64,000 nucleotides of DNA, from assembly GCA_964291675.2 (NCBI GenBank), contig OZ219866.1, positions 1,568,001 to 1,632,000 of the forward strand, in the 5' to 3' direction. Under the pieces are notes generated by a model. That model was not told the DNA's origin. It saw only the letters and a list, made by a program, of their open reading frames with translations, and ran no database searches. Below, piece by piece: positions 1 through 64,000 of the stretch. A program made the translations under genes and the position numbers. How positions within the stretch are numbered: the first letter of the stretch is position 1; each line of letters begins with the position of its first letter. The DNA comes from Alphaproteobacteria bacterium (GTDB lineage: Bacteria > Pseudomonadota > Alphaproteobacteria > MPNO01).

Positions 1-641
1 CAGCCGACGGCGCGGCGGGCGCGGCGCTGCTCCGCGCGGCGGAGCGGCTGGAGACGCTCTACATCGCCGACGGCCACCACCGCTCGGAGGCCGCGTCCCG
101 GGTCGGGGCGCGCTTTCTCGCGATCGGCTTTCCCGCCGGCGAGATGCGCATCCTCGACTACAACCGGGTGGTCCGCGACCTCGCCGGGCGCTCGCCGGAC
201 GAGTTCCTGGCGGCGCTCCGGGACGGCTTCGCCGTCGCCCCGTCCGACCGGCCGGTCCGCCCCGAACGCCCGGGCCGGTTCGGGCTCTACTTGGCGGGGC
301 GGTGGTACGGCCTCGCCCTCGAAACGGCGCAGGCGGCGGACGGCGACCCGGCGGCGGCGCTCGATGCCGAGATCCTGTCGCGCGCCGTGCTCGCTCCCCT
401 GCTCGGCATCGACGATCCGCGCAGCGACCCGAGGATCGACTTCGTCGGCGGCGGCCGCGGCCTCGACGGGCTCGCCGCCCGGGTCGATTCGGGCGAGATG
501 GCGGCCGCCTTCGCGCTCCGCCCGGTCTCCCTCGACCGGCTCTTCGCGGTCGCCGACGCCGGGCGGGCGATGCCGCCCAAATCGACCTGGTTCGAGCCCA
601 AGCTCGCCGACGGGCTGCTGTCGCTGCCGCTGGAAGGCTGA
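1..641 (+). CDS. DUF1015 family protein, 3' part (starts before window)
   Basis: YIADGHHR near the window start, ILDYNRVV, and C-terminal MPPKSTWFEPKL motif typical of DUF1015. Confidence 0.85.
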   Translation, partial: ADGAAGAALLRAAERLETLYIADGHHRSEAASRVGARFLAIGFPAGEMRILDYNRVVRDLAGRSPDEFLAALRDGFAVAPSDRPVRPERPGRFGLYLAGRWYGLALETAQAADGDPAAALDAEILSRAVLAPLLGIDDPRSDPRIDFVGGGRGLDGLAARVDSGEMAAAFALRPVSLDRLFAVADAGRAMPPKSTWFEPKLADGLLSLPLEG

Positions 642-642
642 G

Positions 643-849
643 ATGGCGGTGCCCGACGAGACCTACGATCCGATCGAAGGGTGCTGCAACGCCTGCCGCC
701 ACTACGACCCGACCGCCTTCGGCGGGGCCAATTACGGCCATTGCCGGCGCTACCCGCCGGTCGCCGTCGAGACAAGCGGCGGGCTGAAGCGCGGGGTCTG
801 GCCGGTGGTGGGCTATGACGACAGCTGCGGCGAGTACCGCCCGGCCTGA
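643..849 (+). CDS. Small Cys-rich hypothetical protein (68 aa)
   Basis: ATG at 643 just after the DUF1015 stop; CCNAC...GHCRRYPP...WPVV...CGEY. Confidence 0.7.
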   Translation: MAVPDETYDPIEGCCNACRHYDPTAFGGANYGHCRRYPPVAVETSGGLKRGVWPVVGYDDSCGEYRPA

Positions 850-1087
850 CCGCCTAATGTTTCACTTTAATGAAGCAACGTGCCGGGCGTTGAATGGGAG
901 CCAAGAAACGGCGGAATCCGGGCCCTTATGGCCTTTCAGTCACAGGGTGCAGGAAATTCGATAGCTCGATATCAACACTATCTCATCGAGTCGACCCGGC
1001 CATGGACGGCGTATTCCCGGAATTTCACCCCCGAATTCGACAATATCTAGCGCACCGTGATGATTTTCTCCCGTCGCGGTCGATTGG

Positions 1088-1392
1088 GTATTCGTTCGGG
1101 CGAGCCGTGCTGGACCGGACGCTGGGAGGAGGTCCACGCGCCGAATCGCGCAGAAGTCTGGCGTTTGGACGCTCGGAACACGCATCAGGTGGGCCATCTC
1201 CACGGCTCGACCGAACGATTACGATTCCGGCGATCGTCTGCGCGCCGCGATCGCACCGTATTCGTTCGGGCGGGCCGTGCTGTTCCAGCTGCCTAGAAGA
1301 GGTCGATGCGCCGAAATACGCAGAAATCCGCCGTCCTGGCGCACGGAACACGCAGATTGCCGACCGGCTCCACGGCCCGCTCGAACGAATAC
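1088..1392. repeat. Two tandem 135-nt units (1088-1222, 1258-1392), each closed by a ~22-bp imperfect inverted repeat
   Basis: GTATTCGTTCGGGCG(A/G)GCCGTG ... CACGGC(T/C)CG-CGAACGA(T/A)TAC with a compensatory change; shared internal GAGGTC..GCGCCGAA..CGCAGAA and CGGAACACGCA. Confidence 0.75.
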
Positions 1393-1544
1393 ATCGCGCC
1401 CCGGAGGGTCGGCGCCGAACCTCCTTTCCCGGGCCTCTCGCGGCGCCTCCATCCGTGACCGTACCCAAGGGCGTTTGGTCGTGACCGGAGGCCGCCGCGC
1501 GTCCGACCGATCACGGTGTCCTCCGGTCGACTTCAAGCCACGCT

Positions 1545-1775
1545 AGGCGTCATGCGGGACCGCAGCCCGCGGCGGTCGACAATGTTCTAGACGCCGGCGA
1601 TTTCCTCCGCCAGCACCTTCGAGGCGGTGCGCTCGGACTCCGAGCCGACCACGCTCCAGAACTCCACCGTACCCTGCTTCACCGTCACGCGGGTGGTGCC
1701 GTAGCCCGCCTAGGGCTGTTCCGACAAGGCCCTGTCGATCTCCCGGCGGATCGACTCGTCGTCTGCGTCGCTGTC
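1545..1775 (-). pseudogene. BON-domain fragment (C-terminus of a CBS+BON-type protein) with two in-frame TAG stops
   Basis: Manual translation DDESIRREIDRALSEQP*AGYGTTRVTVKQGTVEFWSVVGSESERTASKVLAEEIAGV*NIVD. Confidence 0.6.
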
Positions 1776-1859
1776 AATCGCCGCAGTGCCCGCCGAAGCG
1801 ATGTGTCGGATGATGTTGGCACGGCTGATCGGCCCTACCACATCGCCGTCGTCGACGAT

Positions 1860-1970
1860 CGGCACGCCGTTCCGGCGACCGTGGTCGAGCGGCTAGCCGT
1901 GGATGGTTGCAGCCAGGGACGCGGGCTCGGCGGCACCCTGCTGATAGACGCGATCCGCCACATGGTACGG
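1860..1970 (+). pseudogene. GNAT acetyltransferase (toxin-like) fragment
   Basis: VPATVVERLAVDGCSQGRGLGGTLLIDAIR resembles the acetyl-CoA-binding motif A. Confidence 0.5.
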
Positions 1971-2209
1971 TGGGGCAGACGATCGCCACGATCATGGAAC
2001 TTTGAACCCGCGCAGCCCGGAGGAGGCGGGGCGATGATCAGACGGCGCGTTCATCCGGGGCTGCCGGCATGCCCTCCGTCGGAACGTCGGCGACCCCTCA
2101 TGTCCCGACCGCGAATCATCGGCAAGTCGCTGCTGACCCGGCAAATTGCATCGAAATAACCGGCATTTCACGCTCTCTTACCCTTGATTTCGCGGGGTCC
2201 GTCACCATA

Positions 2210-2226
2210 ATTAGAATGGTTCTAAT
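2210..2226. promoter_or_regulatory. Irr-binding iron control element (ICE)-like palindrome upstream of dps
   Basis: ATTAGAA-TGG-TTCTAAT matches the alphaproteobacterial ICE consensus TTTRGAA-N3-TTCYAAA. Confidence 0.7.
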
Positions 2227-2228
2227 AA

Positions 2229-2738
2229 ATGGGCAAACCTGTCATGTTCCAGAATTTGCATCCCACGAAGATCGACATTCCCGACAACGTGCGCGCAGCG
2301 ATGATCGACGTCCTCAATGCCCGGCTGGCCGACGCCGTCGATCTCTCGAGCCAGATGAAGCAGGCCCATTGGAACGTTAGGGGGCCCGCGTTCATCGCGC
2401 TGCATGAGCTGTTCGATACCGTCCATAACGCGGTGCAGGTCCATGCTGACGATTTGGCGGAGCGCATCGCGGCGCTCGGCGGCACGGCGCGCGGCACCTC
2501 CGCTGTAGCCGCGTCCGCTTCGACCCTGCCCGAGTATCCGACGGAGATCTACGCCGGCAGCCACCATGTGGACGCGGTGAGCGCCGCCCTTGCGGCGTTC
2601 GGCAAGGAGATTCGCGCGGCGATCGCACGGGCCGGCGAGGTGGGCGATGCGGATACCGAAGACCTGTTCGTCGGCGTTTCGCGCGACATCGACAAGAATC
2701 TGTGGCTGGTGGAAGCCCACGCCCAGGCGGAAAGCTGA
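2229..2738 (+). CDS. dps: DNA starvation/stationary phase protection protein Dps
   Basis: KQAHWNVRGPAFIALHELFD, DDLAERI, DKNLWLVEAH ferroxidase motifs; true start may be 2244. Confidence 0.95.
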   Translation: MGKPVMFQNLHPTKIDIPDNVRAAMIDVLNARLADAVDLSSQMKQAHWNVRGPAFIALHELFDTVHNAVQVHADDLAERIAALGGTARGTSAVAASASTLPEYPTEIYAGSHHVDAVSAALAAFGKEIRAAIARAGEVGDADTEDLFVGVSRDIDKNLWLVEAHAQAES

Positions 2739-2875
2739 TCTTCCTCGTCGGAGACCCATCCTGCGCACGTCGCCGGACGTTTACGCAGAACCCCCGACAC
2801 GAGCAATGTCAGAGCCGACAGTGAGGCGATAATTGCCTGCCCGCGCTCATCAACACGCATCGCCTTGCGGTGCTT

Positions 2876-3265
2876 CCAGCCGATACCCGACATGAAGCCG
2901 GACATGACCACGTGAGGCGTGTAGGCCACGAAACGTCCGATCCTCGATACGCCCGGTAGCACCCGCAAGAGGCCCGCCAGCACGACGACCGTCAGGGCTT
3001 TGGAGAGGCTGTCCGCATGGCTGGTCAGGACGACCGCCATAGCGACGCTCATCGGCGCCGTCGGGCCGGATATCTGCGAGCGCGTGCCGCCGAACACGGA
3101 TGCGAAGAAACCGACCGCGATGGCGCGATAGAGCCCGGCTGCCGCACCCATCCCCGAGGCGATGCCGAAACCGACGGAAACGGGCAGCGCCACCACCATT
3201 GAGGTGATGCCGCCGAAGACATTGCCGCGCAGAGTGTCGAGGTCGTAGTTCAGGCGGAACGATAC
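2876..3265 (-). pseudogene. SulP family anion permease, truncated N-terminal fragment
   Basis: VALPVSVGFGIASG...GLY...FFASVFGGTRSQISGPTAPM...VMSGFMSGIG, then similarity stops. Confidence 0.85.
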
Positions 3266-3349
3266 ATCCCTCTCGCGCGCCGCCCGTTATCTCGGGCACT
3301 GGCATCATCCACGGTAGAGGACGCGTTCGCCAAGCGGCTGCACGGGCCG

Positions 3350-4680
3350 GCAGTATTGCGGACGAATCGCGGCGAAGGCTGTGATCTGCGGGGCCGACAC
3401 CGAGAGCGGCGCTGCAGCGAGGCCAGCTCGTGTACTCCCGGACCCGGCAGCGCTCCATGCATCTCTGAAACGCTCGCCCCGCCACGCGGCTTCGTTGCGA
3501 GCGGACGCGGGCATTGGACCGCGGATCCTGTGGTCGATCCGCACCGTGTCCCTGTGCGCCTCCGCGCCGTCCAGGAGCGCGGGAAGCGCGGGTGGGTGCA
3601 TCGTTCACGACACTCGCCGCTTCTCCCCCACGGCGCTCACAGGCTCCGGGTGGGCCCCCTGTCGCGGGACCGGGACTGCGTGCGGTACGCCGACGAGAAC
3701 CGCTCCAGCCGGGAGACCGCTGTCCGCAGGCGCTCGCGCCCGTCTTCGATGCGGTCGATATGCGCGCCGTGGGCCGCGCGGTCGTCGAGGATCGCGCGGC
3801 CCTCCCGCAGCAGGATTTCGTTGCGCTCCAGCCAGATCGGCCAGGAGCGCTGCTCCTGCCGCGGGACGTCGTGGTTGCGCGCGCGATGGGAGATGGTGCG
3901 ATAGCGCAGCCAGTGGCGCTCCACGTCGCGCAGGAAGTCGCGCACCCGGTCGCGCGCCGCGGCGTGCGCCCGGTACTGCCCGACGATCTCCCCGAGACGC
4001 GCGCGCGTCTCGGCGGCATGCGCCTCGCTCCCTGTGAAGGCGGCGAAGCGCTCGACCAGCGCACCGGCGCCGTCGAGCTCGAAGCGATGCTCGTCCTGCC
4101 TCCCGGCCCGGAGGAGGTGTGCGCGCCAGTCGCGCCGGAGCTGGCGATAGGCCGCGTACGAAAGGTCCGGCCCGGGTGCCTCGCTCCGGGCGGGCGTCTC
4201 GGCCGGCGGCGGGACGGGGGCGGCGTCCCTGCCGGCATTCTGGTGTGTCCGCGCAGCGGGCTGGTCGGGACGGGCGGTCTCCGAGGCGGATGCGGTCTGC
4301 CGTGCGGGCTCGGGAGCCGGTTCCCCGTCCCGGCGCGCCCGCTCGCTCTCCTCCTCCGCGTTCTGACGCGCGTGCGCGGCCCTGGCGGTGGCGGAGCGCA
4401 GGTAGCTGCCGGCGCGGGCATGCACGTCGTGCAGCTCCCGCAGCTCGCCGTCGCCGATGCCGGCGCGCTCCGCGAGAAGCCGGTCGAACACCCGGGGCCG
4501 GGCCCTGAAGGACGCGGCCTGCCTCATCAGCGCGCCGTGGCGGTCGAGGGTCTCGCGGAAGGCGGGACTGAGCGCGACGGTCTCGCCCTCGTCCCGGACG
4601 CGCGCGCGCAGCTCGTCGCAGGCCGCCATGACCTCGCTGCGCTCGGCCGCGAAGGCGTCCACGGCCGCGCCATGGCGCCA
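3350..4680 (-). pseudogene. Diverged duplicate of the 3' end of the TraA relaxase plus downstream DNA (copy of ~36400-37722)
   Basis: WRHGAAVDAFAAER...RSRSRDRG nearly identical to the C-terminus of 36680..40744; junction at CATGGCGCCA (4680). Confidence 0.9.
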
Positions 4681-4825
4681 CGCGATGCTTGACGGGTGGT
4701 CATGCGATTCCGACCATGCTGGCGTCACCTGCGGCGCGCAGATAGAAATCGAGATGCCGCGCTCGTCAGGATCGCTTCCGCGCTGACAGCGCTCCTGCTG
4801 CTCGGATTGGCCGCCGGCCTCTCTG

Positions 4826-5314
4826 TTGGAGTCATTGCCATTGAGCAATCACGGCTTCGAACCTGACTTGAGCCTTGCCAAGGCGGAGATTGCGAGGCTT
4901 CAGCTTGAGGATGCCATAGAGCTCTTTCTCTCACGCAAGTGGATTTCGGCAACCACGCTCGCGGGCGCCGCTGATGGGATTTTCGCGGGACTCCTGAAAC
5001 TGCAAGGTACGCCTTCTGTCGCCGAAGATACCTGGAAGGACATAGAGGAAGTTCGGACGGCGACCGGTCTGCCCTACGCAGGGACACGAACGAAGCGGGA
5101 TGCGTTTCGCGAGTGGAACGAGAGACGGAATGCACTCAAGCATCATGATGAAACCGATCAAGACCCGCTCATCTTCAACCCGTTCGACGACGCGTTCGAC
5201 ATGATAAGCCGAGCCAACGCGAACGGAGATCTTCTAGGAGTCGTTGCAAGCAACCGGCAGGATTACGAGAACTGGCTCATTGAGAACGTTTTCTTGATGA
5301 AAGAGCAACCGTGA
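4826..5314 (+). CDS. Hypothetical protein
   Basis: 162-aa ORF with lower GC; QLEDAIELF...SATTLAGAA and RNALKH (RxxxxH, HEPN-like). Confidence 0.6.
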   Translation: MESLPLSNHGFEPDLSLAKAEIARLQLEDAIELFLSRKWISATTLAGAADGIFAGLLKLQGTPSVAEDTWKDIEEVRTATGLPYAGTRTKRDAFREWNERRNALKHHDETDQDPLIFNPFDDAFDMISRANANGDLLGVVASNRQDYENWLIENVFLMKEQP

Positions 5315-5459
5315 GAGACTTCGGGCGAAGGGCCGTGCTGGATGTTGCGAGGAGCGGCCCGGTCCGGCCGCTCACCGAAACCTGCCCCGTCCGCGGTTGG
5401 TCGACATGATCAAGATCGCGCAAGAGCAGTTACGGTGGCGGCCCAAGGGAGGAACGTCC

Positions 5460-5975
5460 ATGCCCCGTCCGATCCTGCCGACCATTGCCTTGGGCCTAGC
5501 GCTCGCGGTGCCGGCCAGCGCGGCCGAGAAGGTCACCCGGCTCGACCGGTTCTACCTGTGGAACTACTGTCGGCCGCTCAATTTGACGGTTGAAGTGCTG
5601 AGTGATGACGCCAGAAAGGTCGGCCTTCGCGAGTCGGACATCGAAACGGCGGTGCGAAGTCGCCTGCGGGGTGCTCGCATTTATGATGAAAAGCGCATTC
5701 CCACTCTCTATGTGAATGTCAACGTGGTCGGCCTAGCCTTTGCAATTCGAGTGGAATTCCAGAGACCTGTTAGGGTGTTGAATGCTCCCTATTGGATCGA
5801 AGCGGTAGAAATGGATCCGGCCCTCGTTAATCTTGCGTCCACCTGGGACACCGGCAGCGTGGGCACCCATGGCCGCCACGACGCTTACATTCTGTCGTCA
5901 GTGTCCCGGCATGTGGACAAGTTCATCGACGAGTACCTGCGGGTGAACGCCGACGCCTGCGGAAAGTCAAAGTGA
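5460..5975 (+). CDS. Exported protein, paralog of 16357..16920
   Basis: GGAGG RBS; signal peptide; ETAVRSRLRGARIYD and FIDEYLRVN-DAC shared with the paralog. Confidence 0.8.
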   Translation: MPRPILPTIALGLALAVPASAAEKVTRLDRFYLWNYCRPLNLTVEVLSDDARKVGLRESDIETAVRSRLRGARIYDEKRIPTLYVNVNVVGLAFAIRVEFQRPVRVLNAPYWIEAVEMDPALVNLASTWDTGSVGTHGRHDAYILSSVSRHVDKFIDEYLRVNADACGKSK

Positions 5976-6296
5976 TACACTACCCGGACTTTTCTCGGCC
6001 TCGATCAGACGTTCGACAAGCCCGAAGGTCGACTTGTAGTCAGCGATCTCCCACGCCTTCGTCTCGAAATGCGCGGGCAAGGTCTTGGGGAAGATATTCT
6101 TCCAGACCGCGTAGTATTTCCGGCACTGGTGTTCCGTGCCGAAGATCTGTCCGTGCGGGCCACAGAGCAGCGCATGGGTGATCTGCTTTCGTCGGCCGTT
6201 GACCTCCTTGGCCTGCTCGATTTGGTGGCTGTTGAGCCGCACCAGGATCACCGACCGCAACGCGCGCCGCCGGCGCCGGCGATTCCGCCAGAACAT
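5967..6296 (-). CDS. Hypothetical protein
   Basis: 109-aa ORF directly downstream of 6307..6870. Confidence 0.55.
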   Translation of the reverse strand: MFWRNRRRRRRALRSVILVRLNSHQIEQAKEVNGRRKQITHALLCGPHGQIFGTEHQCRKYYAVWKNIFPKTLPAHFETKAWEIADYKSTFGLVERLIEAEKSPGSVSL

Positions 6297-6306
6297 GCCC
6301 GATCTC

Positions 6307-6870
6307 TCAATTCAGCAGCGACGGATGCGCCCATGCCTTCCAGGACACGGGTAGAGACTGGGGGCCGAGCTTGCCGGCGTCGTTACGGACGGTGGTTCTG
6401 TAGATCGCCTCGTCCTTTCCGCTGCTCATCGGATAGAGAGCGGATATCCTGACGCGTGCGAGCGGCACGGGCTGCTTGAACAGGGCGATGAATGTCTCGG
6501 CCATGTACCGCTCGATTTTTTGCTGAAGCTTTCGCTTCGAGGCTGTCAGAATTCCGCCCGCTCGGAATTCGATGTCGACCAGCTTCGCGGACCGGGCGAA
6601 GGCGTCCCCTTCGGTCATTCGCCCGGCCTTGATGTCCGGGAGGTATTTCACGAAGAGATTCTCGCCGGTCGGATCCGTCATGGAATCGCGGACGGTCGCT
6701 GCGTCCAGGACTTGGCGCATGACCGAGGACCCGCAGATGACGGCGGCGATCCTGGCACTGTCGATCCCGGTCGCCTTCGACACGTCTACGCGGTCGATGC
6801 AGGCCGCCTGGGCGAGCGCGGGGATGCACAGCAGCGCGGCTGTGGCGAGATATACGTGAATTGTTCGCAT
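6307..6870 (-). CDS. Exported hypothetical protein
   Basis: Signal peptide MRTIHVYLATAALLCIPALAQA. Confidence 0.7.
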   Translation of the reverse strand: MRTIHVYLATAALLCIPALAQAACIDRVDVSKATGIDSARIAAVICGSSVMRQVLDAATVRDSMTDPTGENLFVKYLPDIKAGRMTEGDAFARSAKLVDIEFRAGGILTASKRKLQQKIERYMAETFIALFKQPVPLARVRISALYPMSSGKDEAIYRTTVRNDAGKLGPQSLPVSWKAWAHPSLLN

Positions 6871-7313
6871 TGTCGGGTGTCCGATCCTTTGCTAGATGGA
6901 GACCGCCGAGTCATCGGCATAGTGTACTGATGGCAGCCTCCATCGGTGCGCCAGAGGCGGGGCAACCCGGCACGGTTGCCCTGGCTCGCTTCCAGTCCGA
7001 AGCGTAAGCTCGTCAGGGACCGCCGCGTCACCAAGGTGGCCAGCGTCCCATATTCCGGACTCGGCGGGTGCCGGGCCGGCGTCAACACTTCTCGGAGAGA
7101 AAGTCCCGACTGTTCGCCAGGCCGGGGAGCTACCCCGTGCCGGGTCAAGGGCTGTTCTATTCAGATGCCGTAATGGGGCTTGGCGCTCTGCGGCATCGTC
7201 GGAGCTTGTGGCGATATCGGTGATTCGGGTGTCGTTGCCCTTACACGCTAGGCGTGTTCACGGGGTCTTGCCGCAAGGCGCGCCCCAATCCCTAGGAAGG
7301 AAAGGGCAACGAC

Positions 7314-8354
7314 ATGGAAGTCTATATCGGGCTGGATGTATCGCTGGCAAGCACGGCGATCTGCGTTCTCGGCGAGAAGGGGAAGCTGGTGACGGAGGCG
7401 CGGGTTGCCAGCGCTCCGGAGTCTCTGGTGTCGTTCATGCGCGAGCTGCCATACAGAATCGCGGCGATCGGCCTCGAGGCCGGTCCTCTGTCGCAATGGC
7501 TGTACAAGGGGCTGACCGAGGCCGGCTTCGAGGCCGTGCTGATGGAGACCCGGCAGGTGAAGGCGGCGCTGAAGGCGATGCCGATCAAGACCGACCGCCG
7601 GGACGCGGAGGGCATCGCGCGGCTGTTGCAGATGGGCTGGTTCCGGCCGGTGCACTGCAAGACGGTGTCGTCGCAGGAGATGCGGGCGCTGCTGAGCTCG
7701 CGCAAGTCGGTCTTGGACGTGCTCATCAAGATCGAGCTTTCGCTGCGCGGCGTGCTACGCAACTTCGGGCTCAAGCTGGGTGCAGTCTCGAAGGGCCGCT
7801 ACGAAGCCCGGGTGCGGGAGCTGATCGCCGGCAACTCGATGCTGGAGGCTGCCGCCGAACCGATCCTACGTGCGCGGGCGGCCCTGCGCCGCGAGCTGGC
7901 CGGGCTGGAGAAGCAGGTCCGCAAGCTGGCAAGTCAGGATCCGGTGTCCCGCCTCTTGATGACCATGCCTGGCGTCGGCCCGGTCGTGGCGCTGACGTTC
8001 GTGTCCGCGGTCGACGATCCCGAGCGGTTCCGGAGATCGAAGGATGTCGGCCCCTGGGTGGGGCTGACGCCGGGCCGGAACCAGTCCGGCGAACGCGATG
8101 TCGTCGGCGCGATCACCAAGGCCGGCGACGCCGGCCTGCGCACGGCGCTCTACCAGGCGGCGACGGTGATGCTGCACCGCGGGGGCCCGAACTGGCTGAA
8201 GGCCTGGGCGCTGCGCCTCGCGGTGCTGCGCGGCAGGAAGCGCGCAACCGTCGCGCTGGCCCGGCGGATCGGGGTGGTGCTTCACCGGATGTGGCGGGAC
8301 GGCACCGAGTTCCGCTTCACGCGCGAAGCGGCGATGGCGCTTCGCACGGCATAG
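7314..8354 (+). CDS. IS110 family recombinase (DEDD RuvC-like + Tnp domain)
   Basis: YIGLDVS, GLEAG, KTDRRDA, MPGVGP, GLTP..NQSG. Confidence 0.95.
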   Translation: MEVYIGLDVSLASTAICVLGEKGKLVTEARVASAPESLVSFMRELPYRIAAIGLEAGPLSQWLYKGLTEAGFEAVLMETRQVKAALKAMPIKTDRRDAEGIARLLQMGWFRPVHCKTVSSQEMRALLSSRKSVLDVLIKIELSLRGVLRNFGLKLGAVSKGRYEARVRELIAGNSMLEAAAEPILRARAALRRELAGLEKQVRKLASQDPVSRLLMTMPGVGPVVALTFVSAVDDPERFRRSKDVGPWVGLTPGRNQSGERDVVGAITKAGDAGLRTALYQAATVMLHRGGPNWLKAWALRLAVLRGRKRATVALARRIGVVLHRMWRDGTEFRFTREAAMALRTA

Positions 8355-8439
8355 GCGCGGCCGTGCCGTAGTGGCCGTCAACAGGAAGAGGAAGAGAGGA
8401 CCCCGCCTGAAGGTGGCGATCCAACGGTGTCCCCTCGCC

Positions 8440-8660
8440 GGGACGCGGTTCCCGATGATGCACGTGTTGCCCGCTGTCCGCCGAACCCAATCATTGTGTT
8501 CGAGCACGCTATTCAGATCGGCACTCGGGAATCGCCCTGGACCAGGCATGATGTTGGCGGCCGACGCGCCGACCACGGACGGAAGCAAGAGCCTGGCGAC
8601 GGACACTTCCGGGATCGCGAGCCCTTCTCAAGACGGGAAGCTTTTCCAATCGACCGTCCC
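8440..8660 (+). ncRNA. Candidate bridge/seek RNA of the IS1111-type element
   Basis: CTATTCAGAT (8509-8518) equals the left junction; TCGCCC (8532-8537) is complementary to right-flank GGGCGA; ACGGAAGC (8579-8586) equals the right junction; boundaries approximate. Confidence 0.6.
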
Positions 8661-8889
8661 TGATCCAGAGCCGCACGACCTCCGGGAGGTCGTGAACCAC
8701 GCCTGGGGCGATACAATCCGACCCAGGCGCCGCAGCTCGTGAACGAAAAACCGAACCGAGACGGTCTGCTGTTGAAAATCGTGCTTGACGGGAAACGCCC
8801 CATTACGGAAGCGGGCGACCCGACAGAGCGGGAGCCCTAGAAGCGTTGACCGGGGAGAAGCCTAGCGCAGTGCCGGCAAAAGTGCGCAT

Positions 8890-9160
8890 TTATTGTTGTC
8901 GCCCTCGCCGCCCCCGGTTCGGGATCTCCCGGGTCTCAACGCTGCCGCATTTCCCGCAGTATCGGCCCTCGGACCAATGGATCGCCTCGAACCAGCGATC
9001 CGGCGACTCCTCGTCGGGGAACATGTCCGTGAGTTCTACGATCGAGATACCCTTGCGGTGCGCTTTTCCGGGTGCTTTCTTCGCCATGTCGGGTGTGCTT
9101 TTTGCCCCCTATTATCGTATCGGAGAACACCCGCGCTTTCAAGTTAGATATATAATTTAT
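8890..9160 (-). pseudogene. Truncated IS1595 transposase (zinc-ribbon N-terminus) with a degenerate left TIR
   Basis: MAKKAPGKAHRKGISIVELTDMFPDE..CGKCGS similar to 12511; AATTATATATCT..TTGAA at ~9140-9158. Confidence 0.75.
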
Positions 9161-9420
9161 TTCTTTTTGGGCTCGGGCTTCTTATTAGGCTCGACCTGCT
9201 TGTCTGCGGCCTCCTTGCTATTCTTGGCGTCAGCGGTCGCAGGATTGCCATCGGTTGTGGGAATGGTGGAAGTGGCGGGACTCCACGTCTTGGCGATGAC
9301 AGCTTTGCGTAAAGAGTCGTCGTGCCAATCGACGCTCCCTACACCCATTGCAAAAGCGATAATTGGAAGGATGACCATCACTAAGGCTTTTCCAATGGTG
9401 GCAACCCAATCGGGCATCAC
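9157..9420 (-). CDS. Small membrane-anchored hypothetical protein
   Basis: N-terminal TM; overlaps the stop of 9417..9920. Confidence 0.55.
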   Translation of the reverse strand: MMPDWVATIGKALVMVILPIIAFAMGVGSVDWHDDSLRKAVIAKTWSPATSTIPTTDGNPATADAKNSKEAADKQVEPNKKPEPKKK

Positions 9421-9920
9421 TTGATCTCCTTCCGCATTGCTTCAATGATTTTGACCGCCGATTCGTCACCCTTTCGTCCGGCGTACCAGTAGGTGACGAT
9501 CGCTGCCGCGACAGGCAGAATAGTCAGGAAGATGTCCTTGCCAGTGGCAATATCTCCGATTGCTAGCAAGTATCCGACCACGGCGGCGCCTACGAGGAAC
9601 AGGAACCCGGCGGCGATGTAGGTCACGGCGATCCGAACCGCGCTGCGCCGGTTCTCCCGCTTCGCATTCTCAACAGCTTCGGCGTCACTCTCGTTGCTGC
9701 TATCCGCATTGGTCGCGGCGGTCGCGGTTGCCGTTGCGGCAACCGGCATTGTTTCTGACTCCGATGATTCGGCAAGCTTGGCGGGCGAAGAATCTTCCGT
9801 AGGCTTGGGCTCTTTTGCCGAGGAGGTGTCCTCACTAGGTTTCCCGTCGTTGGGGTCAGCCTTGGATTCCTGTGACGTCTCAGTTGAGACGCTCTTGTTT
9901 TCGTCCTTGTCCTCAGCCAT
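9417..9920 (-). CDS. Membrane protein with acidic low-complexity N-terminus and two C-terminal TMs
   Basis: AGGAGG RBS; hydrophobic C-terminal helices. Confidence 0.7.
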   Translation of the reverse strand: MAEDKDENKSVSTETSQESKADPNDGKPSEDTSSAKEPKPTEDSSPAKLAESSESETMPVAATATATAATNADSSNESDAEAVENAKRENRRSAVRIAVTYIAAGFLFLVGAAVVGYLLAIGDIATGKDIFLTILPVAAAIVTYWYAGRKGDESAVKIIEAMRKEIK

Positions 9921-10186
9921 TCAGCACCTCCTAGCCTACACGGGCACGATTCCAAGGGCAGTCGCCGACAGTCGCCCTTTCCAATTCAAGCTGTTCGACA
10001 TTTACGAATCTGTCAAGTGTTTTACACACTCTTGACGTATTGAAGGTCGTTCCACATGATTTCTTTATGAAACAGTGCTGAGGGAATCGGCGCCCTAGGC
10101 AGTCCACCCGGCAATGGGCGGACCTACCGGGAGGTGTCAGAAGCCGGCCACACTAAACCGGGAAGGCGGCCCTCGCCGGAGGCTTA

Positions 10187-12103
10187 GAGTGCCAGGCTAA
10201 CTGGTGGAAGGGTAGCGGGTGAAAGTCCCGCGAAACGAAAGGAGTAGCCAACCACGTTTCTCCGCGAGCCGTGCATCGTCGGCCGTGAGGCCGGGGGTGA
10301 AGCGTCGGTAGCGGTGCATGCGGGCAGGGATATTGAGCGCCGAAAACGAGATGGTCCGAAGTGCCGAGACGTTTAAGCTCGTCGAAGGCAACATCGTCCA
10401 CACCGCAATATGGCGAGGTGTGGGGGAGCTTCGCGGCGTCGGGGACCCCATGCACGCATGTAAGCCCACCACCGGGACCTGGGAGGTCTTCACACTGCCC
10501 CGATGGTCGTATCGGGGCCGCGAAGGGAAGGAGGTATCCGAAGCCTGAGATGAACGGAGTGAAGAAGTCGGACGGGGCCATAGTACCGTCGAAGCGGGCG
10601 AACAACGGGGCGCGAGCCTCTGCGGAGTCCGTGGAGGAAAGGGCCTCGACCAAGGGGAATCCGCGAAGCGAAAGCACGCGCCGGACGCAGAGCCGGGAAA
10701 GCGTGACCCAGGCCGCCGAGCGGATACGTCAAGCTGCAACGAGGAAACCGCAGGAGAAACTGACGGCGCTCCTGCATCATGTCACGCCGGACGCGCTGCG
10801 CTGGGCCTTCCACGCGCTGAAGCGGGACGCCGCGGCGGGGGTGGACGGCATGACATGGGCCGAGTACGCGAACGGGCTGGAAGAGCGGCTGCTCGACCTG
10901 CACCGGCGCGTACAGTCCGGGGCGTATCGGGCGCCGCCGGTCCGGCGGGTAGAGATACCCAAGCCGGATGGCGGGACACGACCGCTCGGCGTCGCCGCGC
11001 TGGAGGACAAGATCGTCCAGAAGGCGGTGACGGAGATCATCCTGACGCCGATCTACGAGCCGGTCTTCCTCGGCTTCAGCTACGGGTTCCGACCGGGGCG
11101 CGGGGCGCATGACGCACTCGACGCGCTTGCTGTCGCCATCAATCGGCGGAAGGTCAACTGGGTGGTCGACTGCGACATCCAAAGGTTTTTCGATTCTGTT
11201 TCGCGGGACTGGCTCGTCCGGTTCCTTGAGCACCGGATCGGGGATCGGCGGGTGATCCGGCTGATCGCCAAGTGGCTGAAAGCCGGCGTCATGGTCGATG
11301 GCCGGTGGGAGGACACGCAGCAGGGCACGCCGCAAGGGGCGATCGTCTCAGCCACGCTGGCGAACGTGTATCTGCACTATGTCCTCGACCTCTGGTTCCA
11401 TCGCAAGTGGCGGCCCGAAAGGGCAGATGGCGATGCCATCATCGTACGCTACGCCGATGATGTGGTCGTCGGCTTCCAGCGCAAGAGGGACGCGGAACGC
11501 TTCCTGCATGCGCTTGGGGAACGGCTCGGCCAGTTCGATCTGGCCCTGCATCCGGCCAAGACCCGGCTCATCGAGTTCGGCAGGTTCGCGGAAGTGGACC
11601 GCCGGGCACGGGGGCTGGGCCGCCCGGAGACGTTCGACTTCCTGGGCTTCACGCACTATTGCAGGACGACCAGGAGCGGGCAGTTCGGGCTCGGACGCAA
11701 GCCCGTTGCAAAGCGGATGAGCCGCACCCTGAAGCGCATCGCGGAGGTTCTGCGGCGGCGCAGGCACCACGACCTCCACGAGGTCGCCCGGTGGCTGGGG
11801 CGGGTAGTCAACGGATGGCTGAACTACTACGCCGTCCCGACGAGTGCCCGCTTCCTGCGAAGCTTCACCTACATCCTGAAACGGATATGGCTGAAGGCGC
11901 TGCGCCGACGGTCGCAACGGGATCGCTTCAGCTGGCAACGGCTGCAAGCCCTGGTTGACCGATACTGGCCCAAGCCATGGATCCGACACCCGTGGCCGGG
12001 GCAGCGGTTCGACGTCAAATACCCGAGGTAGGAGCCGGATGGCTTAACGGCCACGTCCGGATCTGTGCGGGGGGCGCCGGGAAACCGGCGTCCCTACCGC
12101 GAC
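10187..12103 (+). mobile_element. Group II intron (bacterial class E-like), antisense to a DUF1353 pseudogene
   Basis: 5' GAGTGCCAGGCTAAC; domain V GAGCCGGATG..CACGTCCGGATCTG; domain VI ending CCCTACCGCGAC. Confidence 0.85.
10550..12031 (+). CDS. ltrA: Group II intron reverse transcriptase/maturase, no En domain
   Basis: IPKPDGGTRPLG, FSYGFRPGR, GTPQG, RYADD, FDFLGF; start uncertain (10550 or ~10703). Confidence 0.95.
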   Translation: MNGVKKSDGAIVPSKRANNGARASAESVEERASTKGNPRSESTRRTQSRESVTQAAERIRQAATRKPQEKLTALLHHVTPDALRWAFHALKRDAAAGVDGMTWAEYANGLEERLLDLHRRVQSGAYRAPPVRRVEIPKPDGGTRPLGVAALEDKIVQKAVTEIILTPIYEPVFLGFSYGFRPGRGAHDALDALAVAINRRKVNWVVDCDIQRFFDSVSRDWLVRFLEHRIGDRRVIRLIAKWLKAGVMVDGRWEDTQQGTPQGAIVSATLANVYLHYVLDLWFHRKWRPERADGDAIIVRYADDVVVGFQRKRDAERFLHALGERLGQFDLALHPAKTRLIEFGRFAEVDRRARGLGRPETFDFLGFTHYCRTTRSGQFGLGRKPVAKRMSRTLKRIAEVLRRRRHHDLHEVARWLGRVVNGWLNYYAVPTSARFLRSFTYILKRIWLKALRRRSQRDRFSWQRLQALVDRYWPKPWIRHPWPGQRFDVKYPR

Positions 12104-12510
12104 CGCGCGGAACACGTCGTCGGCGAATTCTCTGTTGCGCTCCAACCCGCCCTGGACGCGTCAGGTGGCGTAGTGCCAGTCATGCACCACACTGGCTTCG
12201 AGATGTGGACCGACACAGCCGACATACCAGCTCGCGACGCGCGGCACCGAAGCCAGATCGGTGCGGAAGCCGGCGGGAAGGCGTAGCGGAAGCGGGTATC
12301 GTTGCCCGCCGGCGCGGCTTTCGAGCGCGGCGATGGCTTCGTACGGCGCGGCGACGACGTAGAGCGCATCCCGGCCAGTGCGCCAATTCACCGCAGCGAT
12401 GCCGCGGCTCAAATGCAGCATGTTTTCGCATGGGAATTATATACCTGAGTGCCTTGAAACGGGAAGGCCGAATCACCATATAGTGCCTAAGGAATTGAGG
12501 GAGTTACCCG

Positions 12511-13467
12511 TTGGCACAGAAGGCACCCGGCAAGCATCACCGCGAAGGCATGACGCTGATGCAGGCGTGCGAGATGTTCCCGGACGACGCGATGGCCGAG
12601 GCATGGTTCGCGGCCAGGCGCTGGCCTGACGGAGCGCATTGCCCGTACTGCGGATCGGTCAACATCCTGTCCGGTGCGGTGCACAAGACGATGCCCTACC
12701 GCTGCCGCGAGAAGGAATGCCGCAAGCGATTCTCCGTCCGCACCGGAACCGCGATGGAAGAGTCGAAGCTGGGCTATCGCGTATGGGCGATGGCCCTTTA
12801 CCTGTTCTCGTCCAACCTCAAGGGTGTGAGCAGCATGAATCTCCACCGCGATCTTGGCATTACGCAGAAATCGGCGTGGTTCCTCGCCCACCGCATCCGC
12901 GAGGCATGGGGCGATTTCGGCGGCATGTTTGACGGCCCGGTTGAGGCCGATGAGTGCTACATCGGCGGCAAGCGGTAGAACATGAGCAACGCCAAGCGGA
13001 AGGAACTGGCGGGCACGGGCCGCGGCGCTGTCGGCAAAACCGCCGTGGTCGGCGTGAAGGATCGCGCGACCAATCGGGTTTCCGCCCGGACGGTCGAGCA
13101 TACCACCTCTCCCTATCTGGCGGGCTTCGTCGCCGAGAAGACGAAGATGGGCGCGACCGCCTACACCGACGATGCCACCGTCTACAACGCGCTCGGCCCG
13201 TGGTTCCGGCATGAGACCGTCAACCACAGCGCCCATGAGTACGTCCGAGGGCAGGCGCATACCAATGGCATCGAGTCGTTCTGGTCCATGCTCAAGCGCG
13301 GGATCGTCGGCACGTTCCACCATCTGAGCCCGCAGCATCTAGACCGCTACGTCGGCGAATTCTCCGGTCGCCACAACGTGCGGGATCGGAACACCATTGA
13401 TCAGATGTCATCGCTGGCGCGCGGTATGGTCGGCAAGCGGCTGATGTATCGCGATCTGATCGCGTAG
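12511..13467 (+). pseudogene. IS1595 transposase with an in-frame TAG at 12976
   Basis: CPYCGS zinc ribbon, VEADECYIGG, YTDD, HETVNHS, HTNGIESFWSMLKR. Confidence 0.9.
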
Positions 13468-13806
13468 CAATGCCTCCAGCGAAGATCATAGCGCTGGTTG
13501 TCTGTGCTGGATTGATTGTGGCGTTCGGCATCCGAGGGATCGCCGAGGGAGAATTTTGGACGGCCCTGCTGGCTGGCGGGTTCGCGGCTTGGTTGCTCTA
13601 CAATCTGTTCATGCCTAAGTAAAAAGACGCCCCGCTGGTTTGACGGCCAGCGCGGGACGGGTGAAGCGAAGACAGAAGCCCTCTCGGCGGAAGAACAATG
13701 CCGAAGGGGCTTCGTTATGTCCACCGAGAATCAAGTCAAAGTGGAAGTCGTCAACCAGACGAGCCGTGCTCTAGACTGTGTGGCGGTCCGTCGGCGTGGC
13801 GGCATT

Positions 13807-14052
13807 TCAGCGATGATCGTCGAGGCGGACGATGTTCACACCGTCGACGTGCACCGACTCCCCATCGTTCAGTATGATGCGAGCGTCGAGCGTCCCGCCC
13901 GTCAATCGGAACTTGCGGCCGAACACGGGCGCGAACTCGACTGATCCCCCGTCCGCGTATTCGATCCGCACGGAGAGCGGGGCGAGCGATTGATTGTCGA
14001 CCTCGACAACATCGCCCGCGCTGAGTGTCCATCCCAGATTCTTGTCGCTCAC
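13807..14052 (-). CDS. Hypothetical protein (IS cargo)
   Basis: AAGGAGG RBS before the GTG start. Confidence 0.6.
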   Translation of the reverse strand: MSDKNLGWTLSAGDVVEVDNQSLAPLSVRIEYADGGSVEFAPVFGRKFRLTGGTLDARIILNDGESVHVDGVNIVRLDDHR

Positions 14053-14080
14053 GGCAAGTCCTCCTTGTCGTGGGTGTTGA

Positions 14081-14110
14081 GAGCCCCGCCAGTGGCCGCT
14101 GGCGGGGCTC
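14081..14110. terminator. GC-rich hairpin after the lipoprotein gene
   Basis: GAGCCCCGCCAG-TGGCCG-CTGGCGGGGCTC; no clear U-tract. Confidence 0.5.
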
Positions 14111-14116
14111 CGTATT

Positions 14117-15670
14117 CTACTGGCGCGCCGCCCCGAACGCCGCCGTCAGGTCGGAGCGTTCAAGCGTGCCTGCCGCGCCCTCATGGGAGCGCCCAGTGAA
14201 GATGCCGGTGAGCGTACCGGCATCCCCTCCGGTCTGCCGGAACGTGTTGCCGCGCACCGCGATGGTGTAGCCGAGATCCCCGTCCAGCCATCGCGTGCCG
14301 GTGCCTGCGGCACCCGGCGCGGACCGCGCGACCCAGCTCTCCAGACTGGTGAAGTCGGCGGTGCCGGTCATCGTCGCGAGGTTGACCCCGATCGCCGCGT
14401 CCCCGGCGACCGCCTCGTCCGATGGGGTGAGCCCAAGCAATGCCCCGGTCCACGTTGCCGAGCCCGACAGTTGCCGGTTGTTGGCGAGCGTCGTGCTGGG
14501 CCGGATGCCGTAGGCCCATGGCTCGGCATAGCCGTTGCGCAGCGCGATGCCGAAGTTGGCGTGCGGGCCGTTGCCGTCGATGCGCCACGTCCGCGCATCC
14601 CACGGCCCGAAATCCTCGGGGCCATCACCTATGTCGAGACGGCTGTAGAGCGCGCGCAACGCCTCGCGATCCACTGGGAAGAGAACCGAGAGCGGCTTCG
14701 GCACGCCGTTCTGCTCGGCTTGGTGCATCGCTCCAGTGTGTTCCATGATTGTCGCGAATTGCGCCGAGACATGAGCGTCGACCCCGAGCGCGTGCAGGAG
14801 CTCATGGGCGAGCAAAGTGATGGCCTCGTGATCGCGCGGATACGAATTCGCGCCCATGTTGAACTGGATGTAGGCGTAGTGCCCCAGCGGCTAGCCCCAT
14901 GTCACGGCTGCTGATCCAGGCGGTCGCCGATAGTCGCTAGCCGGCACGAATTCCACGTCGATGGCATTGTCCCGCGCGTCGTTCGGCCCCTGGAAGCTGC
15001 CGCGGTCGCTAACCCTGTCCCGCAGGCTGGCACCCGGTGCTGGCGCGAGCACCTGAATCTTCGACCCTTCCGGCAGCGCGGCGTTCACCAACTGCACCGC
15101 ACGGATGGTTCGGTCGAGGTCGTTCGCACTTGCGGGGCCGACGACGCGCAATTGGGGTGGCCCATCGTACCGCTGCACCGTGCCCGCGATCGCTTCCGCG
15201 AGATAGGCGGAAACCACGTTGCTCCCCACGCCGTCCGGTATGCGGCCATGCCGAACCTCGACATCGCCCCGTTCTCCGACCACGGGAAGCGCGTCGGCGA
15301 GGTCGTGTTCGATCCGGGCGATGCTGTTTCCAACTGTGAAGGTGTCGAAGTAGCTCGCACCCTGGTCGACGCCGACCATCAGCCGGTTCGCGTCCTGGTA
15401 CACCGGCATCTGGCGGGCGTCGCCGGCCGCGAGGGGCGGCAATCCGTCGATGCTGTAAACGCCGTTCGGCTCGTAGGGGAACGCCAGACGCTCGACCGGG
15501 CGCGGCTCCGGTGGCGGCGGGTCAGGATCGGCCGGCCCGGTGGGCGGTGGATCTTCGGGCGGTGGCCGCATCGTGGTCACGGCGTCGCCTCCACCGCCTC
15601 CGCCACAACCAACGAGCATCAGGAAAGGGAACAGAACCACTACGCCAAGCACGCTTGCGAGCTTGCGCAT
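14117..15670 (-). pseudogene. Lipoprotein with HExxH zincin motif and transferrin-binding-protein-like C-terminal beta-barrel; single TAG at 14891
   Basis: Lipobox LVGC-GGGG, Pro-rich linker, AHELLHALG, C-terminal LTGIFTGRSHEGAAGTLERSDLTAAFGA; the two ORFs are in frame. Confidence 0.75.
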
Positions 15671-15715
15671 GGTGAGTCTCGGGTGCCCCGGCCCCGGAAT
15701 TGGTGCCGGGCCGTT

Positions 15716-15841
15716 TGCACTATCGCGCAGAGATTGCGGAAGCCCCGCGTATTCGCCCCGGCCGGGTAGCTACTCCCTGCCGTCGAACGGGCTCTTGTAT
15801 TGAGCGGGCGACCCGACATCGGGTCTCCGCGCGATAGTGCA
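15716..15841. ncRNA. Structured motif copy B
   Basis: TGCACTATCGCGC/GCGCGATAGTGCA outer stem, TCGCCC/GGGCGA stem, two inner hairpins. Confidence 0.65.
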
Positions 15842-15883
15842 GGGGGAAGCGTAGGCGCTGGATTGTTGGAAATCCAGAACTTT

Positions 15884-15916
15884 GGTCACTATAATATGGA
15901 GAGACGGACGGAGGGC
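15884..15916 (+). promoter_or_regulatory. Conserved -10 box and leader GGTCACTATAATATG...ACGGAGGGC
   Basis: Same GGTCACTATAATATG on the minus strand at ~18009-18023. Confidence 0.6.
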
Positions 15917-16138
15917 ATGGCTGCAATGGCGAGCAAGATCGTCACCTGCAAACTTCAACTCGACGAGGATGCGACACGGATAGCGGAAGCCGCGGCGGCA
16001 ATGCTGAAATCACAAGGGCGACCGTCCGACATCGACGCGATCGTTTCCAACGCTGTTCGCATCGCCTACGGCACCCGCGTCTCCGAGCTCGTCAAGGATG
16101 CCGGAGGAATGACGGTCAGCGATCTTGTCGGCCCCTGA
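15917..16138 (+). CDS. Small hypothetical protein, possibly ribbon-helix-helix-like
   Basis: GGAGGG RBS; beta-alpha-alpha-like pattern. Confidence 0.55.
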   Translation: MAAMASKIVTCKLQLDEDATRIAEAAAAMLKSQGRPSDIDAIVSNAVRIAYGTRVSELVKDAGGMTVSDLVGP

Positions 16139-16162
16139 ACGCGGAGAAAGACGGAGGGCGCG

Positions 16163-16336
16163 ATGTCAGAGACCAAGGGCGCGAAGCGGCGGAAGCCGCC
16201 GAGCAAGCATCAGCCGACGAAGGCCGAGATGGAAGAGGTCATCGTGATCGACGCGAGCCTCGACCAGCTCGCGAGCGCGGTGCTGGTGAGTGGGGCGAAG
16301 CGTCGGGAGCCCGAGAAGTCCGCCACCTCAAAGTGA
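16163..16336 (+). CDS. 57-aa basic protein associated with IS1595 elements
   Basis: Manual ORF MSETKGAKRRKPPSKHQPTKAEMEEVIVIDASLDQLASAVLVSGAKRREPEKSATSK; degraded paralog at 17794-17987. Confidence 0.7.
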   Translation: MSETKGAKRRKPPSKHQPTKAEMEEVIVIDASLDQLASAVLVSGAKRREPEKSATSK

Positions 16337-16356
16337 TCCTCGATCGCGGGATCTTG

Positions 16357-16920
16357 ATGCCCCGTCTGATCCCGCCAGTCGTTGCCCTGGCCCTCGTGCT
16401 CGCGGCACCAGCCAGCGCGGTGGAGAAGGCCACGGAGCGTGACCGTTCCCGCTTATGGAACGACTGTAGGCCAGTGGATGTGATAGTCGTTGGTTTGTCG
16501 GATGACGCTGGAAAGATCGGACTCCGCAGGAAGACCCTTGAGACGGCGGTGCGGAGTCGTCTGCGGGGTGCCCGCATTTATGACGGCATTCCGCCTGCTA
16601 GAGAGCCACGCTGGATCGGATGGAAGGTCGACCACGTCCGCTATGGCGAGCCATTCCTCTATCTGGATGTCAATGTTGTCGGCGTCGCTTTCGGCGTTGA
16701 AGTAGGATTTCGTAGATCCGTGATGATGCTGTTGCCGGTGCCGGATGGCATGGACCCGCTTGTTGGTCCGGCGACCACATGGGCGAGCGGCAGTACAGGC
16801 ACACACGGCGGCAATTCGTCCTATGTCCTGTCAGCCGTCACCGAACTTGTGGACGAATTTATCGACGAGTACCTCCGGGTGAACTGGGACGCCTGCGAGA
16901 AACTGCCCCCGGCCCAATAA
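16357..16920 (+). CDS. Exported protein, paralog of 5460..5975
   Basis: Signal peptide; ETAVRSRLRGARIYD. Confidence 0.8.
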   Translation: MPRLIPPVVALALVLAAPASAVEKATERDRSRLWNDCRPVDVIVVGLSDDAGKIGLRRKTLETAVRSRLRGARIYDGIPPAREPRWIGWKVDHVRYGEPFLYLDVNVVGVAFGVEVGFRRSVMMLLPVPDGMDPLVGPATTWASGSTGTHGGNSSYVLSAVTELVDEFIDEYLRVNWDACEKLPPAQ

Positions 16921-16938
16921 CTTCGAAGGAGAGGACGA

Positions 16939-17184
16939 ATGGCGGAACTGTGGCTGGTCACATGCCTTGAGAGCATGGAAGAAAAGTGGACCGAAGAAGT
17001 CCGTCTCTCGAACCAAGACATGCGAACGCTTTTGCAGATGCTCCTTTGCCGAACCCTTGAGCCCCATGAAATAATCGCTGCTGTGACAGGACGGCGCGAC
17101 CATCTGCTTGAAATCCGTCAAGAGGGCAACGGCATGTACACGGCAGCCAGCACCGTGTTGCACTACACGGCTCGGAAGGTATAG
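16939..17184 (+). CDS. Hypothetical protein (IS cargo)
   Basis: GGAGAGG RBS; ends just before the right TIR. Confidence 0.6.
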   Translation: MAELWLVTCLESMEEKWTEEVRLSNQDMRTLLQMLLCRTLEPHEIIAAVTGRRDHLLEIRQEGNGMYTAASTVLHYTARKV

Positions 17185-17307
17185 CCTCAAGGGCACTCAG
17201 GTATATAAGCCCCTTTCGTATCGAAGGTCGACCACGCGGATCGGCTCCGCCGGATACGCGCATGTCATCGTCGGTCCCGTCCCGGGCGCGCCCGGTCCGG
17301 CGGCGGG

Positions 17308-17562
17308 CTAGGGGCGCGCCTCGCCCACCGTGAACGCGTCATCCGCCATCTCGGGGTCCATCGAGGCCGCGTGCTCTTTCCTGTAGGCCGGCCACTTGTG
17401 ATTCCAAATGTCGGTGCCCGAGACGCCGAAATCCTCGTCCGTGATGTGGCCGCTCTTGCGCAGCTCGCAGTACAGACTGGGGCCCATCTTGACGCCGACA
17501 CGGGTCGGCGCCTGTCTCGCGATATCCGGGTCGATCTGCTGGAGTTGTTGTTGGACGTTCAT
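17308..17562 (-). CDS. Hypothetical protein
   Basis: 84-aa ORF with plausible composition. Confidence 0.55.
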   Translation of the reverse strand: MNVQQQLQQIDPDIARQAPTRVGVKMGPSLYCELRKSGHITDEDFGVSGTDIWNHKWPAYRKEHAASMDPEMADDAFTVGEARP

Positions 17563-17793
17563 GGCTTCGGATGGGGATTATATGCCTGAGTGCCCCGCGC
17601 GTCATTTGTACGCCATCCAGATGACGGCACCGACGACGACGGCAATGACGATCAGGACGGTCGTGAGGACGGCTTTCCAGAAGAACGCGATCAGAAACCC
17701 GGCGATCTTGCGGATGCTCGGGTCGCGGATGTAGGGCCGTAGGAGTTCCTCGACGACAATCGCTAGCGTTGACTGGCGGGAGCGTCTCCCCAT

Positions 17794-17987
17794 TCAGCGC
17801 GGGCCAGACGGGGACTGGGGCGCTTCCTCACCTTTGATGGGCTCCCGGCGTTTCGCTCCGACCGCCTGCACCGAGCCCGCGAGCTGGTCGAGCGTCGCGT
17901 CGATCACGAGGTACTCTTCCATCTCGACCTTCGTCGCCTGATGCTAGTTCGGCGGCTTCCGTCGCGTCGCGCCCTTGTCTCTGACAT
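17794..17987 (-). pseudogene. Paralog of the 57-aa ORF (frameshift + TAG)
   Basis: HQATKVEMEEYLVIDATLDQLAGSV. Confidence 0.7.
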
Positions 17988-18066
17988 CGCGCCCTCCGTT
18001 TGTCGCTTCATATTATAGTGACCGCACCGCTGGCCTTGCAGCAGTCCAGCGGCTACGTCTTCCCCA

Positions 18067-18194
18067 GCAAACGCGCAAGTTGCGATCCCGCTCTGCCGGG
18101 TCGCCATCTGGATACAACAGCCCTTGACCCGGCGGGGATCGCTCCCGCGCGCGGCGAATATGCGGGGAACGCACACGCCACTTAAGACGTTTGC
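18067..18194. ncRNA. Structured motif copy C (inverted relative to A and B)
   Basis: Reverse complement GCAAACG..TATTCGCC..GGGTCAAGGGCTGTTGTATCCAGATGGCGACCCGGCAGAGCGGGA..CGTTTGC. Confidence 0.65.
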
Positions 18195-18297
18195 AACGGC
18201 CCGGCTCTATCGCCGGGGCCGGGTGACACAGCGGGAGAGGGGCATGCGCAGAGTGTGCGGGGTGCTTACTGCGTTCGTGGTCAGTGGTAGTTTGATC

Positions 18298-19212
18298 TCA
18301 TTCGCTGCCGTCATGCCGAGGCACCAGACCACGCCAGGCAGCAAACTCGCGGCCCGACCTGAAGGCGTCGGGATCGCCCATCGCAGCAACGGCGGCCGTC
18401 GCGGTCAGCACGCCCACGCCCGGAATCTCTGCGATCCGCCGGCTGGCAGCATTGCCGCGGTGCCACAGAGAGATCCGCCGCTCGATCTCGCCGATCTCCT
18501 CGTCGGGGTTGCCGACCCGCGCCCACTGTTCGCGTAGCGTGTCGATCACCATTGCCGGCAGACGCTCCGAGATCCTCTCGAGCGCCTCGGCCATGTCTCG
18601 GCGCATCCCCGCCCGGCCCTGCGGCATCACCTCGCCGTATTCGGTCAGAAGACCGCGCAGCCCGTTGATCTGCGCGGTGCGGAACTTCACAAGCTGCTGG
18701 CGCATCCGGTGCAGCGCCAGGATCGCCTGCTGCTCCTCGCTCTTCACGGCAACAGTCTTGATGCCCGACATCTGCGCCGCCGTCCAGATCGCCTGCGCGT
18801 CGTGCGCGTCTTTCTTGTTGCCGGCCACAAAGGGCCGAACCGCTTTCGCCGGCAACAGCCAGGGGTCGTGACCGAGCTCCCGAAGCCGGCGCGCCCAGTG
18901 TTGCGAGCCGCTGCACGCCTCCATCGCGACCACGCACGGCACACGGTTGGCGAAGTGCTCCAGAAACTTGGACCGCGTCAGCTTCAGGTCCACAACCTCG
19001 CCGGTCTCCATATCGACCCAGTGCAACTGGAACACACGCTTCGCCGTATTCACCCCGACGACGGTTCTGTTAGTCTTCATCTCGGACTCTCCGGTTTGCC
19101 TGCGAAGAGCTTGCTCTTCCCACTTGGCACTCTGATGCCCTCGGCCCGAGAGGGTCCACCTCAATTCTCCCGCCTTCCAACATCAGGGGTGGGAGGCGTC
19201 CACCCCATTTCC
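18298..19212 (-). pseudogene. Truncated IS110 (IS1111-type) element; transposase 18298..19080
   Basis: VVGVNTAKRVFQLH, MEACSG, IPGVG, truncated after GLVPR; left end AATGGGGTGGACGCC. Confidence 0.85.
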
Positions 19213-19269
19213 TTCGTCAGACGGCGGAATACACCTTAACGAACTGTCCGATTTTCCGGGGCCACCTCA
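19213..19269 (-). mobile_element. IS3-family left-end remnant (copy of ~29125-29178)
   Basis: TGAGGTGGCCCCGGAAAATCGGACAGTTCGTTAAGGTGTATTCCGCC present at both positions. Confidence 0.7.
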
Positions 19270-19320
19270 GGCGTCTGGGGAGCATGGCTCGACCGGTCGG
19301 CCAGTATAGGAGGAAAACCG

Positions 19321-19509
19321 ATGAAGAGACTGGTAGCAGCCTCCGCCGTGGTATCGCTCGCCTTGTTGACCGTTTGCGGCGGAGGCGGAGGGAGCGACAC
19401 GCCGGCCATGGTGGAGCCCCCGCCTGCCAGCCAGGTTCGCGTGATCGACGCGGACACGGTCGACGTCGATGGTCCGGGAAGCGGTTCCCGATCGAAATGG
19501 AAGAGTTAG
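19321..19509 (+). pseudogene. Lipoprotein/thermonuclease-like N-terminal fragment
   Basis: Signal peptide, CGGGGGS, VRVIDADTVDVDG (SNase-like). Confidence 0.5.
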
Positions 19510-20093
19510 CAGGCCGTATCGCCCGTTGCCGCTCCAGTATTGGGCGATGATTCCGGTGACTCGTCCGCTGAAGTCGTCTCAGTGACGGGCTCCGAGGCGA
19601 CTTCCTCGGTCTCTGTATTGGTCGGCGTTTGGGAGGTTGACGCCTCGTCGGCGCCCGCTTCGGTCGCCACATGGAACCAGCGTCCGTCTTTCTGTTCGTA
19701 CTTGCCTTGTTTCCCCCCGTTCCGCAATTCGGTTCGGATCGAGGGAAGCTTGATCAGACGCTCCATGTCGTCGTTCGCGCGGGTCAGAATTTCCTGCGGC
19801 GTCTGCCCCGGATGGTCGCGCAATGCCCGCTCGACGAAGCGAGGCACCGAACCCTTTGGAGCCCTCTTGCGCCCGCTGGATCTGCGCTTCCCTGCGGACG
19901 CCGATTTCGCGGATGTTCCGTGGGCTGCCTTCGGGTCGCCGCGCTTCTGCGTTGGCGCACCAAGAAGGTTCAGCAATTCCGACCTGGCGTCGGCTTTACC
20001 GCGCGCATAGGCGTCGGCCTCGATCTCGGCAATGATGGTCGACAGTCTGTCAGCGGTGCTCGCCGGAGCTCTCGCCATGGCTTGTTTCTCCAT
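19506..20093 (-). CDS. Hypothetical protein, possible winged-helix C-terminal part
   Basis: 195-aa ORF; RAPKGS..FVERAL..PG.T..EI pattern. Confidence 0.6.
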   Translation of the reverse strand: MEKQAMARAPASTADRLSTIIAEIEADAYARGKADARSELLNLLGAPTQKRGDPKAAHGTSAKSASAGKRRSSGRKRAPKGSVPRFVERALRDHPGQTPQEILTRANDDMERLIKLPSIRTELRNGGKQGKYEQKDGRWFHVATEAGADEASTSQTPTNTETEEVASEPVTETTSADESPESSPNTGAATGDTAC

Positions 20094-20209
20094 TCGGTAA
20101 GGCAGAAATGTCCGCTAATGGACCTGCGGCACGCCGTAGCATATTCGCGGATGCCTCGGACGCAAGTTGCCGGTGAAATCGTATTGGCGAAACAGGTTTC
20201 GAGCACTAG

Positions 20210-21824
20210 CCGCATCTATTCGTGACAGGTCGATTAAATCGGTTGGTTTTCGGGCGCACAGGCGCCGCGGTTCGGCACCGTAATGGTGCCGGTTTATGAG
20301 GTTGTCGGTGTCGGGGTTGAGGATTGAACGGGCTCGGGTTCGCGGGGCACGCCGCCCCGGCGGTCAGGGTCCCGAGGTCGCGAACCGGCCCGCCAGCATG
20401 CGGAACAGGGCGGCGTCGGGGCAGGCCGAGGCGAGGTGGATGCGGACGCGGGCGGCCTTCTCCACCACCCGGGCGCCGATCTTGAGCAGGCGTTGGCGGA
20501 TGGTGGCGAACTCGGCCCAGGCGAGGTCCATCCTGCGCGGCACGGCATCGCGCAGCGCGAGCATCAGCCAGTAGGCGGCGGTGTGCAGCACCAGCCGGAA
20601 CTGGTTGGCGAGCGGGCTCTGGCAGGAGGTGCGGTCGGAGGCGAGCTGGGCCTTGTGCTGCTTGATCAGGTTCTCCGCCTGGCCGCGGGCGCAGTAGATC
20701 CCCTCGTAGAGATGGCGGGGCTCGCCGGTGAGCGAGGTGACGATATAGCGCGCGTCGAAGCCGCGGGTCGTCGCCTCGAGCCGGGCGACGACGCGGCGCT
20801 GGCGGTCCCACGAGCCGGCGGCGTAATCGAAGTCGGCGAAGTCGCGCACCTTGTCGGCGCCGGTCTCGGCGTGGCGGAGCTCGACGTCGTCGGCGGTCTC
20901 GTCGGCGAGGGCGTGCAGCACCGCGTTCCCCGCCAGGCCGAAGATGTAGTCGACGCCGTTGTCCTCGCACCACGCCATCGCCTCGGTCCGGCCGTAGTGG
21001 CTGTCGCCCCGAAAGGTGAGCCGGGTGCGCGGCCAGTGGCGGCGGATCCGCCGCGTCAGGTGCTTCAGCATGGTGCGGACCTCGATCCCCGAGGGCGTCT
21101 TGCCCGGGCGCAGGAGGACCGCCACCGGCTTGCCGCTCTCGACATGGTAGACGTGCACCGGCAGGAAGCAGCGCATGTCGTAGAAGCCGTGGAACAGCGA
21201 CAGTTGCTGATGGCCGTGCACCGCGTCGCAGGTCTCGTCGATGTCGAGCGTGATCGCCGTCGGCGGGGTCGGGAAGGAGCGGCAGAAGATGTCGACCAGC
21301 GCGGCCGTCAGGCGGCCCACCTCGCTGAGCGAGGGCGCGTTCTCCAGACGGCTCATGGTCGGTTGGGAGCAGAGATCGCGGCCGCTCTCCGGCGCCCGGC
21401 CGACCGCCAGCTTGAACAGCGGATCGGCCCTCAGGTCGTCGCAATCGTCGGCGTCCTCGTAGCCGCAGGCGATCGCGAACATCCGGAAGCGCAGCATCGC
21501 CGGCAGCGTGTGCACCGTCCGCGCCGGGTCGCGCCAGTCCCGGATGCAGCCGGCCAGCGTCTCGGCCAGCCCGAGCCGACGCTCCGCCGCGCGCAGCAGC
21601 ACAAGCCCGCCGTCCGACGAGATCGACCCGCCGGCAAAATCGGCGGTCACTTTCTTGCGTTGTACGGCTGGCAGATCGAATGGGAGAAGGCTATCTTCGG
21701 TCATGGCGGGCGTGGCGCTTTCGTGGCTTCGGCAGAAATCCGCAGGCAAACGAATTTCTACCCGAATCCAACGGGTTACGTCACGCTCGCCACCATCTCA
21801 CCTGGCCATCATGAATAAAGCGGG
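20210..21824 (-). mobile_element. IS1380 family element
   Basis: Imperfect TIRs CCCGCTTTATTCATGA / TCACGAATAGATGCGG; CTAG on both flanks. Confidence 0.85.
20364..21704 (-). CDS. IS1380 transposase
   Basis: SSDGGLVLL, ITLDID, RGDSHY, YCARGQAENLIK, ANQFRL. Confidence 0.95.
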   Translation of the reverse strand: MTEDSLLPFDLPAVQRKKVTADFAGGSISSDGGLVLLRAAERRLGLAETLAGCIRDWRDPARTVHTLPAMLRFRMFAIACGYEDADDCDDLRADPLFKLAVGRAPESGRDLCSQPTMSRLENAPSLSEVGRLTAALVDIFCRSFPTPPTAITLDIDETCDAVHGHQQLSLFHGFYDMRCFLPVHVYHVESGKPVAVLLRPGKTPSGIEVRTMLKHLTRRIRRHWPRTRLTFRGDSHYGRTEAMAWCEDNGVDYIFGLAGNAVLHALADETADDVELRHAETGADKVRDFADFDYAAGSWDRQRRVVARLEATTRGFDARYIVTSLTGEPRHLYEGIYCARGQAENLIKQHKAQLASDRTSCQSPLANQFRLVLHTAAYWLMLALRDAVPRRMDLAWAEFATIRQRLLKIGARVVEKAARVRIHLASACPDAALFRMLAGRFATSGP

Positions 21825-22130
21825 CTAGCGATTGTCCGCTGGCTACACCGAGCGGTTTCCCTACCGCGCGCTCGATCGTAGGCGTAAGCTCAGCGGTACT
21901 CACGAACGATGCGGTAGCGCAAGTGTTCCGGGCAGAGCCGGGAATTTACCCGGAGCGAATCCCTCCGGGGCCGGTCGCGTGCGTTCGCAGCCGTTTCACC
22001 TCGGCTCACTTGGATTGGAACAATTAGATTCGATCGTCCGGCCATTGCTTCGCCAGGATTGTCCTTCTACACAATGACCCATGCCCGAGCGTATCTACAC
22101 CTCGGCCCCGAGCGGCAAGCTCGAAGCATT

Positions 22131-23393
22131 TGATTCTCCCCCATTGGATTGGTCCACCCCTAGGTTTGGGAATGAGGAGGACCGATCATGGCAAGGAAGC
22201 GCTACAAGCCTGAGGAGATCGTGAGCCTGCTGCGGCAGGCCGAGGTTCTGCACGGCCAGGGCCTGTCGATAGCGGACGCGATCCGGCAGCTCGGGATCAG
22301 CGAGGTCACGTTTTACCGGTGGCGCAAGGAGTATGGCGGGATGAGCGGCGACCAGTTGCGTCGTCTCAAGGAGCTCGAGAAGGAGAACGATCGGCTGCGC
22401 CGGGCGGTCTCGGATCTGACGCTGGACAAGCAGATCCTCAAGGAGGCCGCGCGGGGAAAATTCTGAGCCCCTCGCGCCGCCGCCCGTGTATCGACCATGT
22501 TCGTGACCGTCTCGGGGTCTCTCAGCGTCGGGCCTGTCGGGTGCTGGGACAGCACCGCTCGACCCGGCGTCGCATCCCGCGCGGCCGTGACGACGAGGAC
22601 CGCCTGGTCACGGACATGATCGCACTGGCCCGCCAGTACGGCCGTTACGGCTATCGGCGGATCGCCGCCCTGCTGCGCGACGCCGGCTGGCAGGTCAACG
22701 ACAAGCGGGTCGAGCGCCTGTGGCGGCGCGAGGGGCTAAAGGTGCCGGGAAAACAGCCGAAACGGGGCCGGCTCTGGCTGAACGACGGCTCTTGGATCCG
22801 CCTGCGCGCCGAGCGGGCGAGCCATGTCTGGTCCTACGACTTCGTACATCACCGGACCGATGGCGGTCGCGCCTTCCGCATGCTCAACGTGCTGGACGAG
22901 TTCACCCGGGAGAGTCTGGCCATCCGGATCCGGCGCAAGCTCTCCTCCACCGACGTCGTCGACGTCCTGACCGACCTGTTCCTCCTGCGCGGCGTTCCAG
23001 CCTACATCCGCTCCGACAACGAACCGGAGTTCGTCGCCGAGGCGGTCAGGCGGTGGATCGCCGCGGTGGGCGCCCGCACCGCCGTCATCGAGCCGGGATC
23101 GCCTTGGGAGAACGTTTACATCGAGAGCTTCAACGCCAGGCTCCGCGACGAGCTCCTTAACGGGGAGATCTTCTACACCCTGAAGGAAGCCCAGGTTCTC
23201 ATCGAATCATGGCGGCACCATTACAACGCCGTGTGTCCGCATAGCAGCCTGGGATACCGGCCGCCGGACCCGGAAACGATCGTCTTGCCAAGCTGGCCGC
23301 CCGGCTCCGCTACGCTCCGCCGGGCGGCCAGCTTGGCGGAGAAATCGTCAATGCACTAACATTCGAAAAGGACCAGTCGGTGGGGGCCGGTCA
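22131..23393 (+). mobile_element. IS3 family (IS407-like) element; orfA 22188..22466 and orfB joined by a -1 frameshift
   Basis: TG...CA termini; slippery GGGGAAAA; WSYDF, RSDNEPEF, ESFNARLRDE; G-to-E/V changes suggest decay. Confidence 0.9.
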
Positions 23394-23724
23394 TCCTGCC
23401 CGTCCGGGTGCTCACCTGTTTCCTCGCAACCCTGAACATACGGCACCCCCTCGACAATCAGCTCGCCGCTGGCCTCGCCAAAGCGGTACCCGGTGCGCTC
23501 GTCGATTGCAGCTAGCGTACGGTCAAGGGCGAGGTGAAGACGGCGAAGGCGCCGCTCAACGCAAACAAGGCTCCCCCGAACGGTCTGTCATTTCTCGACC
23601 AGCCTGCCGATTTCGAGACGCTTTTCGTCGTCCGTCATGCTGTCTCTCCCGCTTGGTTACTCTAATGTAATGGCGGGATTGCAGCATTCAAGCGGGATTT
23701 GTTACTCTACTAGCTACGCTCCGT

Positions 23725-24633
23725 TCATTTGGGCGCCTTCCCGAAGGTGAGGCCGCTGGCATATTGGACCGTGAATTCCGCGTAACCGTTACTGGTGCGT
23801 TTGAGATGGTCCCGGACGAGGCGATGCAGCTCGGGCAGCCGGAAAAACGGCACCATCGGCATCGTGTGGTGTTCGATGTGATAAGGCATGTTCCAGGTAA
23901 CGAAGCGGACGATACGATTTGTGAACACGGTGCGGGAATTCTCGAACATGTCTCCGACAGCGGGGCAGAGACCGTGTTCGGCCAGGTGATACAGCCGGAG
24001 AACCGGGAATCCGATGACCAGCGGTGCCAGCCACACCCAGACGAGCACGGGCGAGATCCAGATGGAAAAAACCAGCAAACCGGCATAAAGCACGATCGAG
24101 ATTCGCGCTTCGGCTCGTACCCCTTCCCGTGCATTTTCCGGCACGAAGTCGTCGAAGACTTCGCCACGCGCATTCGAAATCAGCAGAAGCACCTTGTTCT
24201 TCCAGTAGATGGGCGCCAGCGCGTAAACCGCATATTGACCCAGGGTCTCCGGCTTCGGTTTGCCCACCAATTCAGGATCCCGTTCCGGATCGTTGGTGAA
24301 CCGGTGATGTTCCAGGTGAAAACAGCGGAACCAAAGGAAGGGCTGAACAATCAGGAATCCGGCGACCCAGCCGGCGCATTCGTTGATCCAATCGGTCCTG
24401 AACGGGGACTTGTGCGTGCACTCATGCTCGAGATTGAAAAGGAAGGCCAACAGGATCCCGAGCGGCACCATCAAAAACGGCCAGCCGGCCACCTGCAAGC
24501 CGATCGGCACGGCAAACAGGAAAACCAGAAACGTGTAGATGGCGAGGTGCCGCAGGGCCGGCCCGTCCTTCTGTTCGGAAAGCGCCTTTCGCTCGGCCCT
24601 GGAGAGAGATCTCACGAATTGTGCGTGGTCCAT
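23725..24633 (-). CDS. Fatty acid desaturase family protein
   Basis: His boxes HECTH, HLEHH, HIEHH. Confidence 0.9.
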   Translation of the reverse strand: MDHAQFVRSLSRAERKALSEQKDGPALRHLAIYTFLVFLFAVPIGLQVAGWPFLMVPLGILLAFLFNLEHECTHKSPFRTDWINECAGWVAGFLIVQPFLWFRCFHLEHHRFTNDPERDPELVGKPKPETLGQYAVYALAPIYWKNKVLLLISNARGEVFDDFVPENAREGVRAEARISIVLYAGLLVFSIWISPVLVWVWLAPLVIGFPVLRLYHLAEHGLCPAVGDMFENSRTVFTNRIVRFVTWNMPYHIEHHTMPMVPFFRLPELHRLVRDHLKRTSNGYAEFTVQYASGLTFGKAPK

Positions 24634-24645
24634 CTCCCGCAGTCC

Positions 24646-25812
24646 CTACATCGTCCGCGGCAACCAGAGCGCGATGGCGGAAAACAGGATTACGAGAGTG
24701 AGCCTCACAAAGTCGGCAAGCAGGAATGAAACGATCCCCCGGAATATCGTGCCGAGCGGGATATCGCGCCGGACGCCATGCGTGACGAAGACGTTGATGC
24801 CGATGGGCGGCGTGATGATGCTGATCTCGATCACCATGATCATCACGACGCCCCACCAGATGGGGTCGTAGCCCAGGCCGTCGGTCACCAGGGGAAAGAC
24901 GAAGGGTAGCATTATGATCATCGCGGCGACCAAATCGAATATCGCTCCGAGGCCAGTATAGATGGCGGCCAGCACGAATATGATCGCAAGCGCGGGCAGG
25001 CCGAGACCGACGACCCAGTCCACCAGCGCGGCGGGCAACCTGGTGATGGCGATGAAGTTGGAGAATATGTGAGCCCCGATCAGGATCGTGTAGAGCAGGC
25101 CCACATTGCTCGCCGTCTCGCCGATCGTCCGGAAGAACGAATCGCGGTTCAACTTGCCGCGGGCGACGGCAAACGCGAAGGCGATCAGCGTGCCCGCCGC
25201 GGCCGCCTCGATGACGGTGAATACGCCGCCATAGAGCCCGGCCGTCATGATCAGGATGATGGAAACGATACCCCAGCTGCTTGCCGCGGTCCTTGCGATC
25301 TGTTTCCAGCTCTGCCTCGGCCCGTCCGGCGCCAGCGACGGGTTGCGCCTTACGACGATCTGAATGGCGGCGATCGAGCCCGCGCCCAGGCTCTCCGCAT
25401 ATCCCCGCCGTTCCATTTCCGGGAGCGGGATGCGCGCCATTGTCGCGGTCGTCGCGATCGACGATCCGCAGGCGGCGCCGAAACCGCCACAGCCGGCGAC
25501 GGTCGCCATTGCCAGCCCGCCACGGCGATGCCCGAACAGGGAGTTCGCAAGGTGGTAGAGGTCGCTCGCCAGCCCCGACACGCCGGCGAAAGAGCCCATG
25601 AGGAGGAACATCGGGATGATGATCAGGTGAGGGCTGGAAATCGCGGTCGCGGTTTCCGATCCAAACATCGAAACCGCGGCGAGAGGGTTTCCCGTCATGA
25701 TCGAGAAACCCGCCACCCCGGCGATCGCCATGGCCATGCCGACGGGAACGTGAACCGCGATCAGCGACAGCATCCCGAGGAACGACAAGAGCCCGATCGT
25801 GATTGGGTCCAC
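24646..25812 (-). pseudogene. dctM: TRAP transporter large permease DctM with an internal deletion
   Basis: IIPMFLLMG, GGLAMATV..CGGFGA.CGSS; the GGTLGILIPPS segment is missing after GSIAA. Confidence 0.8.
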
Positions 25813-26348
25813 TATCGTCGATTATCCTCGCCTATATCCTGGAACCCCGCTTCCGAGCTTGCCAGAGGGCGGTCGTGCCTGAAATTCCCGAAGACGCCGA
25901 AGACCACGAATGCATGGACCGGCAGACACAACGCCAGCAGCAAGGTCGAAGGGATCCAGCTCGGCCAGATCGGAATATGCAGGAGCCAGGAGAATTGTTG
26001 ATGCTCGACCAGCGTCCAGGTGTAGCGCCCGACCTCCCAGACGATCCCGGCCATGACGAGCAGGGCGGCGAGCTGGCCGAAGAGCTCCACCAGCTGACCG
26101 GCCCGATTTCTCAGCGCCCGCCCCGGGAAACGGATCGATATGTTTTGCATTCCGGCGAGCGTCAGCGGAAAGCAGGACGCCACGATGACCGGCGTCAGAA
26201 CTTCCAGAAGATCGCTCAGGCCGTAAATCGGCGTATTCAGGGCGGTGCGCGTCAGCGCGTCGGCCAGAATGGCGCCGGAAATCAACAGCAGGCAGATCAA
26301 CCCGAGGACCGCCGAATATTTTCCGGCGGTCCCGATCAATCGGATCAT
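25812..26348 (-). CDS. dctQ: TRAP transporter small permease DctQ
   Basis: Four TM segments; adjacent to dctM. Confidence 0.75.
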   Translation of the reverse strand: MIRLIGTAGKYSAVLGLICLLLISGAILADALTRTALNTPIYGLSDLLEVLTPVIVASCFPLTLAGMQNISIRFPGRALRNRAGQLVELFGQLAALLVMAGIVWEVGRYTWTLVEHQQFSWLLHIPIWPSWIPSTLLLALCLPVHAFVVFGVFGNFRHDRPLASSEAGFQDIGEDNRR

Positions 26349-26736
26349 CGACCGGCCCCCACGCGCTTTCCCTGAATGCCCGGGCGCCGGTCAGCGTAGC
26401 CCAAACCCTATTTCGAGTCTCGCGCCTCCTCGATCGCGGCTAACACCTCCCGGGATCGTGTCCCGAGCCGTGGTGTAAGAGCCTGGCGGCGATTGCGGTA
26501 ACCGGCGGGCAGAGCCGGTTCGCTCAGGCTGCCGCGGCGGGCAGGTTGACGGTGAGATTGTCGCTCACGGGAGCGATCGATTCCAGCGTCATGTATCTCC
26601 TTGCAACGGCCCATTCGTCGTTCTGCTCGAGCAGGATCGCGCCGACCAGGCGTGTGATGGCGTCCTCGTTGGGGAAGATGCCGACGACGTTGGTGCGGCG
26701 CTTGATCTCGGCATGGAGCCGCTCGATCGGGTTGGT

Positions 26737-28330
26737 AACCGGTATGAAGATGTCGGTGTCGCGTCCCCGGCCTGATTCTTGGGTGTCTGGCCTATGGTGC
26801 GACCATCCGGGACAGAGGCACCGGGAGCACGAAGGTGCGGGCAGGCCGATCTATTCGATGAGCTGCGAGCTCGTGTTAGTAGCTGGCCGCCTCTGCGACT
26901 CGCCCGGTTGCGCCGAGAGCGCGGATCCGTAGGTGTCGTGTTGCCCGCTGCTCCCGTCACTTTGACAGAGGAGGGAGCGCGCATGCGACGTGTCATCGGC
27001 ATCGACCTGCACCGGACCTTCGGGGAGGTGGTGATCTGGGAGGGCGGGGGCTTGCGGCACGCGGGCCGGATCGACATGACCCGTTCCGGGTTGGAGGGCT
27101 TCGGCAAGAGCCTGCGAGCGACGGATGAGGTGGTGATCGAGGCGACGGGGAACTGCGTTGCGGTCTCCCGCGTCTTGTCGCCTTTCGTGAAGCGGGTGGC
27201 GATCGCCAATCCGCTGCAGGTCAAGGCAATTGCGCACGCCCATGTGAAGACCGACAAGGTCGACGCGGGGACGCTGGCGAGCCTGTACGCGGCGGGCTAT
27301 CTGCCGGAGATCTGGACACCGGACGCGGAGACCGAGCGGCTGCGCCGACTGGTGGCGCGGCGCTACCAGGTGGTGCGGCACAGGACGCGGCTCAAGAACG
27401 AGGTGCATGCGATCCTGCATGCCCACCTGATCCCCAAATGCCCGCACGCGGACCTGTTCAACCGACGCGGCCGGGCGTGGTTGTCGCGCCAGCCCGTTCC
27501 CGACGACGAGCGCGCCGCGATCGAGCGGCACATCCGCGAGCTTGATCGCCTGGCCGAGGATCTCGACCTGCTCGACCGCGAGATCGCGGAGGGTGCGCTG
27601 GACGATCCGGCGGTCAAGCGGCTGATGACGATCACCGGCGTCAATCTCATCGTCGCGGCGGGGCTGATGGCGGCGATCGGCGACATCGCCCGCTTCTCCA
27701 GCCCGCAGAAGCTGGTGAGCTACTTCGGCCTCAACCCGCGTGTGCGTCAGTCCGGTCTCGGCGCCGCTCATCACGGGCGGATCAGCAAGATCGGCCGCAG
27801 CCATGCCCGGGCGATGCTGGTCGAGGCCGCCTGGGCGGCGGCCAAGACACCGGGGCCCCTGCACGCCTTCTTCGTCCGCATCCGCGCCCGGCGCGGCCAC
27901 CAGGTCGCCGCCGTGGCCGTCGCGCGCAAGCTGGCCGTGCTGTGCTGGCACATGCTCAGCAAGGAAGAAGACTATCACTGGGCACGCCCGGCGCTGGTTG
28001 CCAACAAGCTGCGCGCCATGGAACTGCGGGCTGGACGGCCTCAGCAGAAGGGCAACTGCCGCGGGCCCGCCTACGCCTACAACGTCAAGGCCCTGCGCGA
28101 ACAGGAGATGCAACTCGCCCGGCAGGCCGAACTGAGCTACGAACGCTTCGTCGCCGCGTGGCGCCCGCGACCGCCAAGGGAGCGGGCGCGCGGACGCCTC
28201 AACCCGGCAAGGCCCGAATGAGGCAGCTCGGCGGCGCTTGCAGCCGTGGCGCCGCTCTTCGCCGCGAGGTCGTCCGCGCACCCGGTATCCTGCCACGCCA
28301 TCGAAGAAAACGCTTGTCCATCTCATCCGT
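26737..28330 (+). mobile_element. IS110 family element with long 5' non-coding end and GT core
   Basis: Removal restores the IS256 frame (TCG ACC AAC); GT at both junctions. Confidence 0.9.
26983..28221 (+). CDS. IS110 family recombinase
   Basis: VIGIDLH, VIEATG, KTDKVDA, ITGV, GLNPRVRQSG. Confidence 0.95.
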   Translation: MRRVIGIDLHRTFGEVVIWEGGGLRHAGRIDMTRSGLEGFGKSLRATDEVVIEATGNCVAVSRVLSPFVKRVAIANPLQVKAIAHAHVKTDKVDAGTLASLYAAGYLPEIWTPDAETERLRRLVARRYQVVRHRTRLKNEVHAILHAHLIPKCPHADLFNRRGRAWLSRQPVPDDERAAIERHIRELDRLAEDLDLLDREIAEGALDDPAVKRLMTITGVNLIVAAGLMAAIGDIARFSSPQKLVSYFGLNPRVRQSGLGAAHHGRISKIGRSHARAMLVEAAWAAAKTPGPLHAFFVRIRARRGHQVAAVAVARKLAVLCWHMLSKEEDYHWARPALVANKLRAMELRAGRPQQKGNCRGPAYAYNVKALREQEMQLARQAELSYERFVAAWRPRPPRERARGRLNPARPE

Positions 28331-28544
28331 CGAGTGGAGCTTCTGGCGGTGCTCCTTGGGGAAGGTCATGTAGGCCAGGACGTCGTCTTCGGCCTCGTCC
28401 ATCAGCGCGGCGAGCTTCAGCGCCTTGGGCCTGAGCTGATCGGCAACCAGGCGCCACTGGGCCCTGGCGCCGTCGGCGTCGTCCTGAGCGAAGGCGGTGG
28501 CGACGAAGGCGGAGACGACACGCCGGCCCTGCTTGCCGGCAAGG

Positions 28545-28930
28545 GTATTGGTCTTGCGGGCGGCCAACAGCGATGCCGCAACGACCGTCTTGCCGAACGC
28601 GGTTGTGGCCGCAAGCACGCTTGTGTCATGCGCGAGCAGGGCATCGACGGCCTCCGCCTGCTCGGGCGTCAATTCCCCGAGGAATGTCGTTTCGACCGGA
28701 TGGCCCGCGAAACGCTCGTCCTGCGGGTCGAGCCCGACGCCGAACTCTTCGAGCAGATGCTCCAACGCCGAGAGGCAGCCGCGCGGGATCGCGATATGAT
28801 GCGACAGCAACTCGGCGCAGGCGACGACGCAGGGCGTGCCGTGAGTCGAACGCCGCATCGCCCGCGCGGTGTAGAATGCCGGGTTCTGGAACGCCGCGAG
28901 CCGCACCAGTCGGTTGACCAGCGCGGGCGG
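28545..28930 (-). pseudogene. DEAD/DEAH helicase fragment (TOTE conflict-system primase-helicase type)
   Basis: RLAAFQNPAFY...IPRGC...GELTPEQ...LAATTAFGKT. Confidence 0.7.
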
Positions 28931-28934
28931 AACC

Positions 28935-29178
28935 GCTGATCACCGGAGAAGACCTCCGCCAATCCCTCCATCGCCTGACGCTTCCAGACGCCAACCTGGT
29001 TCAGATGCACCTGGTGCCGCGCGGCAATCTCCTGGAGCGTCCGATCGCCCCGAAGCGCCTCAAGCGCGATCTTCGCCTTCAGCTCCCCCGAAAACCTGCG
29101 TCGGTTGCTCATCTGTATTCCTCCGTGAGATGGCGGAATACACCTTAACGAACTGTCCGATTTTCCGGGGCCACCTCA
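28935..29178 (-). pseudogene. IS3 family orfA fragment with left end
   Basis: MSNRRRFSGELKAKIALEALRGDRTLQEIAARHQVHLNQV. Confidence 0.8.
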
Positions 29179-29182
29179 GGAC

Positions 29183-29796
29183 TCAATTCGGGGAGGGCTC
29201 CGGTTTGAACAAGAAATGTGCCGTTGAGGGAGCTTCAAACACTGTGACTCGGTCTCGACAGTGGATTTCATCCGTTCTGTCGGTCGCTTGATCATCCAGT
29301 AGTTTCGACAGGTGTACGCCAACGAAGACGATGCGCGACAGCTTCTCGCCTAGTTCCTTGTCACGTGCTGCATTCTCAAATCCCTCATGCGAGAACCATC
29401 GATCAAGGGTGGCCCTAATGGCGGTTCGCGCATCGTCAAGGCTGAAGACAGATGGGTTGAGGAACATCTTTCCGATGAAATGGCGGCGTACCTCATTGCG
29501 TTTTTCATGCGTGGGGACCCCATTGAAATTCAACGAAGTCAGGGAAATCTCTATTTCATTGTCGTCCCAAATGTAGCGAACACTCAATTCCACTTCTTGG
29601 GCATCCGCGGCCCTTTCCGCGGCACCCTTCAAACGGATCATTCCCATGTCCCACAGTGTGAACGGACGATCCATGAGCCATTGGACTGTCGCTCCCGGCT
29701 CAGCATGAACGGGTACCGTGTACAGAGTCACAACCATGCCGAGGACGCCTACAAGACGGGAAACGGCACGAATGACGGCAGGGGTGGCAGTCATGC
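29183..29796 (-). CDS. Exported hypothetical protein
   Basis: Signal-like segment ending VHA-EP; start approximate. Confidence 0.55.
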
Positions 29797-29913
29797 CACC
29801 GAGTCCCGGTACCACAGTCGCTTGCCGACCATGCCAGAGATGGTCGCCGCCGCCTGGTCCAGCGTGTCCGCGCAGCGGCAGTTGTGGCGGCCGGAGAATT
29901 CGTTGACCCGCCG

Positions 29914-30174
29914 TCACTCCTGCCCCTCCCGCAGGCGCCTCTCCTCTAGGAGGTCGTCGATTGCCGTCGCCGCCTCCATCCGGGTCCGCACGGGCGGAAC
30001 GGTCCTATCGGTCTCGTCGGCAAGGTGACCGAGAAACAGGAGTTGCCGCTTCGTCGGCGGTTCGTGGATGAGCGCGTCGCGATTGCGGCGGCGCTCGAAC
30101 CAGCAGCCGAGCAGGAACGCGAAGCAGGTCCAGGCCGCCGCCGCGGCGAGCAGAATCAGCAGATCAGCATCCAT
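29914..30174 (-). CDS. Small membrane-anchored protein
   Basis: N-terminal TM; PPTKRQL...TRMEA...ID. Confidence 0.6.
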   Translation of the reverse strand: MDADLLILLAAAAAWTCFAFLLGCWFERRRNRDALIHEPPTKRQLLFLGHLADETDRTVPPVRTRMEAATAIDDLLEERRLREGQE

Positions 30175-30851
30175 CGTCGTTCCTTCGATCCCGATGGCCT
30201 CCAGAGAATACCGATTCCTTCAATGCATTTGCGGTCGAGGACCGTTGGGACGGCGTGTCGTCTCTCCGTTCGCCTCGATGGGGGTCCAGGTCTCATGCCG
30301 CGGCGATCGTTCGAGGTGCGCGCGCCGAATGGAGGTTGGCGCCGTCGATGAAGAGCGCAATGCGCTCGCCGGGATGACTATCCATTGTTCTTCAATATCC
30401 CTGGCCGCCCCGGTGGGCGGAAAATCGAATGGCACACCGATAATGCTCTGCCGGGCAATCCCCCGGGCGACGGCTCGACCGAAATGGAGAAACGTCGTGT
30501 CGACCGTGAGGCGGCCGACCGGGCCATTGCAGCGCCTGCGCCCGTGCACTGTCAACCGCGCCGTGCCGGCGCGCAAGACCTCCGCCTGACAGGCCACCGA
30601 AGGAGCTGAATCGCCGCCCTCCGCCGCTTGACCCCCACGCCGCCGGCTCGCTGAATAGCATGTAACGGCCGGCCTGCCGCCCCCTCATCGCCTGCCGTCA
30701 CGCGGACCCGTGCTGCTTCGCCGCCGGCCGGCGGTTCGCCGGCAGGAGGTGGAGTCCCGGCCGGAAGCCGGGCGGCGGATGGCATCTCGGAGGGGGTGCC
30801 GCCGCCGTTCCCCGACACCGGCAAATGGAGGCGGCACGATGAGCGCGGCAA

Positions 30852-31580
30852 TGGCGATACCCGGCAATACGGCGGATACATTCCTGGTGCATTTCTTCGG
30901 CACCGGCCTGGCCGACGAGCGGTACGTGGAGGAGAAGTTTCATGCGCGCGCGGACGGCGATATCGTTCCCGTCCCCGTTGCTCCCACCGGCGCGAAGGGG
31001 CGCCGCGAGGCCAAGCACGCGGTCGTCTCTCGCGCGGGCAGGCCGAGGCGATGCGTCCCGGCCGCACGGAGATCATCGTCTGCACGGGGCTCAGCACCCG
31101 CGGCGGCAGGCAGGCACCCGCGAGGTCTGGGACGCCGACGACGCGATCGCCGCCGTCGCTGGGTCCTTCCGCATTCTGGCCCAGGGTGTCGCGCAGGACG
31201 GGTTCCAGATCGCCGACGAGCGCGAGAGCCGGCTGTGGGGCTTCGTCAAGCTGCGGCAGTATCCGGGGGCGAACCGGCCGCGGCTGGCAATCGACACGGC
31301 GTCGGCGGTCTGGCGTCCCGGCCCGGTGGAGGGTTCGGAACTGCTGGCGCTCTACCGCGACCCGGCGCCCGGCGAGGGCCACGCCGGGTTGGCCCGGATG
31401 GCGCCGGGTTGCGGCTGGGGCCGGGATCTCCGCCCGGGCGGCGAGGAGGTGTTCGTCGTCGAGGGCGTGCTGGAGGACGAGCATGGCCAGCACGGGATGG
31501 GCAGTTGGCTCCGCCACTGGCGGGGCGGCGCGCATCGCTGGCATTCGCCCGAGGGATGCCTTCTCTATGTGAAGCAGTGA
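30852..31580 (+). pseudogene. Mosaic: paralog of 46030..46383, then DUF2493 N-terminal piece, then ChrR-like cupin C-terminus
   Basis: FLVHFFGTGLADERYVEEKF; REVWDADDAI...ERESRLWGFV; KLRQ...GGEEVFVVEG...GSWLR...GCLLYVK. Confidence 0.65.
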
Positions 31581-31979
31581 CATCTTGGCCGATACGACGA
31601 AGGATGCCGGGCGCCTACGTCGAGCCGGAAGACGATCTCGGGACGGGGCCGGGTAGGAACCGGATCGATGGGCGCCACGGGGATCGGCCTGAACCGGGAA
31701 ACAATCGCCGCGCGCGATCCTGAGCGGTCTTGACGGTGGTCCGGCGACACGTGCTGCGCTTCCACAACTCGGCGCCGATCGAGGCGAGTCTGCATCGCTA
31801 TGGGCCGCTCAAAGGGGTAGGCGGTGGATCGCCTGGACCGGATCGCACAGACGCTCGACCGCCGGAACGAGAAGCAGGACGTTCTCGACGACCGTTCCGC
31901 GGACGGCGACCGGCGCGCGTCGACCGACCGGGTGCCGAAGGCCACACGGCAGCGCTCCATGCGTCTCTGACCCATCTTC

Positions 31980-32220
31980 AACAGTAGATCCCGGATTTGA
32001 GGTTGGCCGGGTTGGCTAAGTCGTTGAAGCAGCGGGGTATTGGGATCCGGTTTTCCGACGTCTGAAAATGGTGTAGTGGAACATTTTGTGGACTTGCTCA
32101 GGTTTCTCTTGATTTTGGGCTTGTCCGGCGAGACAACGCTTCGATGTTCGTCCGCGAAAAGGTCGCCTGGGGGCACCGCTACCTTTGCCTCGTCGAGAGC
32201 GTCCGCGAGGGTCAGCGGGT
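31980..32220 (+). pseudogene. IS1634-like left end and transposase N-terminal fragment
   Basis: MFVREKVAWGHRYLCLVESVREGQRV. Confidence 0.6.
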
Positions 32221-32422
32221 AGGCTTCGGCGGCATGATCGCGCAGCGTCTCGAAGGCGTCGCGCCGGTCGCCGAGATTGCGCGCCCGGTCCGTCAGGGTC
32301 TCGAGCTCGTGCGCCTTCACCTCGCTGCCATTCTGCGCTTTCTCCAGGTCGCGCATCTCCGGGACGATGCGGTCGACGGTCCGGTCGAGGCGGCGCACCC
32401 GGGCGTCGAGGCAGTTGACGAC
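32218..32422 (-). pseudogene. DUF2493 protein internal fragment
   Basis: VNCLDARVRRLDRTVDRIVPEMRDLE...DHAAEAY nearly identical to 42285-42485. Confidence 0.8.
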
Positions 32423-32672
32423 ATGCTCACGACCTACGCCACACTTACGCGATTGAAGGATCATTAGTACGTGAGGGATTGCGGATGCATGGTAAGCTAG
32501 GGCCACAATCACCTACAGCAATCGCAAGGTACGCTCTTCTCGTCAAAGATCTCCCAAATTCGGTTGCCAGCCGAACCGTATCTCGGACTACCCAAGTTGT
32601 AGGATGAGCCAGGCGGAACTGTCCGTACCGAGACCTGTCGGTATGAAAACCACCCGAAACGGGTAAGGACAC

Positions 32673-33470
32673 ATGAAGGACCTTTCATTCCAGCCGTATC
32701 GGGAGACCGTATGCTGCTTATGTGGCTCGTCCGATCGCCTCACGGGCGAGCACAAAATCAAGGCATCAGCGCTGCGGCGGGAGTTTGCGGGTGAAGACAT
32801 GGTACTTGGGAACTTCAGTTTCGACGAGACAGGCCACGGGAAATATGTCCAAAGTTATAGGTCCAAGGTCCTCCACTTTTCATCACGAATGTGCTCGGTC
32901 TGTAACGGCTCACGAACGCAACCCGCGGACTTGGAGTTTGATCGTCTTCATTCGTTGGCAAGTCGACACATAATGAACGGTGAAGAGCCGGAGCTTGCGA
33001 TTATCAGTGATCGCTACGTCGAGGGCTCAGTCCCCTACCTTAATGTCTTTCGATTCTTTGCGAAGTTGCTCTGCTGTCAGCTAGCCGAAGTAAGGGCACC
33101 ACGTCCAGTTCATATGTCGAACTTTGCAATCGGAAAAAATGACCGGAACTGCATTTGGCTACGCATCGGTCATGATTGGACGTATCAGCAGTTCGAGCGT
33201 CACATCGGTCAGCACCCATATGCTGCACATGGTGGTTTGGCCGTATATGCGAACCGACGGAATAACAGTCCCAAGGCCTTTCATTCTACCTTAACGATTG
33301 GAACGTTGCAGTATGTGTTTTTCTTTCGCCTGACTTGGTACGAGAGGTTCGCACTTAGTACTAACCACAAAGAGTTCTATGTCTGGTGTCGAGACCGTGC
33401 GGCTGAAGGAACGACTGCTCCGACATCGAGTATTACGCAACTCAGGCTCGGCGTGGTAACCGATGACTGA
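32673..33470 (+). CDS. Hypothetical protein with an HNH-like zinc-binding N-terminus
   Basis: CCLCG...GEHKI...CSVCN; lower GC. Confidence 0.65.
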   Translation: MKDLSFQPYRETVCCLCGSSDRLTGEHKIKASALRREFAGEDMVLGNFSFDETGHGKYVQSYRSKVLHFSSRMCSVCNGSRTQPADLEFDRLHSLASRHIMNGEEPELAIISDRYVEGSVPYLNVFRFFAKLLCCQLAEVRAPRPVHMSNFAIGKNDRNCIWLRIGHDWTYQQFERHIGQHPYAAHGGLAVYANRRNNSPKAFHSTLTIGTLQYVFFFRLTWYERFALSTNHKEFYVWCRDRAAEGTTAPTSSITQLRLGVVTDD

Positions 33471-35883
33471 TTTTTTTGGGCGAATGAAGACTCCGGAAGT
33501 GCGCATCCCGGTCAATCGGTTGGCCCTTCTTCACTTCGTTGCCGTTGTGACGTTGCTCGGGACAATCGGAACATTCGGGACGCAGCAAGCGTGGGCTCAA
33601 CTGCCGACAATGCAAGAGGCACTGTCTGCGTACCAGTTGCATATCCGCGGCAAAGCGGTCCAGGTGATTCGAATGCACGCGGAGCAGGGCAACGCCGTCG
33701 CGCAGTTCACTCTCGGGCAGATGTACGTCGACGATACTGGACGCGTAAGCGTCCACTTGGGCCTCGGCGTCTCCGAAGACGACGCCGAGGCCGCGCGGTG
33801 GTTGCGCCGCGCGGCCGATCAGGGCCACGCGGGCGCGCGGATGAGGCTTGGGGTCATGTACGCCCGTGGCGAGGGTGTGCCGAAGGACGACGGCCAGGCA
33901 ATTCAGTGGCTCCGCCTCGCGGCCGATCAGGGTAACGATATTGCGGAACGCTACCTCAAGAACATATCAGAGACCGGTAGCCTTTCAGGAGAGTACCAGC
34001 CCAAGTTCTTCTCCTTTGGCCCCCCGATCATCGATACGGAGACGATCCGCGAGGTATGGGAGGCACTTACTCGCGACGGCCTAGCCTCGGCACGCAAGGC
34101 ATTTCAAATGCACGGGGAGCAGGGCAACGCGGTCGCTCAATACCATCTCGGGTTCATGCATGCGCATGGCGTGGGTGGTCCCGAGGACGATGCCGAGGCG
34201 GTCCGGTGGTATCGGCTCTCCGCCGAGCAAGGCAACTCCGACGCGCAGTCTAATCTCGCGCTCATGTATGCCCGGGGCGAGGGTGTCCCGGAAAACGACG
34301 CGCAGGCGATGCGATTGGCCCGCCTTGGCGTCGAGCAGGGGAACGCCGTGGCGCAGTTCGCTCTCGGATACCTGTATGCCCATGGCAAAGGTGTTCCCCA
34401 AGACGATGCCGAGGCGGCCCGATGGTTCCGCCTCGGTGCCGAGCAGGGCTACGCCGAAGCGCAGTTCAATCTGGGGCTCATGTACGACAAGGGCGAAGGC
34501 GTGCCGGAGGACGACACGGAAGCATCTCGGTGGTATCGGCTTGCCGGCGACCGGTACCACCCCGACACACAGCTCAAGCTTGGGCTCATGTACCTCAGGG
34601 GTGAGGGCGTGCCTCAGGATGATGATAAAGCGAGATTCTGGATCGGCGAAGCGGTCCAGCAGGGCCACGCCGAGGCGCAGTTCACTGTTGGGCTCATGTA
34701 CGACATTGGCGACGCTCTGCCCGAGAACGACGCCGAAGCGGTGCGCGCATATCGCCTCGCCGCCGAACAGGGCCACGTCCACGCACAGTTCAACTTGGGG
34801 GTCATGTACGATGACGGAGAGGGTGCCCCCGAGGACGACGTCGAGGCGGCCCGTTGGTATCGCCTGGCTGCTGAACAGGGCCATGTCAGCGCGCAATACA
34901 GCATCGGCTTTATGTATGACAACGGTATAGGGGTTCGACAGAACCGAGCGGAAGCAGCCATGTGGTATCAGCAAGCTGCTGAGCAGGAGCATGTCACTGC
35001 CCAAACCAGACTTGGCGACATGTTTTATTTCGGCACTGGCGTCAGGAAGGACTACGCAAGAGCGAAACAATGGTACGGGCGGGGCGCCGAACAGAAACAC
35101 GGCCACGCCCTATTCGGTCTAGGTAGATTATACGAATTTGGCAAGGGTGTTCCGCAAGACCACGCCGAAGCCGTAAAGTGGTACCGGCGAGCCGCCAAAC
35201 AAGGCCACGTGACCTCGCAAAACGCTCTCGGCCTGATGTACAAAATTGGTAAAGGTGTTCCACAGGATTTTGAAGTGGCAGTGAAGTGGTATCGAAAAGC
35301 AGCCCAAAAGGGGGATGCTAGCGCTCAATCCAGACTAGGAGCGATGTACTACTTTGGCGAAGGAGTTCCACAGAACTACAAAAACGCGCTGAAGTGGAGC
35401 CGACTTGGTGCTGCACAGAACGACCCATCGGGGATGATTACATTAGGCTGGATGCATGAATACGGAGAGGGGATTTCGCAAGATCTTGTACAAGCGCACA
35501 TGTGGTACAATCTTGCATCCGCACACCAAGTGTATCATGACCTTGCTGCGGAATCCAGGAACCGTGTCGCGATGCGGATGACATCGGCAGAGGTTGTGCG
35601 AGCACAGCGATTGGCGCGGAATTGGAAACCTCGATCGGATCAGAACGCAGATTCCTCGGAAACTAGCTCGGCTGGAGCAGGCACCGTGCTTGCAGTGCAA
35701 CGGGCTCTCAAGAAACTCCATTATGATCCTGGTCCTGCCGATGGAATACTGGGCATCAAGACTCGTGCTGCCATTCGTGCTTTCCAGTCGGCATCGGGCC
35801 TCCCGTCGGACGGAAGGATGTCGCCTGAACTGTATCTGAAGATCCTGTCCGCGCTTACGGCCGCCGGACAAAGGTTGAGATAG
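33463..35883 (+). CDS. Sel1-like repeat protein with C-terminal peptidoglycan-binding domain
   Basis: More than 12 AQF.LG.MY..G.GV..D..EA..WYR.AAEQG repeats; VQRALKKLHYDPGPADGILGIKTRAAIRAFQ. Confidence 0.95.
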   Translation: MTDFFGRMKTPEVRIPVNRLALLHFVAVVTLLGTIGTFGTQQAWAQLPTMQEALSAYQLHIRGKAVQVIRMHAEQGNAVAQFTLGQMYVDDTGRVSVHLGLGVSEDDAEAARWLRRAADQGHAGARMRLGVMYARGEGVPKDDGQAIQWLRLAADQGNDIAERYLKNISETGSLSGEYQPKFFSFGPPIIDTETIREVWEALTRDGLASARKAFQMHGEQGNAVAQYHLGFMHAHGVGGPEDDAEAVRWYRLSAEQGNSDAQSNLALMYARGEGVPENDAQAMRLARLGVEQGNAVAQFALGYLYAHGKGVPQDDAEAARWFRLGAEQGYAEAQFNLGLMYDKGEGVPEDDTEASRWYRLAGDRYHPDTQLKLGLMYLRGEGVPQDDDKARFWIGEAVQQGHAEAQFTVGLMYDIGDALPENDAEAVRAYRLAAEQGHVHAQFNLGVMYDDGEGAPEDDVEAARWYRLAAEQGHVSAQYSIGFMYDNGIGVRQNRAEAAMWYQQAAEQEHVTAQTRLGDMFYFGTGVRKDYARAKQWYGRGAEQKHGHALFGLGRLYEFGKGVPQDHAEAVKWYRRAAKQGHVTSQNALGLMYKIGKGVPQDFEVAVKWYRKAAQKGDASAQSRLGAMYYFGEGVPQNYKNALKWSRLGAAQNDPSGMITLGWMHEYGEGISQDLVQAHMWYNLASAHQVYHDLAAESRNRVAMRMTSAEVVRAQRLARNWKPRSDQNADSSETSSAGAGTVLAVQRALKKLHYDPGPADGILGIKTRAAIRAFQSASGLPSDGRMSPELYLKILSALTAAGQRLR

Positions 35884-35887
35884 AGCC

Positions 35888-36169
35888 ATGACAACCAGGT
35901 ATTGGAGGATTTGTGGATACCACAGTGGAAGCAAGATATTCGAGACCCATGTTCCCGTAGGATGCTTTTGCGAGCGACAAGTGAAGGAACTGTTGAAAGT
36001 ACTTGCTGCGAAAGCTGACTTGACATTGGATGAGATCGTCGGCGCATACGCGAGAATGAATACTACGTACTCTAATGACTTGCTTCTGGTGCAGAAAGAT
36101 AAACCTCATCCAGTGTATATGTGCGGAGACAATCCATATTTTATCGCTGGAGTTATCGAGAGCGAATAG
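35888..36169 (+). CDS. Hypothetical protein
   Basis: 93-aa ORF 4 bp after the Sel1 stop. Confidence 0.6.
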   Translation: MTTRYWRICGYHSGSKIFETHVPVGCFCERQVKELLKVLAAKADLTLDEIVGAYARMNTTYSNDLLLVQKDKPHPVYMCGDNPYFIAGVIESE

Positions 36170-36246
36170 GCGACGGGGTAGGGAAGGGTCGTCGAGGATC
36201 ACCTGTTCTCGCGAACCAGACGCTCGTTGCACTCCAGCCGACCCGG

Positions 36247-36643
36247 CTACGAACGCAGATCCCGGGGATGCCAGTCGAGAGCGCGGGCGAGCCGGTCGAG
36301 ATTCCGCACGTGCCTGTCGGCGGCCTTGAGCCAGTTCCGCACGCGGTCGCGCGCCAGGACGTGCGCCCGGTAACGGTCGACGACGGCCTGGAGACACTGG
36401 CGCGGTTCGGTCGGGACTCGCTCGTTCTCAGCGAACGCCGCGATGCGCCGGACGAGATCGGCCGCCCCGTCGAGATCGTAGGGGGAGACCCGCCAGCGCC
36501 CCATGCATCTCTGAAGCGGCCGCGCGGCTTCGAAGCCGGCGGGCGCGGGCATCGGACAGCGGGGTCCCGCAGTTGATCCGCACGGCGTCCCCGTGCGCCT
36601 CCGCACCGCCTAGGGCCGCACCGAGCGCGGGCCGGTGGCTCAT
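36247..36643 (-). pseudogene. Degraded ORF repeating the TraA C-terminal domain
   Basis: YDLDGAADLVRRIAAF...YRAHVLARDRVRNWLKAADRH resembles FELDGAGALVERFAAF...YRAHAAARDRVRGFLRDADRH. Confidence 0.6.
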
Positions 36644-36679
36644 GTTCAGGACGCCCGGGCTGGCTCTCTTCGGGGCCGC

Positions 36680-39600
36680 TCAAAGCCTCTGTGAGCGCCC
36701 CCTGTCGCGGGACCGGGACTGCGTGCGGTACGCCGAGGAGAATCGCTCCATCCTGGAGACCTCTGTCCCCAGGCGCTCGCGCCCGTCTTCGATGCGGTCG
36801 ATATGCGCGCCGTAGGTCGCGGGGTCGTCGAGGATCGCGCGGCCCTCCCGCAGCAGGCGTTCGTTGCGCTCCAGCCAGATCGGCCAGGAGCGCTGCTCCT
36901 GCCGCGGGATGTCGAGGTTGCGGGCGCGCAGGGAGATGGCGCGGTAGCGCAGCCAGTGGCGGTCCGCGTCGCGCAGGAAGCCGCGCACCCGGTCGCGCGC
37001 CGCGGCGTGCGCCCTGTACTGCCCGACGATCTCCCCGAGACGCGCGCGCGTCTCGGCGGCAAGCGCCTCGCTGCCGGTGAAGGCGGCGAAGCGCTCGACC
37101 AGCGCGCCGGCGCCGTCGAGCTCGAAGCGATGCTCGTCCTGCCTCCCGGCCCGGAGGAGGTGTGCGCGCCAGTCGCGCCGGAGCTGGCGATAGGCCGCGT
37201 ACGAAAGGTCCGGCCCGGGCGCCTCGCTCCGTGGGGGCTCCGGGGCCGCGGGCCGGACCGGGGCGGTCTTGTTGCCGGTATCCCGTCTCGTCTGCGCGGC
37301 GGGCGGGTCGGGAGGGACGGTCTCCGCGGCGGATGCGGTCTGCCGTGCGGGCTCGGGAGCCGGTTCAGCGTCCCGCCGCGCCTGCTCGCTCGCTCCCTCC
37401 GTGTTCTGCCGTGCGTGCGCGGCCCTGGCGGCGGCGGAGCGCAGGTAGCTGCCGGCGCGGGCATGCACCTCGCGCAGCTCCCGCAGCTCGCCGTCGCCGA
37501 TCCCGGCGCGCTCCGAGAGAAGCCGCTCAAAGGTCCGGGGCCGGGCCGTGAAGGACGCGGCCTGCTTCATCAGCGCGCCGTGGCGGTCGAGGGTCTCGCG
37601 GAAGGCGGGGCTGAGCGCCACCGCCTCGCCTTCGTCCCGGACGCGCGCGCGCAGCGCGTCCCAGGCCGCCATGACCTCGCCGCGCTCGGCCGCGAAGGCG
37701 TCCACAGCGGCGCCATGGCGCCAGCCGTTCACCGCATGGCGGATGTCCTGGGAGATGCGCGCCAGCGCGTTGTCGTTCGCAGCGGCGTGGGCCTCGGCCG
37801 CTTCCCGCCGGCCCATGCCGGGTCCGTCATGCGGTCTTCCGTTGGACCGGCTGCCGCCGTTTCCAATGCCGGCCCGCGCAGCTTCGCCCGCATCCCGCCA
37901 GGCGCCGTCGGTAACGTAGTCGAGCGCCGCCTCCTTCGGCTGCGAGCGCGACCAGCGCTCGGCCAGGTACGCCCGCACGTCCGAGTCCGTCACTGGCATG
38001 TCCGCCTGGTCCTCGGTTCGATGTTCGGCGATATCGAAGGCGAGCGGAGACCGGTTGACGTAGACGTCGAGCGCCTCGCGGTGACGTGTCGCCGCCGGAT
38101 AGATCGTCTCGCGCGCCGGCCGGTCGTCCGCCAGCAGGAAGGCGCGGTCGACCGTCAGCCCCTGTGCCGAGGCGACGGTCATGGCGTAGCCGTAGTCGAG
38201 GCGGATGTTGTCGTGCCAGTCGCGGATCTCGTCGTGCCGGAAGGCGACGCGCCGCCCGTCGTCGGTGCGCGCGGTGATGAGTACCGACAGCTCGGACTCG
38301 GCGCCGCCCATGTCGGCCTCCGGCGCCCGCCCGGGGCGCCCGCCGGCCAGCCGGTTCCGGGCCTTGCGCGACACCGCCGCGCCTTCCCCGCGCCTGACTT
38401 CGAGGTCCTCCACCGTGACCACGGTGCCGTTGAAGAGCTGCTTCTCCCACTGCGTGGCGCCGATGCGGATGCGGTCGCCGACCGCGATCTCCAGCGGCTC
38501 CGTCAATCGCCCGTCCAGGTCCCGGCTGACCTCGATGACCGCGCGCTTCGCCTCGGGCGTCCGCGCCAGCACGCGCTCGCGCATCAGCCACGACAGCGCC
38601 CGACCCTCGGCCTTCGTGCGCGCGAGCACCACGGTCGAGGAGCCGGGGTCGTCCTTCACATGCCACTCCCAGTCGTCCACCAGCCTGGTCAGCGTCTTCT
38701 CCTCGTCGTGGCAGAGATGGAGCCGTCCCCTGATCCGCCACGCCTCGATGGCCTTCTCCGCCTCGCCGTCCCTCAGCGCCTCGGAGACATCCACCTGCCA
38801 CGGCGTGAACACCGGCTTCCTCTCCATCGCCTCGTAGTCGGCCATGATGGCGTTGCGTTCCCGCGGCGGCGTGAGCGCCGCCTGGAACTGCGCCTGCTCC
38901 GGCGTCTCCCCGTGAACATGGACCAGCACGTCCTCGAGGTCCGCCTTCTGGCGCCGGATGCGGTCGACGCGGATGCTGCCCGCCACGTCCCGGATCAGCC
39001 GCAGCCCCGGACCGGCTTCGACCGGCTGCTGCTGACGCGTGTCGCCGGCGAACACCACCTTGGCGCCGTGGCGCTCGGAGAGCTGGAGGATGTGATGCGC
39101 CTGGCGGGTCGACAGCATCCCCGCCTCGTCCACCACGATCAGCGTGTTGCGGCCGATCTCCACCTGTCCCTTCGCGGCGAGCTTCAGCAGCTTGTCGACG
39201 CAGAAGGCGCGCGCGTCGCAGTCGTCGCCCAGAGCCACCGCCGTCCGCCAGGCCACGGCCGTCGGCACGATCTCGTAGCCGTGCTCCCTGTGAAGATCGG
39301 TGATGGGCCTGAGCGTGGTGGTCTTGCCCGAGCCCGCCGCGCCCTCGATCACGGCGACCCGACCGGCCCGCACGGTGGCATGGCGGATCGCCAGCGACTG
39401 CTCCTGGCTCAGCGGATAGCCCTCCTCCAGCAAGGTTTCCACCTTCTCCTTGACCGCCTCTTCCGGCAGGCCGTGGTCGGTGTCCGCGGCCATGGCCGCC
39501 GTCATGTCCTTGACCGCCTGCTCTAGCCCGAGATTGTGGCGGGTGGAATAGACCTCGGTGTGGGCCATCCCCGCGCGGGACTCCGCCGTCGGCTTCTTTG

Positions 39601-40744
39601 GCTCCAGCCGCCCGATCTCCGGGTTGCGGCGAAGCCGCTCGATGGCGGTCCTCAACGCTTCGGCGCCGATTAGTCCCGCCGACGCGTTCGCCGCCGCCTC
39701 CACCATGTCCGGGCGCCGGAAGACGGCCTCCTGCCGGGCCAGGTGGGCGGGCAGATCGTCAAGGCGGGCGGTCAGGTCGCGGATCGCCTCCTGGGTGATC
39801 TTCGCGTCATGGCCGGTCACCGACGCGATCAGCGCCTCGCGCTCGGCAAACCTCTCGGCCTCGTCCTTCCAGCGCTGGTGGCGAATGTCGGGGTCGTTAT
39901 CGTGCGACTTCCCGGCGCGCGTGATCTTGTTGACGCCGGCCATGCGCGAGGCGTTGCCCAATGACGGGATGCCCAGCTCTCCGGCCTTGGCCACGATCGC
40001 CTTGCGCCGCTTCGACCAGAAGGCCTGCAAATCCTCCGGCATGCCCTCGATACGGGTGAGCCCGCCATCGGGACCGTATTGCTCCATGCGGATACCCAGT
40101 CGCTCGCGGAGGTTCCAGGCGAGCGCGTTGCGGTAGACCGCGCCCGCGGCCTTGGCCCAGCTGTAGACCGGGTACTGGTGCATGGCCCGCCACTTGCCGT
40201 CCTCGCGGGTCCTCGCGGCATTGAAGATCACGCAGTGGGTATGGAGCTGCGGGTCGTTCTCCCGGCTGGTGCCGTGCTGGAACATCGCCACCGCGATATC
40301 GGCCGGCAGGACCCGGATCCGCCCCTCCCGGTCCCGGATCCGGGTCCAGGCGCAGTAGCGGAACACCGTCTCTTGCAGGGCCGCCCGCGCGGCGTCGTTG
40401 TGCGCCTGCTCGATCCGGGACCGCAGCTCGGGATCGGCGACGGCCCAGAACGCGGACACGCTCTTGTCGGCCGAGAAGGTCATGTCCACGCCCGGCGAGC
40501 GGTTCTCGCTGCCCGCGTTCCTGGTGAGCCTGGCCGACCCGTCCGGCGCGAAGCCGTGGTAGAGCCGGTGGAAGTCGCCGGAATCCACCCTGCCGCCGTT
40601 CTCGAGGCCGAGCAGGCCCCTGGGGTTGAACCACACCCCGTCCGGCTCCTCGCCAGCCGTGTAGTACTCGTTGGGATGGCGGAACGAGCGCTGGCTCTCC
40701 AGGTAGTAGGCGGCAGACGCCGCCTGGGCGAGGGTGGCTACCAT
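36680..40744 (-). CDS. traA: MobF (TrwC/TraA-type) relaxase-helicase
   Basis: AAYY, EYY, DMTFSADKSVS, HGTSRENDPQLHTH, GAAGSGKTT, VVDEAGM, QGLTVD. Confidence 0.92.
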   Translation of the reverse strand: MVATLAQAASAAYYLESQRSFRHPNEYYTAGEEPDGVWFNPRGLLGLENGGRVDSGDFHRLYHGFAPDGSARLTRNAGSENRSPGVDMTFSADKSVSAFWAVADPELRSRIEQAHNDAARAALQETVFRYCAWTRIRDREGRIRVLPADIAVAMFQHGTSRENDPQLHTHCVIFNAARTREDGKWRAMHQYPVYSWAKAAGAVYRNALAWNLRERLGIRMEQYGPDGGLTRIEGMPEDLQAFWSKRRKAIVAKAGELGIPSLGNASRMAGVNKITRAGKSHDNDPDIRHQRWKDEAERFAEREALIASVTGHDAKITQEAIRDLTARLDDLPAHLARQEAVFRRPDMVEAAANASAGLIGAEALRTAIERLRRNPEIGRLEPKKPTAESRAGMAHTEVYSTRHNLGLEQAVKDMTAAMAADTDHGLPEEAVKEKVETLLEEGYPLSQEQSLAIRHATVRAGRVAVIEGAAGSGKTTTLRPITDLHREHGYEIVPTAVAWRTAVALGDDCDARAFCVDKLLKLAAKGQVEIGRNTLIVVDEAGMLSTRQAHHILQLSERHGAKVVFAGDTRQQQPVEAGPGLRLIRDVAGSIRVDRIRRQKADLEDVLVHVHGETPEQAQFQAALTPPRERNAIMADYEAMERKPVFTPWQVDVSEALRDGEAEKAIEAWRIRGRLHLCHDEEKTLTRLVDDWEWHVKDDPGSSTVVLARTKAEGRALSWLMRERVLARTPEAKRAVIEVSRDLDGRLTEPLEIAVGDRIRIGATQWEKQLFNGTVVTVEDLEVRRGEGAAVSRKARNRLAGGRPGRAPEADMGGAESELSVLITARTDDGRRVAFRHDEIRDWHDNIRLDYGYAMTVASAQGLTVDRAFLLADDRPARETIYPAATRHREALDVYVNRSPLAFDIAEHRTEDQADMPVTDSDVRAYLAERWSRSQPKEAALDYVTDGAWRDAGEAARAGIGNGGSRSNGRPHDGPGMGRREAAEAHAAANDNALARISQDIRHAVNGWRHGAAVDAFAAERGEVMAAWDALRARVRDEGEAVALSPAFRETLDRHGALMKQAASFTARPRTFERLLSERAGIGDGELRELREVHARAGSYLRSAAARAAHARQNTEGASEQARRDAEPAPEPARQTASAAETVPPDPPAAQTRRDTGNKTAPVRPAAPEPPRSEAPGPDLSYAAYRQLRRDWRAHLLRAGRQDEHRFELDGAGALVERFAAFTGSEALAAETRARLGEIVGQYRAHAAARDRVRGFLRDADRHWLRYRAISLRARNLDIPRQEQRSWPIWLERNERLLREGRAILDDPATYGAHIDRIEDGRERLGTEVSRMERFSSAYRTQSRSRDRGRSQRL

Positions 40745-40759
40745 CGTGCGGTGTCCGCA

Positions 40760-41110
40760 CTTGGAAGATACGCGGCGATCGTAATCGTGCCTGGCGTCCG
40801 GACCGCGAGAATGAATGAGGGAATCCTCATGGGTATCAGCACGTTACACAATAGATCAAAGGCTCGGTCAGTTGTCGACTCTAGCACCGGCCATGCCTCT
40901 CGACCCTCGGCACTTTAGTGCATAGATGTGAAAGCGTCGCTTCTTCATTCTCCTTCATCGGGGGCGATGATATCATGTCTGACGGGGATTCCAAGGCGAT
41001 ATCGCGGTGAGCGATCCACGCATCGGGCGCCAGACGAGGACGGTACGGGCTCGTCGCTGACGGTGTGGGGTCGCGGGGCGAGGCTGTGGAACCTCTTGAT
41101 ATCGCAACGG
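40760..41110. promoter_or_regulatory. Probable oriT / divergent promoter region
   Basis: Lower-GC intergenic segment between the relaxase and a divergent small gene; nic site not identified. Confidence 0.4.
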
Positions 41111-41127
41111 GATTGGGAAGGAGGATC

Positions 41128-41433
41128 ATGATGGCACGGCGCTACAACGAGTGGGACATCGATTTCGACGCCATAGATGCCGATCTGGCGAAGCTGGCGC
41201 CTCCGACACTCAGCCTTAAAAACGTGCTCGATCGGCTGCGCGGCCGGCTGCTGGAGCAACAGGCCAAGGGGGTGACGGTGGCGCAGATGCACGAAGTGCT
41301 AACGGCACGGGGCATCCAGATGGGCGAGCGGAGCCTCAAGGTGTTTTTGGAGAAGGGGGAGCTGCCAGGGCGCAGGGCGAAGTCGGTTGCGGCGCAGGCG
41401 GCGGGGACGGAACCAGGGAAGGATCCGTTCTAG
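41128..41433 (+). CDS. Small mobilisation accessory protein (MobC/StbA-like)
   Basis: GGAGG RBS; divergent from traA; helical basic protein. Confidence 0.55.
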   Translation: MMARRYNEWDIDFDAIDADLAKLAPPTLSLKNVLDRLRGRLLEQQAKGVTVAQMHEVLTARGIQMGERSLKVFLEKGELPGRRAKSVAAQAAGTEPGKDPF

Positions 41434-41733
41434 CACTTCAGCGATAGAGAAAGTGCCGGGCGGCAATGGCGGAAGCGCCGGACGCATGGCTTGGCACGAC
41501 AGGGAAGTCGTGCGAAGGACCGGGAGCAAGCGACGGGCGCGATGCGGATCGGGTTCGAGGTGGCGGATGATGCCATTCGCAGAATGGCGAGCCGTGACTC
41601 GATGCCGGATACGGCTGCGGTGGGCGGGATGAAGCGAGCGTCCGGGGGTGTGCTGGCTGGAGCGGAAGGCGGAAGCGAAAGCGCCGATGGCGCGTGAGCG
41701 CCGAGCCGCGAAGCGCTGCTCTGGCACCTCAGC

Positions 41734-41769
41734 AAAAAAAACCGGTTCCTCGCCGAAGCGAGGAACCGG
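41734..41769 (-). terminator. Rho-independent terminator
   Basis: CCGGTTCCTCGC-TTCG-GCGAGGAACCGG followed by T8 on the minus strand. Confidence 0.85.
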
Positions 41770-41795
41770 CCCGGGCGGACGGGGAAGCGCCGCCG

Positions 41796-42713
41796 TTACG
41801 CCGGGATGTTCATAACGGGTATGCCGAGCTGGCGAGCTTTATCGACGAGGTTCCCGGTGATGCCGCTACCGGGGAACGCGATGACGCCCTTGGGCAGCAG
41901 GTTGAGAAGCTCGTCGTTCCTGCGGAAGGGAGCGGCCTTGCCGTGAGCCTGCCAATCCGGGCGGCAGATCACCTGGTTGATGCCGCGCGCCTCGGCCCAG
42001 CTCGCGGCGATCTTCTCGACGCCCGGTCCGCCGCCGTGCAGCAGAACCATGTCGCCGTGCTTCGCCTTGGCCAGGTCGAGGGTGCTCCAGACCGCGTCCG
42101 CGTCGGCGACGTTCTTCCCGCCGGCGATCGCCACCAGTGTGCCGTCCGGCAGGTGCGCGCGGGTCTCGCGGTCCTTGCGGGCGCGGCGGAAGTCGCGGGC
42201 GTCGATGGCGGCCGAGGTGAGCTGGCCGGACCGGCTCGTGTGCGAACCGTGGCGTGGGCGCCACACGTCTCCGGTGTGGACGCGGTAGGCTTCGGCGGCA
42301 TGATCGCGCAGCGCCTCGAAGGCGTCGCGCCGGTCGCCCAGGTTGCGCGCCCGGTCCGTCAAGGTCTCGAGCTCGTGCGCCTTCACCTCGGTGCCGTCCT
42401 GGGCGCGCTCCAGGTCGCGCATCTCCGGGACGATGCGGTCGACGGTCCGGTCGAGGCGGGCGATCTGGGAATGGAAGCAGTTGACCAAGCCCCACAGCAG
42501 GGCCTCGCGCTCGTCGGCGAGCTGGGTCCCCTCGACGGTGATGCCGTCGACGATGACGCGGATCGCCTCGGACAAGGCGTCGATGGCGTCGTCGCGGTCC
42601 CAGACGTCGCGGCTGTCGAGCTCGCCGCGCTCCGGCGCCGCGCCGTAGAGGGCCATGCTCTCGCAGACGGCGGCGGTCGGGGAAGCGGTGGGGGTTGCGT
42701 TGGCGGCGGTCAT
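41796..42713 (-). CDS. DUF2493 (YspA/SLOG-like) domain protein
   Basis: VAIAGG, LLHGG..G.E.IAASWA, PDWQAHGKAAPFRRND, IAFPGSGITGNLVDKA. Confidence 0.85.
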   Translation of the reverse strand: MTAANATPTASPTAAVCESMALYGAAPERGELDSRDVWDRDDAIDALSEAIRVIVDGITVEGTQLADEREALLWGLVNCFHSQIARLDRTVDRIVPEMRDLERAQDGTEVKAHELETLTDRARNLGDRRDAFEALRDHAAEAYRVHTGDVWRPRHGSHTSRSGQLTSAAIDARDFRRARKDRETRAHLPDGTLVAIAGGKNVADADAVWSTLDLAKAKHGDMVLLHGGGPGVEKIAASWAEARGINQVICRPDWQAHGKAAPFRRNDELLNLLPKGVIAFPGSGITGNLVDKARQLGIPVMNIPA

Positions 42714-42817
42714 GACGATCTCCCTGGTTGCGCGGGGCGTGATGCCCCGTCGTGGTGTTTTTCCGCGCGGGCGGCGGCAATGAAGGGCGCGATGCGGGCG
42801 GCGGGAACGGTGCCGGC

Positions 42818-43054
42818 TCACAGGAGGGGATGGGTCTCGACCCAGCGCTCGACGGCCTGGCGCAGCTCGCTACGCTCGGTCACGCGCTTCCAGCCGCGCC
42901 AGTCCTCGACGAGCCAGATCAGGTAGTGGTGCCGGCCCAGCTCAAGGATGTCCTCGTCCTTGAAGATGTCGCCGACGTGCTGGCCGGCCCGGTAGATTCT
43001 CACCTCGTCGGGGGCGGCGAGCTTGAAGGCGAGGTCGGTCGTGTAGCGTCCCAT
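42818..43054 (-). CDS. Hypothetical protein
   Basis: GGGGAG RBS; 78 aa. Confidence 0.65.
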   Translation of the reverse strand: MGRYTTDLAFKLAAPDEVRIYRAGQHVGDIFKDEDILELGRHHYLIWLVEDWRGWKRVTERSELRQAVERWVETHPLL

Positions 43055-43121
43055 CGGCGTGCTCCCCTTCGTTGGTGGCGGGCGGGTTCTCTCTCTTCCT
43101 CCCGCTCATCGCTCACACCGA

Positions 43122-44172
43122 CTATTGCTGTCCTCTCTCTCTCGCGAAGCGGTGGACCGGAGCGAGGCGGGCGGCGATCGCGGCGGCGCCGAGCGTGACC
43201 AGCTCGTCGTTGAAGTCGTTGCCCAAGGGGACGATGACCGTGGCGGCGACGCCCGCTCGCGCGCAGCGTCGGGCGAGGCGTTCCGCCGCGCGCTCGCCTT
43301 TCGGGTCGTTGTCGCGGGCGACGACGAGCTGCGTCACGCCGGGGGGCGGCGCGAACGCGCCGAGGCTGCCGGCCGACAGCGCCGCGGCGGCAACGGTGTC
43401 CGGCATCGCGGTCACGATGGAGAGAACCGTCTCGATCCCCTCGCCCACCAGCAGCGTGGCGGGCGCCGGGTCGCCGAAGCGGACGGCCAGGCCATGGACG
43501 CGGCCCAGCGCCTTGCGCGGGCGCGGCAAGTTCGCCTTGGCCGGTTTCCGAGGATCCAGCCACGTCCGATGCACGCCCGCGATGGTGCCGTCGGCGCCCG
43601 TCACGGCGGCGACCAGCGCGGGGAGGCGGCGCACGCCGCCTTCGTCGCGATGCAAGAGTGCGGGATGGAAGCGGAGCGCGGGGAAGCGACAACGGTGGAT
43701 CGCCCTGGCGCGCAGATAGGTTTCGGCATGGGTGCCGTCGATGGCGCGGCAGCGTTGCCACAGGCGGCGCGCCGCCTCCGTGCGGTCGTAGCCGTCGGGG
43801 TGGGAGAGGGAAGGGCTGGGGGGCGTGGAGAGAAACGCGCGCGCCTCGGCCAGGGCGGCGCGCAGCGAGCCCGCGCCGGAGGCGACGCGGACGAGATCGA
43901 GCAGATCGCCGTGCTCTCCGGTGCTCGCGTCGGTCCACTTCCCCGGCGTGCCGGGCGGGGCCAGGCGGACGAACAGGGAGCGCCCGCGGGCGCCGCGGAT
44001 GTCGCCGGCGACCCAGTAACGACCGCTCCGGCGGCCGCGGGGGAGGTATCTCCGGCAGACCTCCTCGGCGCGCTTGCCCAGCGCGGCGGCGACGCGGGCG
44101 GCGTTCACGGCGCGCACCGCGCGAGCGAGAGCGGGCCGGCGGAGCCAGGACCGAGGGCGGGGATGGGACGCA
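43122..44172 (-). CDS. Toprim-domain primase-like protein of alphaproteobacterial ICEs/plasmids
   Basis: GKWTD..TGEHGDLLDL, HRTWL, VGEGIETVLS, VARDND; start uncertain. Confidence 0.85.
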
Positions 44173-44388
44173 TGGCCAGACCTCTCTCCGGATGTTGCGA
44201 GGGACGCGCCCCGGTCCCGGCCGACGCCCGGCCTCCCGCCGGCGCAGCGACGGCGGGCGATGTGCGAAGCGCGAGCCCCGCCGCCCGGCCGGGGAGGACT
44301 CCGGGCCGGCTGCATGAAGAAAGGGGCCGGAGCCGCGCAGGGAGAAACGCGGCTCCGGCCCCACTGGGCGCGGGAGGGAGAAGGCCCG

Positions 44389-44832
44389 CTAGAAGGGTAT
44401 CTCGGCACCCGTCTGGGACGGCTCGGCGGCGGGCGCGGCGGCCTCACCGGTCGACGCCGGGGCGCCGTTGCCGTTGGCCGGCTTGTCGAGGAATTGCACC
44501 CTGCCGCCGGGAACCAGCAGGATCTCGGTCGAGAAGCGGTCCGAGTCCTCGCCGTCCTTGCGCCAGCGCCGGGTCTGCAGCTTGCCCGCGACGTAGACGA
44601 GGCGGCCCTTCTTCGCGTGCTTCTCCAGCATGTCGATGAGACCGTTCTGGAAGGTCACGACGCGGTGCCACTCGGTCCGGTCGATGCGATCGCCCCCAGC
44701 GTTCTTGTCCAGATAGCTCTCGTCGGTCGCCACCGACATGTTGGCCACGCGCCCGCCGGACGCCAGATGGTTCACGGTCACATCGTCGCCCAGGCGGCCG
44801 ATGATCTGCGCGGAGTTGAGTCCAAACGCCAT
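44389..44832 (-). CDS. ssb: Single-stranded DNA-binding protein
   Basis: IIGRLG, TEWHRVV, KGRLVYVAGKLQTRRW, C-terminal EIPF. Confidence 0.95.
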   Translation of the reverse strand: MAFGLNSAQIIGRLGDDVTVNHLASGGRVANMSVATDESYLDKNAGGDRIDRTEWHRVVTFQNGLIDMLEKHAKKGRLVYVAGKLQTRRWRKDGEDSDRFSTEILLVPGGRVQFLDKPANGNGAPASTGEAAAPAAEPSQTGAEIPF

Positions 44833-45198
44833 TGTGCGTCTCCTTGAGTTTCCGGTTGATGACGAAGGTTGCCGAACGGGCCGGTTCGCTCTCGATCCCC
44901 TTCCCGTTCACCCCTCTGAAAGCTCCTCCCGACCTCTCGCCTGCCGTCCGCCCCGGCGCCGGCCGATTAGCCGCCGGCCTCGCAGACCGCACCGGACGGC
45001 GGAAGCGGCGCGGGGCACGGCCCTGGCGCCGATGGCGGGAGCGCGGCGGCGCTGACGGAGACGACGGGTGCTGGCGGGACGGCGCCGGCGCGGCGCGAGG
45101 CGCCCGGCGTGGAAGCCGGGTCGGCGCCGGCTCTCGCACGGTGGGCGGAGTGGGGCCCCAAGAGTCTTGAGAGGCACGGCCTTGGGGTTGCGGAAGGG

Positions 45199-46014
45199 CT
45201 ACGGCACGCCGGTGAGCGATGGGGCCAGCAGCGGCACGTTGGAGAGGATTTCCACCTGGTCGATGCGGAGACCGAGGAAGGCGAGGCAGGCCGCCGTCTC
45301 GGCTTCCGTGTCATAGGTGCCGTGGTCGATCCCCGTCTCCAGCTCGATCACGCTGTAGAACGGGGGGCCCGGCTGCGCGGCCTGCCAGGCGGGGGCGCGG
45401 GTGTTGGAACGCTCCGCGCAGGCGGGGCAGCGGGCGGAACCAGCCGTGCCGGCCCCGCAATCCACGCATTGCCGCCTCGCCCTTCGCCGGGCGTATCGTT
45501 TGCGATCGGCGGCTCTCTTGCGCTCGGGCGAGACCCGTTCCGCCTCCAGCGCGGCGTGCCGGGCGCAGCGCGACGAGCCGCCGGTCGCGGGCTCTCCGCA
45601 ACGCACGCAGACGCGGGCGGCGCGGCGTGCCGCATAGCGCCGGCGATCGAGCGCGCGCCGCGCCTCGGCGCAGGCCTCGCAGACCGAACGGCCGTCCTCG
45701 GGCGGGTTGCGGCCGCAATTCGTGCAGAGCCCCGCTTCGCGCCGCGCGCGGCGGCGTCGCCTGTCGCCGGCGCGGTCGGCGCGGCGACACTTGACCGAAT
45801 CGCGGCCGGCGTATGGCTTGCCCAGGGCTCGCGTCCGGGCGCGGCGGGCCTTGTCCGCGGCGCGGCGCTTCTCGCCGCAGCTCGCGCAGACCTTCAGGCC
45901 GGGCTCGGGTGCGGCTTTGGCGCACCGCGTGCATATCAGATTCTTGAGACGCTCGGCGTGCCGTCGGCGCAGGCGGGTATTGGCGCTTTCCCGCGCGGAG
46001 CCGCTGCCAGGCAT
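45199..46014 (-). CDS. Arg/Cys-rich tandem zinc-finger-like repeat protein
   Basis: Four CxxC..CxxC/H units separated by Arg-rich helices. Confidence 0.7.
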   Translation of the reverse strand: MPGSGSARESANTRLRRRHAERLKNLICTRCAKAAPEPGLKVCASCGEKRRAADKARRARTRALGKPYAGRDSVKCRRADRAGDRRRRRARREAGLCTNCGRNPPEDGRSVCEACAEARRALDRRRYAARRAARVCVRCGEPATGGSSRCARHAALEAERVSPERKRAADRKRYARRRARRQCVDCGAGTAGSARCPACAERSNTRAPAWQAAQPGPPFYSVIELETGIDHGTYDTEAETAACLAFLGLRIDQVEILSNVPLLAPSLTGVP

Positions 46015-46029
46015 GACCGGAACCCCCGA

Positions 46030-46383
46030 TCAGCGCGCGAAACGCATGGCATCGAGGCCGCTCGCGCGCAAACCCCAGATTTGTACCCCAGAGGCCTTGA
46101 GATCGAGGGCGGTGCAGACGACGATTTCGTCGCGCTCGGGGCGGATCTTCCTGACATCGCCCGCGCTGACGATGGTGCGTTTCGGCTTGCGTCCGCCCCT
46201 TTTCGCCTTCGGCTGCTCGGGTTCGACCGGGTCGATTTGCCCGTCGGGCCGGGAGCGGAAACGCTCGACCACGTAGCGCTCCCCGTCGAGCCCCCGCCCG
46301 AATACGTGGATCAAGAACGTGTGCGCGTTGCGACGCGATGGTCGGCGGATCCGCACGGCTTGCCTCCCCTTCCTGTGCGATGG
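46030..46383 (-). CDS. Hypothetical protein (paralog fragment at 30852)
   Basis: TFLIHVFGRGLDGERYVVERF...EIVVCT; start uncertain. Confidence 0.55.
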   Translation of the reverse strand, partial: PSHRKGRQAVRIRRPSRRNAHTFLIHVFGRGLDGERYVVERFRSRPDGQIDPVEPEQPKAKRGGRKPKRTIVSAGDVRKIRPERDEIVVCTALDLKASGVQIWGLRASGLDAMRFAR

Positions 46384-46716
46384 CGAAGGCCGGGACCTCT
46401 CTCCTCGGCGCCGCCCGGCCGCCCCGCTCCCGGCCGACCGCCCGCTCCCGCCGGCGCCGGGACGGAACCGCGGCGCAGAGAACGGGTTGGGGCGGATCAC
46501 GGACCGGCGGGCGCCGGTGGGACGCCCCGGGCCGATGGGCAGGGGAAAGCGAAGGGATCGCGGGCGCCGCACTGGCGACGGACTGCGCGGCCGGCTGGCA
46601 TGGAACCATTGCCGAGCCTTCGCCGTTCGGCGGGAGCGGACATTGCAGTAGCCTTGCGATGCCTATCGCGGCACAGTCGGTAAGCGGGTGACCGGTTCAG
46701 TGGGGGGAGAAGGCTC

Positions 46717-46980
46717 ATGAGAGCGCTCTTGGCGGCCCTGGTATTGGGCCTCGTCGCGGCGACGCATGCGCTCGCGGCCGAGAAGCTGCGTATCGCCACG
46801 ACCGGAGACTATCCGCCGTTCAACCATGTCTACGCTGCCGGCGAGATCGCGGGCTTCGACATCGCGCTCGCGCTCTGCGCACAGATCGGTGCCGAGTGCG
46901 AGATCGTGCTGGAGAAATGGGAGCGGCTGATCCCGGAGTTGCGCACCGGCAGCTTCGACGCCATCGCCGCCAGCATGCCG
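46717..46980 (+). pseudogene. Amino-acid ABC transporter substrate-binding protein fragment
   Basis: LRIATTGDYPPFN...GFDIALALC...WERLIPEL..G.FDAI.ASM, then truncated. Confidence 0.8.
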
Positions 46981-47050
46981 ATCCCGTCCGAAGCCCGTAT
47001 GCGATGAACAGCATCAGGATCGCCGGATCGCGCTTGTCGATGCCCCCGTC
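46980..47050 (-). pseudogene. Tyrosine recombinase fragment
   Basis: KRDPAILMLFIAYGLRTG. Confidence 0.55.
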
Positions 47051-47656
47051 GCCCGTAACAGACGCCACCAGCCCACGACATCCTCGCGCGGCAGCCCCTT
47101 GCTGTGTGATGCGGGAGGCCGGGGGCGCGCTCCGCGCCGCTGCCCGGCTGCCCCCTCCCGGCCACGCCCCGGCTCACCGTTGCGCGCGGGCGGAGGGCCG
47201 GATGACCGGTCGCGCCTCCTGGCCGGAGATCCGCGGGGGACATGTCGCCCCACCTCGCACGCGGGCACGCTACAGGCTCACGCACGGTTGACCAAGAATT
47301 AAACCCAATTCCGCCGTGGAATCGTTGCCTTTGGTCCAACCGGCGGGAGCACCGGATCGACGATGACACCGTATAGGAAGAGTTCGATTGCCTGGCGGAA
47401 GTCGTCGTCCGGTTCCTTGATCTCAAGGTTCTTCTTCCTGGAGCAGTCCGGCCCCGGAATCATGACGCTATGCTCTGGCCGGGGGAGGATCGGGCTCCAT
47501 CGAGTGTTGGATGAGTACGGGCGACGTGGCAGATTTCTATTCGGACGGGTAGCTATATACCCGAGCCCATTCCGCTTCGTTGCCTGATCGCCCACGGTCT
47601 GCCGCCAAAACGTCCCGGACATGCGTATTCACGCAGGAAGGCATGCGCTTAATGAA

Positions 47657-50600
47657 ATGTTCGAGATAACCAAGGACCAACTCTGTCAGTTGAGCGATGT
47701 CCATTTGCGGGAACTTGTCGCCCGCTTGTGCGAAGCCGAGCTGCGCGCGGCAGGTGCTCCGGTCAGCGCCGTCAAATGGGCCGGCGCGCACACGGCGCCG
47801 GATGGCGGCCTGGATGTGGAGTGCCGTGTCGATGAGCAGGATTTTCGCGGTGATTTCGTACCCCGTCCTAGAACGGGTTATCAGGTCAAGAAGTCGAAAA
47901 TGCCTCCGGCGAAGATTGCGAGGGAGATGTCTCCCAAGGGGCGACTCCGGCCCATGTTCGCGGATCTTGCCGCCAGCAACGGCTGTTACGTCATCGTCAG
48001 CCTCGGAGACGACCCTGCTGGCGATGCAGCAACCCGGCGACAGAAGGCAATCCGGGAGCAGATCGCCAAGGTCCCCAATCCGGGCAATCTGCAAACCGGC
48101 TTCTATGGCCGCGCCGAGCTCGCAAACTGGCTTCGCCAACATCCGGGCGTGCAGTTGTGGGTACGTGACATACTCGGTATGCCGCTCGACGGCTGGAAGC
48201 CGTTCGGCAGGTGGACCAATGTACCGCCAAGCGACAATGACGAACTGATCTGTAGAGCGGGCGTTTCCATCGTCCTGCCTGGAGAGCACACCGAAAAGCT
48301 CGATATTCTCCAGGGAATAGGGAAAATCCGGGACCTGGTAGGAACCTCGGAAAAGGCGTTGCGCATTGTGGGCCTTTCCGGGGTCGGAAAATCGCGAATC
48401 GTGCAGGCGTTGTTCGAGGACTCGGTTGGAGACCGTCCTCTTCATCGAAGCCTCGCCATCTACGCCGATCTTGGCACGGCGCCGGTACCTTCTCCGCGCC
48501 AGATGCTGGCCCGTCTAAAGGCGGAAAGCCGGTCCGCCATCCTGGTTCTCGACAACTGCCCCGTCGACACGCACAATCTTCTCGCAAGCGAGGCTTCCGC
48601 CGCACCGGATGTCCGCCTCATCACCATCGAATACGACATCCGGGACGACAAGCCGGAGATCACCACTGTCATACGGATCGACGCCGAAGGCACCGAAATC
48701 GTGGAAGCGCTGTTGCCGAGGCGTTACCCGAGACTTGGCCAAGTCAATTCAAGGAGGATCGCCGAGTTTTCCGGCGGAAACGTCCGTCTCTCGCTGGCAC
48801 TCGCGGATGCCGTCGGCCTTGAAGAAAATCTTTCCAGTTTCTCCAATACCCAGTTGTTCGACAGGCTCTTCCACCAACGGGATGCTCCCGACACGAATCT
48901 TCTAACCGCGGCCCAAACTTTGGCCCTGGTGTATTCGTACTCGATCGGAACCGACGAAGGCGGCGTCGACGAGCTTGCAACGCTCGCTCGATTGGTCGGA
49001 CAGACCAGACTGGAATTGCACCGAGCAACACAAAGCCTCCTCGAACGGCAACTCGCACAGAAAAGGGGCGACTGGCGGGCCATCCTCCCACCGGCGCTGT
49101 CCAACCACCTTGCCGCCAAGGCTCTCGACAATATCCCGACTGACGATATTCGGGTTACGTTCGAGAACCTTCCGAATTGGCGCCTTCTGAAATCCTTCGC
49201 CAAGCGACTCGGTTATCTCCACGATCATGACGTTGCGCTGCGGATCGTTCGATCCTGGTTGTCGCCGGGCGGCCTGCTTCATGCTGTAGAGTCCCTTGAC
49301 GATGACCGGATGCAGCTGTTCTCCAGTATTTCTCCGGTGGCCCCGAGCTTGACGCTCGAAACCATTGAAGCCCGGGCGAGACTGCCCGAGTACGAACGGC
49401 TCGTCGTCGAAACCGGCCATCGCGCCCGGACGATCGCACTTCTCCTTTGCGCAATCGCGTATGACGCAGCGCTCTTCGAACGGTGCGTCAACCTGCTGGT
49501 TCCCTTAGCGGTCGCCACGAGCGATGACAGCCATCCGCAGAGCGATGTACCTGGTCGGCTCTATGATCTGTTTGCACTATATCTCTCGGGTACCGAGGCC
49601 GAGCTCGACACCCGCGAGCGGACAGTGCGCCGCTTTCTGTTTGGTTCCCACGGAACCCAACGAAGGGCCGGGTTGGGGATGCTTGAGGCTGCACTCAAGA
49701 GCGGATACTGGGCATCCTTGGCCGCCACCTTCGAATTCGGAGCCCGCCCGCGCTCCTTAGGATACTTTCCGCAAACACAAGTAGAACGCGAACGATGGTA
49801 CTTGCAGTTCATCGGTATCGCCCGTGAGGCCGCTACCCATGCGGACACCGAGCTTTCCGATAGTGCACGCGAGCTGCTGGCGGGCGAGTTCCGGGAGCTA
49901 TGGCAAATTGCGGCGGTACGGCTCGCGCTCAAGGATGCTGCGGCGGCCATAAACGACCACAGATCCTGGCCAGCGGGATGGCGGGCCATCCGGTCTATCA
50001 AGTTCTTCGACTACCGTGATGTCGACGGTCAAAGCGTGCCGGATGGTATCGAACTTCTGGACGAACTGGATGTTCTCCTTCGACCGACCAGGCTTTCCGA
50101 CGAAGTCAGGACATACGTATGCGGCGAGGGCCATCGTCACTTCTCATTGCTCGACGAATTCGACCTCGAGGATGACACGAGTAGCAAGGAATCGCACCGC
50201 CGTGCGGCCTCACGTGCTCAGGATCTCGGCCTAGCCGTCTGCAACGAGCCTGAAGTCCTCGACGAGATTTCGGGACACCTGTTCACAAGCGAGACAGTCT
50301 TCGTGATGGACTTTGGCGAGGGTTTGGCAACCGCTTGCGGCGATCCGAGGACGCTTTGGGACCAGCTTGTAGGATACTTGGAGCTGGCAGGAGACCAAAC
50401 GACGCATTGCCTTGTGCTGCACGGCTTTCTCCTTGGTGTTTTCAAACGCGACGAGGCCTTGGCGAGAACGATACTCGACGACACGGCATCGAACCGGGTG
50501 CTTCGAAGGTTCATTGTGGGTCTGCACCTCTCGGTCCCGATCTCTCCGGATACGATCGGCATCTTCCTTCGGGCCCTTGAATTCGACGATACGCCACTTG

Positions 50601-51502
50601 AGCAGTTCAACGGACTCGCGTGGCAACAACCCCCTGGCGCGTTGACCGATGTGCATCTTCACGACCTGTTCCTTGAGTTACTGCAGAAACCAGGCGGAGC
50701 GCCGGTGATCATCACCGGACTGGGCATGCGCATTAATGCTTTGAAGGACGATGAATTCAGCTTCGGCCCAAGGCTAAAGCGCATTGGTTTGCTAGCCTCG
50801 GCTGCTGTATTTCGGAATGCGCCACACCGTTACGGCCGTTCTGACGACCACCATCTCTCGCGCGTCCTCGACTATTGTCTCAATGAAGCGCAGTTTCCGC
50901 GGGAGACCATGCAGGTCGTCGACGCCTTTATCGCCCGGGCGAAAATCACCTATGGCAACATGGGCGGTCTTCACAGAGCTACTTCTGTTATCGCGGAAAG
51001 GGCTCCGCTTCGTTTTCTGGATGGCGTCTTCCTGGACCCGGAGCTCGAGCCCTATCAGAGCCGTGAGCTGTTCACCGAACGACACCATCGGCCTACTGCC
51101 CTAGCCGGTGTCAGCACTGCGGCGCTAATGGAGTGGTGCGGACAAGGCGAGTTCCAGGCTCGGCTAACCATGCTCTCGTGGGCGATTCATCCGTTTGAGA
51201 GAGAGGAGCAGGGCGATAGCGTTACGTTCTCCGAACAGGCGTATGCCATTATCGATTCGACTCAAGACCCAGCCGCCGTTCTCGGAAACTTTGCGGACTC
51301 CGTTCGGCCGAGCGGTTGGTCGGGAAGCCTTGCCGACATCATCGCAAGACGCCGCCGCCCCTTCGACCTGCTGTTGGGACACGAACGAACGGATATCCGA
51401 TGCCAAGCCGAAAAGCTCGTAACTCGGATCAAGGACGAAGAGCGTCGGGAGCGGGAACGCGAGAAGGCACAAGATCAAGCGCGCGACCAACGATTTGAGT
51501 AA
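47657..51502 (+). CDS. Large protein with N-terminal REase-like domain and STAND-type NTPase (candidate anti-phage sensor)
   Basis: PDGGLDV...YQVK; Walker A GLSGVGKS; Walker B LVLDNC; long helical C-terminus. Confidence 0.75.
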   Translation: MFEITKDQLCQLSDVHLRELVARLCEAELRAAGAPVSAVKWAGAHTAPDGGLDVECRVDEQDFRGDFVPRPRTGYQVKKSKMPPAKIAREMSPKGRLRPMFADLAASNGCYVIVSLGDDPAGDAATRRQKAIREQIAKVPNPGNLQTGFYGRAELANWLRQHPGVQLWVRDILGMPLDGWKPFGRWTNVPPSDNDELICRAGVSIVLPGEHTEKLDILQGIGKIRDLVGTSEKALRIVGLSGVGKSRIVQALFEDSVGDRPLHRSLAIYADLGTAPVPSPRQMLARLKAESRSAILVLDNCPVDTHNLLASEASAAPDVRLITIEYDIRDDKPEITTVIRIDAEGTEIVEALLPRRYPRLGQVNSRRIAEFSGGNVRLSLALADAVGLEENLSSFSNTQLFDRLFHQRDAPDTNLLTAAQTLALVYSYSIGTDEGGVDELATLARLVGQTRLELHRATQSLLERQLAQKRGDWRAILPPALSNHLAAKALDNIPTDDIRVTFENLPNWRLLKSFAKRLGYLHDHDVALRIVRSWLSPGGLLHAVESLDDDRMQLFSSISPVAPSLTLETIEARARLPEYERLVVETGHRARTIALLLCAIAYDAALFERCVNLLVPLAVATSDDSHPQSDVPGRLYDLFALYLSGTEAELDTRERTVRRFLFGSHGTQRRAGLGMLEAALKSGYWASLAATFEFGARPRSLGYFPQTQVERERWYLQFIGIAREAATHADTELSDSARELLAGEFRELWQIAAVRLALKDAAAAINDHRSWPAGWRAIRSIKFFDYRDVDGQSVPDGIELLDELDVLLRPTRLSDEVRTYVCGEGHRHFSLLDEFDLEDDTSSKESHRRAASRAQDLGLAVCNEPEVLDEISGHLFTSETVFVMDFGEGLATACGDPRTLWDQLVGYLELAGDQTTHCLVLHGFLLGVFKRDEALARTILDDTASNRVLRRFIVGLHLSVPISPDTIGIFLRALEFDDTPLEQFNGLAWQQPPGALTDVHLHDLFLELLQKPGGAPVIITGLGMRINALKDDEFSFGPRLKRIGLLASAAVFRNAPHRYGRSDDHHLSRVLDYCLNEAQFPRETMQVVDAFIARAKITYGNMGGLHRATSVIAERAPLRFLDGVFLDPELEPYQSRELFTERHHRPTALAGVSTAALMEWCGQGEFQARLTMLSWAIHPFEREEQGDSVTFSEQAYAIIDSTQDPAAVLGNFADSVRPSGWSGSLADIIARRRRPFDLLLGHERTDIRCQAEKLVTRIKDEERREREREKAQDQARDQRFE

Positions 51503-51756
51503 CGCTCACAATTGCGCACTCAACCTCCTCTCCACCTGGACCAGGCACGAACCTTGCCTTCGGCACGGGCGAAGTTAAGAACCTAGTCCATCGTCTTGTA
51601 CCACGCCTGTGCTACCGCGGCGACATGCACCGATGGCTTGACAGAATCGCCGTCGCCATCCGGTCGCGCGCTTTCAAACGCAATGGTCACGCTTCCCGTG
51701 ATCGTTATCCGCGTTCTGACCTACGCGGCGCCGATGAGGCTCGATAAAGGCAGAAT

Positions 51757-53085
51757 GTGACACACATGCCGATGCTGAGAGATGCAAGGATCGAAAAGGT
51801 GCAGCGGCTTCTGACCGCGTACAAAAAGACCCGGGAACTGCTCGAGGGCGAGCCGGTCACACGGGAGCTTCATCCCGGCACCGACATCGCACGCAACTGG
51901 GCGGTGATCACCGCCGCCTACAGCGGCGCCGAGCAAACTCTGAAGTACCTCCTGGCCGAGGAGAACGGCCTTACCATCCCTGAACTGATCGATTTTGCCG
52001 TTCCGGATGACTTCGATGCGAATGAACACGATGCCAGGACGTACCCTTACCGTACACATAACCTGGGCGCGTTGTTCTCGAAGCTCGAAAGGTCGACGCA
52101 GGACATCGTACGAGACTTCTACCGGCGATATCGCTCCCTCCATTCATACATCGTCATCGGCAGTGCGGACGACTTCCTGAATCGTGTCTCCGGACGCCAG
52201 GGCACCGGGTATGCACGTTGGCGATACACCCTGATCGAAGACAGGCCGCCTCCGAAGAACAGCCCGGAAGCTCTCGTCGCCATCTGGGGGGTGTGCGTCC
52301 GGATCGCGGAGGAAAGACTTTGGGAGAGGCGGCGCGTGCGAATGCCAGACAAGGAGTTGGCGCAGACCTTGTGCCACCGCCTAGAGGCGCTGCTGTTACG
52401 CGTGTCCGTCGATCGACAGAACGACGGTGAACCGTTTCAGGATATTTCCGGCGAGATGAGGGACTGGTTGTGGAGAGGAGGCCACCCCCTCAATGCATTC
52501 GCCGAGGTCCTGTGGCACTTCGCCCGGTACGGCTTCCATGGCGAGGAAGACGTTTCCGAATGGCTCTCCGACGGGCTGTCCCGATGGGTGAACGACGTTG
52601 TCGCGATGCCGAGCGCTTCGGCACAGACCTCGCTCCGGGCTTTCCTCACACGTGCCCAGGGCCTCACGCCCGATGGGCGAAGCATTCGGTGGAACCCGTC
52701 CCGCGACCGCTTCGAAGCCGTCCGGTGGTCCCTCGAACAACGCTTCAGCGACACCCTGCCTCCACGGGCAACCGTTATCGGCGACCCTGCCGGCCACCAG
52801 ACACCACTCGCCACGCTGTGGGCGGCTGCCAGGGACAGCGGTTACCGAGTCCTTGAGAATCGAGCCTTCAAGGGTCCCGCCGGGGAGGACATCTGGTTCC
52901 GCACGCTCGAGGTACAGGCAGAGGACGCCGGGACGGCCCTGCCGGTCCTCTCGATTTGGCAACAGCGCGACTCCGGCAGTGACCTCTTCCACATGGTCGC
53001 GGAACGCGCTCCGGAGGAGGTGAACCAGCCCTTGCGCCGCTGGATGGAGTTGGCCCGCAGGGTCGGGGAGATGAGATCGGGATGA
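51757..53085 (+). CDS. Hypothetical protein with possible HEPN-like N-terminus
   Basis: EQTLKYL...RTHNLGALF...WRY. Confidence 0.6.
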   Translation: MTHMPMLRDARIEKVQRLLTAYKKTRELLEGEPVTRELHPGTDIARNWAVITAAYSGAEQTLKYLLAEENGLTIPELIDFAVPDDFDANEHDARTYPYRTHNLGALFSKLERSTQDIVRDFYRRYRSLHSYIVIGSADDFLNRVSGRQGTGYARWRYTLIEDRPPPKNSPEALVAIWGVCVRIAEERLWERRRVRMPDKELAQTLCHRLEALLLRVSVDRQNDGEPFQDISGEMRDWLWRGGHPLNAFAEVLWHFARYGFHGEEDVSEWLSDGLSRWVNDVVAMPSASAQTSLRAFLTRAQGLTPDGRSIRWNPSRDRFEAVRWSLEQRFSDTLPPRATVIGDPAGHQTPLATLWAAARDSGYRVLENRAFKGPAGEDIWFRTLEVQAEDAGTALPVLSIWQQRDSGSDLFHMVAERAPEEVNQPLRRWMELARRVGEMRSG

Positions 53086-53403
53086 CTCTCGCTTCTCGGG
53101 ACCAGACCTGTTCGGATATCGGCCATCGACGAGGCGGGGCGCGGATTCTTGCTTCGTCACTTCATCTCCACTCTGCCCGCGAAACGGCGGTGTCTTGTGA
53201 GGGCCCATCCGCAAGTCGTCAGGTCTAATGCGAGAGCCGCCGCGAACCAGCAATGTCAGGCAACTTGGCCTGTCTTCCCGCTCCACGCAGGTTCTCGCGG
53301 TTCAATCGACATCATGGGGAGGCGCCGAACGGGTAGGTGGCCGGCCGCGGAGAAATTGCCGACAAGGAAAATCGAACTCCGAACCCTGACGTCGGCTTCT
53401 GAA

Positions 53404-53997
53404 CTACTCGCATTCAGCAGGGGCGCGCCATCGGGCGGCCTTCAGTTCAGACTGCGCTGGACGCGCCAAGTCGACCGCGATCCGCAGGTCGGCCACGCCG
53501 CGCGGCGCGACGATTTCTTTCAGCCGCCCCAGTCCGATGCTCTTCTGGCCTTCAGGAAGGTCGCGCTCCGCCACCGCGAAGAAGAGCCACTGCCCGAGAT
53601 CTGTGTGGTCGGCACGGTCATCGTCACGCCCATGCCAGGCGAAGACGTAGATGTCCGCTTGCCGGGCTGGGGAACCGATCCACACGCCCTCTCGTGTCCA
53701 GAACCCGCTGCGGGGCGCGATGTCGAAGGCCGGGGTGCGTCGCCGCGGTGTCGGCCCCCTGTCCCATGTTTGCCGCGCCGCGGCCTGCTTGATCTCCAGC
53801 CGAGCACCGGAAGGCGTGTGCTCACAATCCCAGGCCGCCCAATCCCAACCGTCCATCCAGGTCAGGCGCCAATCGTCCCCGAGCGCCGACGCGATCATGC
53901 ATTCGACATAGTCGCCGCGATAGACGTTGTTCATGATCGGCCCGTCGTAGCGATGCCTGAGCATCGTCAGGATGTCTTCGTGCCGGGGTTCCTTCAC
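53404..53997 (-). CDS. Putative PD-(D/E)xK nuclease-fold protein
   Basis: RGDYVE...WD...LEIKQ..A.QTW...ADIYVFA. Confidence 0.65.
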   Translation of the reverse strand: MKEPRHEDILTMLRHRYDGPIMNNVYRGDYVECMIASALGDDWRLTWMDGWDWAAWDCEHTPSGARLEIKQAAARQTWDRGPTPRRRTPAFDIAPRSGFWTREGVWIGSPARQADIYVFAWHGRDDDRADHTDLGQWLFFAVAERDLPEGQKSIGLGRLKEIVAPRGVADLRIAVDLARPAQSELKAARWRAPAECE

Positions 53998-54041
53998 GGC
54001 GTCGCTCCAATGCTGGAAGTCACATGGACGAAGCTACTCGC

Positions 54042-55433
54042 TCAGCTGTTTGCCAACACGTCGTCGACGATCGGAATTGCCCGCCCCGCCGCCTCGACGA
54101 ATTGACGGCTGAAATATTCAGTCAGGTCGCCCGGGTCTTGCGCTTCCTTGTGCAAGCGGGCGAGCAGGGGCCTCCAGTCCCCGTGCTCTTCCAGATAACG
54201 GTACCAAGGCCAGCTTCGGGAATCCGTTCTACCCCGCAAAGCCGTATCAGCGCCCAGGCGTTCGCGCAGCCGTTCCCTCAAATTTTCCTCGGCGTCGACG
54301 TCGCCTGTTCCGGAATCGAGGCCGACGCCGACAGACCAATCATTGGCATCGCGTTCGTGCCTGAGACTGATGACGGGAACCGCACCGCCAGCTTCGGACC
54401 ACGCTTTCCTGAAGGCCCAAACGCCGTTCTTCGGCCCGCCGTGATTGCTGAAGCCGCAACCGGTCCGCAGGTCCTCGATCGAACCGAGGTCGCTGGCGAT
54501 CCGATCGCGCAGCACTTCGAGAAAGCGCTTCACGACTTCATTCCTCGTTTCCGGCCAGGCCTCGACAACGGCGATAGCCGTCAGCACGTTGTCGTCGTTG
54601 GCGAGGATGAAATCCCTCACTTCCTTCCGTTCGATCGTTGTCGTCACGATTCCTCCGAATGTCTTGTGGCAGAACGTCTCGACCTCACCCAGGAACCAGC
54701 GCAGGCGTTCCGCTTCGCATATCTGCCGGCACTCCCGCAGCCAGTCGCTCAATGAGAAGGACAGCCGAAACGGGAAACTTCCTTCATACTCGCCGGTCTC
54801 GTCGCGTGGACAGAACGACATGATCGCCAGCCCATCCTTGCAGGCGGCTCTGGGAAGACCCCGTTCCGAGGGCGCGCCTCCATGTCCGCTCAGATATATC
54901 AGCAGAAAACGGTCGCCATAGTGTCGTTTCAGGAACGCGAGGTAGTCCGCGATCTGACCCTCGCCGTCCGCCGCATATGGCTTATTCTCGAAGGCTATAC
55001 AGGCTGGCTCCCGGCCCCGTGAGCGAAGCTCGACGGAGATGTCCAGGCGCCCACCGCCGTCGGTGCTTCGTTCCCGCAGAACGTGAACATCGAAATCGTC
55101 GAACCGAACGGTTTGACCCGCTGGCCAAAGATCCGGTCCGACCAAGTCTCCGAACCTCGCGAGGAAACGCGTTCCCTGACCGTGGGTGCCGTTAGGATCG
55201 AGCAGGTACCCGATAATTCGCGATAGCCCGAGTTCGTCCGTGCGCAGATAGTCAAGCGCGTTGAAACCGCGGGCCAGCAGTCGGTCCAACTCGCGTTCCA
55301 CCGCCCGCGCGCCTTCCATCCGCGCGCCCAGCGCCGTGAAAAACCGCCCGCAACGGTCTCGATCCGACTGTCTGATCGAGGCCAGGCGCTCCGAAAGCGG
55401 CGCGATGCGCGACAGATGGCGAAGTGTCGTCAA
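54042..55433 (-). CDS. PD-(D/E)XK nuclease family protein (PDDEXK_4-like)
   Basis: E..SRII.YLLDP.GTHGQG..FL, GRLDI, FENK, QIADY, LIYL. Confidence 0.85.
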   Translation of the reverse strand: MTTLRHLSRIAPLSERLASIRQSDRDRCGRFFTALGARMEGARAVERELDRLLARGFNALDYLRTDELGLSRIIGYLLDPNGTHGQGTRFLARFGDLVGPDLWPAGQTVRFDDFDVHVLRERSTDGGGRLDISVELRSRGREPACIAFENKPYAADGEGQIADYLAFLKRHYGDRFLLIYLSGHGGAPSERGLPRAACKDGLAIMSFCPRDETGEYEGSFPFRLSFSLSDWLRECRQICEAERLRWFLGEVETFCHKTFGGIVTTTIERKEVRDFILANDDNVLTAIAVVEAWPETRNEVVKRFLEVLRDRIASDLGSIEDLRTGCGFSNHGGPKNGVWAFRKAWSEAGGAVPVISLRHERDANDWSVGVGLDSGTGDVDAEENLRERLRERLGADTALRGRTDSRSWPWYRYLEEHGDWRPLLARLHKEAQDPGDLTEYFSRQFVEAAGRAIPIVDDVLANS

Positions 55434-55439
55434 CGGTCT

Positions 55440-55886
55440 TCACTCGGCCTGCCGCGTTCTCGAACGATGGCTTCCGCTGTCCCTCTTGAAGTCTTCCCGC
55501 GACCCTAGTGGCTCGTCGACGTGCCGTGCCCACGGTTTGGACGCGCGCGGGTCGACCAAATGGATATTCTTCCGATCGATCGACGAGCGCACGGGCTTTG
55601 CACTCGCGTACGATGCCGGTTTCGCTTTCCGGGAAAGCCGATGCGTCTCCTTCTTGCCCGGCTGCTCCGCTCTGGATTCCTGTTTCCCCGACGCGCCTTT
55701 CTGCCGCGACCGTTTGAACTCCATATATGCGATTTCATGGGGAGTTACGGCCTGCCTCCGACCTCGGCAAACCTCGACAAATTGCCTTTGCAATTCGGTC
55801 GTCGGCGTCCGCTCGCCCTGATCGAGCTGGCGGTAAAACTCATAATGCCGTCCGATCAGCGCAACTTGATGGGAGGTCAACGCCAT
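55440..55886 (-). CDS. DUF413 (MaoP-like) domain protein
   Basis: FYRQLDQGERTPTTELQRQFVEVCRG...HEIAY. Confidence 0.7.
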   Translation of the reverse strand: MALTSHQVALIGRHYEFYRQLDQGERTPTTELQRQFVEVCRGRRQAVTPHEIAYMEFKRSRQKGASGKQESRAEQPGKKETHRLSRKAKPASYASAKPVRSSIDRKNIHLVDPRASKPWARHVDEPLGSREDFKRDSGSHRSRTRQAE

Positions 55887-56199
55887 CCATGCCGATCCTT
55901 GTCCGTACTCCAGGCGTGATGCGAGTGGCTTGCGCAGCCAGCGGTCGGAGTTGCTCGGGACTTGGATCGTCGCCCATCGGAGCAATGGATTCAATGGCCA
56001 GTTGTGCGTGGGCGCCGCGGTCAGGTGTCGGTGTCGGCGGTGTTCTTCGGGGCCGTGGCGCGGTTCGATGACGGCGGGCGGCGTGGGAGTGCGTGATGGC
56101 CCGCGCGCAACCGATTGTCGCCACCAACTGTCCGTCATGCCGGCCCGCGGTCTCGCCCCGTTGATGGTCGGAGCCCGAACCGGATATGTTCGTAGCGGC

Positions 56200-56490
56200 T
56201 TCGCGGGGCACGCCGCCCCGAGGATCAGGGGTCCGAGGTGTGGTGAGCCGGCCCGCCAGCATTCGGTACAGGGTGGCGTCAGGACAGGCCGAGGCGAAAT
56301 GGATGCGGGCGGCCTTCTCCACGACGCGGGCGCCGATGTTGAGCAGGCTCTTCCGAAGAGTGGTGAACTCCGACCAGCCGAGTGGCATGCGGCGCGGCAC
56401 CGCGACGCGGAACGCGAGCATCAGCCAGTAGGCGGCGGTGTGGAGCACCAGGCGGAACTGGTTGGCGTGCGGGCTCTGGCACTGGACCGC
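56200..56490 (-). pseudogene. IS1380 transposase C-terminal fragment
   Basis: CQSPHANQFRLVLHTAAYWLM similar to 20364..21704. Confidence 0.8.
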
Positions 56491-56594
56491 GGACAATCCG
56501 GTCAACGGGCTCCACCCGCGCGGCATTTGCTTGGCGAACGGCCCGTCGAGCGCGGCGCCGATTTTCGGTCGCTTCGAGGCGGCAGAGACGACAC

Positions 56595-57953
56595 TCAGCG
56601 CAGGATAAGGTTGAATTCAACCCGGCGGTTGCGCCTGAACGCGGCAATCGTGCTGCGAAGATCGATCGGTTGGTATTCGGCGAAGCCGGTGGCAGCTAGA
56701 CGGTTGGCTGGAACCCCCCGGTCAATCAAGTACTTGACTACCGCGACCGCTTTGCCGGTCGACAGCTCCCAGTTTGACGGATAAGCAGGGGTTGAGATCG
56801 GTACTCGGTCGGTGTGGCCGTCGACCCGGATCAGCCAGTCGATGTCGGCCGGAATTCTCACGGAAATCTCTTTGATCGTCTTCACCATCTTGTCGATCTG
56901 GGCGCGTCCCCCTGGCTGGAGCGTTGCCCGGCCCGAGGGGAAGAGCACCTCCGACTGGAAGACGAAGCGGTCGCCGACGATGCGTACATCGCTGCGGTTG
57001 CCGAGCGACTGCCTGAGCCGGACGAGAAGTTTGGCACGATAATTCGCAAGTTCCTCGACGTGTCTGGCAGGCGTCGCGAGGAACTGCTGCAAAGGGTTGA
57101 CGAACTGGATACCTTTTTCCTTCGCCTCGCGCTCCACAGCGTCGAGCGCTACTTCGAGGCGCGCGAGCTTCTTGCGGAGAACGGCAATTTGGTTATCGCG
57201 GAGACGCACTCGCTCTCGAGACCCATTGTATAGCGCGCGCAATTCCGCAAATCGCGATTGTGGTGTTTCGACCGAACCGCTCAATTTGGTCACCCACTCT
57301 ACGGGTATCGCGAAGGAAAACCCTCCGGCGCCTGCGCCCGAGATTTTCAACGTCGTGATCCCGATCAACATTCCCTGCTGATCGAAGAGTCCACCACCGG
57401 AGGATCCTGGCGATACCGTAACGTCCGACTGGATGAGCGGGGCGGCTTCCGTTCCGCCGACTCCGCGCAACTGCGAAACGATGCCGCGAGACAAGGACAG
57501 TTCCAGCCCATAAGGGGCTCCTATGGCATAGACCTCATCGCCAATCGACGTATCGCGGGCATTCCCTAGAGGCACTGGTACCGCCGCGGGCGCATCTGAT
57601 AGCCCCGCCACGAACAAAATGCAAAGATCGCGATCTGCTTCTTGCGCGGTCAGCTTGGCTTTCATTCGGTAGGATTCCCGCGCACGCGCATTCGGCGCCT
57701 GTCGTACCGCAATCAGTTGCGCACCCGAAACGACATGGCAGTTCGTCGCCACTGTATTCTCGCTGACGACAACACCGCTACCTTGGGCCAATTCCTTGCC
57801 ATGCGTATCCATGGCAATTACGACCACAATACCTCTGGACACTTTATCGAAGACTTGCTTCGCCGATTTGCCGTGAGTGGTTGACGGCATACCCGCTCCG
57901 GCCGCGACGAATATGGAGATGAGCAGAAATACTGTGTGCCGGTACCTTTCCAT
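56595..57953 (-). CDS. Exported trypsin-like (S1C) protease fused to a MotB/OmpA peptidoglycan-binding domain
   Basis: GSGVV, TNCHVV, SPGSSGGGLF; then VLFPSG, VDGHTD, SNWELS, NRRVEF. Confidence 0.85.
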   Translation of the reverse strand: MERYRHTVFLLISIFVAAGAGMPSTTHGKSAKQVFDKVSRGIVVVIAMDTHGKELAQGSGVVVSENTVATNCHVVSGAQLIAVRQAPNARARESYRMKAKLTAQEADRDLCILFVAGLSDAPAAVPVPLGNARDTSIGDEVYAIGAPYGLELSLSRGIVSQLRGVGGTEAAPLIQSDVTVSPGSSGGGLFDQQGMLIGITTLKISGAGAGGFSFAIPVEWVTKLSGSVETPQSRFAELRALYNGSRERVRLRDNQIAVLRKKLARLEVALDAVEREAKEKGIQFVNPLQQFLATPARHVEELANYRAKLLVRLRQSLGNRSDVRIVGDRFVFQSEVLFPSGRATLQPGGRAQIDKMVKTIKEISVRIPADIDWLIRVDGHTDRVPISTPAYPSNWELSTGKAVAVVKYLIDRGVPANRLAATGFAEYQPIDLRSTIAAFRRNRRVEFNLILR

Positions 57954-57987
57954 CGCGCGCGAATAGATCGGCCTTAAAGAACGGAAA

Positions 57988-58241
57988 TCAATCATGAAGA
58001 CCTCTGGAGGCTTCAAGGAGGCGATCAAGAAGGTCATTTTCCGCCACTCGAGTAAGCGTGGCGTATTCGTCTCCGTCCTCAACCGGCCGGGCAGTGATCG
58101 ATCTGAAGGCACTAATCATCAAATCGATGGTGCCGGGCTGCGATCTTTCGACTGACATAATGGTGCCTACAACAAGCCCACTAAGTGCGGTGATCCTGGT
58201 GTCCAGTTGTAAATATAGCTCCTTAAGTTCGTCATCGGTCA
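57988..58241 (-). CDS. Hypothetical protein
   Basis: Short ORF MTDDELKELY... Confidence 0.45.
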
Positions 58242-58519
58242 TCGAGGCAGACCCCTTGTCGATTCCAATAGAGTCTTGCATCTGGCCCGGCGGGCGTCAA
58301 GCTGAACGAAGTTTGCGAAGGCAAATGCATGCAGAGGCATGAACCACTTTGTATGATTGCGTCTGAAGATCAAATGAGCGAGTACGCTTTCCCAGTATGA
58401 TACGCTGCGGGACCGTCAATCAGGGTTTACTTGGAGCGGCAACCCGGATTTCACACCAGTTCAATTTGCCCGGTTATTTGGTCTGGCTGCCGGTCATGGC
58501 GGTGTCGTCTGGATGCGCG

Positions 58520-58595
58520 CGAGGGGTAGCGCTGGCGCCTGAGGCGCGGTGTGGTGACCGCATGTGGCGGGACGGCACCCAGTTCCGCGTCACCC
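58520..58595 (+). pseudogene. Small IS110 C-terminal remnant
   Basis: RMWRDGTQFR matches HRMWRDGTEFR at ~8285-8320. Confidence 0.5.
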
Positions 58596-58911
58596 TGTTG
58601 GGGTGATTTCGGTCTGACGAATCCTGTGTGCCGCCTCTGTGAGGCGCGCTTCGGATCGCGCGGCAAGCTTGAACACATACAGACCCTGTGCCTCTTGGAG
58701 GACTTCCCAGAGCGCCACATGGTCACGTCCTGCCGAGCCCATCGAGTTTGCGGGATCGTGATTCCGTGGTGACAATCGACGCGGTTTATCCGCTTTAACG
58801 CCGCCGGGAATTGTCTACCAGATCGATGTCGGATCATCTGTCACCCAAGGAGCGCAGCGCGCACATGCGCCGTATTCGCAAGACCGGCACAAAGCCGGAG
58901 ATGCGAGTTCG

Positions 58912-59165
58912 GCGCGCCACGCCGACGCCGACGCGATCCTGCGCGACCACCGCACCTTCGCCAGCGATCCGCTCCCGGGCACGCTAACCCGCCGCCAGCA
59001 GGCCATGCTGCCGCCGCCGGACGAGGTCACCATGCTGCTTCTCGAGCCGCCCGACCACACGCGGCTGCGGGCCCAGTGAACAAGGCGTTCACGTCCCGGG
59101 GGGTGGGCGCCCTGGAGGCCCGCATCCGCGCGATCGCGGCCGAAATCCTGGACGCCGTCGATGAT
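58912..59165 (+). pseudogene. Cytochrome P450 fragment (frameshifted)
   Basis: RHADADAILRD...MLLLEPPDHTRLR / VNKAFT..V.ALEARIRAIA. Confidence 0.7.
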
Positions 59166-59395
59166 CGCCAAGACGAAGAGGCCGCTCGGGCGGTCGGTGG
59201 AGAAGCCGCTGCCCGAACCTGTCGACAACTCCCCCGAGAACGTGATGCGGGCGATCCTCGCGACGCCGCCGAAGCGCGACGACGAGTGGCGGTACATGCG
59301 GAAAGCCGACGCCTAGCGGCCCGCTTGGTCACTTCTGTATGTAGGCCCCATTCCATGCTATACTCTATTCATATGGAGAACACTAAATAGCAAGC

Positions 59396-59725
59396 ATGAA
59401 GCGCAATACCGCCATCGTTGTCGCAGTCTTTATGTCGGTGATTCTTATAATTTTAACTGCGGTATTTTCGCCCGTGTTCCGTGAACACTTGTCGAACATT
59501 GGGAACGATAATTGGAAACGGTCTGTCGCTAGTCTAATGTTAGATCCAGATTCTACCAAATTTAGGAACACTAGGAAAAGCACACTTGGTTATTGTGGTG
59601 AAATAAACAGCAAGAACAAATTTGGAGGATACGTGGGATTCAAGCGATTTCATGCTTTCAAGGACAAGTTGGGTAAGTGGTCTATAACGCTAGACACATC
59701 GATTGTGGATATCTTCTGCCGATAG
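59396..59725 (+). CDS. Low-GC membrane-anchored hypothetical protein
   Basis: N-terminal TM; DPDSTKFRN...CGEINSKNKFGGYVGFKRF. Confidence 0.7.
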   Translation: MKRNTAIVVAVFMSVILIILTAVFSPVFREHLSNIGNDNWKRSVASLMLDPDSTKFRNTRKSTLGYCGEINSKNKFGGYVGFKRFHAFKDKLGKWSITLDTSIVDIFCR

Positions 59726-60009
59726 GGCATTACTATGCGACTGTGAGAGTCGAAGGCACATATTCATGTTAAGACATTAAGGTGCAAGCACAGAATGGGC
59801 ATGAGGCCAAGAAAATCATTGAAATGCACCTCGGTGGAAAAGTGAAGAGTTGGCTGCGTTCCCCGACGCCGGGATCAAAGCCACCCAGATGGTTTCGTGG
59901 TTGATTATACTCGCAGCGAGCCGTGCGAACGCCGACGCCTAACGGCTTCCCAATGCCTCAATAGTTTCTTGCACCCTTCTGTGACCAATCTACGCGGAGC
60001 CAGAACACG

Positions 60010-60795
60010 ATGAGCAACATCATCATCCACCACCCCACGTACTGGCCGCTTGAACAAATCCAATTCGATCCGTCCAATCCGGAACGATTGCCCGAAAAAA
60101 CTTATCAATACACATCATATGAACCTAAGCCGGGAGACAAGGAACGCAAGCGAGTGAGATATGTTGTCCGCTCCAAATGGCACAAAGCCAAACAAGAGCT
60201 GACTATAGAATACCGGGCCGAAGACCAGCAATACCTGCCGGAAGGCTGGCCTCCAGCAGAGGATGTCGAGTTTTGGGGTTGGGGAGTCCATATTCTCACC
60301 ATTGAACCCGGCACGAAGTCCGGCCCTTCCAGTTGGAAGCATGAATTGTATCCCGAACCAGAACCTGGACATGGATGGACTTTAGAACGACTCTCCGGTG
60401 GCAAAAAGAGAGACTGCAAGTCGGCGAAACAGATAAGGAGAGAGCAACAGGGACCATTTAGAGATCAACTTCTGGAAATGGATGGGTGCTGCGCTTTGAC
60501 GAAAGAGACTTGCGGGACTGCCTTGGAAGCCGCTCACATAATTCCTGCTTACCAAGGAGGGCCAGAGTATCCAGAAAACGGAATGCTGCTTCGCGCGGAC
60601 ATTCACCGGCTCTTCGATGCTGGAAAATTTCAGATTTGCCCAGAGACCGGCAAGGTGCTGTTAGACGCAGGCTTCGATTACCCATTCACTCGGCAGGAAG
60701 AAGCATTCACTCTGCAAGAAGCGCAAGTACCGCGAGATGTACTGGAGCGGATACGGACCGCGCTTCAGCATCGGGGCAGGTTACCTGCACAATGA
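60010..60795 (+). CDS. HNH endonuclease (HNH_2-like C-terminus)
   Basis: QGPFR..LL...CALT...LEAAHI.P...NGMLLRADIHRLFD. Confidence 0.85.
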   Translation: MSNIIIHHPTYWPLEQIQFDPSNPERLPEKTYQYTSYEPKPGDKERKRVRYVVRSKWHKAKQELTIEYRAEDQQYLPEGWPPAEDVEFWGWGVHILTIEPGTKSGPSSWKHELYPEPEPGHGWTLERLSGGKKRDCKSAKQIRREQQGPFRDQLLEMDGCCALTKETCGTALEAAHIIPAYQGGPEYPENGMLLRADIHRLFDAGKFQICPETGKVLLDAGFDYPFTRQEEAFTLQEAQVPRDVLERIRTALQHRGRLPAQ

Positions 60796-60920
60796 GCTAC
60801 CGCAGCACGTCATCGGTGCTCTCGTTGGCGGTGTAGCGGACAGCCTGCCCTTAGCCGAAAGCGGATGAAGGACAGCCGCCTGGGCAGCACCCCGCCCGTC
60901 CGCGCCGGCGCGAGGCTTGA

Positions 60921-61250
60921 TCATGCGTGCAGCGCGCCCGCGCGCCGTTCGGCGGCGGTCCTCTCCCGGCGCGCCTGCGCAAGCTCGTAAGCAGCCTGCA
61001 TCCGCATCCAGTGCTCGGCGGTTCCCCAGCCGACATCCTCAAGCGCCAGCGCCATGTTCGCCGACACGCCCGCCTTGCCGTTCAGCAGCCGAGACAGCGT
61101 CCCGCGCTCGCAGCCGAGCCGCGCCGCCGTCCCGGTCACGTTCCAGCCCACATCGTTCATGCTTTCGCGGATGAGTTCGCCCAGGTGCGGCGGGTTGCGC
61201 ATCGGGCCGACGCGATCGCTCGCAATGTCGTTCATGGTCAGTGCTCCCAT
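60921..61250 (-). CDS. higA: HigA antitoxin
   Basis: NPPHLGELIRE...LSRLLNGKAGVSANMAL...WMRMQAAYEL. Confidence 0.85.
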   Translation of the reverse strand: MGALTMNDIASDRVGPMRNPPHLGELIRESMNDVGWNVTGTAARLGCERGTLSRLLNGKAGVSANMALALEDVGWGTAEHWMRMQAAYELAQARRERTAAERRAGALHA

Positions 61251-61254
61251 TCGG

Positions 61255-61527
61255 TCAGTGGTAGTCGATCAGGTCCACGTCCACGGCCTCGCCGTCCTCG
61301 AAGCGGAACACCACGCGCCAGTTGCCCGAGACGCGAACGCTCCACTGTCCCCCGCGGTCGCCCTTCAGGGGATGCAGCCGGAAGCCGGGCGCGTCGGCGC
61401 TGCCCAGATGCGTCGCCTCTTGCAGACGGAACAGGATAAGCCGAAGCCGTGGCGCGAGGCCGGCGGGCAGCCGCGCCGCGTCGACGCGCTCGTGCAGCGC
61501 CCGCAGTGACTTATGCCTGATCTCCAT
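61255..61527 (-). CDS. higB: HigB/RelE family toxin
   Basis: RHKSLR...PGFRLHPLKGDR.GQWSVRVSGNWRVVFRF...DLIDYH. Confidence 0.9.
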   Translation of the reverse strand: MEIRHKSLRALHERVDAARLPAGLAPRLRLILFRLQEATHLGSADAPGFRLHPLKGDRGGQWSVRVSGNWRVVFRFEDGEAVDVDLIDYH

Positions 61528-61534
61528 GATTCAC

Positions 61535-61553
61535 TGTAGCGCGCCACGTTACA
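61535..61553. promoter_or_regulatory. Probable HigA operator palindrome
   Basis: TGTAGCG-CGCCA-CGTTACA just upstream of higB. Confidence 0.55.
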
Positions 61554-62008
61554 CGCCGCAATCGCCCGCAGAGCCGTCGCGACCGGCGACGGCTCTGCGG
61601 AGCGGTAACGTGTGCACGGCCTGACCCTACGCTGCGGGAACATGTGCGGCGACCGCTGCCGTGCGGCGGTAACGCGCGAGCCCGCACCGCCGCCGACAGT
61701 GCGGCCCGAGAAATTGATCCTGCCGGTGCGCACGCCTTCACGCATTGATCTGTTAGCTCGTGCTTCCTATAGCGCCGCCCGGAAGCCCCGCTGCGGTTCG
61801 GGGACTGTCTCCGCAAGTGCGCGGCGGGGCTGCCGCTCAAGCGCCGCTCGGGCTAAATGCCGATGGCACAACGGCTTTCATCGCCCGACGGATTGAGCGG
61901 TCAGGAAGCGCGAGACGGACGCCCTTCGGCGGTTTGTTCACACACCCGACGCACTGCCGCCGCTGGAAAGGCCGGAATACGCGCGGGGCCGTTAATCCCG
62001 GGCGGCGA

Positions 62009-62614
62009 TCATTCGTATTCCTCGCCGCCCACACCCGGCCGCGCCGGCGTCGGCATGCGCCCGTCGGTCTGACGCGGCGGCCGCGCGATCTCCGGCGCGA
62101 GGTCGGCGAGCTCGATGAACGCGTCGGCCTGGCGGCGCAGCTCGTCCGCCGCCATCGGCGGCGAGGAGCGCAGCGTCGAGACCACGCTCACCCGTACTCC
62201 CTCGCGCTGAACCGCCTCGACCAGGCGCCGGAAGTCGCCGTCGCCCGAGAACAGCACCATATGGTCCAGCTTCGGCGCCATCTCCATCGCGTCGATCGCG
62301 AGCTCGACATCCATGTCGCCCTTGACCGTGCGGTTCCCGTAGGCGTCGGTGAACTCCTTGGCCCGCTTGGTAATGAGCGTGTAGCCGTTGTAGTCGAGCC
62401 AGTCGACCAGCGGACGGAGCGGCGAGTATTCCACGTCGTCGAACAGCGCGGTGTAGTAACAGGCGCGCACCAGCCGGCCCTCGGCCGCGAAACGGTCCAG
62501 CAGGCGCTTGAAGTCGATGCTGAAGCCGAGCGCGCGCGATGCTGAAAAGAGATTGGCGCCGTCGATGAACAGCGTGGTCCGTTCGTCGGGACGCTCGGTC
62601 ATGGGACGGAACAC
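62009..62614 (-). CDS. NYN (LabA/DUF88) domain protein, alphaproteobacterial core type
   Basis: FIDGANL, YYTA, WLDYNGY, KGDMDVELAID, LFSGDGDF, DELRRQAD. Confidence 0.92.
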   Translation of the reverse strand: MFRPMTERPDERTTLFIDGANLFSASRALGFSIDFKRLLDRFAAEGRLVRACYYTALFDDVEYSPLRPLVDWLDYNGYTLITKRAKEFTDAYGNRTVKGDMDVELAIDAMEMAPKLDHMVLFSGDGDFRRLVEAVQREGVRVSVVSTLRSSPPMAADELRRQADAFIELADLAPEIARPPRQTDGRMPTPARPGVGGEEYE

Positions 62615-62659
62615 GGTCTCCGGTCGTTCGCCCCACCGTGACGGCGGGCGCCGGCGAAC

Positions 62660-63970
62660 CTAGCCGGTGCGCCCGCCCGACGCCAGCGGCGCCCTCGATA
62701 CTCCAGGCTGCTGCGAATCCGGTCCCGGGGCCGCCGCGCCGCCGTCGATCGTCTCATCGATGCGATCTGCGATGCGCTGGGCTGCGTCGCGGAGCTGGTG
62801 CGCGGTCCAGTCCGACGCGTAGCCCTCGGTCACGTCCCTGGGCCTCGCATGGTTGACCAGTCGCTTGGTGAGACTCGTCGGCAGCATCAGCTCCCGGTCC
62901 GCCACCGTGATGAAGCAGTTGCGAAGCGCATGGAACCAGAACTTCGCGCCGCCCGCCTCGCCGATCCGCGCATTGTGCTGCTGCAGGCTCGAGAGCCGGC
63001 CCGACGTGGCGGTCTCCGACGGGAACACCCAGACCCGGCTGTTCTCCGGGAAGGTCCCGCGCTCGGCCATGCGGCGTTCGAGGATCGCCGCCACCTGCCG
63101 CACGATGGGGATCTCCAGCGGCTCGCCGGTCTTGGTCTCCTCGACCGTCAGCGTCATCGCATCGAAATCCACCTTGTCCCAGCGCAGTTCCAGAACCTCG
63201 GAATGGCGCATGCCGGTGTAGAGCCCGAGCCGCAGCGCATCGCGCGCCACCGGGCTGCGAACCCCCTTCTCGATGCCCCGGTGCCAGCGCGGCAGGACCT
63301 CGGCCGGGGGCTGGATGCGGCGACGGCGCTGGCGGTGCAGCCGCCCGCCCGCCGCGCGCCACTGCGCCACCGGGTTGTGCAGACCCTGGACGTCGACGCA
63401 TTGCCGCCGGTACAGCGCACCCAGCATGATCAGCGCCGAGTTGGCCCCCACCCAGCCGATCTCCGACGTCAGCCGGTTGAAGCACTGCTCGACGTCCTTG
63501 CGGGAGATCGTGTTGAGCGACCGGTCGAGCCAGGGCGCGAGATCCATGTACACCGTCCTGCGGTAGACCTCCACCGTCCGCGGCTTCCGCTCCGGCCCGG
63601 CGGCGAGGAAGTCCTCGAAGGCCTCGCGCAGCGTGGGCGTCGACCGCGACCGGGTGCGTCCCTCGGCCGGGTCTTCCCCGGCGGCGACCTTGCCCAGCGT
63701 CTCCCGGGCGATGAGTCTTGCCTCCTCCGCCGACACCCGCCCGTGCCGGCCGATGACCAGCCGCCGGTTGGCGGCCCGCCTGCCGCCGCCCGAGGCACGG
63801 TAGTTCACCAGGTAGGACCGCACCCCCGAGGGCTGGACCCTGACCCCGAACCCGGTCAGCCTGTCGTCCCAGGCGATGAAGGGCTTGTCGGCCGGCTTCA
63901 GGGCGTCGACGCTCCGTTTGTTCAATGTGAGCTTTATCTGGGCGACACGCTTTCCGCTCTGTGTTGACAT
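62660..63970 (-). CDS. Tyrosine integrase with arm-binding N-terminal domain
   Basis: WDDRLTGFGVRV, YTGMRHSE, ETKTG, FHALRN, LVNH, TEGY. Confidence 0.92.
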   Translation of the reverse strand: MSTQSGKRVAQIKLTLNKRSVDALKPADKPFIAWDDRLTGFGVRVQPSGVRSYLVNYRASGGGRRAANRRLVIGRHGRVSAEEARLIARETLGKVAAGEDPAEGRTRSRSTPTLREAFEDFLAAGPERKPRTVEVYRRTVYMDLAPWLDRSLNTISRKDVEQCFNRLTSEIGWVGANSALIMLGALYRRQCVDVQGLHNPVAQWRAAGGRLHRQRRRRIQPPAEVLPRWHRGIEKGVRSPVARDALRLGLYTGMRHSEVLELRWDKVDFDAMTLTVEETKTGEPLEIPIVRQVAAILERRMAERGTFPENSRVWVFPSETATSGRLSSLQQHNARIGEAGGAKFWFHALRNCFITVADRELMLPTSLTKRLVNHARPRDVTEGYASDWTAHQLRDAAQRIADRIDETIDGGAAAPGPDSQQPGVSRAPLASGGRTG

Positions 63971-64000
63971 GCCGGCACCCTCTTCGAAATCCCTCAATAT

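What the first reader, a model, noticed from the sequence alone, without database searches (positions are those of the whole stretch)
7050..18250. Three copies of an unrecognised ~125-nt covarying structured motif carried by IS1595 cargo elements
Seen: copies A (7081-7164+8812-8850), B (15716-15841) and C (18067-18194, inverted) share one fold. The outer stems differ in sequence yet still pair: GTCAACACTTCT/AGAAGCGTTGAC, TGCACTATCGCGC/GCGCGATAGTGCA, GCAAACG/CGTTTGC. All have an invariant TCGCC/GGCGA helix, a GGG..AGC(T/G)A..CCC hairpin, and a T-arm-like hairpin with a 7-nt loop (TTCTATT, TTGTATT, TTGTATC) next to the 3' strand. Each is preceded by a CGGC..GCCGGGCCG hairpin and followed by GGGG-A(G)AG-CxTAG plus a hairpin. 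All three lie upstream of a divergent gene starting with an MR signal peptide (6870, 15670, 18244). Inference: a conserved RNA (tRNA-like small RNA or cis-regulatory leader controlling exported cargo) or an ssDNA recombination site that defines this element family. I cannot match it to an RNA family I know.
Basis: partly seen in the sequence, partly recalled or inferred. Interest (0 to 1): 0.9.

Follow-up and report, generated by a model that had tools for sequence, protein, structure and literature searches.

The report
Structured cargo-gene leader in IS1595 transposons

Summary
The motif is real. On 101 aligned copies the fold pairs in 91.6% of cells against 72.5% in shuffles, with 766 against 244 double changes.

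G·U pairs far outnumber A·C pairs. A TTGAC/CTAnnnT promoter-like pair lies upstream in 60 of 100 copies. A ribosome-binding site and ORF start a median of 39 nt downstream in 93 of 101. So the 'divergent' signal-peptide gene is the gene this leader precedes.

The fold is an 18-bp variable clamp (P1) around a conserved core (H, P2, P3, P4). The 3' strand of H also forms a hairpin (P0) of equal predicted stability, which suggests a two-state switch.

The IS1595 link holds. Five of 6 own copies lie within about 5 kb of one of about 6 IS1595 transposase loci, and whole units carry 8-bp target duplications.

Rfam gives only sub-threshold sRNA-Xcc1 matches. Function is inferred; no RNA data were available.

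The parts
15683..15854 (-). Leader copy B. In RNA sense: -10-like CTACGCT; P1 5' arm 15841-15829; H 5' strand 15817-15809; core; P1 3' arm 15728-15716; H 3' strand 15714-15706; P0 hairpin down to 15689.
   Evidence: R1 162.5 bits; R2 128 bits; sequence.
14117..15670 (-). Cargo gene of copy B: a lipoprotein-like ORF (signal peptide then CGGGGGG) with an HExxH motif, broken by one in-frame TAG at 14891-14893.
   Evidence: tblastn with a 508-aa homologue spans the stop in one frame. TAG seen; the homologue has E at that position. No Pfam family.
18052..18227 (+). Leader copy C.
   Evidence: R1 146.9 bits; R2 110 bits.
18244..18305 (+). Start of the cargo ORF of copy C (signal-peptide-like N-terminus). 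The reading frame is lost where an IS110-family element begins.
   Evidence: The transposase ORF 18298-19164 (-) has IS110 Pfam domains.
8812..8864 (-). Leader copy A, 5' part (-10-like CTAGGCT, P1 5' arm, H 5' strand, start of P2).
   Evidence: script alignment with the IS taken out by coordinates.
7048..7164 (-). Leader copy A, 3' part (rest of core, P1 3' arm, H 3' strand, P0).
   Evidence: Partial R1 match of 39.4 bits at window 7105-7167.
7165..8811 (+). IS110-family insertion sequence that splits copy A inside the 5' strand of P2 (transposase 7314-8354).
   Evidence: Pfam DEDD_Tnp_IS110 and Transposase_20. Single copy in the genome.
6307..6870 (-). ORF downstream of copy A (signal-peptide-like), about 210 nt from the leader.
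   Evidence: No Pfam family.
8890..9087 (-). Truncated N-terminus of an IS1595-family transposase directly upstream (RNA sense) of copy A. A TIR-like stretch with TTGAAA lies at about 9138-9165.
   Evidence: Similarity to 12511-12978 was judged by eye.
12432..17213 (.). IS1595-family cargo transposon 1. IRL 12432-12453; transposase 12511-13467 (+, in-frame TAG at 12976-12978); cargo B and leader B (-); four small ORFs 15917-17184 (+); IRR 17191-17213. Flanked by TTTCGCAT and TTTCGTAT.
   Evidence: TIR pattern found 3 times against 0.01 expected. Pfam DDE_Tnp_IS1595 105.5 bits. Flanks; TAG.
17573..17594 (+). IRL of a second IS1595-type element that extends rightwards and holds leader C.
   Evidence: (repeat D1).

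Best explanation
Each copy is the promoter-proximal 5' leader RNA (about 175 nt) of the passenger-gene slot of an IS1595-family cargo transposon. Transcription starts just after a sigma-70-like promoter, whose -35 lies in the transposon's terminal repeat when the leader is next to an end. The first transcribed bases form the 5' arm of a long, sequence-variable clamp helix (P1, median 18 bp). Inside the clamp lies a conserved core: closing helix H (GUCGGGUCG with CGGCCCGGC) stacked on P2, an internal loop with GAAUA on both strands, P3 and hairpin P4. The 3' strand of H can instead pair with the next segment to form hairpin P0, which ends 10-25 nt before the ribosome-binding site. The 5' strand of H can instead pair with an upstream CCCG (Px). 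I read this as a cis-acting two-state leader (Px+P0 versus H) that sets how much of the cargo gene, usually an exported or surface protein, is expressed. It would give the transposon a portable expression module that works in many phyla. Shown here: the copies, the fold and its covariation, the strand, the position relative to promoter-like elements and ORFs, the two partners of the H 3' strand, the bias of the cargo, and the IS1595 context. Inferred: that it is transcribed, that the two states alternate, and that they control expression. The signal is unknown.
For: Family and fold: 6 copies in the genome. 19 of 101 related genomes have a match, up to 12 copies in one genome. 101 copies were aligned to model R2. 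Of their cells 91.6% pair, against 72.5 +/- 0.5% in shuffles; 766 cells show double changes against 244 +/- 14; 0 of 500 shuffles reach the observed values; slid registers pair in at most 49.8%. H was not part of model R2, yet it pairs in 96.5% of cells, with compensatory changes at its two inner pairs. Strand: G.U against A.C is 119/37, 82/8, 97/31 and 178/18 in P1, P2, P3-P4 and H. Promoter: a TTGAC-like hexamer stands at the expected distance from CTAnnnT in 60 of 100 copies. ORF: 93 of 101 copies have an ORF starting a median of 39 nt after H, and 68 of those have a GGAGG-like ribosome-binding site. Switch: P0 pairs in 84.9% of cells. Where the shared base G becomes A, the P0 partner becomes U in 15 sequences, while the H partner is a U that accepts both. 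The median H duplex is -15.3 kcal/mol against -15.6 for the P0 hairpin. P0 beats its shuffled control in 86 of 101 copies and Px in 67 of 101. Cargo: 62 of 93 ORFs have a signal-peptide-like N-terminus and 24 of 93 a lipobox, against 256 and 21 of 1711 control ORFs. Pfam finds CsgG-like, ankyrin-repeat, GT25 and GT2 proteins among others. IS1595: 5 of 6 own copies lie within about 5 kb of one of about 6 transposase loci. 67 of 241 pattern hits have the DDE domain within 5 kb, 64 of them in one of two fixed layouts, and 16 of 40 hits with at least 3 kb on both sides have it within 3 kb. TIRs plus 8-bp duplications enclose leader, cargo and transposase in L091, L110, L039, L098 and window element 1.
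Against: There are no expression data: no RNA run was listed for this organism. The consensus promoter scan called nothing on the leader strand for copies B and C, and copy A has no -35. All three window copies sit in decayed contexts: an IS inside A, an in-frame TAG in cargo B, an IS in cargo C. P0 is never followed by a U-tract (by eye) and does not cover the ribosome-binding site, so the way a switch would act on expression is not evident. H and P2 are strongly conserved in sequence, so most of their support is one-sided change. Alignment A4 was fitted to a model that contains P1, P2, P3, P4 and P0, which inflates those counts, and the sequences are related. P1 and H cross as a pseudoknot, and whether they coexist is untested. 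About a third of the cargo ORFs (31 of 93) are not exported by my crude test.
Confidence: 0.55

Rival explanations
1. It is mainly a gene for a stable small RNA, an enlarged relative of sRNA-Xcc1. That RNA would be released by termination or processing near P0 and act in trans, with the downstream gene only read through.
For: sRNA-Xcc1 (RF02221) was the only Rfam family to match the motif itself. It matched on the same strand and in the same register in 5 of the copies scanned, at 26.2-31.4 bits. From passages I read: sRNA-Xcc1 is an 88-nt RNA detected by Northern blot with mapped ends (PMC2996969). It is multi-copy in Xylella (PMC12189769). It sits upstream of symE on integron cassettes (bioRxiv 10.1101/2025.06.18.660453).
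Against: All matches are far below the gathering score of 53, and most copies give no match at E <= 10. There is no U-tail after H or P0. The tight, conserved spacing to a ribosome-binding site and start codon is what a leader would show, not a free-standing gene.
Confidence: 0.2
2. It is a passive leader: a 5' stabiliser, insulator or RNase III processing site. The long P1 helix at the very 5' end would protect or process the cargo mRNA without sensing anything.
For: P1 has a median of 18 bp and -28.9 kcal/mol, and begins about where the transcript should start. P1 arms show no cargo-specific complementarity, as expected for a generic structural role.
Against: A passive hairpin does not explain the roughly 100 nt of conserved core. 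It also does not explain the conserved unpaired GAAUA stretches or the two covariation-supported partners of the H 3' strand.
Confidence: 0.15
3. It acts as DNA: a single-strand or cruciform recombination site or a transposase-binding site that defines the element or lets cargo be exchanged.
For: It is embedded in IS1595 transposons. The conserved 175 nt could serve as a homology arm for swapping cargo.
Against: G.U-only pairs favour one strand. The motif's distance to the element ends varies, with two layouts and a TIR within 90 nt in only 5 of 100 copies. The IS1595 transposase is a DDE enzyme; to my knowledge such enzymes do not use a single-strand intermediate. The motif always points into an ORF.
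Confidence: 0.05

Closest known systems
sRNA-Xcc1 (Rfam RF02221)
   Same: A G+C-rich closing helix followed by ACC, an inner CCCGC/GCGGG-type helix, and an internal loop with AAUACAA opposite GAAUA. It is multi-copy, sits on mobile DNA and lies upstream of a gene on the same strand (passages of bioRxiv 10.1101/2025.06.18.660453 and PMC12189769).
   Different: It scores 26-31 bits against a gathering score of 53. The present RNA is twice as long, with an added 18-bp clamp P1, an inserted P4 arm (28-32 nt where the model has 1-4) and a P0 hairpin in place of a U-tail. It is carried by IS1595 transposons, not integron cassettes. Homology is therefore possible but not shown.
IS1595-family transposons with passenger genes (ISfinder's cargo-carrying IS; Siguier et al. 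2009, recalled and not read here)
   Same: DDE_Tnp_IS1595 transposase, short TIRs, 8-bp target duplications, and passenger genes inside the element.
   Different: I found no description of a conserved structured leader in front of the passenger gene. Searches covered listings only, and the 2009 paper is not in the library.
Riboswitch and attenuator leaders (alternative 1:2, 2:3, 3:4 pairings)
   Same: A promoter-proximal leader with variable covarying outer helices, conserved junction bases, and one strand with two exclusive partners of similar stability.
   Different: No ligand, no terminator U-tract and no sequestering of the ribosome-binding site were found. The genes controlled are unrelated accessory genes rather than one pathway.
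Integron gene cassettes
   Same: Many unrelated, mostly unknown-function accessory genes placed behind one common element on a mobile platform.
   Different: There is no integrase and no attC. The common element lies upstream of the gene, is transcribed with it, and the carrier is a DDE transposon.
Correia elements of Neisseria (recalled)
   Same: Small multi-copy units with paired ends and promoter activity upstream of genes.
   Different: Correia ends are conserved terminal repeats of a mobile unit. Here the paired arms differ in every copy and covary, and the mobile unit is the surrounding IS1595 element.

Membership tests
sRNA-Xcc1 (RF02221) | Infernal score at or above Rfam's gathering score (53 bits) | tested here: not met
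   Best scores were 26.6 bits (copy B), 31.4, 26.8, 26.6 and 26.2 bits (4 of 20 loci) and 26.8 bits (copy D). There was no hit at gathering threshold in the window.
sRNA-Xcc1 (RF02221) | Consensus architecture: closing helix, inner helix, AAUACAA/GAAUA internal loop | tested here: met
   The cmscan alignments place H, P2 and both loop strands on the model's helices. H and P2 are supported independently by covariation counts.
sRNA-Xcc1 (RF02221) | About 88-nt RNA ending in a U-rich tail right after the closing helix | tested here: not met
   Median length is 174 nt. None of the 101 3' flanks shows a U-tract after H or P0 (by eye).
IS1595 family (the carrier element) | DDE_Tnp_IS1595 transposase domain | tested here: met
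   PF12762 scores 105.5 bits on window 12982-13467. Homologues occur in 19 of 97 motif loci.
IS1595 family (the carrier element) | N-terminal Zn-ribbon domain | tested here: inconclusive
   PF12760 scores 22.8 bits, below its cut-off of 25.4.
IS1595 family (the carrier element) | Terminal inverted repeats and an 8-bp target duplication (the 8-bp length is recalled) | tested here: met
   TIRs were found in 8 loci. Duplications are 8 of 8 in L091, L110, L039 and L098, unclear in L043, and 7 of 8 around window 12432-17213.
tRNA or tRNA-like RNA | Cloverleaf or T-arm recognisable by a tRNA finder | tested here: not met
   ARAGORN found 0 genes in the window. The '7-nt loop hairpin' overlaps the better supported P2.
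Riboswitch | Binding of a defined ligand with a change in gene expression | not testable with these tools
   Only the architecture (alternative pairings) could be examined.
Intrinsic-terminator attenuator | G+C-rich hairpin followed by a U-tract | tested here: not met
   P0 is a G+C-rich hairpin but has no U-tract in any of 101 flanks. The terminator scan found none at copies B or C.

The most novel reading that the evidence does not exclude
A transposon-borne sensor. The leader would be a true ligand- or factor-responsive RNA switch, or a self-processing module that yields a small RNA plus a P0-capped mRNA. IS1595 cargo transposons would carry it from phylum to phylum, so that secreted, surface and host-interaction genes (ankyrin-repeat, CsgG-like and LPS glycosyltransferase cargo) arrive with their own regulated expression device. 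That would make it a new, widespread riboregulator class whose unit of spread is a DDE transposon.
Probability: 0.2. Interest if true: 0.9.

Novelty: new variant of a known kind. Interest (0 to 1): 0.72.

Why it matters
If the reading holds, this is a large, strongly covarying RNA structure that Rfam 15 does not hold above threshold. It is present in hundreds of copies across at least 10 phylum-level groups and is tied to one transposon family. It would show that cargo-carrying insertion sequences bring a dedicated promoter and folded leader that make the passenger gene expressible, and perhaps regulated, in very different hosts. It may also give context to sRNA-Xcc1, a mobile small RNA of unclear role. 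Finally, it offers a concrete, testable two-state RNA for which a signal could be sought.

Tried and rejected
Rfam at gathering threshold found nothing on the motif. Lenient scans gave only sub-threshold sRNA-Xcc1 on the motif itself. The 14 control genomes held no sRNA-Xcc1 above cut-off, so I could not obtain true members for a reciprocal test.

tRNA-like reading: rejected.

They are kept only as possible alternative-state pairings.

RNA-seq: no RNA holder was listed for this stretch. This says nothing about expression.

I tested whether the variable P1 arms, or the linker, are complementary to each copy's own start region. Cognate and non-cognate duplex energies were alike, with a median rank of 32-35 of 68. 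Rejected.

I tested whether the IS110 element in copy A targets the motif. It is single-copy in this genome, so there is no evidence either way.

I tested whether the in-frame TAGs in the transposase and in cargo B mean recoding. Homologues have K/R and E at those places. I read this as decay.

Phage or plasmid carriage: there were 0 exact-pattern hits in viral contigs and no blastn match in the plasmid collection.

The promoter scan with the tool's strict consensus called no leader-strand promoter for copies B and C. The promoter claim therefore rests on the family-wide pattern.

Literature: searches for sRNA-Xcc1, IS1595 with passenger gene, IS1595 or ISXO2 with RNA-motif terms and sponge symbiont with IS terms gave no description of this leader. 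I saw listings and abstract starts only, except for passages of PMC11701678, bioRxiv 10.1101/2025.06.18.660453, bioRxiv 10.1101/2020.03.17.996009, PMC12189769 and PMC2996969. Supplements are closed and might hold relevant motif lists. A search for MAG name strings did not settle habitat. Record titles do not state habitat, and I did not trace any record.

Full report
THE OBSERVATION. Reading the window confirms three related stretches at the stated places. Copy A is split at 7164/7165 and 8811/8812 by a 1,647-bp element whose ORF carries IS110-family Pfam domains. BLAST and a covariance model (R1, built from five intact own copies) find six copies in this 4.8-Mb genome. These are A, B, C and three more on the same contig, plus two marginal hits at E 0.07 and 0.125 that I do not count.

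The family is not confined to this genome. R1 matched 19 of 101 related genomes (10 of 11 in the genus), with up to 12 copies in one genome. It found nothing in viral contigs.

The 120 genome hits are 118 MAGs and 2 Sphingomonas isolates. Tallied by hand from the record titles, they are:
- 58 alphaproteobacterial
- 9 gammaproteobacterial
- 11 Gemmatimonadota
- 10 Acidobacteriota
- 8 Latescibacterota
- 8 Nitrospirales
- 6 Binatia
- 3 Chloroflexi
- 2 Rhodothermales
- 1 Spirochaetia
- 1 Opitutales
- 3 others

R1 matched in 78 of the 80 such loci I handed to it, out of 120 found. The titles do not give habitat. The mix of phyla reminds me of marine invertebrate-associated communities, but that is recollection and untested.

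WHICH STRAND.
- In the helices defined below, G.U pairs far outnumber A.C mismatches: 119/37 in P1, 82/8 in P2, 97/31 in P3-P4 and 178/18 in H. On the other strand these numbers would swap.
- On this strand a TTGAC-like hexamer lies about 17 nt before a conserved CTAnnnT, followed by a C-rich stretch and then the first helix. A simple regular expression finds the -35-like hexamer at the expected place in 60 of 100 copies.
- On this strand 93 of 101 copies are followed by an ORF that starts a median of 39 nt (interquartile range 34-50) after helix H. Of those, 68 have a GGAGG-like site.
- The only Rfam family that touches the motif (sRNA-Xcc1, sub-threshold) does so on this strand.

So the 'divergent' signal-peptide genes at 6870, 15670 and 18244 are the genes downstream of the RNA.

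THE FOLD. I rebuilt the model with an explicit structure (R2) and aligned 101 copies from 98 loci (A4). Counting pairs on A4 gives:
- cells paired: 91.6%, against 72.5 +/- 0.5% in shuffles
- cells with changes on both sides: 766, against 244 +/- 14
- covariation score: 0.503, against 0.165
- shuffles reaching the observed values: 0 of 500
- registers slid by 1-3 columns: at most 49.8% paired

Two caveats apply. A4 was fitted to a model that contains P1, P2, P3, P4 and P0, and the sequences are related. The shuffles are therefore not probabilities.

The helices, in RNA sense, are as follows.
- P1 is a clamp between the first transcribed bases and a segment just before the 3' end of the domain. 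Its median length is 18 bp and its median energy -28.9 kcal/mol. Only the outer TGCA../..TGCA is conserved, and most positions show all four Watson-Crick pair types.
- H is GUCGGGUCG pairing with CGGCCCGGC. It was not part of model R2, yet it pairs in 96.5% of cells. U.G changes to U-A or C-G at two positions, and the two inner pairs show compensatory changes.
- P2 is CCCGCU with GGCGGG (96.7% paired; C-G changes to U-A in 33 sequences at one pair).
- An internal loop follows, with GAAUAGAACA on one strand and GAAUA on the other.
- P3 pairs in 87.5% of cells.
- P4 is a two-part hairpin (87.0% and 82.6% paired) with a loop of UAGCU.

P1 and H cross, so together they form a pseudoknot. I argue from geometry only that both can coexist as a three-helix junction with the RNA's 5' end at the junction. 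This is untested.

They are less well supported comparatively.

TWO STATES. The 3' strand of H has a second partner: the segment that follows it, forming hairpin P0. P0 pairs in 84.9% of cells. Where the shared G is replaced by A (19 sequences), the P0 partner is U in 15, while the H partner is a U that pairs with either base.

The two alternatives have equal predicted stability, with a median of -15.3 kcal/mol for the H duplex and -15.6 for the P0 hairpin. P0 is more stable than a control with shuffled downstream bases in 86 of 101 copies. The 5' strand of H can likewise pair with a conserved upstream CCCG (Px). Px pairs in 79.5% by column and is more stable than its control in 67 of 101 copies.

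This is the topology of an attenuator or riboswitch (1:2 and 3:4 against 2:3). It would also explain why H and its neighbours are so conserved: each base must serve two partners. What it lacks is an evident output. P0 has no U-tract and ends 10-25 nt before the ribosome-binding site.

THE GENES BEHIND IT. By a crude hydrophobicity test, 62 of 93 downstream ORFs have a signal-peptide-like or membrane N-terminus, and 24 of 93 also have a lipobox, often followed by a glycine run. Among 1,711 gene-like control ORFs of this genome the figures are 256 (15.0%) and 21 (1.2%). The control's start codons are crudely chosen, so the fold difference is rough.

Of the 20 proteins scanned against Pfam, four were transposase ORFs and 16 were cargo proteins. 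Eleven cargo proteins matched a family:
- three CsgG-like proteins
- an ankyrin-repeat lipoprotein
- two family-25 glycosyltransferases and one family-2 glycosyltransferase
- YrbL
- T5orf172
- a dienelactone-hydrolase-like lipoprotein
- a weak leishmanolysin-like match

The other five cargo proteins, and all ten window ORFs tested, have no family. The cargo is thus varied, mostly surface or secreted, and mostly unknown.

THE CARRIER.
- The window ORF pair 12511-13467 carries DDE_Tnp_IS1595 (105.5 bits) and a sub-threshold Zn-ribbon.
- In this genome there are about six such loci. Copies A, B, C, D and E lie 1.9, 2.7, 5.1, 0.4 and 0.9 kb from one. Copy F lies 623 kb away.
- Homologues occur in 19 of 97 motif loci.
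- Among 241 pattern hits, 67 have the DDE domain within 5 kb of available flank. Of these, 45 lie downstream on the opposite strand and 19 upstream on the same strand, with 3 otherwise. Among the 40 hits with at least 3 kb on both sides, 16 have the domain within 3 kb.
- Terminal inverted repeats of the type GGGnnTTATATA...TTGAC enclose transposase, leader and cargo.
- Perfect 8-bp direct repeats flank the units in L091, L110, L039 and L098.
- In L091 the repeat ends 9 nt before the model start and supplies the -35.

In the window, element 1 runs from IRL 12432 to IRR 17213 and is flanked by TTTCGCAT and TTTCGTAT. It contains the transposase, cargo B, leader B and four small ORFs. A second IRL at 17573 opens the element that holds copy C. 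Copy A follows a truncated transposase N-terminus (8890-9087).

All three window copies are in decayed settings. An IS lies inside A. Both the transposase and cargo B carry an in-frame TAG, where homologues have K/R and E. An IS110-family element cuts cargo C.

WHAT IT MOST LIKELY IS. It is the 5' leader of the passenger-gene slot of IS1595 cargo transposons, acting as RNA in cis. I put about 0.85 on the claim that it is an RNA-level leader on this strand. I put about 0.45 on the claim that the H/P0 alternative is a working switch. This gives the 0.55 stated for the combined explanation. Three rivals remain:
- a released small RNA of the sRNA-Xcc1 kind (0.2)
- a passive stabiliser or RNase III site (0.15)
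- a DNA-level site (0.05)

COMPARISON WITH WHAT IS KNOWN. The nearest curated family is sRNA-Xcc1. It shares the closing helix plus ACC, the inner helix and both loop strands. But scores are half the gathering score, the size and appendages differ, and there is no U-tail. I therefore do not file this motif as a member.

From passages I read, sRNA-Xcc1 is an 88-nt RNA seen on Northern blots (PMC2996969). It is multi-copy in Xylella (PMC12189769). It lies upstream of symE on integron cassettes (bioRxiv 10.1101/2025.06.18.660453) and upstream of an ORF in APSE phages (bioRxiv 10.1101/2020.03.17.996009). That context resembles the one found here.

IS1595 elements with passenger genes are known (recalled from ISfinder and Siguier et al. 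2009, not read). I found no description of a conserved structured leader in them (listings only).

VERDICT. This is a real, strongly supported and widespread structured RNA element that Rfam does not hold above threshold. It was correctly spotted, correctly tied to IS1595 cargo elements and to exported proteins, and drawn on the wrong strand with a partly wrong core. Its function is inferred, not shown.

Noticed in passing
window 10222-12100: A group II intron: Rfam group-II-D1D4-6 at 170.3 bits (10222-10448) plus a reverse-transcriptase-like ORF at 10361-12031. It lies between the truncated IS1595 transposase (8890-9087) and the IRL at 12432.
   Followed up: no
window 7165-8811: An IS110-family element is inserted inside the conserved 5' strand of P2 in copy A. 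It is single-copy in this genome, so whether it targets the motif is open.
   Followed up: partly
window 12976-12978 and 14891-14893: Both the IS1595 transposase and cargo B of the same element carry one in-frame TAG. Homologues have K/R and E at those places, so this looks like decay rather than recoding.
   Followed up: yes
window 15838-16312 versus 17839-18069: An inverted duplication (79 nt at 76% and 139 nt at 85%). It covers the promoter side of leaders B and C and a small ORF (MSETKG...), so B and C are part of a larger mirrored segment.
   Followed up: no
window 5397-5975 and 16333-16920: Two paralogous signal-peptide ORFs of about 190 aa with no Pfam family. One lies near copy A and one inside element 1.
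   Followed up: no
window 12424-12431, 17214-17221 and 17565-17572: The 8-bp flanks of the IS1595 ends resemble each other (TTTCGCAT, TTTCGTAT, CTTCGGAT). Two of the ends abut the start codon of a minus-strand ORF. This hints at a preferred target or at a flank that travels with the element.
   Followed up: no
G000 contig C2 3221221-3223323 (loci L007, L010): Copies D and E face each other across two convergent small secreted-protein genes, each with an IS1595 transposase or fragment behind it. The arrangement is a mirror-image pair of cargo units.
   Followed up: partly
L053 (two H 3'/P0 segments in tandem), L037 (two leaders 1.4 kb apart): Some loci show local duplication of the 3' part of the leader or of whole leader-cargo units.
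   Followed up: no

What the first reader, a model, noticed from the sequence alone, without database searches (positions are those of the whole stretch)
7157..8818. RNA-guided IS1111-type IS110 targets the structured motif; guides readable in its 3' end
Seen: the IS sits at CTATTCAG^CGGGCGA in the T-loop-like arm of copy A. Its 3' non-coding end holds CTATTCAGAT (8509), then TCGCCC (8532, complement of the right target flank), then ACGGAAGC (8579, donor right end), in target-loop then donor-loop order. Circularisation at the AG core would place TTGACG (8785) 17 nt from a weak GAAGAT. Established: IS110/IS1111 elements encode bridge/seek RNAs, and IS1111 members target structured repeats such as attC and REP. 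Inference: a programmable recombinase that parasitises a new repeat class on another mobile element.
Basis: partly seen in the sequence, partly recalled or inferred. Interest (0 to 1): 0.85.

Follow-up and report, generated by a model that had tools for sequence, protein, structure and literature searches.

The report
RNA-guided IS1111-type insertion sequence
This is an ordinary member of the known RNA-guided IS110/IS1111 insertion sequences, sitting at the site its own guide RNA specifies inside a conserved structured leader sequence that has not been described as an RNA family.

Summary
Window 7165-8811 is a 1647-bp IS110-family element of the IS1111 type. It has a 346-aa DEDD transposase (7314-8354), perfect 12-bp subterminal inverted repeats and a 457-nt 3' non-coding region. 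It is inserted at CTATTC-AG^CGGGCGAC, and uninterrupted copies of the site exist in the same genome.

Comparing 25 guide types from related elements shows two 3' segments that change with the flanks. Window 8466-8475 complements the AG core plus the right flank. Window 8509-8518 equals the left flank plus the core. No permutation out of 20000 reached the observed match.

Its TCGCCC at 8532 is not a guide: it is one strand of a conserved helix and does not follow the flanks. The true right-flank guide lies upstream of the left-flank guide, which is the published IS1111 order.

All four elements carrying this guide pair abut the same motif at the same position. The motif is a roughly 190-nt structured element found in 11 of 20 genomes of the family. 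It looks like a 5' leader of exported-protein genes on the opposite strand, not a repeat carried by a mobile element.

Verdict: a new member of a known kind. The RNA, the circle and activity are untested.

The parts
7050..7164 (-). Left half of target motif copy A. It ends with the left target half-site CTATTC plus the AG core (7157-7164). The likely RNA sense of the motif is the minus strand.
   Evidence: nhmmer hit C2:1575050-1575167. Alignment of the script-joined flanks to uninterrupted copies. Strand inferred from G.U pairs, promoter and downstream ORF.
7165..8811 (+). The insertion sequence, 1647 bp. It is the only full copy in this genome.
   Evidence: Boundaries come from comparison with empty sites and from 51 related loci that all show ..AG|AT[GA]C[CT]GTA at the left junction. 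Contigs of run X1 cross both junctions with 0 differences; X1 may be the sample the window was assembled from, so this is not independent support.
7168..7179 (+). Left subterminal inverted repeat CCGTAATGGGGC, preceded by the 3-nt extension ATG (7165-7167).
   Evidence: It is the perfect reverse complement of 8797-8808 and is conserved in related elements.
7314..8354 (+). Transposase/recombinase gene, 346 aa. Candidate DEDD residues are D8, E55, D94 and D97. The motif G250-L-T-P-G-R-N-Q-S258-G259 is also present.
   Evidence: Pfam PF01548 (7.7e-13) and PF02371 (3.2e-24). NCBIfam NF033542 'IS110 family RNA-guided transposase', 240.9 bits against a cut-off of 140. PDB relatives are ISCro4 9t56 and IS621 8wt6.
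8432..8602 (+). Predicted bridge/seek RNA core, closed by helix P1 (8432-8442 with 8592-8602). The other helices are P2 8445-8454/8526-8535, P3 8457-8461/8521-8524, P4 8480-8484/8500-8505 and P5 8553-8561/8568-8576.
   Evidence: 41 pairs were counted on 27 guide types. 96.0% of cells are paired, against 29.5-40.7% when partners are slid. 8 pairs change on both sides, reached by 0 of 500 shuffles. Frequent G.U pairs in this sense fit transcription with tnp.
8466..8475 (+). Target guide T (right-target guide), GTTGCCCGCT. It can pair with top-strand AG+CGGGCGAC in 10 of 10 positions if one U.G pair is allowed. It lies on the 5' side of the target loop.
   Evidence: Alignment. Over 8 nt, identity to the element's own right flank is 5.68 and to others' 2.25, with 0 of 20000 permutations as high.
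8509..8518 (+). Target guide B (left-target guide), CTATTCAG+AT. It is identical to the left flank plus core plus the first 2 nt of the element, and lies on the 3' side of the target loop.
   Evidence: Alignment. Over 6 nt, identity to the element's own left flank is 4.2 and to others' 1.57, with 0 of 20000 permutations as high.
8532..8537 (+). It is scaffold, not a guide: 8532-8535 pair with 8445-8448 in helix P2.
8545..8549 (+). Donor-loop segment GGCAT, the reverse complement of the element's first 5 nt (ATGCC). It lies on the 5' side of the donor loop.
   Evidence: Alignment A2. Where L155's left end is ATACC, its segment reads GTAT. Other end variants would give wobble pairs (read by eye).
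8579..8585 (+). Donor-loop segment ACGGAAG, identical to the element's last 7 nt. It lies on the 3' side of the donor loop.
   Evidence: It changes together with the right end in L108 (ACAGAAG) and L098 (ACGAAAG). It does not in L155 and L082.
8785..8790 (+). Outward-facing -35 box TTGACG. After circularisation it stands 17 nt from GAAG|AT (8808-8811 plus 7165-7166).
   Evidence: TTGAC[ACGT] at exactly 17 nt in 26 of 27 guide types. The one exception is L098.
8797..8808 (+). Right subterminal inverted repeat GCCCCATTACGG, followed by the 3-nt extension AAG (8809-8811). The last two bases are the AG core.
8812..8890 (-). Right half of target motif copy A. It starts with the right target half-site CGGGCGAC (8812-8819).
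   Evidence: nhmmer hit C2:1576810-1576890.

Best explanation
Window 7165-8811 is an IS110-family insertion sequence of the IS1111 type.

Shown here:
- It encodes a DEDD recombinase.
- Downstream of that gene lies a structured non-coding region of about 170 nt (8432-8602) with two internal loops.
- In the first loop, the 5' side (8466-8475) is complementary to the top strand of the AG core plus the right flank. The 3' side (8509-8518) is identical to the top strand of the left flank plus the core. The two matches overlap at the core.
- In the second loop, 8545-8549 is complementary to the element's left end and 8579-8585 is identical to its right end.
- The two target-loop segments covary with the flanks across related elements. 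The fold is conserved with compensatory changes. The element sits exactly at the 16-bp site its loops spell, inside a conserved motif.

Inferred from published work on IS621, ISEc11 and their relatives, not tested here:
- The element excises as a circle in which the ends abut at the AG core.
- The junction creates a promoter (TTGACG, 17 nt, GAAGAT) that drives the recombinase gene and, by read-through, the 3' RNA.
- The RNA binds the recombinase and pairs with both strands of target and donor, so that strand exchange at AG inserts the circle.

The chosen target, CTATTC-AG-CGGGCGAC, is the most conserved stretch of a multi-copy structured leader. That gives the element several identical landing sites per genome.
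For: Protein family:
- Pfam PF01548 and PF02371.
- NCBIfam NF033542, 240.9 bits against a cut-off of 140.
- PDB relatives ISCro4 and IS621.

Ends:
- A 12-bp perfect subterminal inverted repeat.
- All 51 related loci whose alignment reaches the left end have a left flank ending in AG. 48 of the 51 have a right end ending in AAG.

Insertion site:
- Empty sites exist in the same genome.

Guides:
- 25 guide types were drawn from 49 elements with both ends defined.
- Cognate against non-cognate identity is 4.2 against 1.57 of 6, and 5.68 against 2.25 of 8. 0 of 20000 permutations reached either value.

Fold:
- 96.0% of 1101 cells are paired, against 29.5-40.7% when partners are slid. 8 pairs change on both sides.

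Same guide pair, same site:
- The window element, L124, L070 and L193 all (4 of 4) have the motif's right half at the right junction.
- Both elements with an intact left end (2 of 2) have the motif's left half there.

Junction promoter:
- A -35 box at 17 nt in 26 of 27 guide types.

Published model:
- PMC11187229 (abstract and sections 6, 9, 13 read; passages): 3' non-coding region, top-strand complement before bottom-strand match, overlapping matches, circle-junction promoter.
- PMC11208160 (passages): bridge RNA predicted in the right end of 93.0% of IS1111 elements.
Against: - No RNA data exist: no listed run that holds the element is RNA. Transcription, processing, binding and activity are all inferred.
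- The element is single-copy, although one perfect and one 1-mismatch target are free in the same genome. It may be inactive or a recent arrival.
- Six of the 25 guide types fit their flanks poorly on one or both sides. These are L073 (left 1 of 6), L089 (2 of 6 and 1 of 8), L107 (2 of 6 and 2 of 8), L067 (right 0 of 8), L099 (right 1 of 8) and L091 (right 3 of 8).
- Donor-segment covariation rests on few variants: 2 changes follow the right end and 2 do not.
- The terminal extensions are 3+3 nt (or 5+1), not the 7+3 or 6+3 described for IS1111 members.
- GAAGAT is a weak -10 box.
Confidence: 0.88

Rival explanations
1. The target loop would consist of CTATTCAGAT (8509) followed by TCGCCC (8532), so the left-flank match precedes the right-flank match, as in IS110-type elements.
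For: TCGCCC is a 6 of 6 reverse-complement match to positions 2-7 of the right flank in this element, and L124 has the same.
Against: Across 25 guide types this position does not follow the flank: 1.48 of 6 identities for own flanks against 1.53 for others'. The sequence ATCG[CT] is kept in elements with unrelated flanks. Positions 8532-8535 pair with 8445-8448 in helix P2, which is 97.9% paired in its helix group. A different segment, 8466-8475, does follow the right flank.
Confidence: 0.03
2. The element is a dead or domesticated relic. Its sequence is intact but it no longer moves in this host, and the guide-target match only records a past insertion.
For: There is one full copy in the genome, while a perfect target (motif copy B) and a 1-mismatch target (copy D) are unoccupied. 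Truncated 3' remnants of relatives exist in sister genomes: L070, L077, L079 and L080. No RNA run holds the element; that is no evidence either way.
Against: The reading frame is open over the full 346 aa, as in most relatives, with the DEDD and SG motifs present. Both ends, the inverted repeats, the -35 box and all helices of the RNA are intact. Relatives are multi-copy in other genomes, for example 7 loci from one assembly and 5 from another.
Confidence: 0.3
3. Target choice is made by the protein recognising the shape of the structured motif as a DNA cruciform or hairpin, as once thought for attC- and REP-targeting elements. On this reading the RNA matches would be incidental.
For: The site lies in a helix of a structured motif.
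Against: Related elements with 73-94% identical recombinases sit in unrelated, unstructured-looking flanks that match their own loops. Experiments on family members show that the RNA sets the target (PMC11187229 abstract; PMC11208160).
Confidence: 0.03

Closest known systems
IS1111-family insertion sequences with a 3' seekRNA (ISEc11, ISPa11, ISKpn4, ISPst6; Siddiquee et al. 2024, PMC11187229)
   Same: The long non-coding region lies downstream of tnp. The subterminal inverted repeats are 12 bp, within the published 11-13 bp. The transposase is 346 aa, within the published 330-350. The GL-P----SG motif is present. [quoted passage not shown] A circle-junction promoter is predicted.
   Different: The terminal extensions are 3+3 nt (or 5+1), not 7+3 or 6+3. 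The target is a different sequence, a structured leader motif of an alphaproteobacterial family. No experiment has been done on this element.
IS621 / IS110-group bridge RNA (Durrant et al. 2024, PMC11208160; structures 8wt6, 9t56)
   Same: There are two internal loops, one matching the target and one matching the donor. A core dinucleotide is shared by target and donor. Both strands are read. The recombinase has the DEDD and PF02371 domains.
   Different: The RNA is in the right end, not the left end. The order of the two target guides is reversed. The core is AG rather than CT (the IS621 core is recalled, not from a call). PDB sequence matches are weak and significant only over the C-terminal half (E 1e-13 to 2e-14).
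IS1111 members that target repeated structured sequences: attC (ISPa21, ISPst6 group), REP (ISPpu9, ISPpu10), Tn21 inverted repeats (IS4321, IS5075)
   Same: Each inserts at one fixed position of a multi-copy conserved element, which gives many equivalent landing sites. Sources: reference titles seen, and the ISPpu9 abstract.
   Different: The repeat here is neither attC, REP nor a transposon end. It has no Rfam match at gathering score and only a weak sRNA-Xcc1 hit, 26.8 bits against 53. It looks like a transcribed 5' leader of exported-protein genes.

Membership tests
IS110 family (DEDD RNA-guided transposases) | N-terminal DEDD/RuvC-like domain and C-terminal Transposase_20 domain | tested here: met
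   PF01548 at 49 bits (cut-off 29) and PF02371 at 85.6 bits (cut-off 21.3). NF033542 at 240.9 bits (cut-off 140).
IS110 family (DEDD RNA-guided transposases) | Catalytic D-E-D-D residues and the conserved S of the SG motif | tested here: inconclusive
   D8, E55, D94, D97 and S258-G259 sit in the motifs IGLDVS, GLEAG, KTDRRDA and GLTPGRNQSG. They line up with the ISCro4 chain in a weak N-terminal alignment and a good C-terminal one. Which residues are catalytic is recalled from the literature, not tested.
IS110 family (DEDD RNA-guided transposases) | No target duplication beyond a shared core dinucleotide; site-specific insertion | tested here: met
   AG occurs at both junctions, and the empty site carries a single AG. 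All 51 related loci have AG at the left junction.
IS1111 group | Subterminal inverted repeats of 11-13 bp (7-17 bp in another account) | tested here: met
   12-bp perfect repeats at 7168-7179 and 8797-8808.
IS1111 group | Long non-coding region downstream of tnp | tested here: met
   149 nt lie before tnp and 457 nt after it.
IS1111 group | Transposase of 330-350 aa with the GL-P----S(t)G motif | tested here: met
   346 aa, with GLTPGRNQSG at 250-259.
IS1111 group | Terminal extensions of 7 (or 6) bp on the left and 3 bp on the right beyond the repeats | tested here: not met
   The extensions are 3+3 nt, or 5+1 if the core is assigned to the left. The paper describes this as usual; I do not read it as defining.
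IS1111 group | Transposase falls in the IS1111 clade of a phylogeny | not tested
Bridge RNA / seekRNA | RNA segments matching both strands of the target, overlapping at the core, that covary with the target among relatives | tested here: met
Bridge RNA / seekRNA | Donor-matching segments in a second internal loop | tested here: inconclusive
   GGCAT and ACGGAAG lie in the second loop. The element ends barely vary, so covariation is thin: 2 changes follow the right end and 2 do not.
Bridge RNA / seekRNA | Conserved secondary structure | tested here: met
Bridge RNA / seekRNA | The RNA is made, binds the recombinase and is required for transposition | not testable with these tools
   No RNA run holds the element.
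Any Rfam family (for the RNA and for the target motif) | Match at gathering score | tested here: not met
   No family reached E <= 1 over 8355-8811 apart from two chance-level hits. The motif copies gave only sRNA-Xcc1, at 26.8 bits against 53. In the whole window only a group II intron passes.

The most novel reading that the evidence does not exclude
The element's landing site is the invariant core of an undescribed cis-regulatory leader RNA. This leader is about 190 nt long and has a free-varying 14-16-bp closing helix, two GAAUAG-bearing loops and a GC hairpin next to the start codon. It sits in front of diverse lipoprotein and secreted-protein genes in one alphaproteobacterial family. IS1111-type elements would then use a conserved regulatory RNA gene as a multi-copy safe harbour, switching off one exported protein at each hop. 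In addition, the 25 guide types found here among recombinases 73-94% identical form a natural reprogramming series for this right-end type of bridge RNA.
Probability: 0.45. Interest if true: 0.55.

Novelty: new member of a known kind. Interest (0 to 1): 0.3.

Why it matters
The finding adds no new mechanism. RNA-guided target choice by IS110 and IS1111 elements has been established since 2024.

Three things are worth keeping.
- It gives a clean natural data set: 25 guide types, with both target guides located by covariation. This fixes the register of the target loop for one clade of IS1111-type elements, which would help anyone wanting to reprogram right-end bridge RNAs.
- It corrects by example a typical reading error: a perfect 6-nt match that is really a helix strand.
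- It points to the target motif, a conserved structured element with no Rfam family, upstream of exported-protein genes. That motif deserves its own study.

Tried and rejected
Rfam
- The element's surroundings (6500-9500) gave only two chance-level hits, sX12 and CRISPR-DR29, at E 0.14-0.29.
- Three motif loci gave only sRNA-Xcc1, at 26.8 bits against a gathering score of 53. I considered an integron attC site on that hint and dropped it. The motif copies are not in arrays, their orientations are mixed, and the conserved part is the centre rather than the ends.

tRNA
- A tRNA-like reading of the 'T-loop-like arm' was dropped. ARAGORN finds no tRNA in the window.

RNA expression and sequencing runs
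- No RNA holder is listed.
- Laying contigs of four runs showed many relatives of the element and many uninterrupted motif variants. Some joints skip the element with other letters in between, and a loose end at 7164 runs on as the right half-site in run X2. These are metagenome contigs that may come from other motif copies or other organisms, so I do not count them as excision.

Motif strand
- Deciding the strand from G.U against A.C pairs in the outer helix was inconclusive: 21 against 34 over 30 copies. The inner helices decided it.

Proteins downstream of the motif
- Pfam on 10 of them found no common family. One has CsgG, and one has a sub-threshold TbpB_B_D match.

Rows dropped
- L111 and L114: no right end was found. 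L120: its right end lacks AAG.
- The L086 type and the L155 type were left out of the permutation test because my pattern did not capture their right-flank guide. L082 was left out because its left flank is cut by the contig end.
- For elements with tandem extra right ends (L102, L110, L113, L124) I used the flank after the last copy. With the first copy instead, they match 2 of 8.
- L086, L087 and L088 share the window's left-flank guide, but their left flank is unrelated (GATGACCTCAG). I did not explain this.

Not done
- ISfinder could not be consulted.
- Supplementary files of PMC11187229 (target logos for over 300 elements) and PMC11208160 (Supplementary Table 5) were closed. They may already list this element or its target.
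- I made no literature search for the motif itself, so I claim only that Rfam 15 lacks it.
Full report
WHAT IS THERE

The window holds one open frame of 346 aa at 7314-8354 on the plus strand. It carries the two Pfam domains of IS110-family transposases, PF01548 and PF02371. It scores 240.9 bits against NCBIfam NF033542, 'IS110 family RNA-guided transposase', whose cut-off is 140. Its nearest solved relatives are the ISCro4 and IS621 recombinases.

The gene is flanked by a perfect 12-bp inverted repeat, CCGTAATGGGGC at 7168-7179 and its complement at 8797-8808. Each repeat lies 3 nt inside the element. The element is 7165-8811, 1647 bp, with 149 nt before the gene and 457 nt after it.

THE INSERTION POINT

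I joined the window's flanks in a script, leaving the element out, and searched the genome with the result. The join aligns across the junction to four uninterrupted places. One of them, C2:3221252-3221330, reads CTATTCAGCGGGCGACCCGAC without a break. So the element sits at CTATTC-AG^CGGGCGAC. The AG is present at both junctions and only once in the empty site.

The genome has a single full copy of the element. Contigs of run X1 cross both junctions without a difference. X1 may be the sample the assembly came from, so this is not independent support.

RELATIVES AND THE TEST OF THE GUIDES

A protein-based scan of genome contigs confirmed 546 relatives and kept the best 80. A DNA search of 61 related genomes found matches in 8. 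In 51 loci the alignment reaches the element's first base. All 51 have a left flank ending in AG followed by AT[GA]C[CT]GTA. In 48 of them I could also place a right end ending in AAG; L111, L114 and L120 were dropped.

Aligning the 3' non-coding regions of these 48 loci and the window shows a conserved scaffold with two short variable stretches.
- The stretch aligned with window 8509-8518 reads, in each element, like that element's left flank plus AG plus AT.
- The stretch aligned with 8466-8475 reads like the reverse complement of AG plus that element's right flank.

I took one representative of each of 25 distinct guide pairs. Identity to the element's own flank is 4.2 of 6 and 5.68 of 8, against 1.57 and 2.25 for other elements' flanks. 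None of 20000 permutations reached either value.

Six types fit poorly on one or both sides: L073, L089, L107, L067, L099 and L091. Two types and one locus were left out for technical reasons, listed under Tried and rejected.

In the window element the first stretch, GTTGCCCGCT, can pair with AGCGGGCGAC at 10 of 10 positions if one U.G pair is allowed. The second, CTATTCAG, equals the left half-site. Together they spell a 16-bp site.

CTATTCAGAT at 8509 is right. ACGGAAGC at 8579 is right as a match to the element's right end. It lies in the second internal loop, and it changes together with the right end in L108 and L098, though not in L155 and L082.

TCGCCC at 8532 is wrong as a guide. The sequence ATCG[CT] is kept in elements with unrelated right flanks. 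Identity of that position to the own flank is 1.48 of 6 against 1.53 for others. Positions 8532-8535 form the 3' strand of a helix with 8445-8448.

The corrected order is complement of the top strand first, match to the top strand second. This is the order reported for IS1111-family seekRNAs and the reverse of the IS110 type (PMC11187229, section 9 and introduction passage).

THE FOLD

On an alignment of 27 guide types (A2) I counted a structure of five helices.
- P1 (8432-8442 with 8592-8602) closes the whole.
- P2, P3 and P4 frame the target loop.
- P5 sits inside the donor loop.

Of 1101 cells, 96.0% form standard pairs, against 29.5-40.7% when partners are slid by 1-3 columns. Eight pairs change on both sides; the clearest is column 158 with 171, A-U in 14 sequences and G-C in 12. 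No shuffle out of 500 reached the observed values. I derived the structure from these same sequences, which favours it in the slid control, as the tool warns.

G.U pairs are frequent in this sense (18-19 of 27 at three pairs). That fits transcription in the direction of the gene. The stretch enclosed by P2 is about 90 nt, the size of the short seekRNAs reported (82-96 nt). That equivalence is my inference.

THE JUNCTION PROMOTER

If the ends are abutted at the core, TTGACG (8785-8790) stands 17 nt from GAAGAT. TTGAC plus any base lies at exactly that spacing in 26 of 27 guide types, although neighbouring bases vary. A promoter created at the circle junction is described for both families. GAAGAT is a poor -10 box, and nothing here shows that the promoter fires.

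DOES IT TARGET THE MOTIF?

Four elements carry this guide pair.
- The window element.
- L124, from another assembly, whose recombinase is 93.6% identical.
- L070, a 5'-truncated remnant in a genome of the same genus.
- L193, a 5'-truncated copy on a metagenome contig.

All four have the motif's right half, starting CGGGCG, directly after the right end. The two with intact left ends have the motif's left half before it.

A different guide type (L067, identical to L085) has a left guide, CCCGACAG, that matches the same motif 17 nt further on, and it sits there. Its right flank is not motif sequence and does not fit its right guide.

In the window's genome the perfect 16-mer occurs once more, against 0.003 expected. 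With one mismatch allowed it occurs twice, against 0.17 expected. Both sites are motif copies and both are unoccupied.

WHAT THE MOTIF IS

An nhmmer profile finds six full or nearly full copies and a partial copy in this genome. A blastn search finds the motif in 11 of 20 genomes of the family, in 3 of 6 genera, with up to 6 matches per genome.

Thirty-one copies align with these features:
- An invariant core.
- A 14-16-bp closing helix whose sequence differs in every copy: 376 Watson-Crick pairs of 480 positions in 30 copies.
- A covarying hairpin.
- A GC hairpin at one end.

RNAalifold on the strand opposite to the element's gene gives 28 pairs, 14 of them with compensatory changes. There are many G.U pairs, for example 26, 24 and 18 of 31 at three positions. 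These would be A.C mismatches on the other strand.

On that strand, TTGAC stands about 45 nt before the closing helix in 18 of 31 copies, followed after about 17 nt by a TAnnnT-like box (both read by eye). An ORF of at least 50 aa starts within 25 nt of the GC hairpin in 26 of 31 copies. About 17 of these begin, by eye, with a signal peptide or a lipobox such as LAACGGG. ORF calling by length in GC-rich DNA is crude.

Ten of the downstream proteins share no Pfam family. No Rfam family matches the motif.

My reading is a 5' leader RNA of exported-protein genes of unknown function. The rival reading, a DNA-level recombination site, is not excluded. Nothing I saw places the motif on a mobile element, although the window around it is rich in mobile-element debris. 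In copy A the element separates the leader's promoter side from ORF 6307-6870, which should silence that gene.

COMPARISON AND VERDICT

Every defining feature of an IS110-family, IS1111-type element that I could test is met, with one exception. The terminal extensions beyond the inverted repeats are 3+3 nt rather than 7+3.

The mechanism I assign is taken from experiments on other family members (PMC11187229, PMC11208160). It runs as follows: a circle forms, the junction promoter fires, the 3' RNA pairs with both strands of target and donor, and strand exchange occurs at AG. None of this is shown for this element.

The finding is therefore a correct recognition of a known kind of system, with one wrong guide assignment and an unsupported remark about the target's nature. 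I rate it a new member of a known kind, interest 0.3. The more unusual object is the target motif.

Noticed in passing
window 15684-15879 (+), 18029-18225 (-), 7050-7164 with 8812-8890 (+); also C2:3221196-3221384, C2:3223157-3223320, C2:2597577-2597767, C1:554536-554629: A structured motif of about 190 nt with a free-varying 14-16-bp closing helix and an invariant core. It has no Rfam match and occurs in 11 of 20 genomes of the family. On its likely RNA strand it has a TTGAC promoter in front and an exported-protein or lipoprotein ORF right behind a GC hairpin. It is a candidate new cis-regulatory leader RNA.
   Followed up: partly
L124 3996-4138; L086, L088, L102, L110, L113 (loci): Several relatives carry one or two extra tandem copies of the last 140-570 nt of the element. 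These copies cover part of the 3' non-coding region plus the right end. Only the last copy abuts the flank that fits the guide. How these tandem right ends arise is unexplained.
   Followed up: partly
L070, L077, L079, L080 (sister genomes G004, G007): Solo 3' modules consisting of guide-RNA scaffold plus right end, without a transposase gene or left end nearby. They are either truncated remnants or orphan guide-RNA copies like the extra ssr9 genes reported for ISPpu9 (abstract seen).
   Followed up: partly
L086, L087, L088 (one assembly): Three copies share the window element's left guide (CTATTCAG) but have a different right guide. All three have the same unrelated left flank (GATGACCTCAG), while the right flank after the last right end fits the guide. 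The left flank may belong to a larger repeated unit.
   Followed up: no
window 10222-10448 (+), with an ORF of 556 aa at about 10361-12031: Group II intron domains (RF02005, 170.3 bits), with a long ORF that I did not annotate.
   Followed up: no
window 8890-9087 (-) and about 12511-12978 (+): Short ORFs whose N-termini (MFPDEESPDRWFEAIHW..., MFPDDAMAEAWFAARRWPDGAHCPYCGS...) look to me like zinc-ribbon N-termini of IS1595-type transposases. This is recalled, not tested. The first is a 65-aa fragment directly beside the motif.
   Followed up: no
window 58511-58593 (+); C2:2374134-2374223; C1:191603-191697: Short stretches 77-88% identical to parts of the element. No ORF of 150 aa or more covers the first. 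They are probably remnants of other IS110-family elements.
   Followed up: partly
window 15880-18028: Motif copies E and C face each other 2.1 kb apart, and each is followed by the near-identical GGTCACTATAATATG. The small ORFs between them (for example MSETKGAKRRKPPSKHQ...) are related, with a frame change in one. A second pair of copies, about 1.8 kb apart, lies at C2:3221196-3223320.
   Followed up: no
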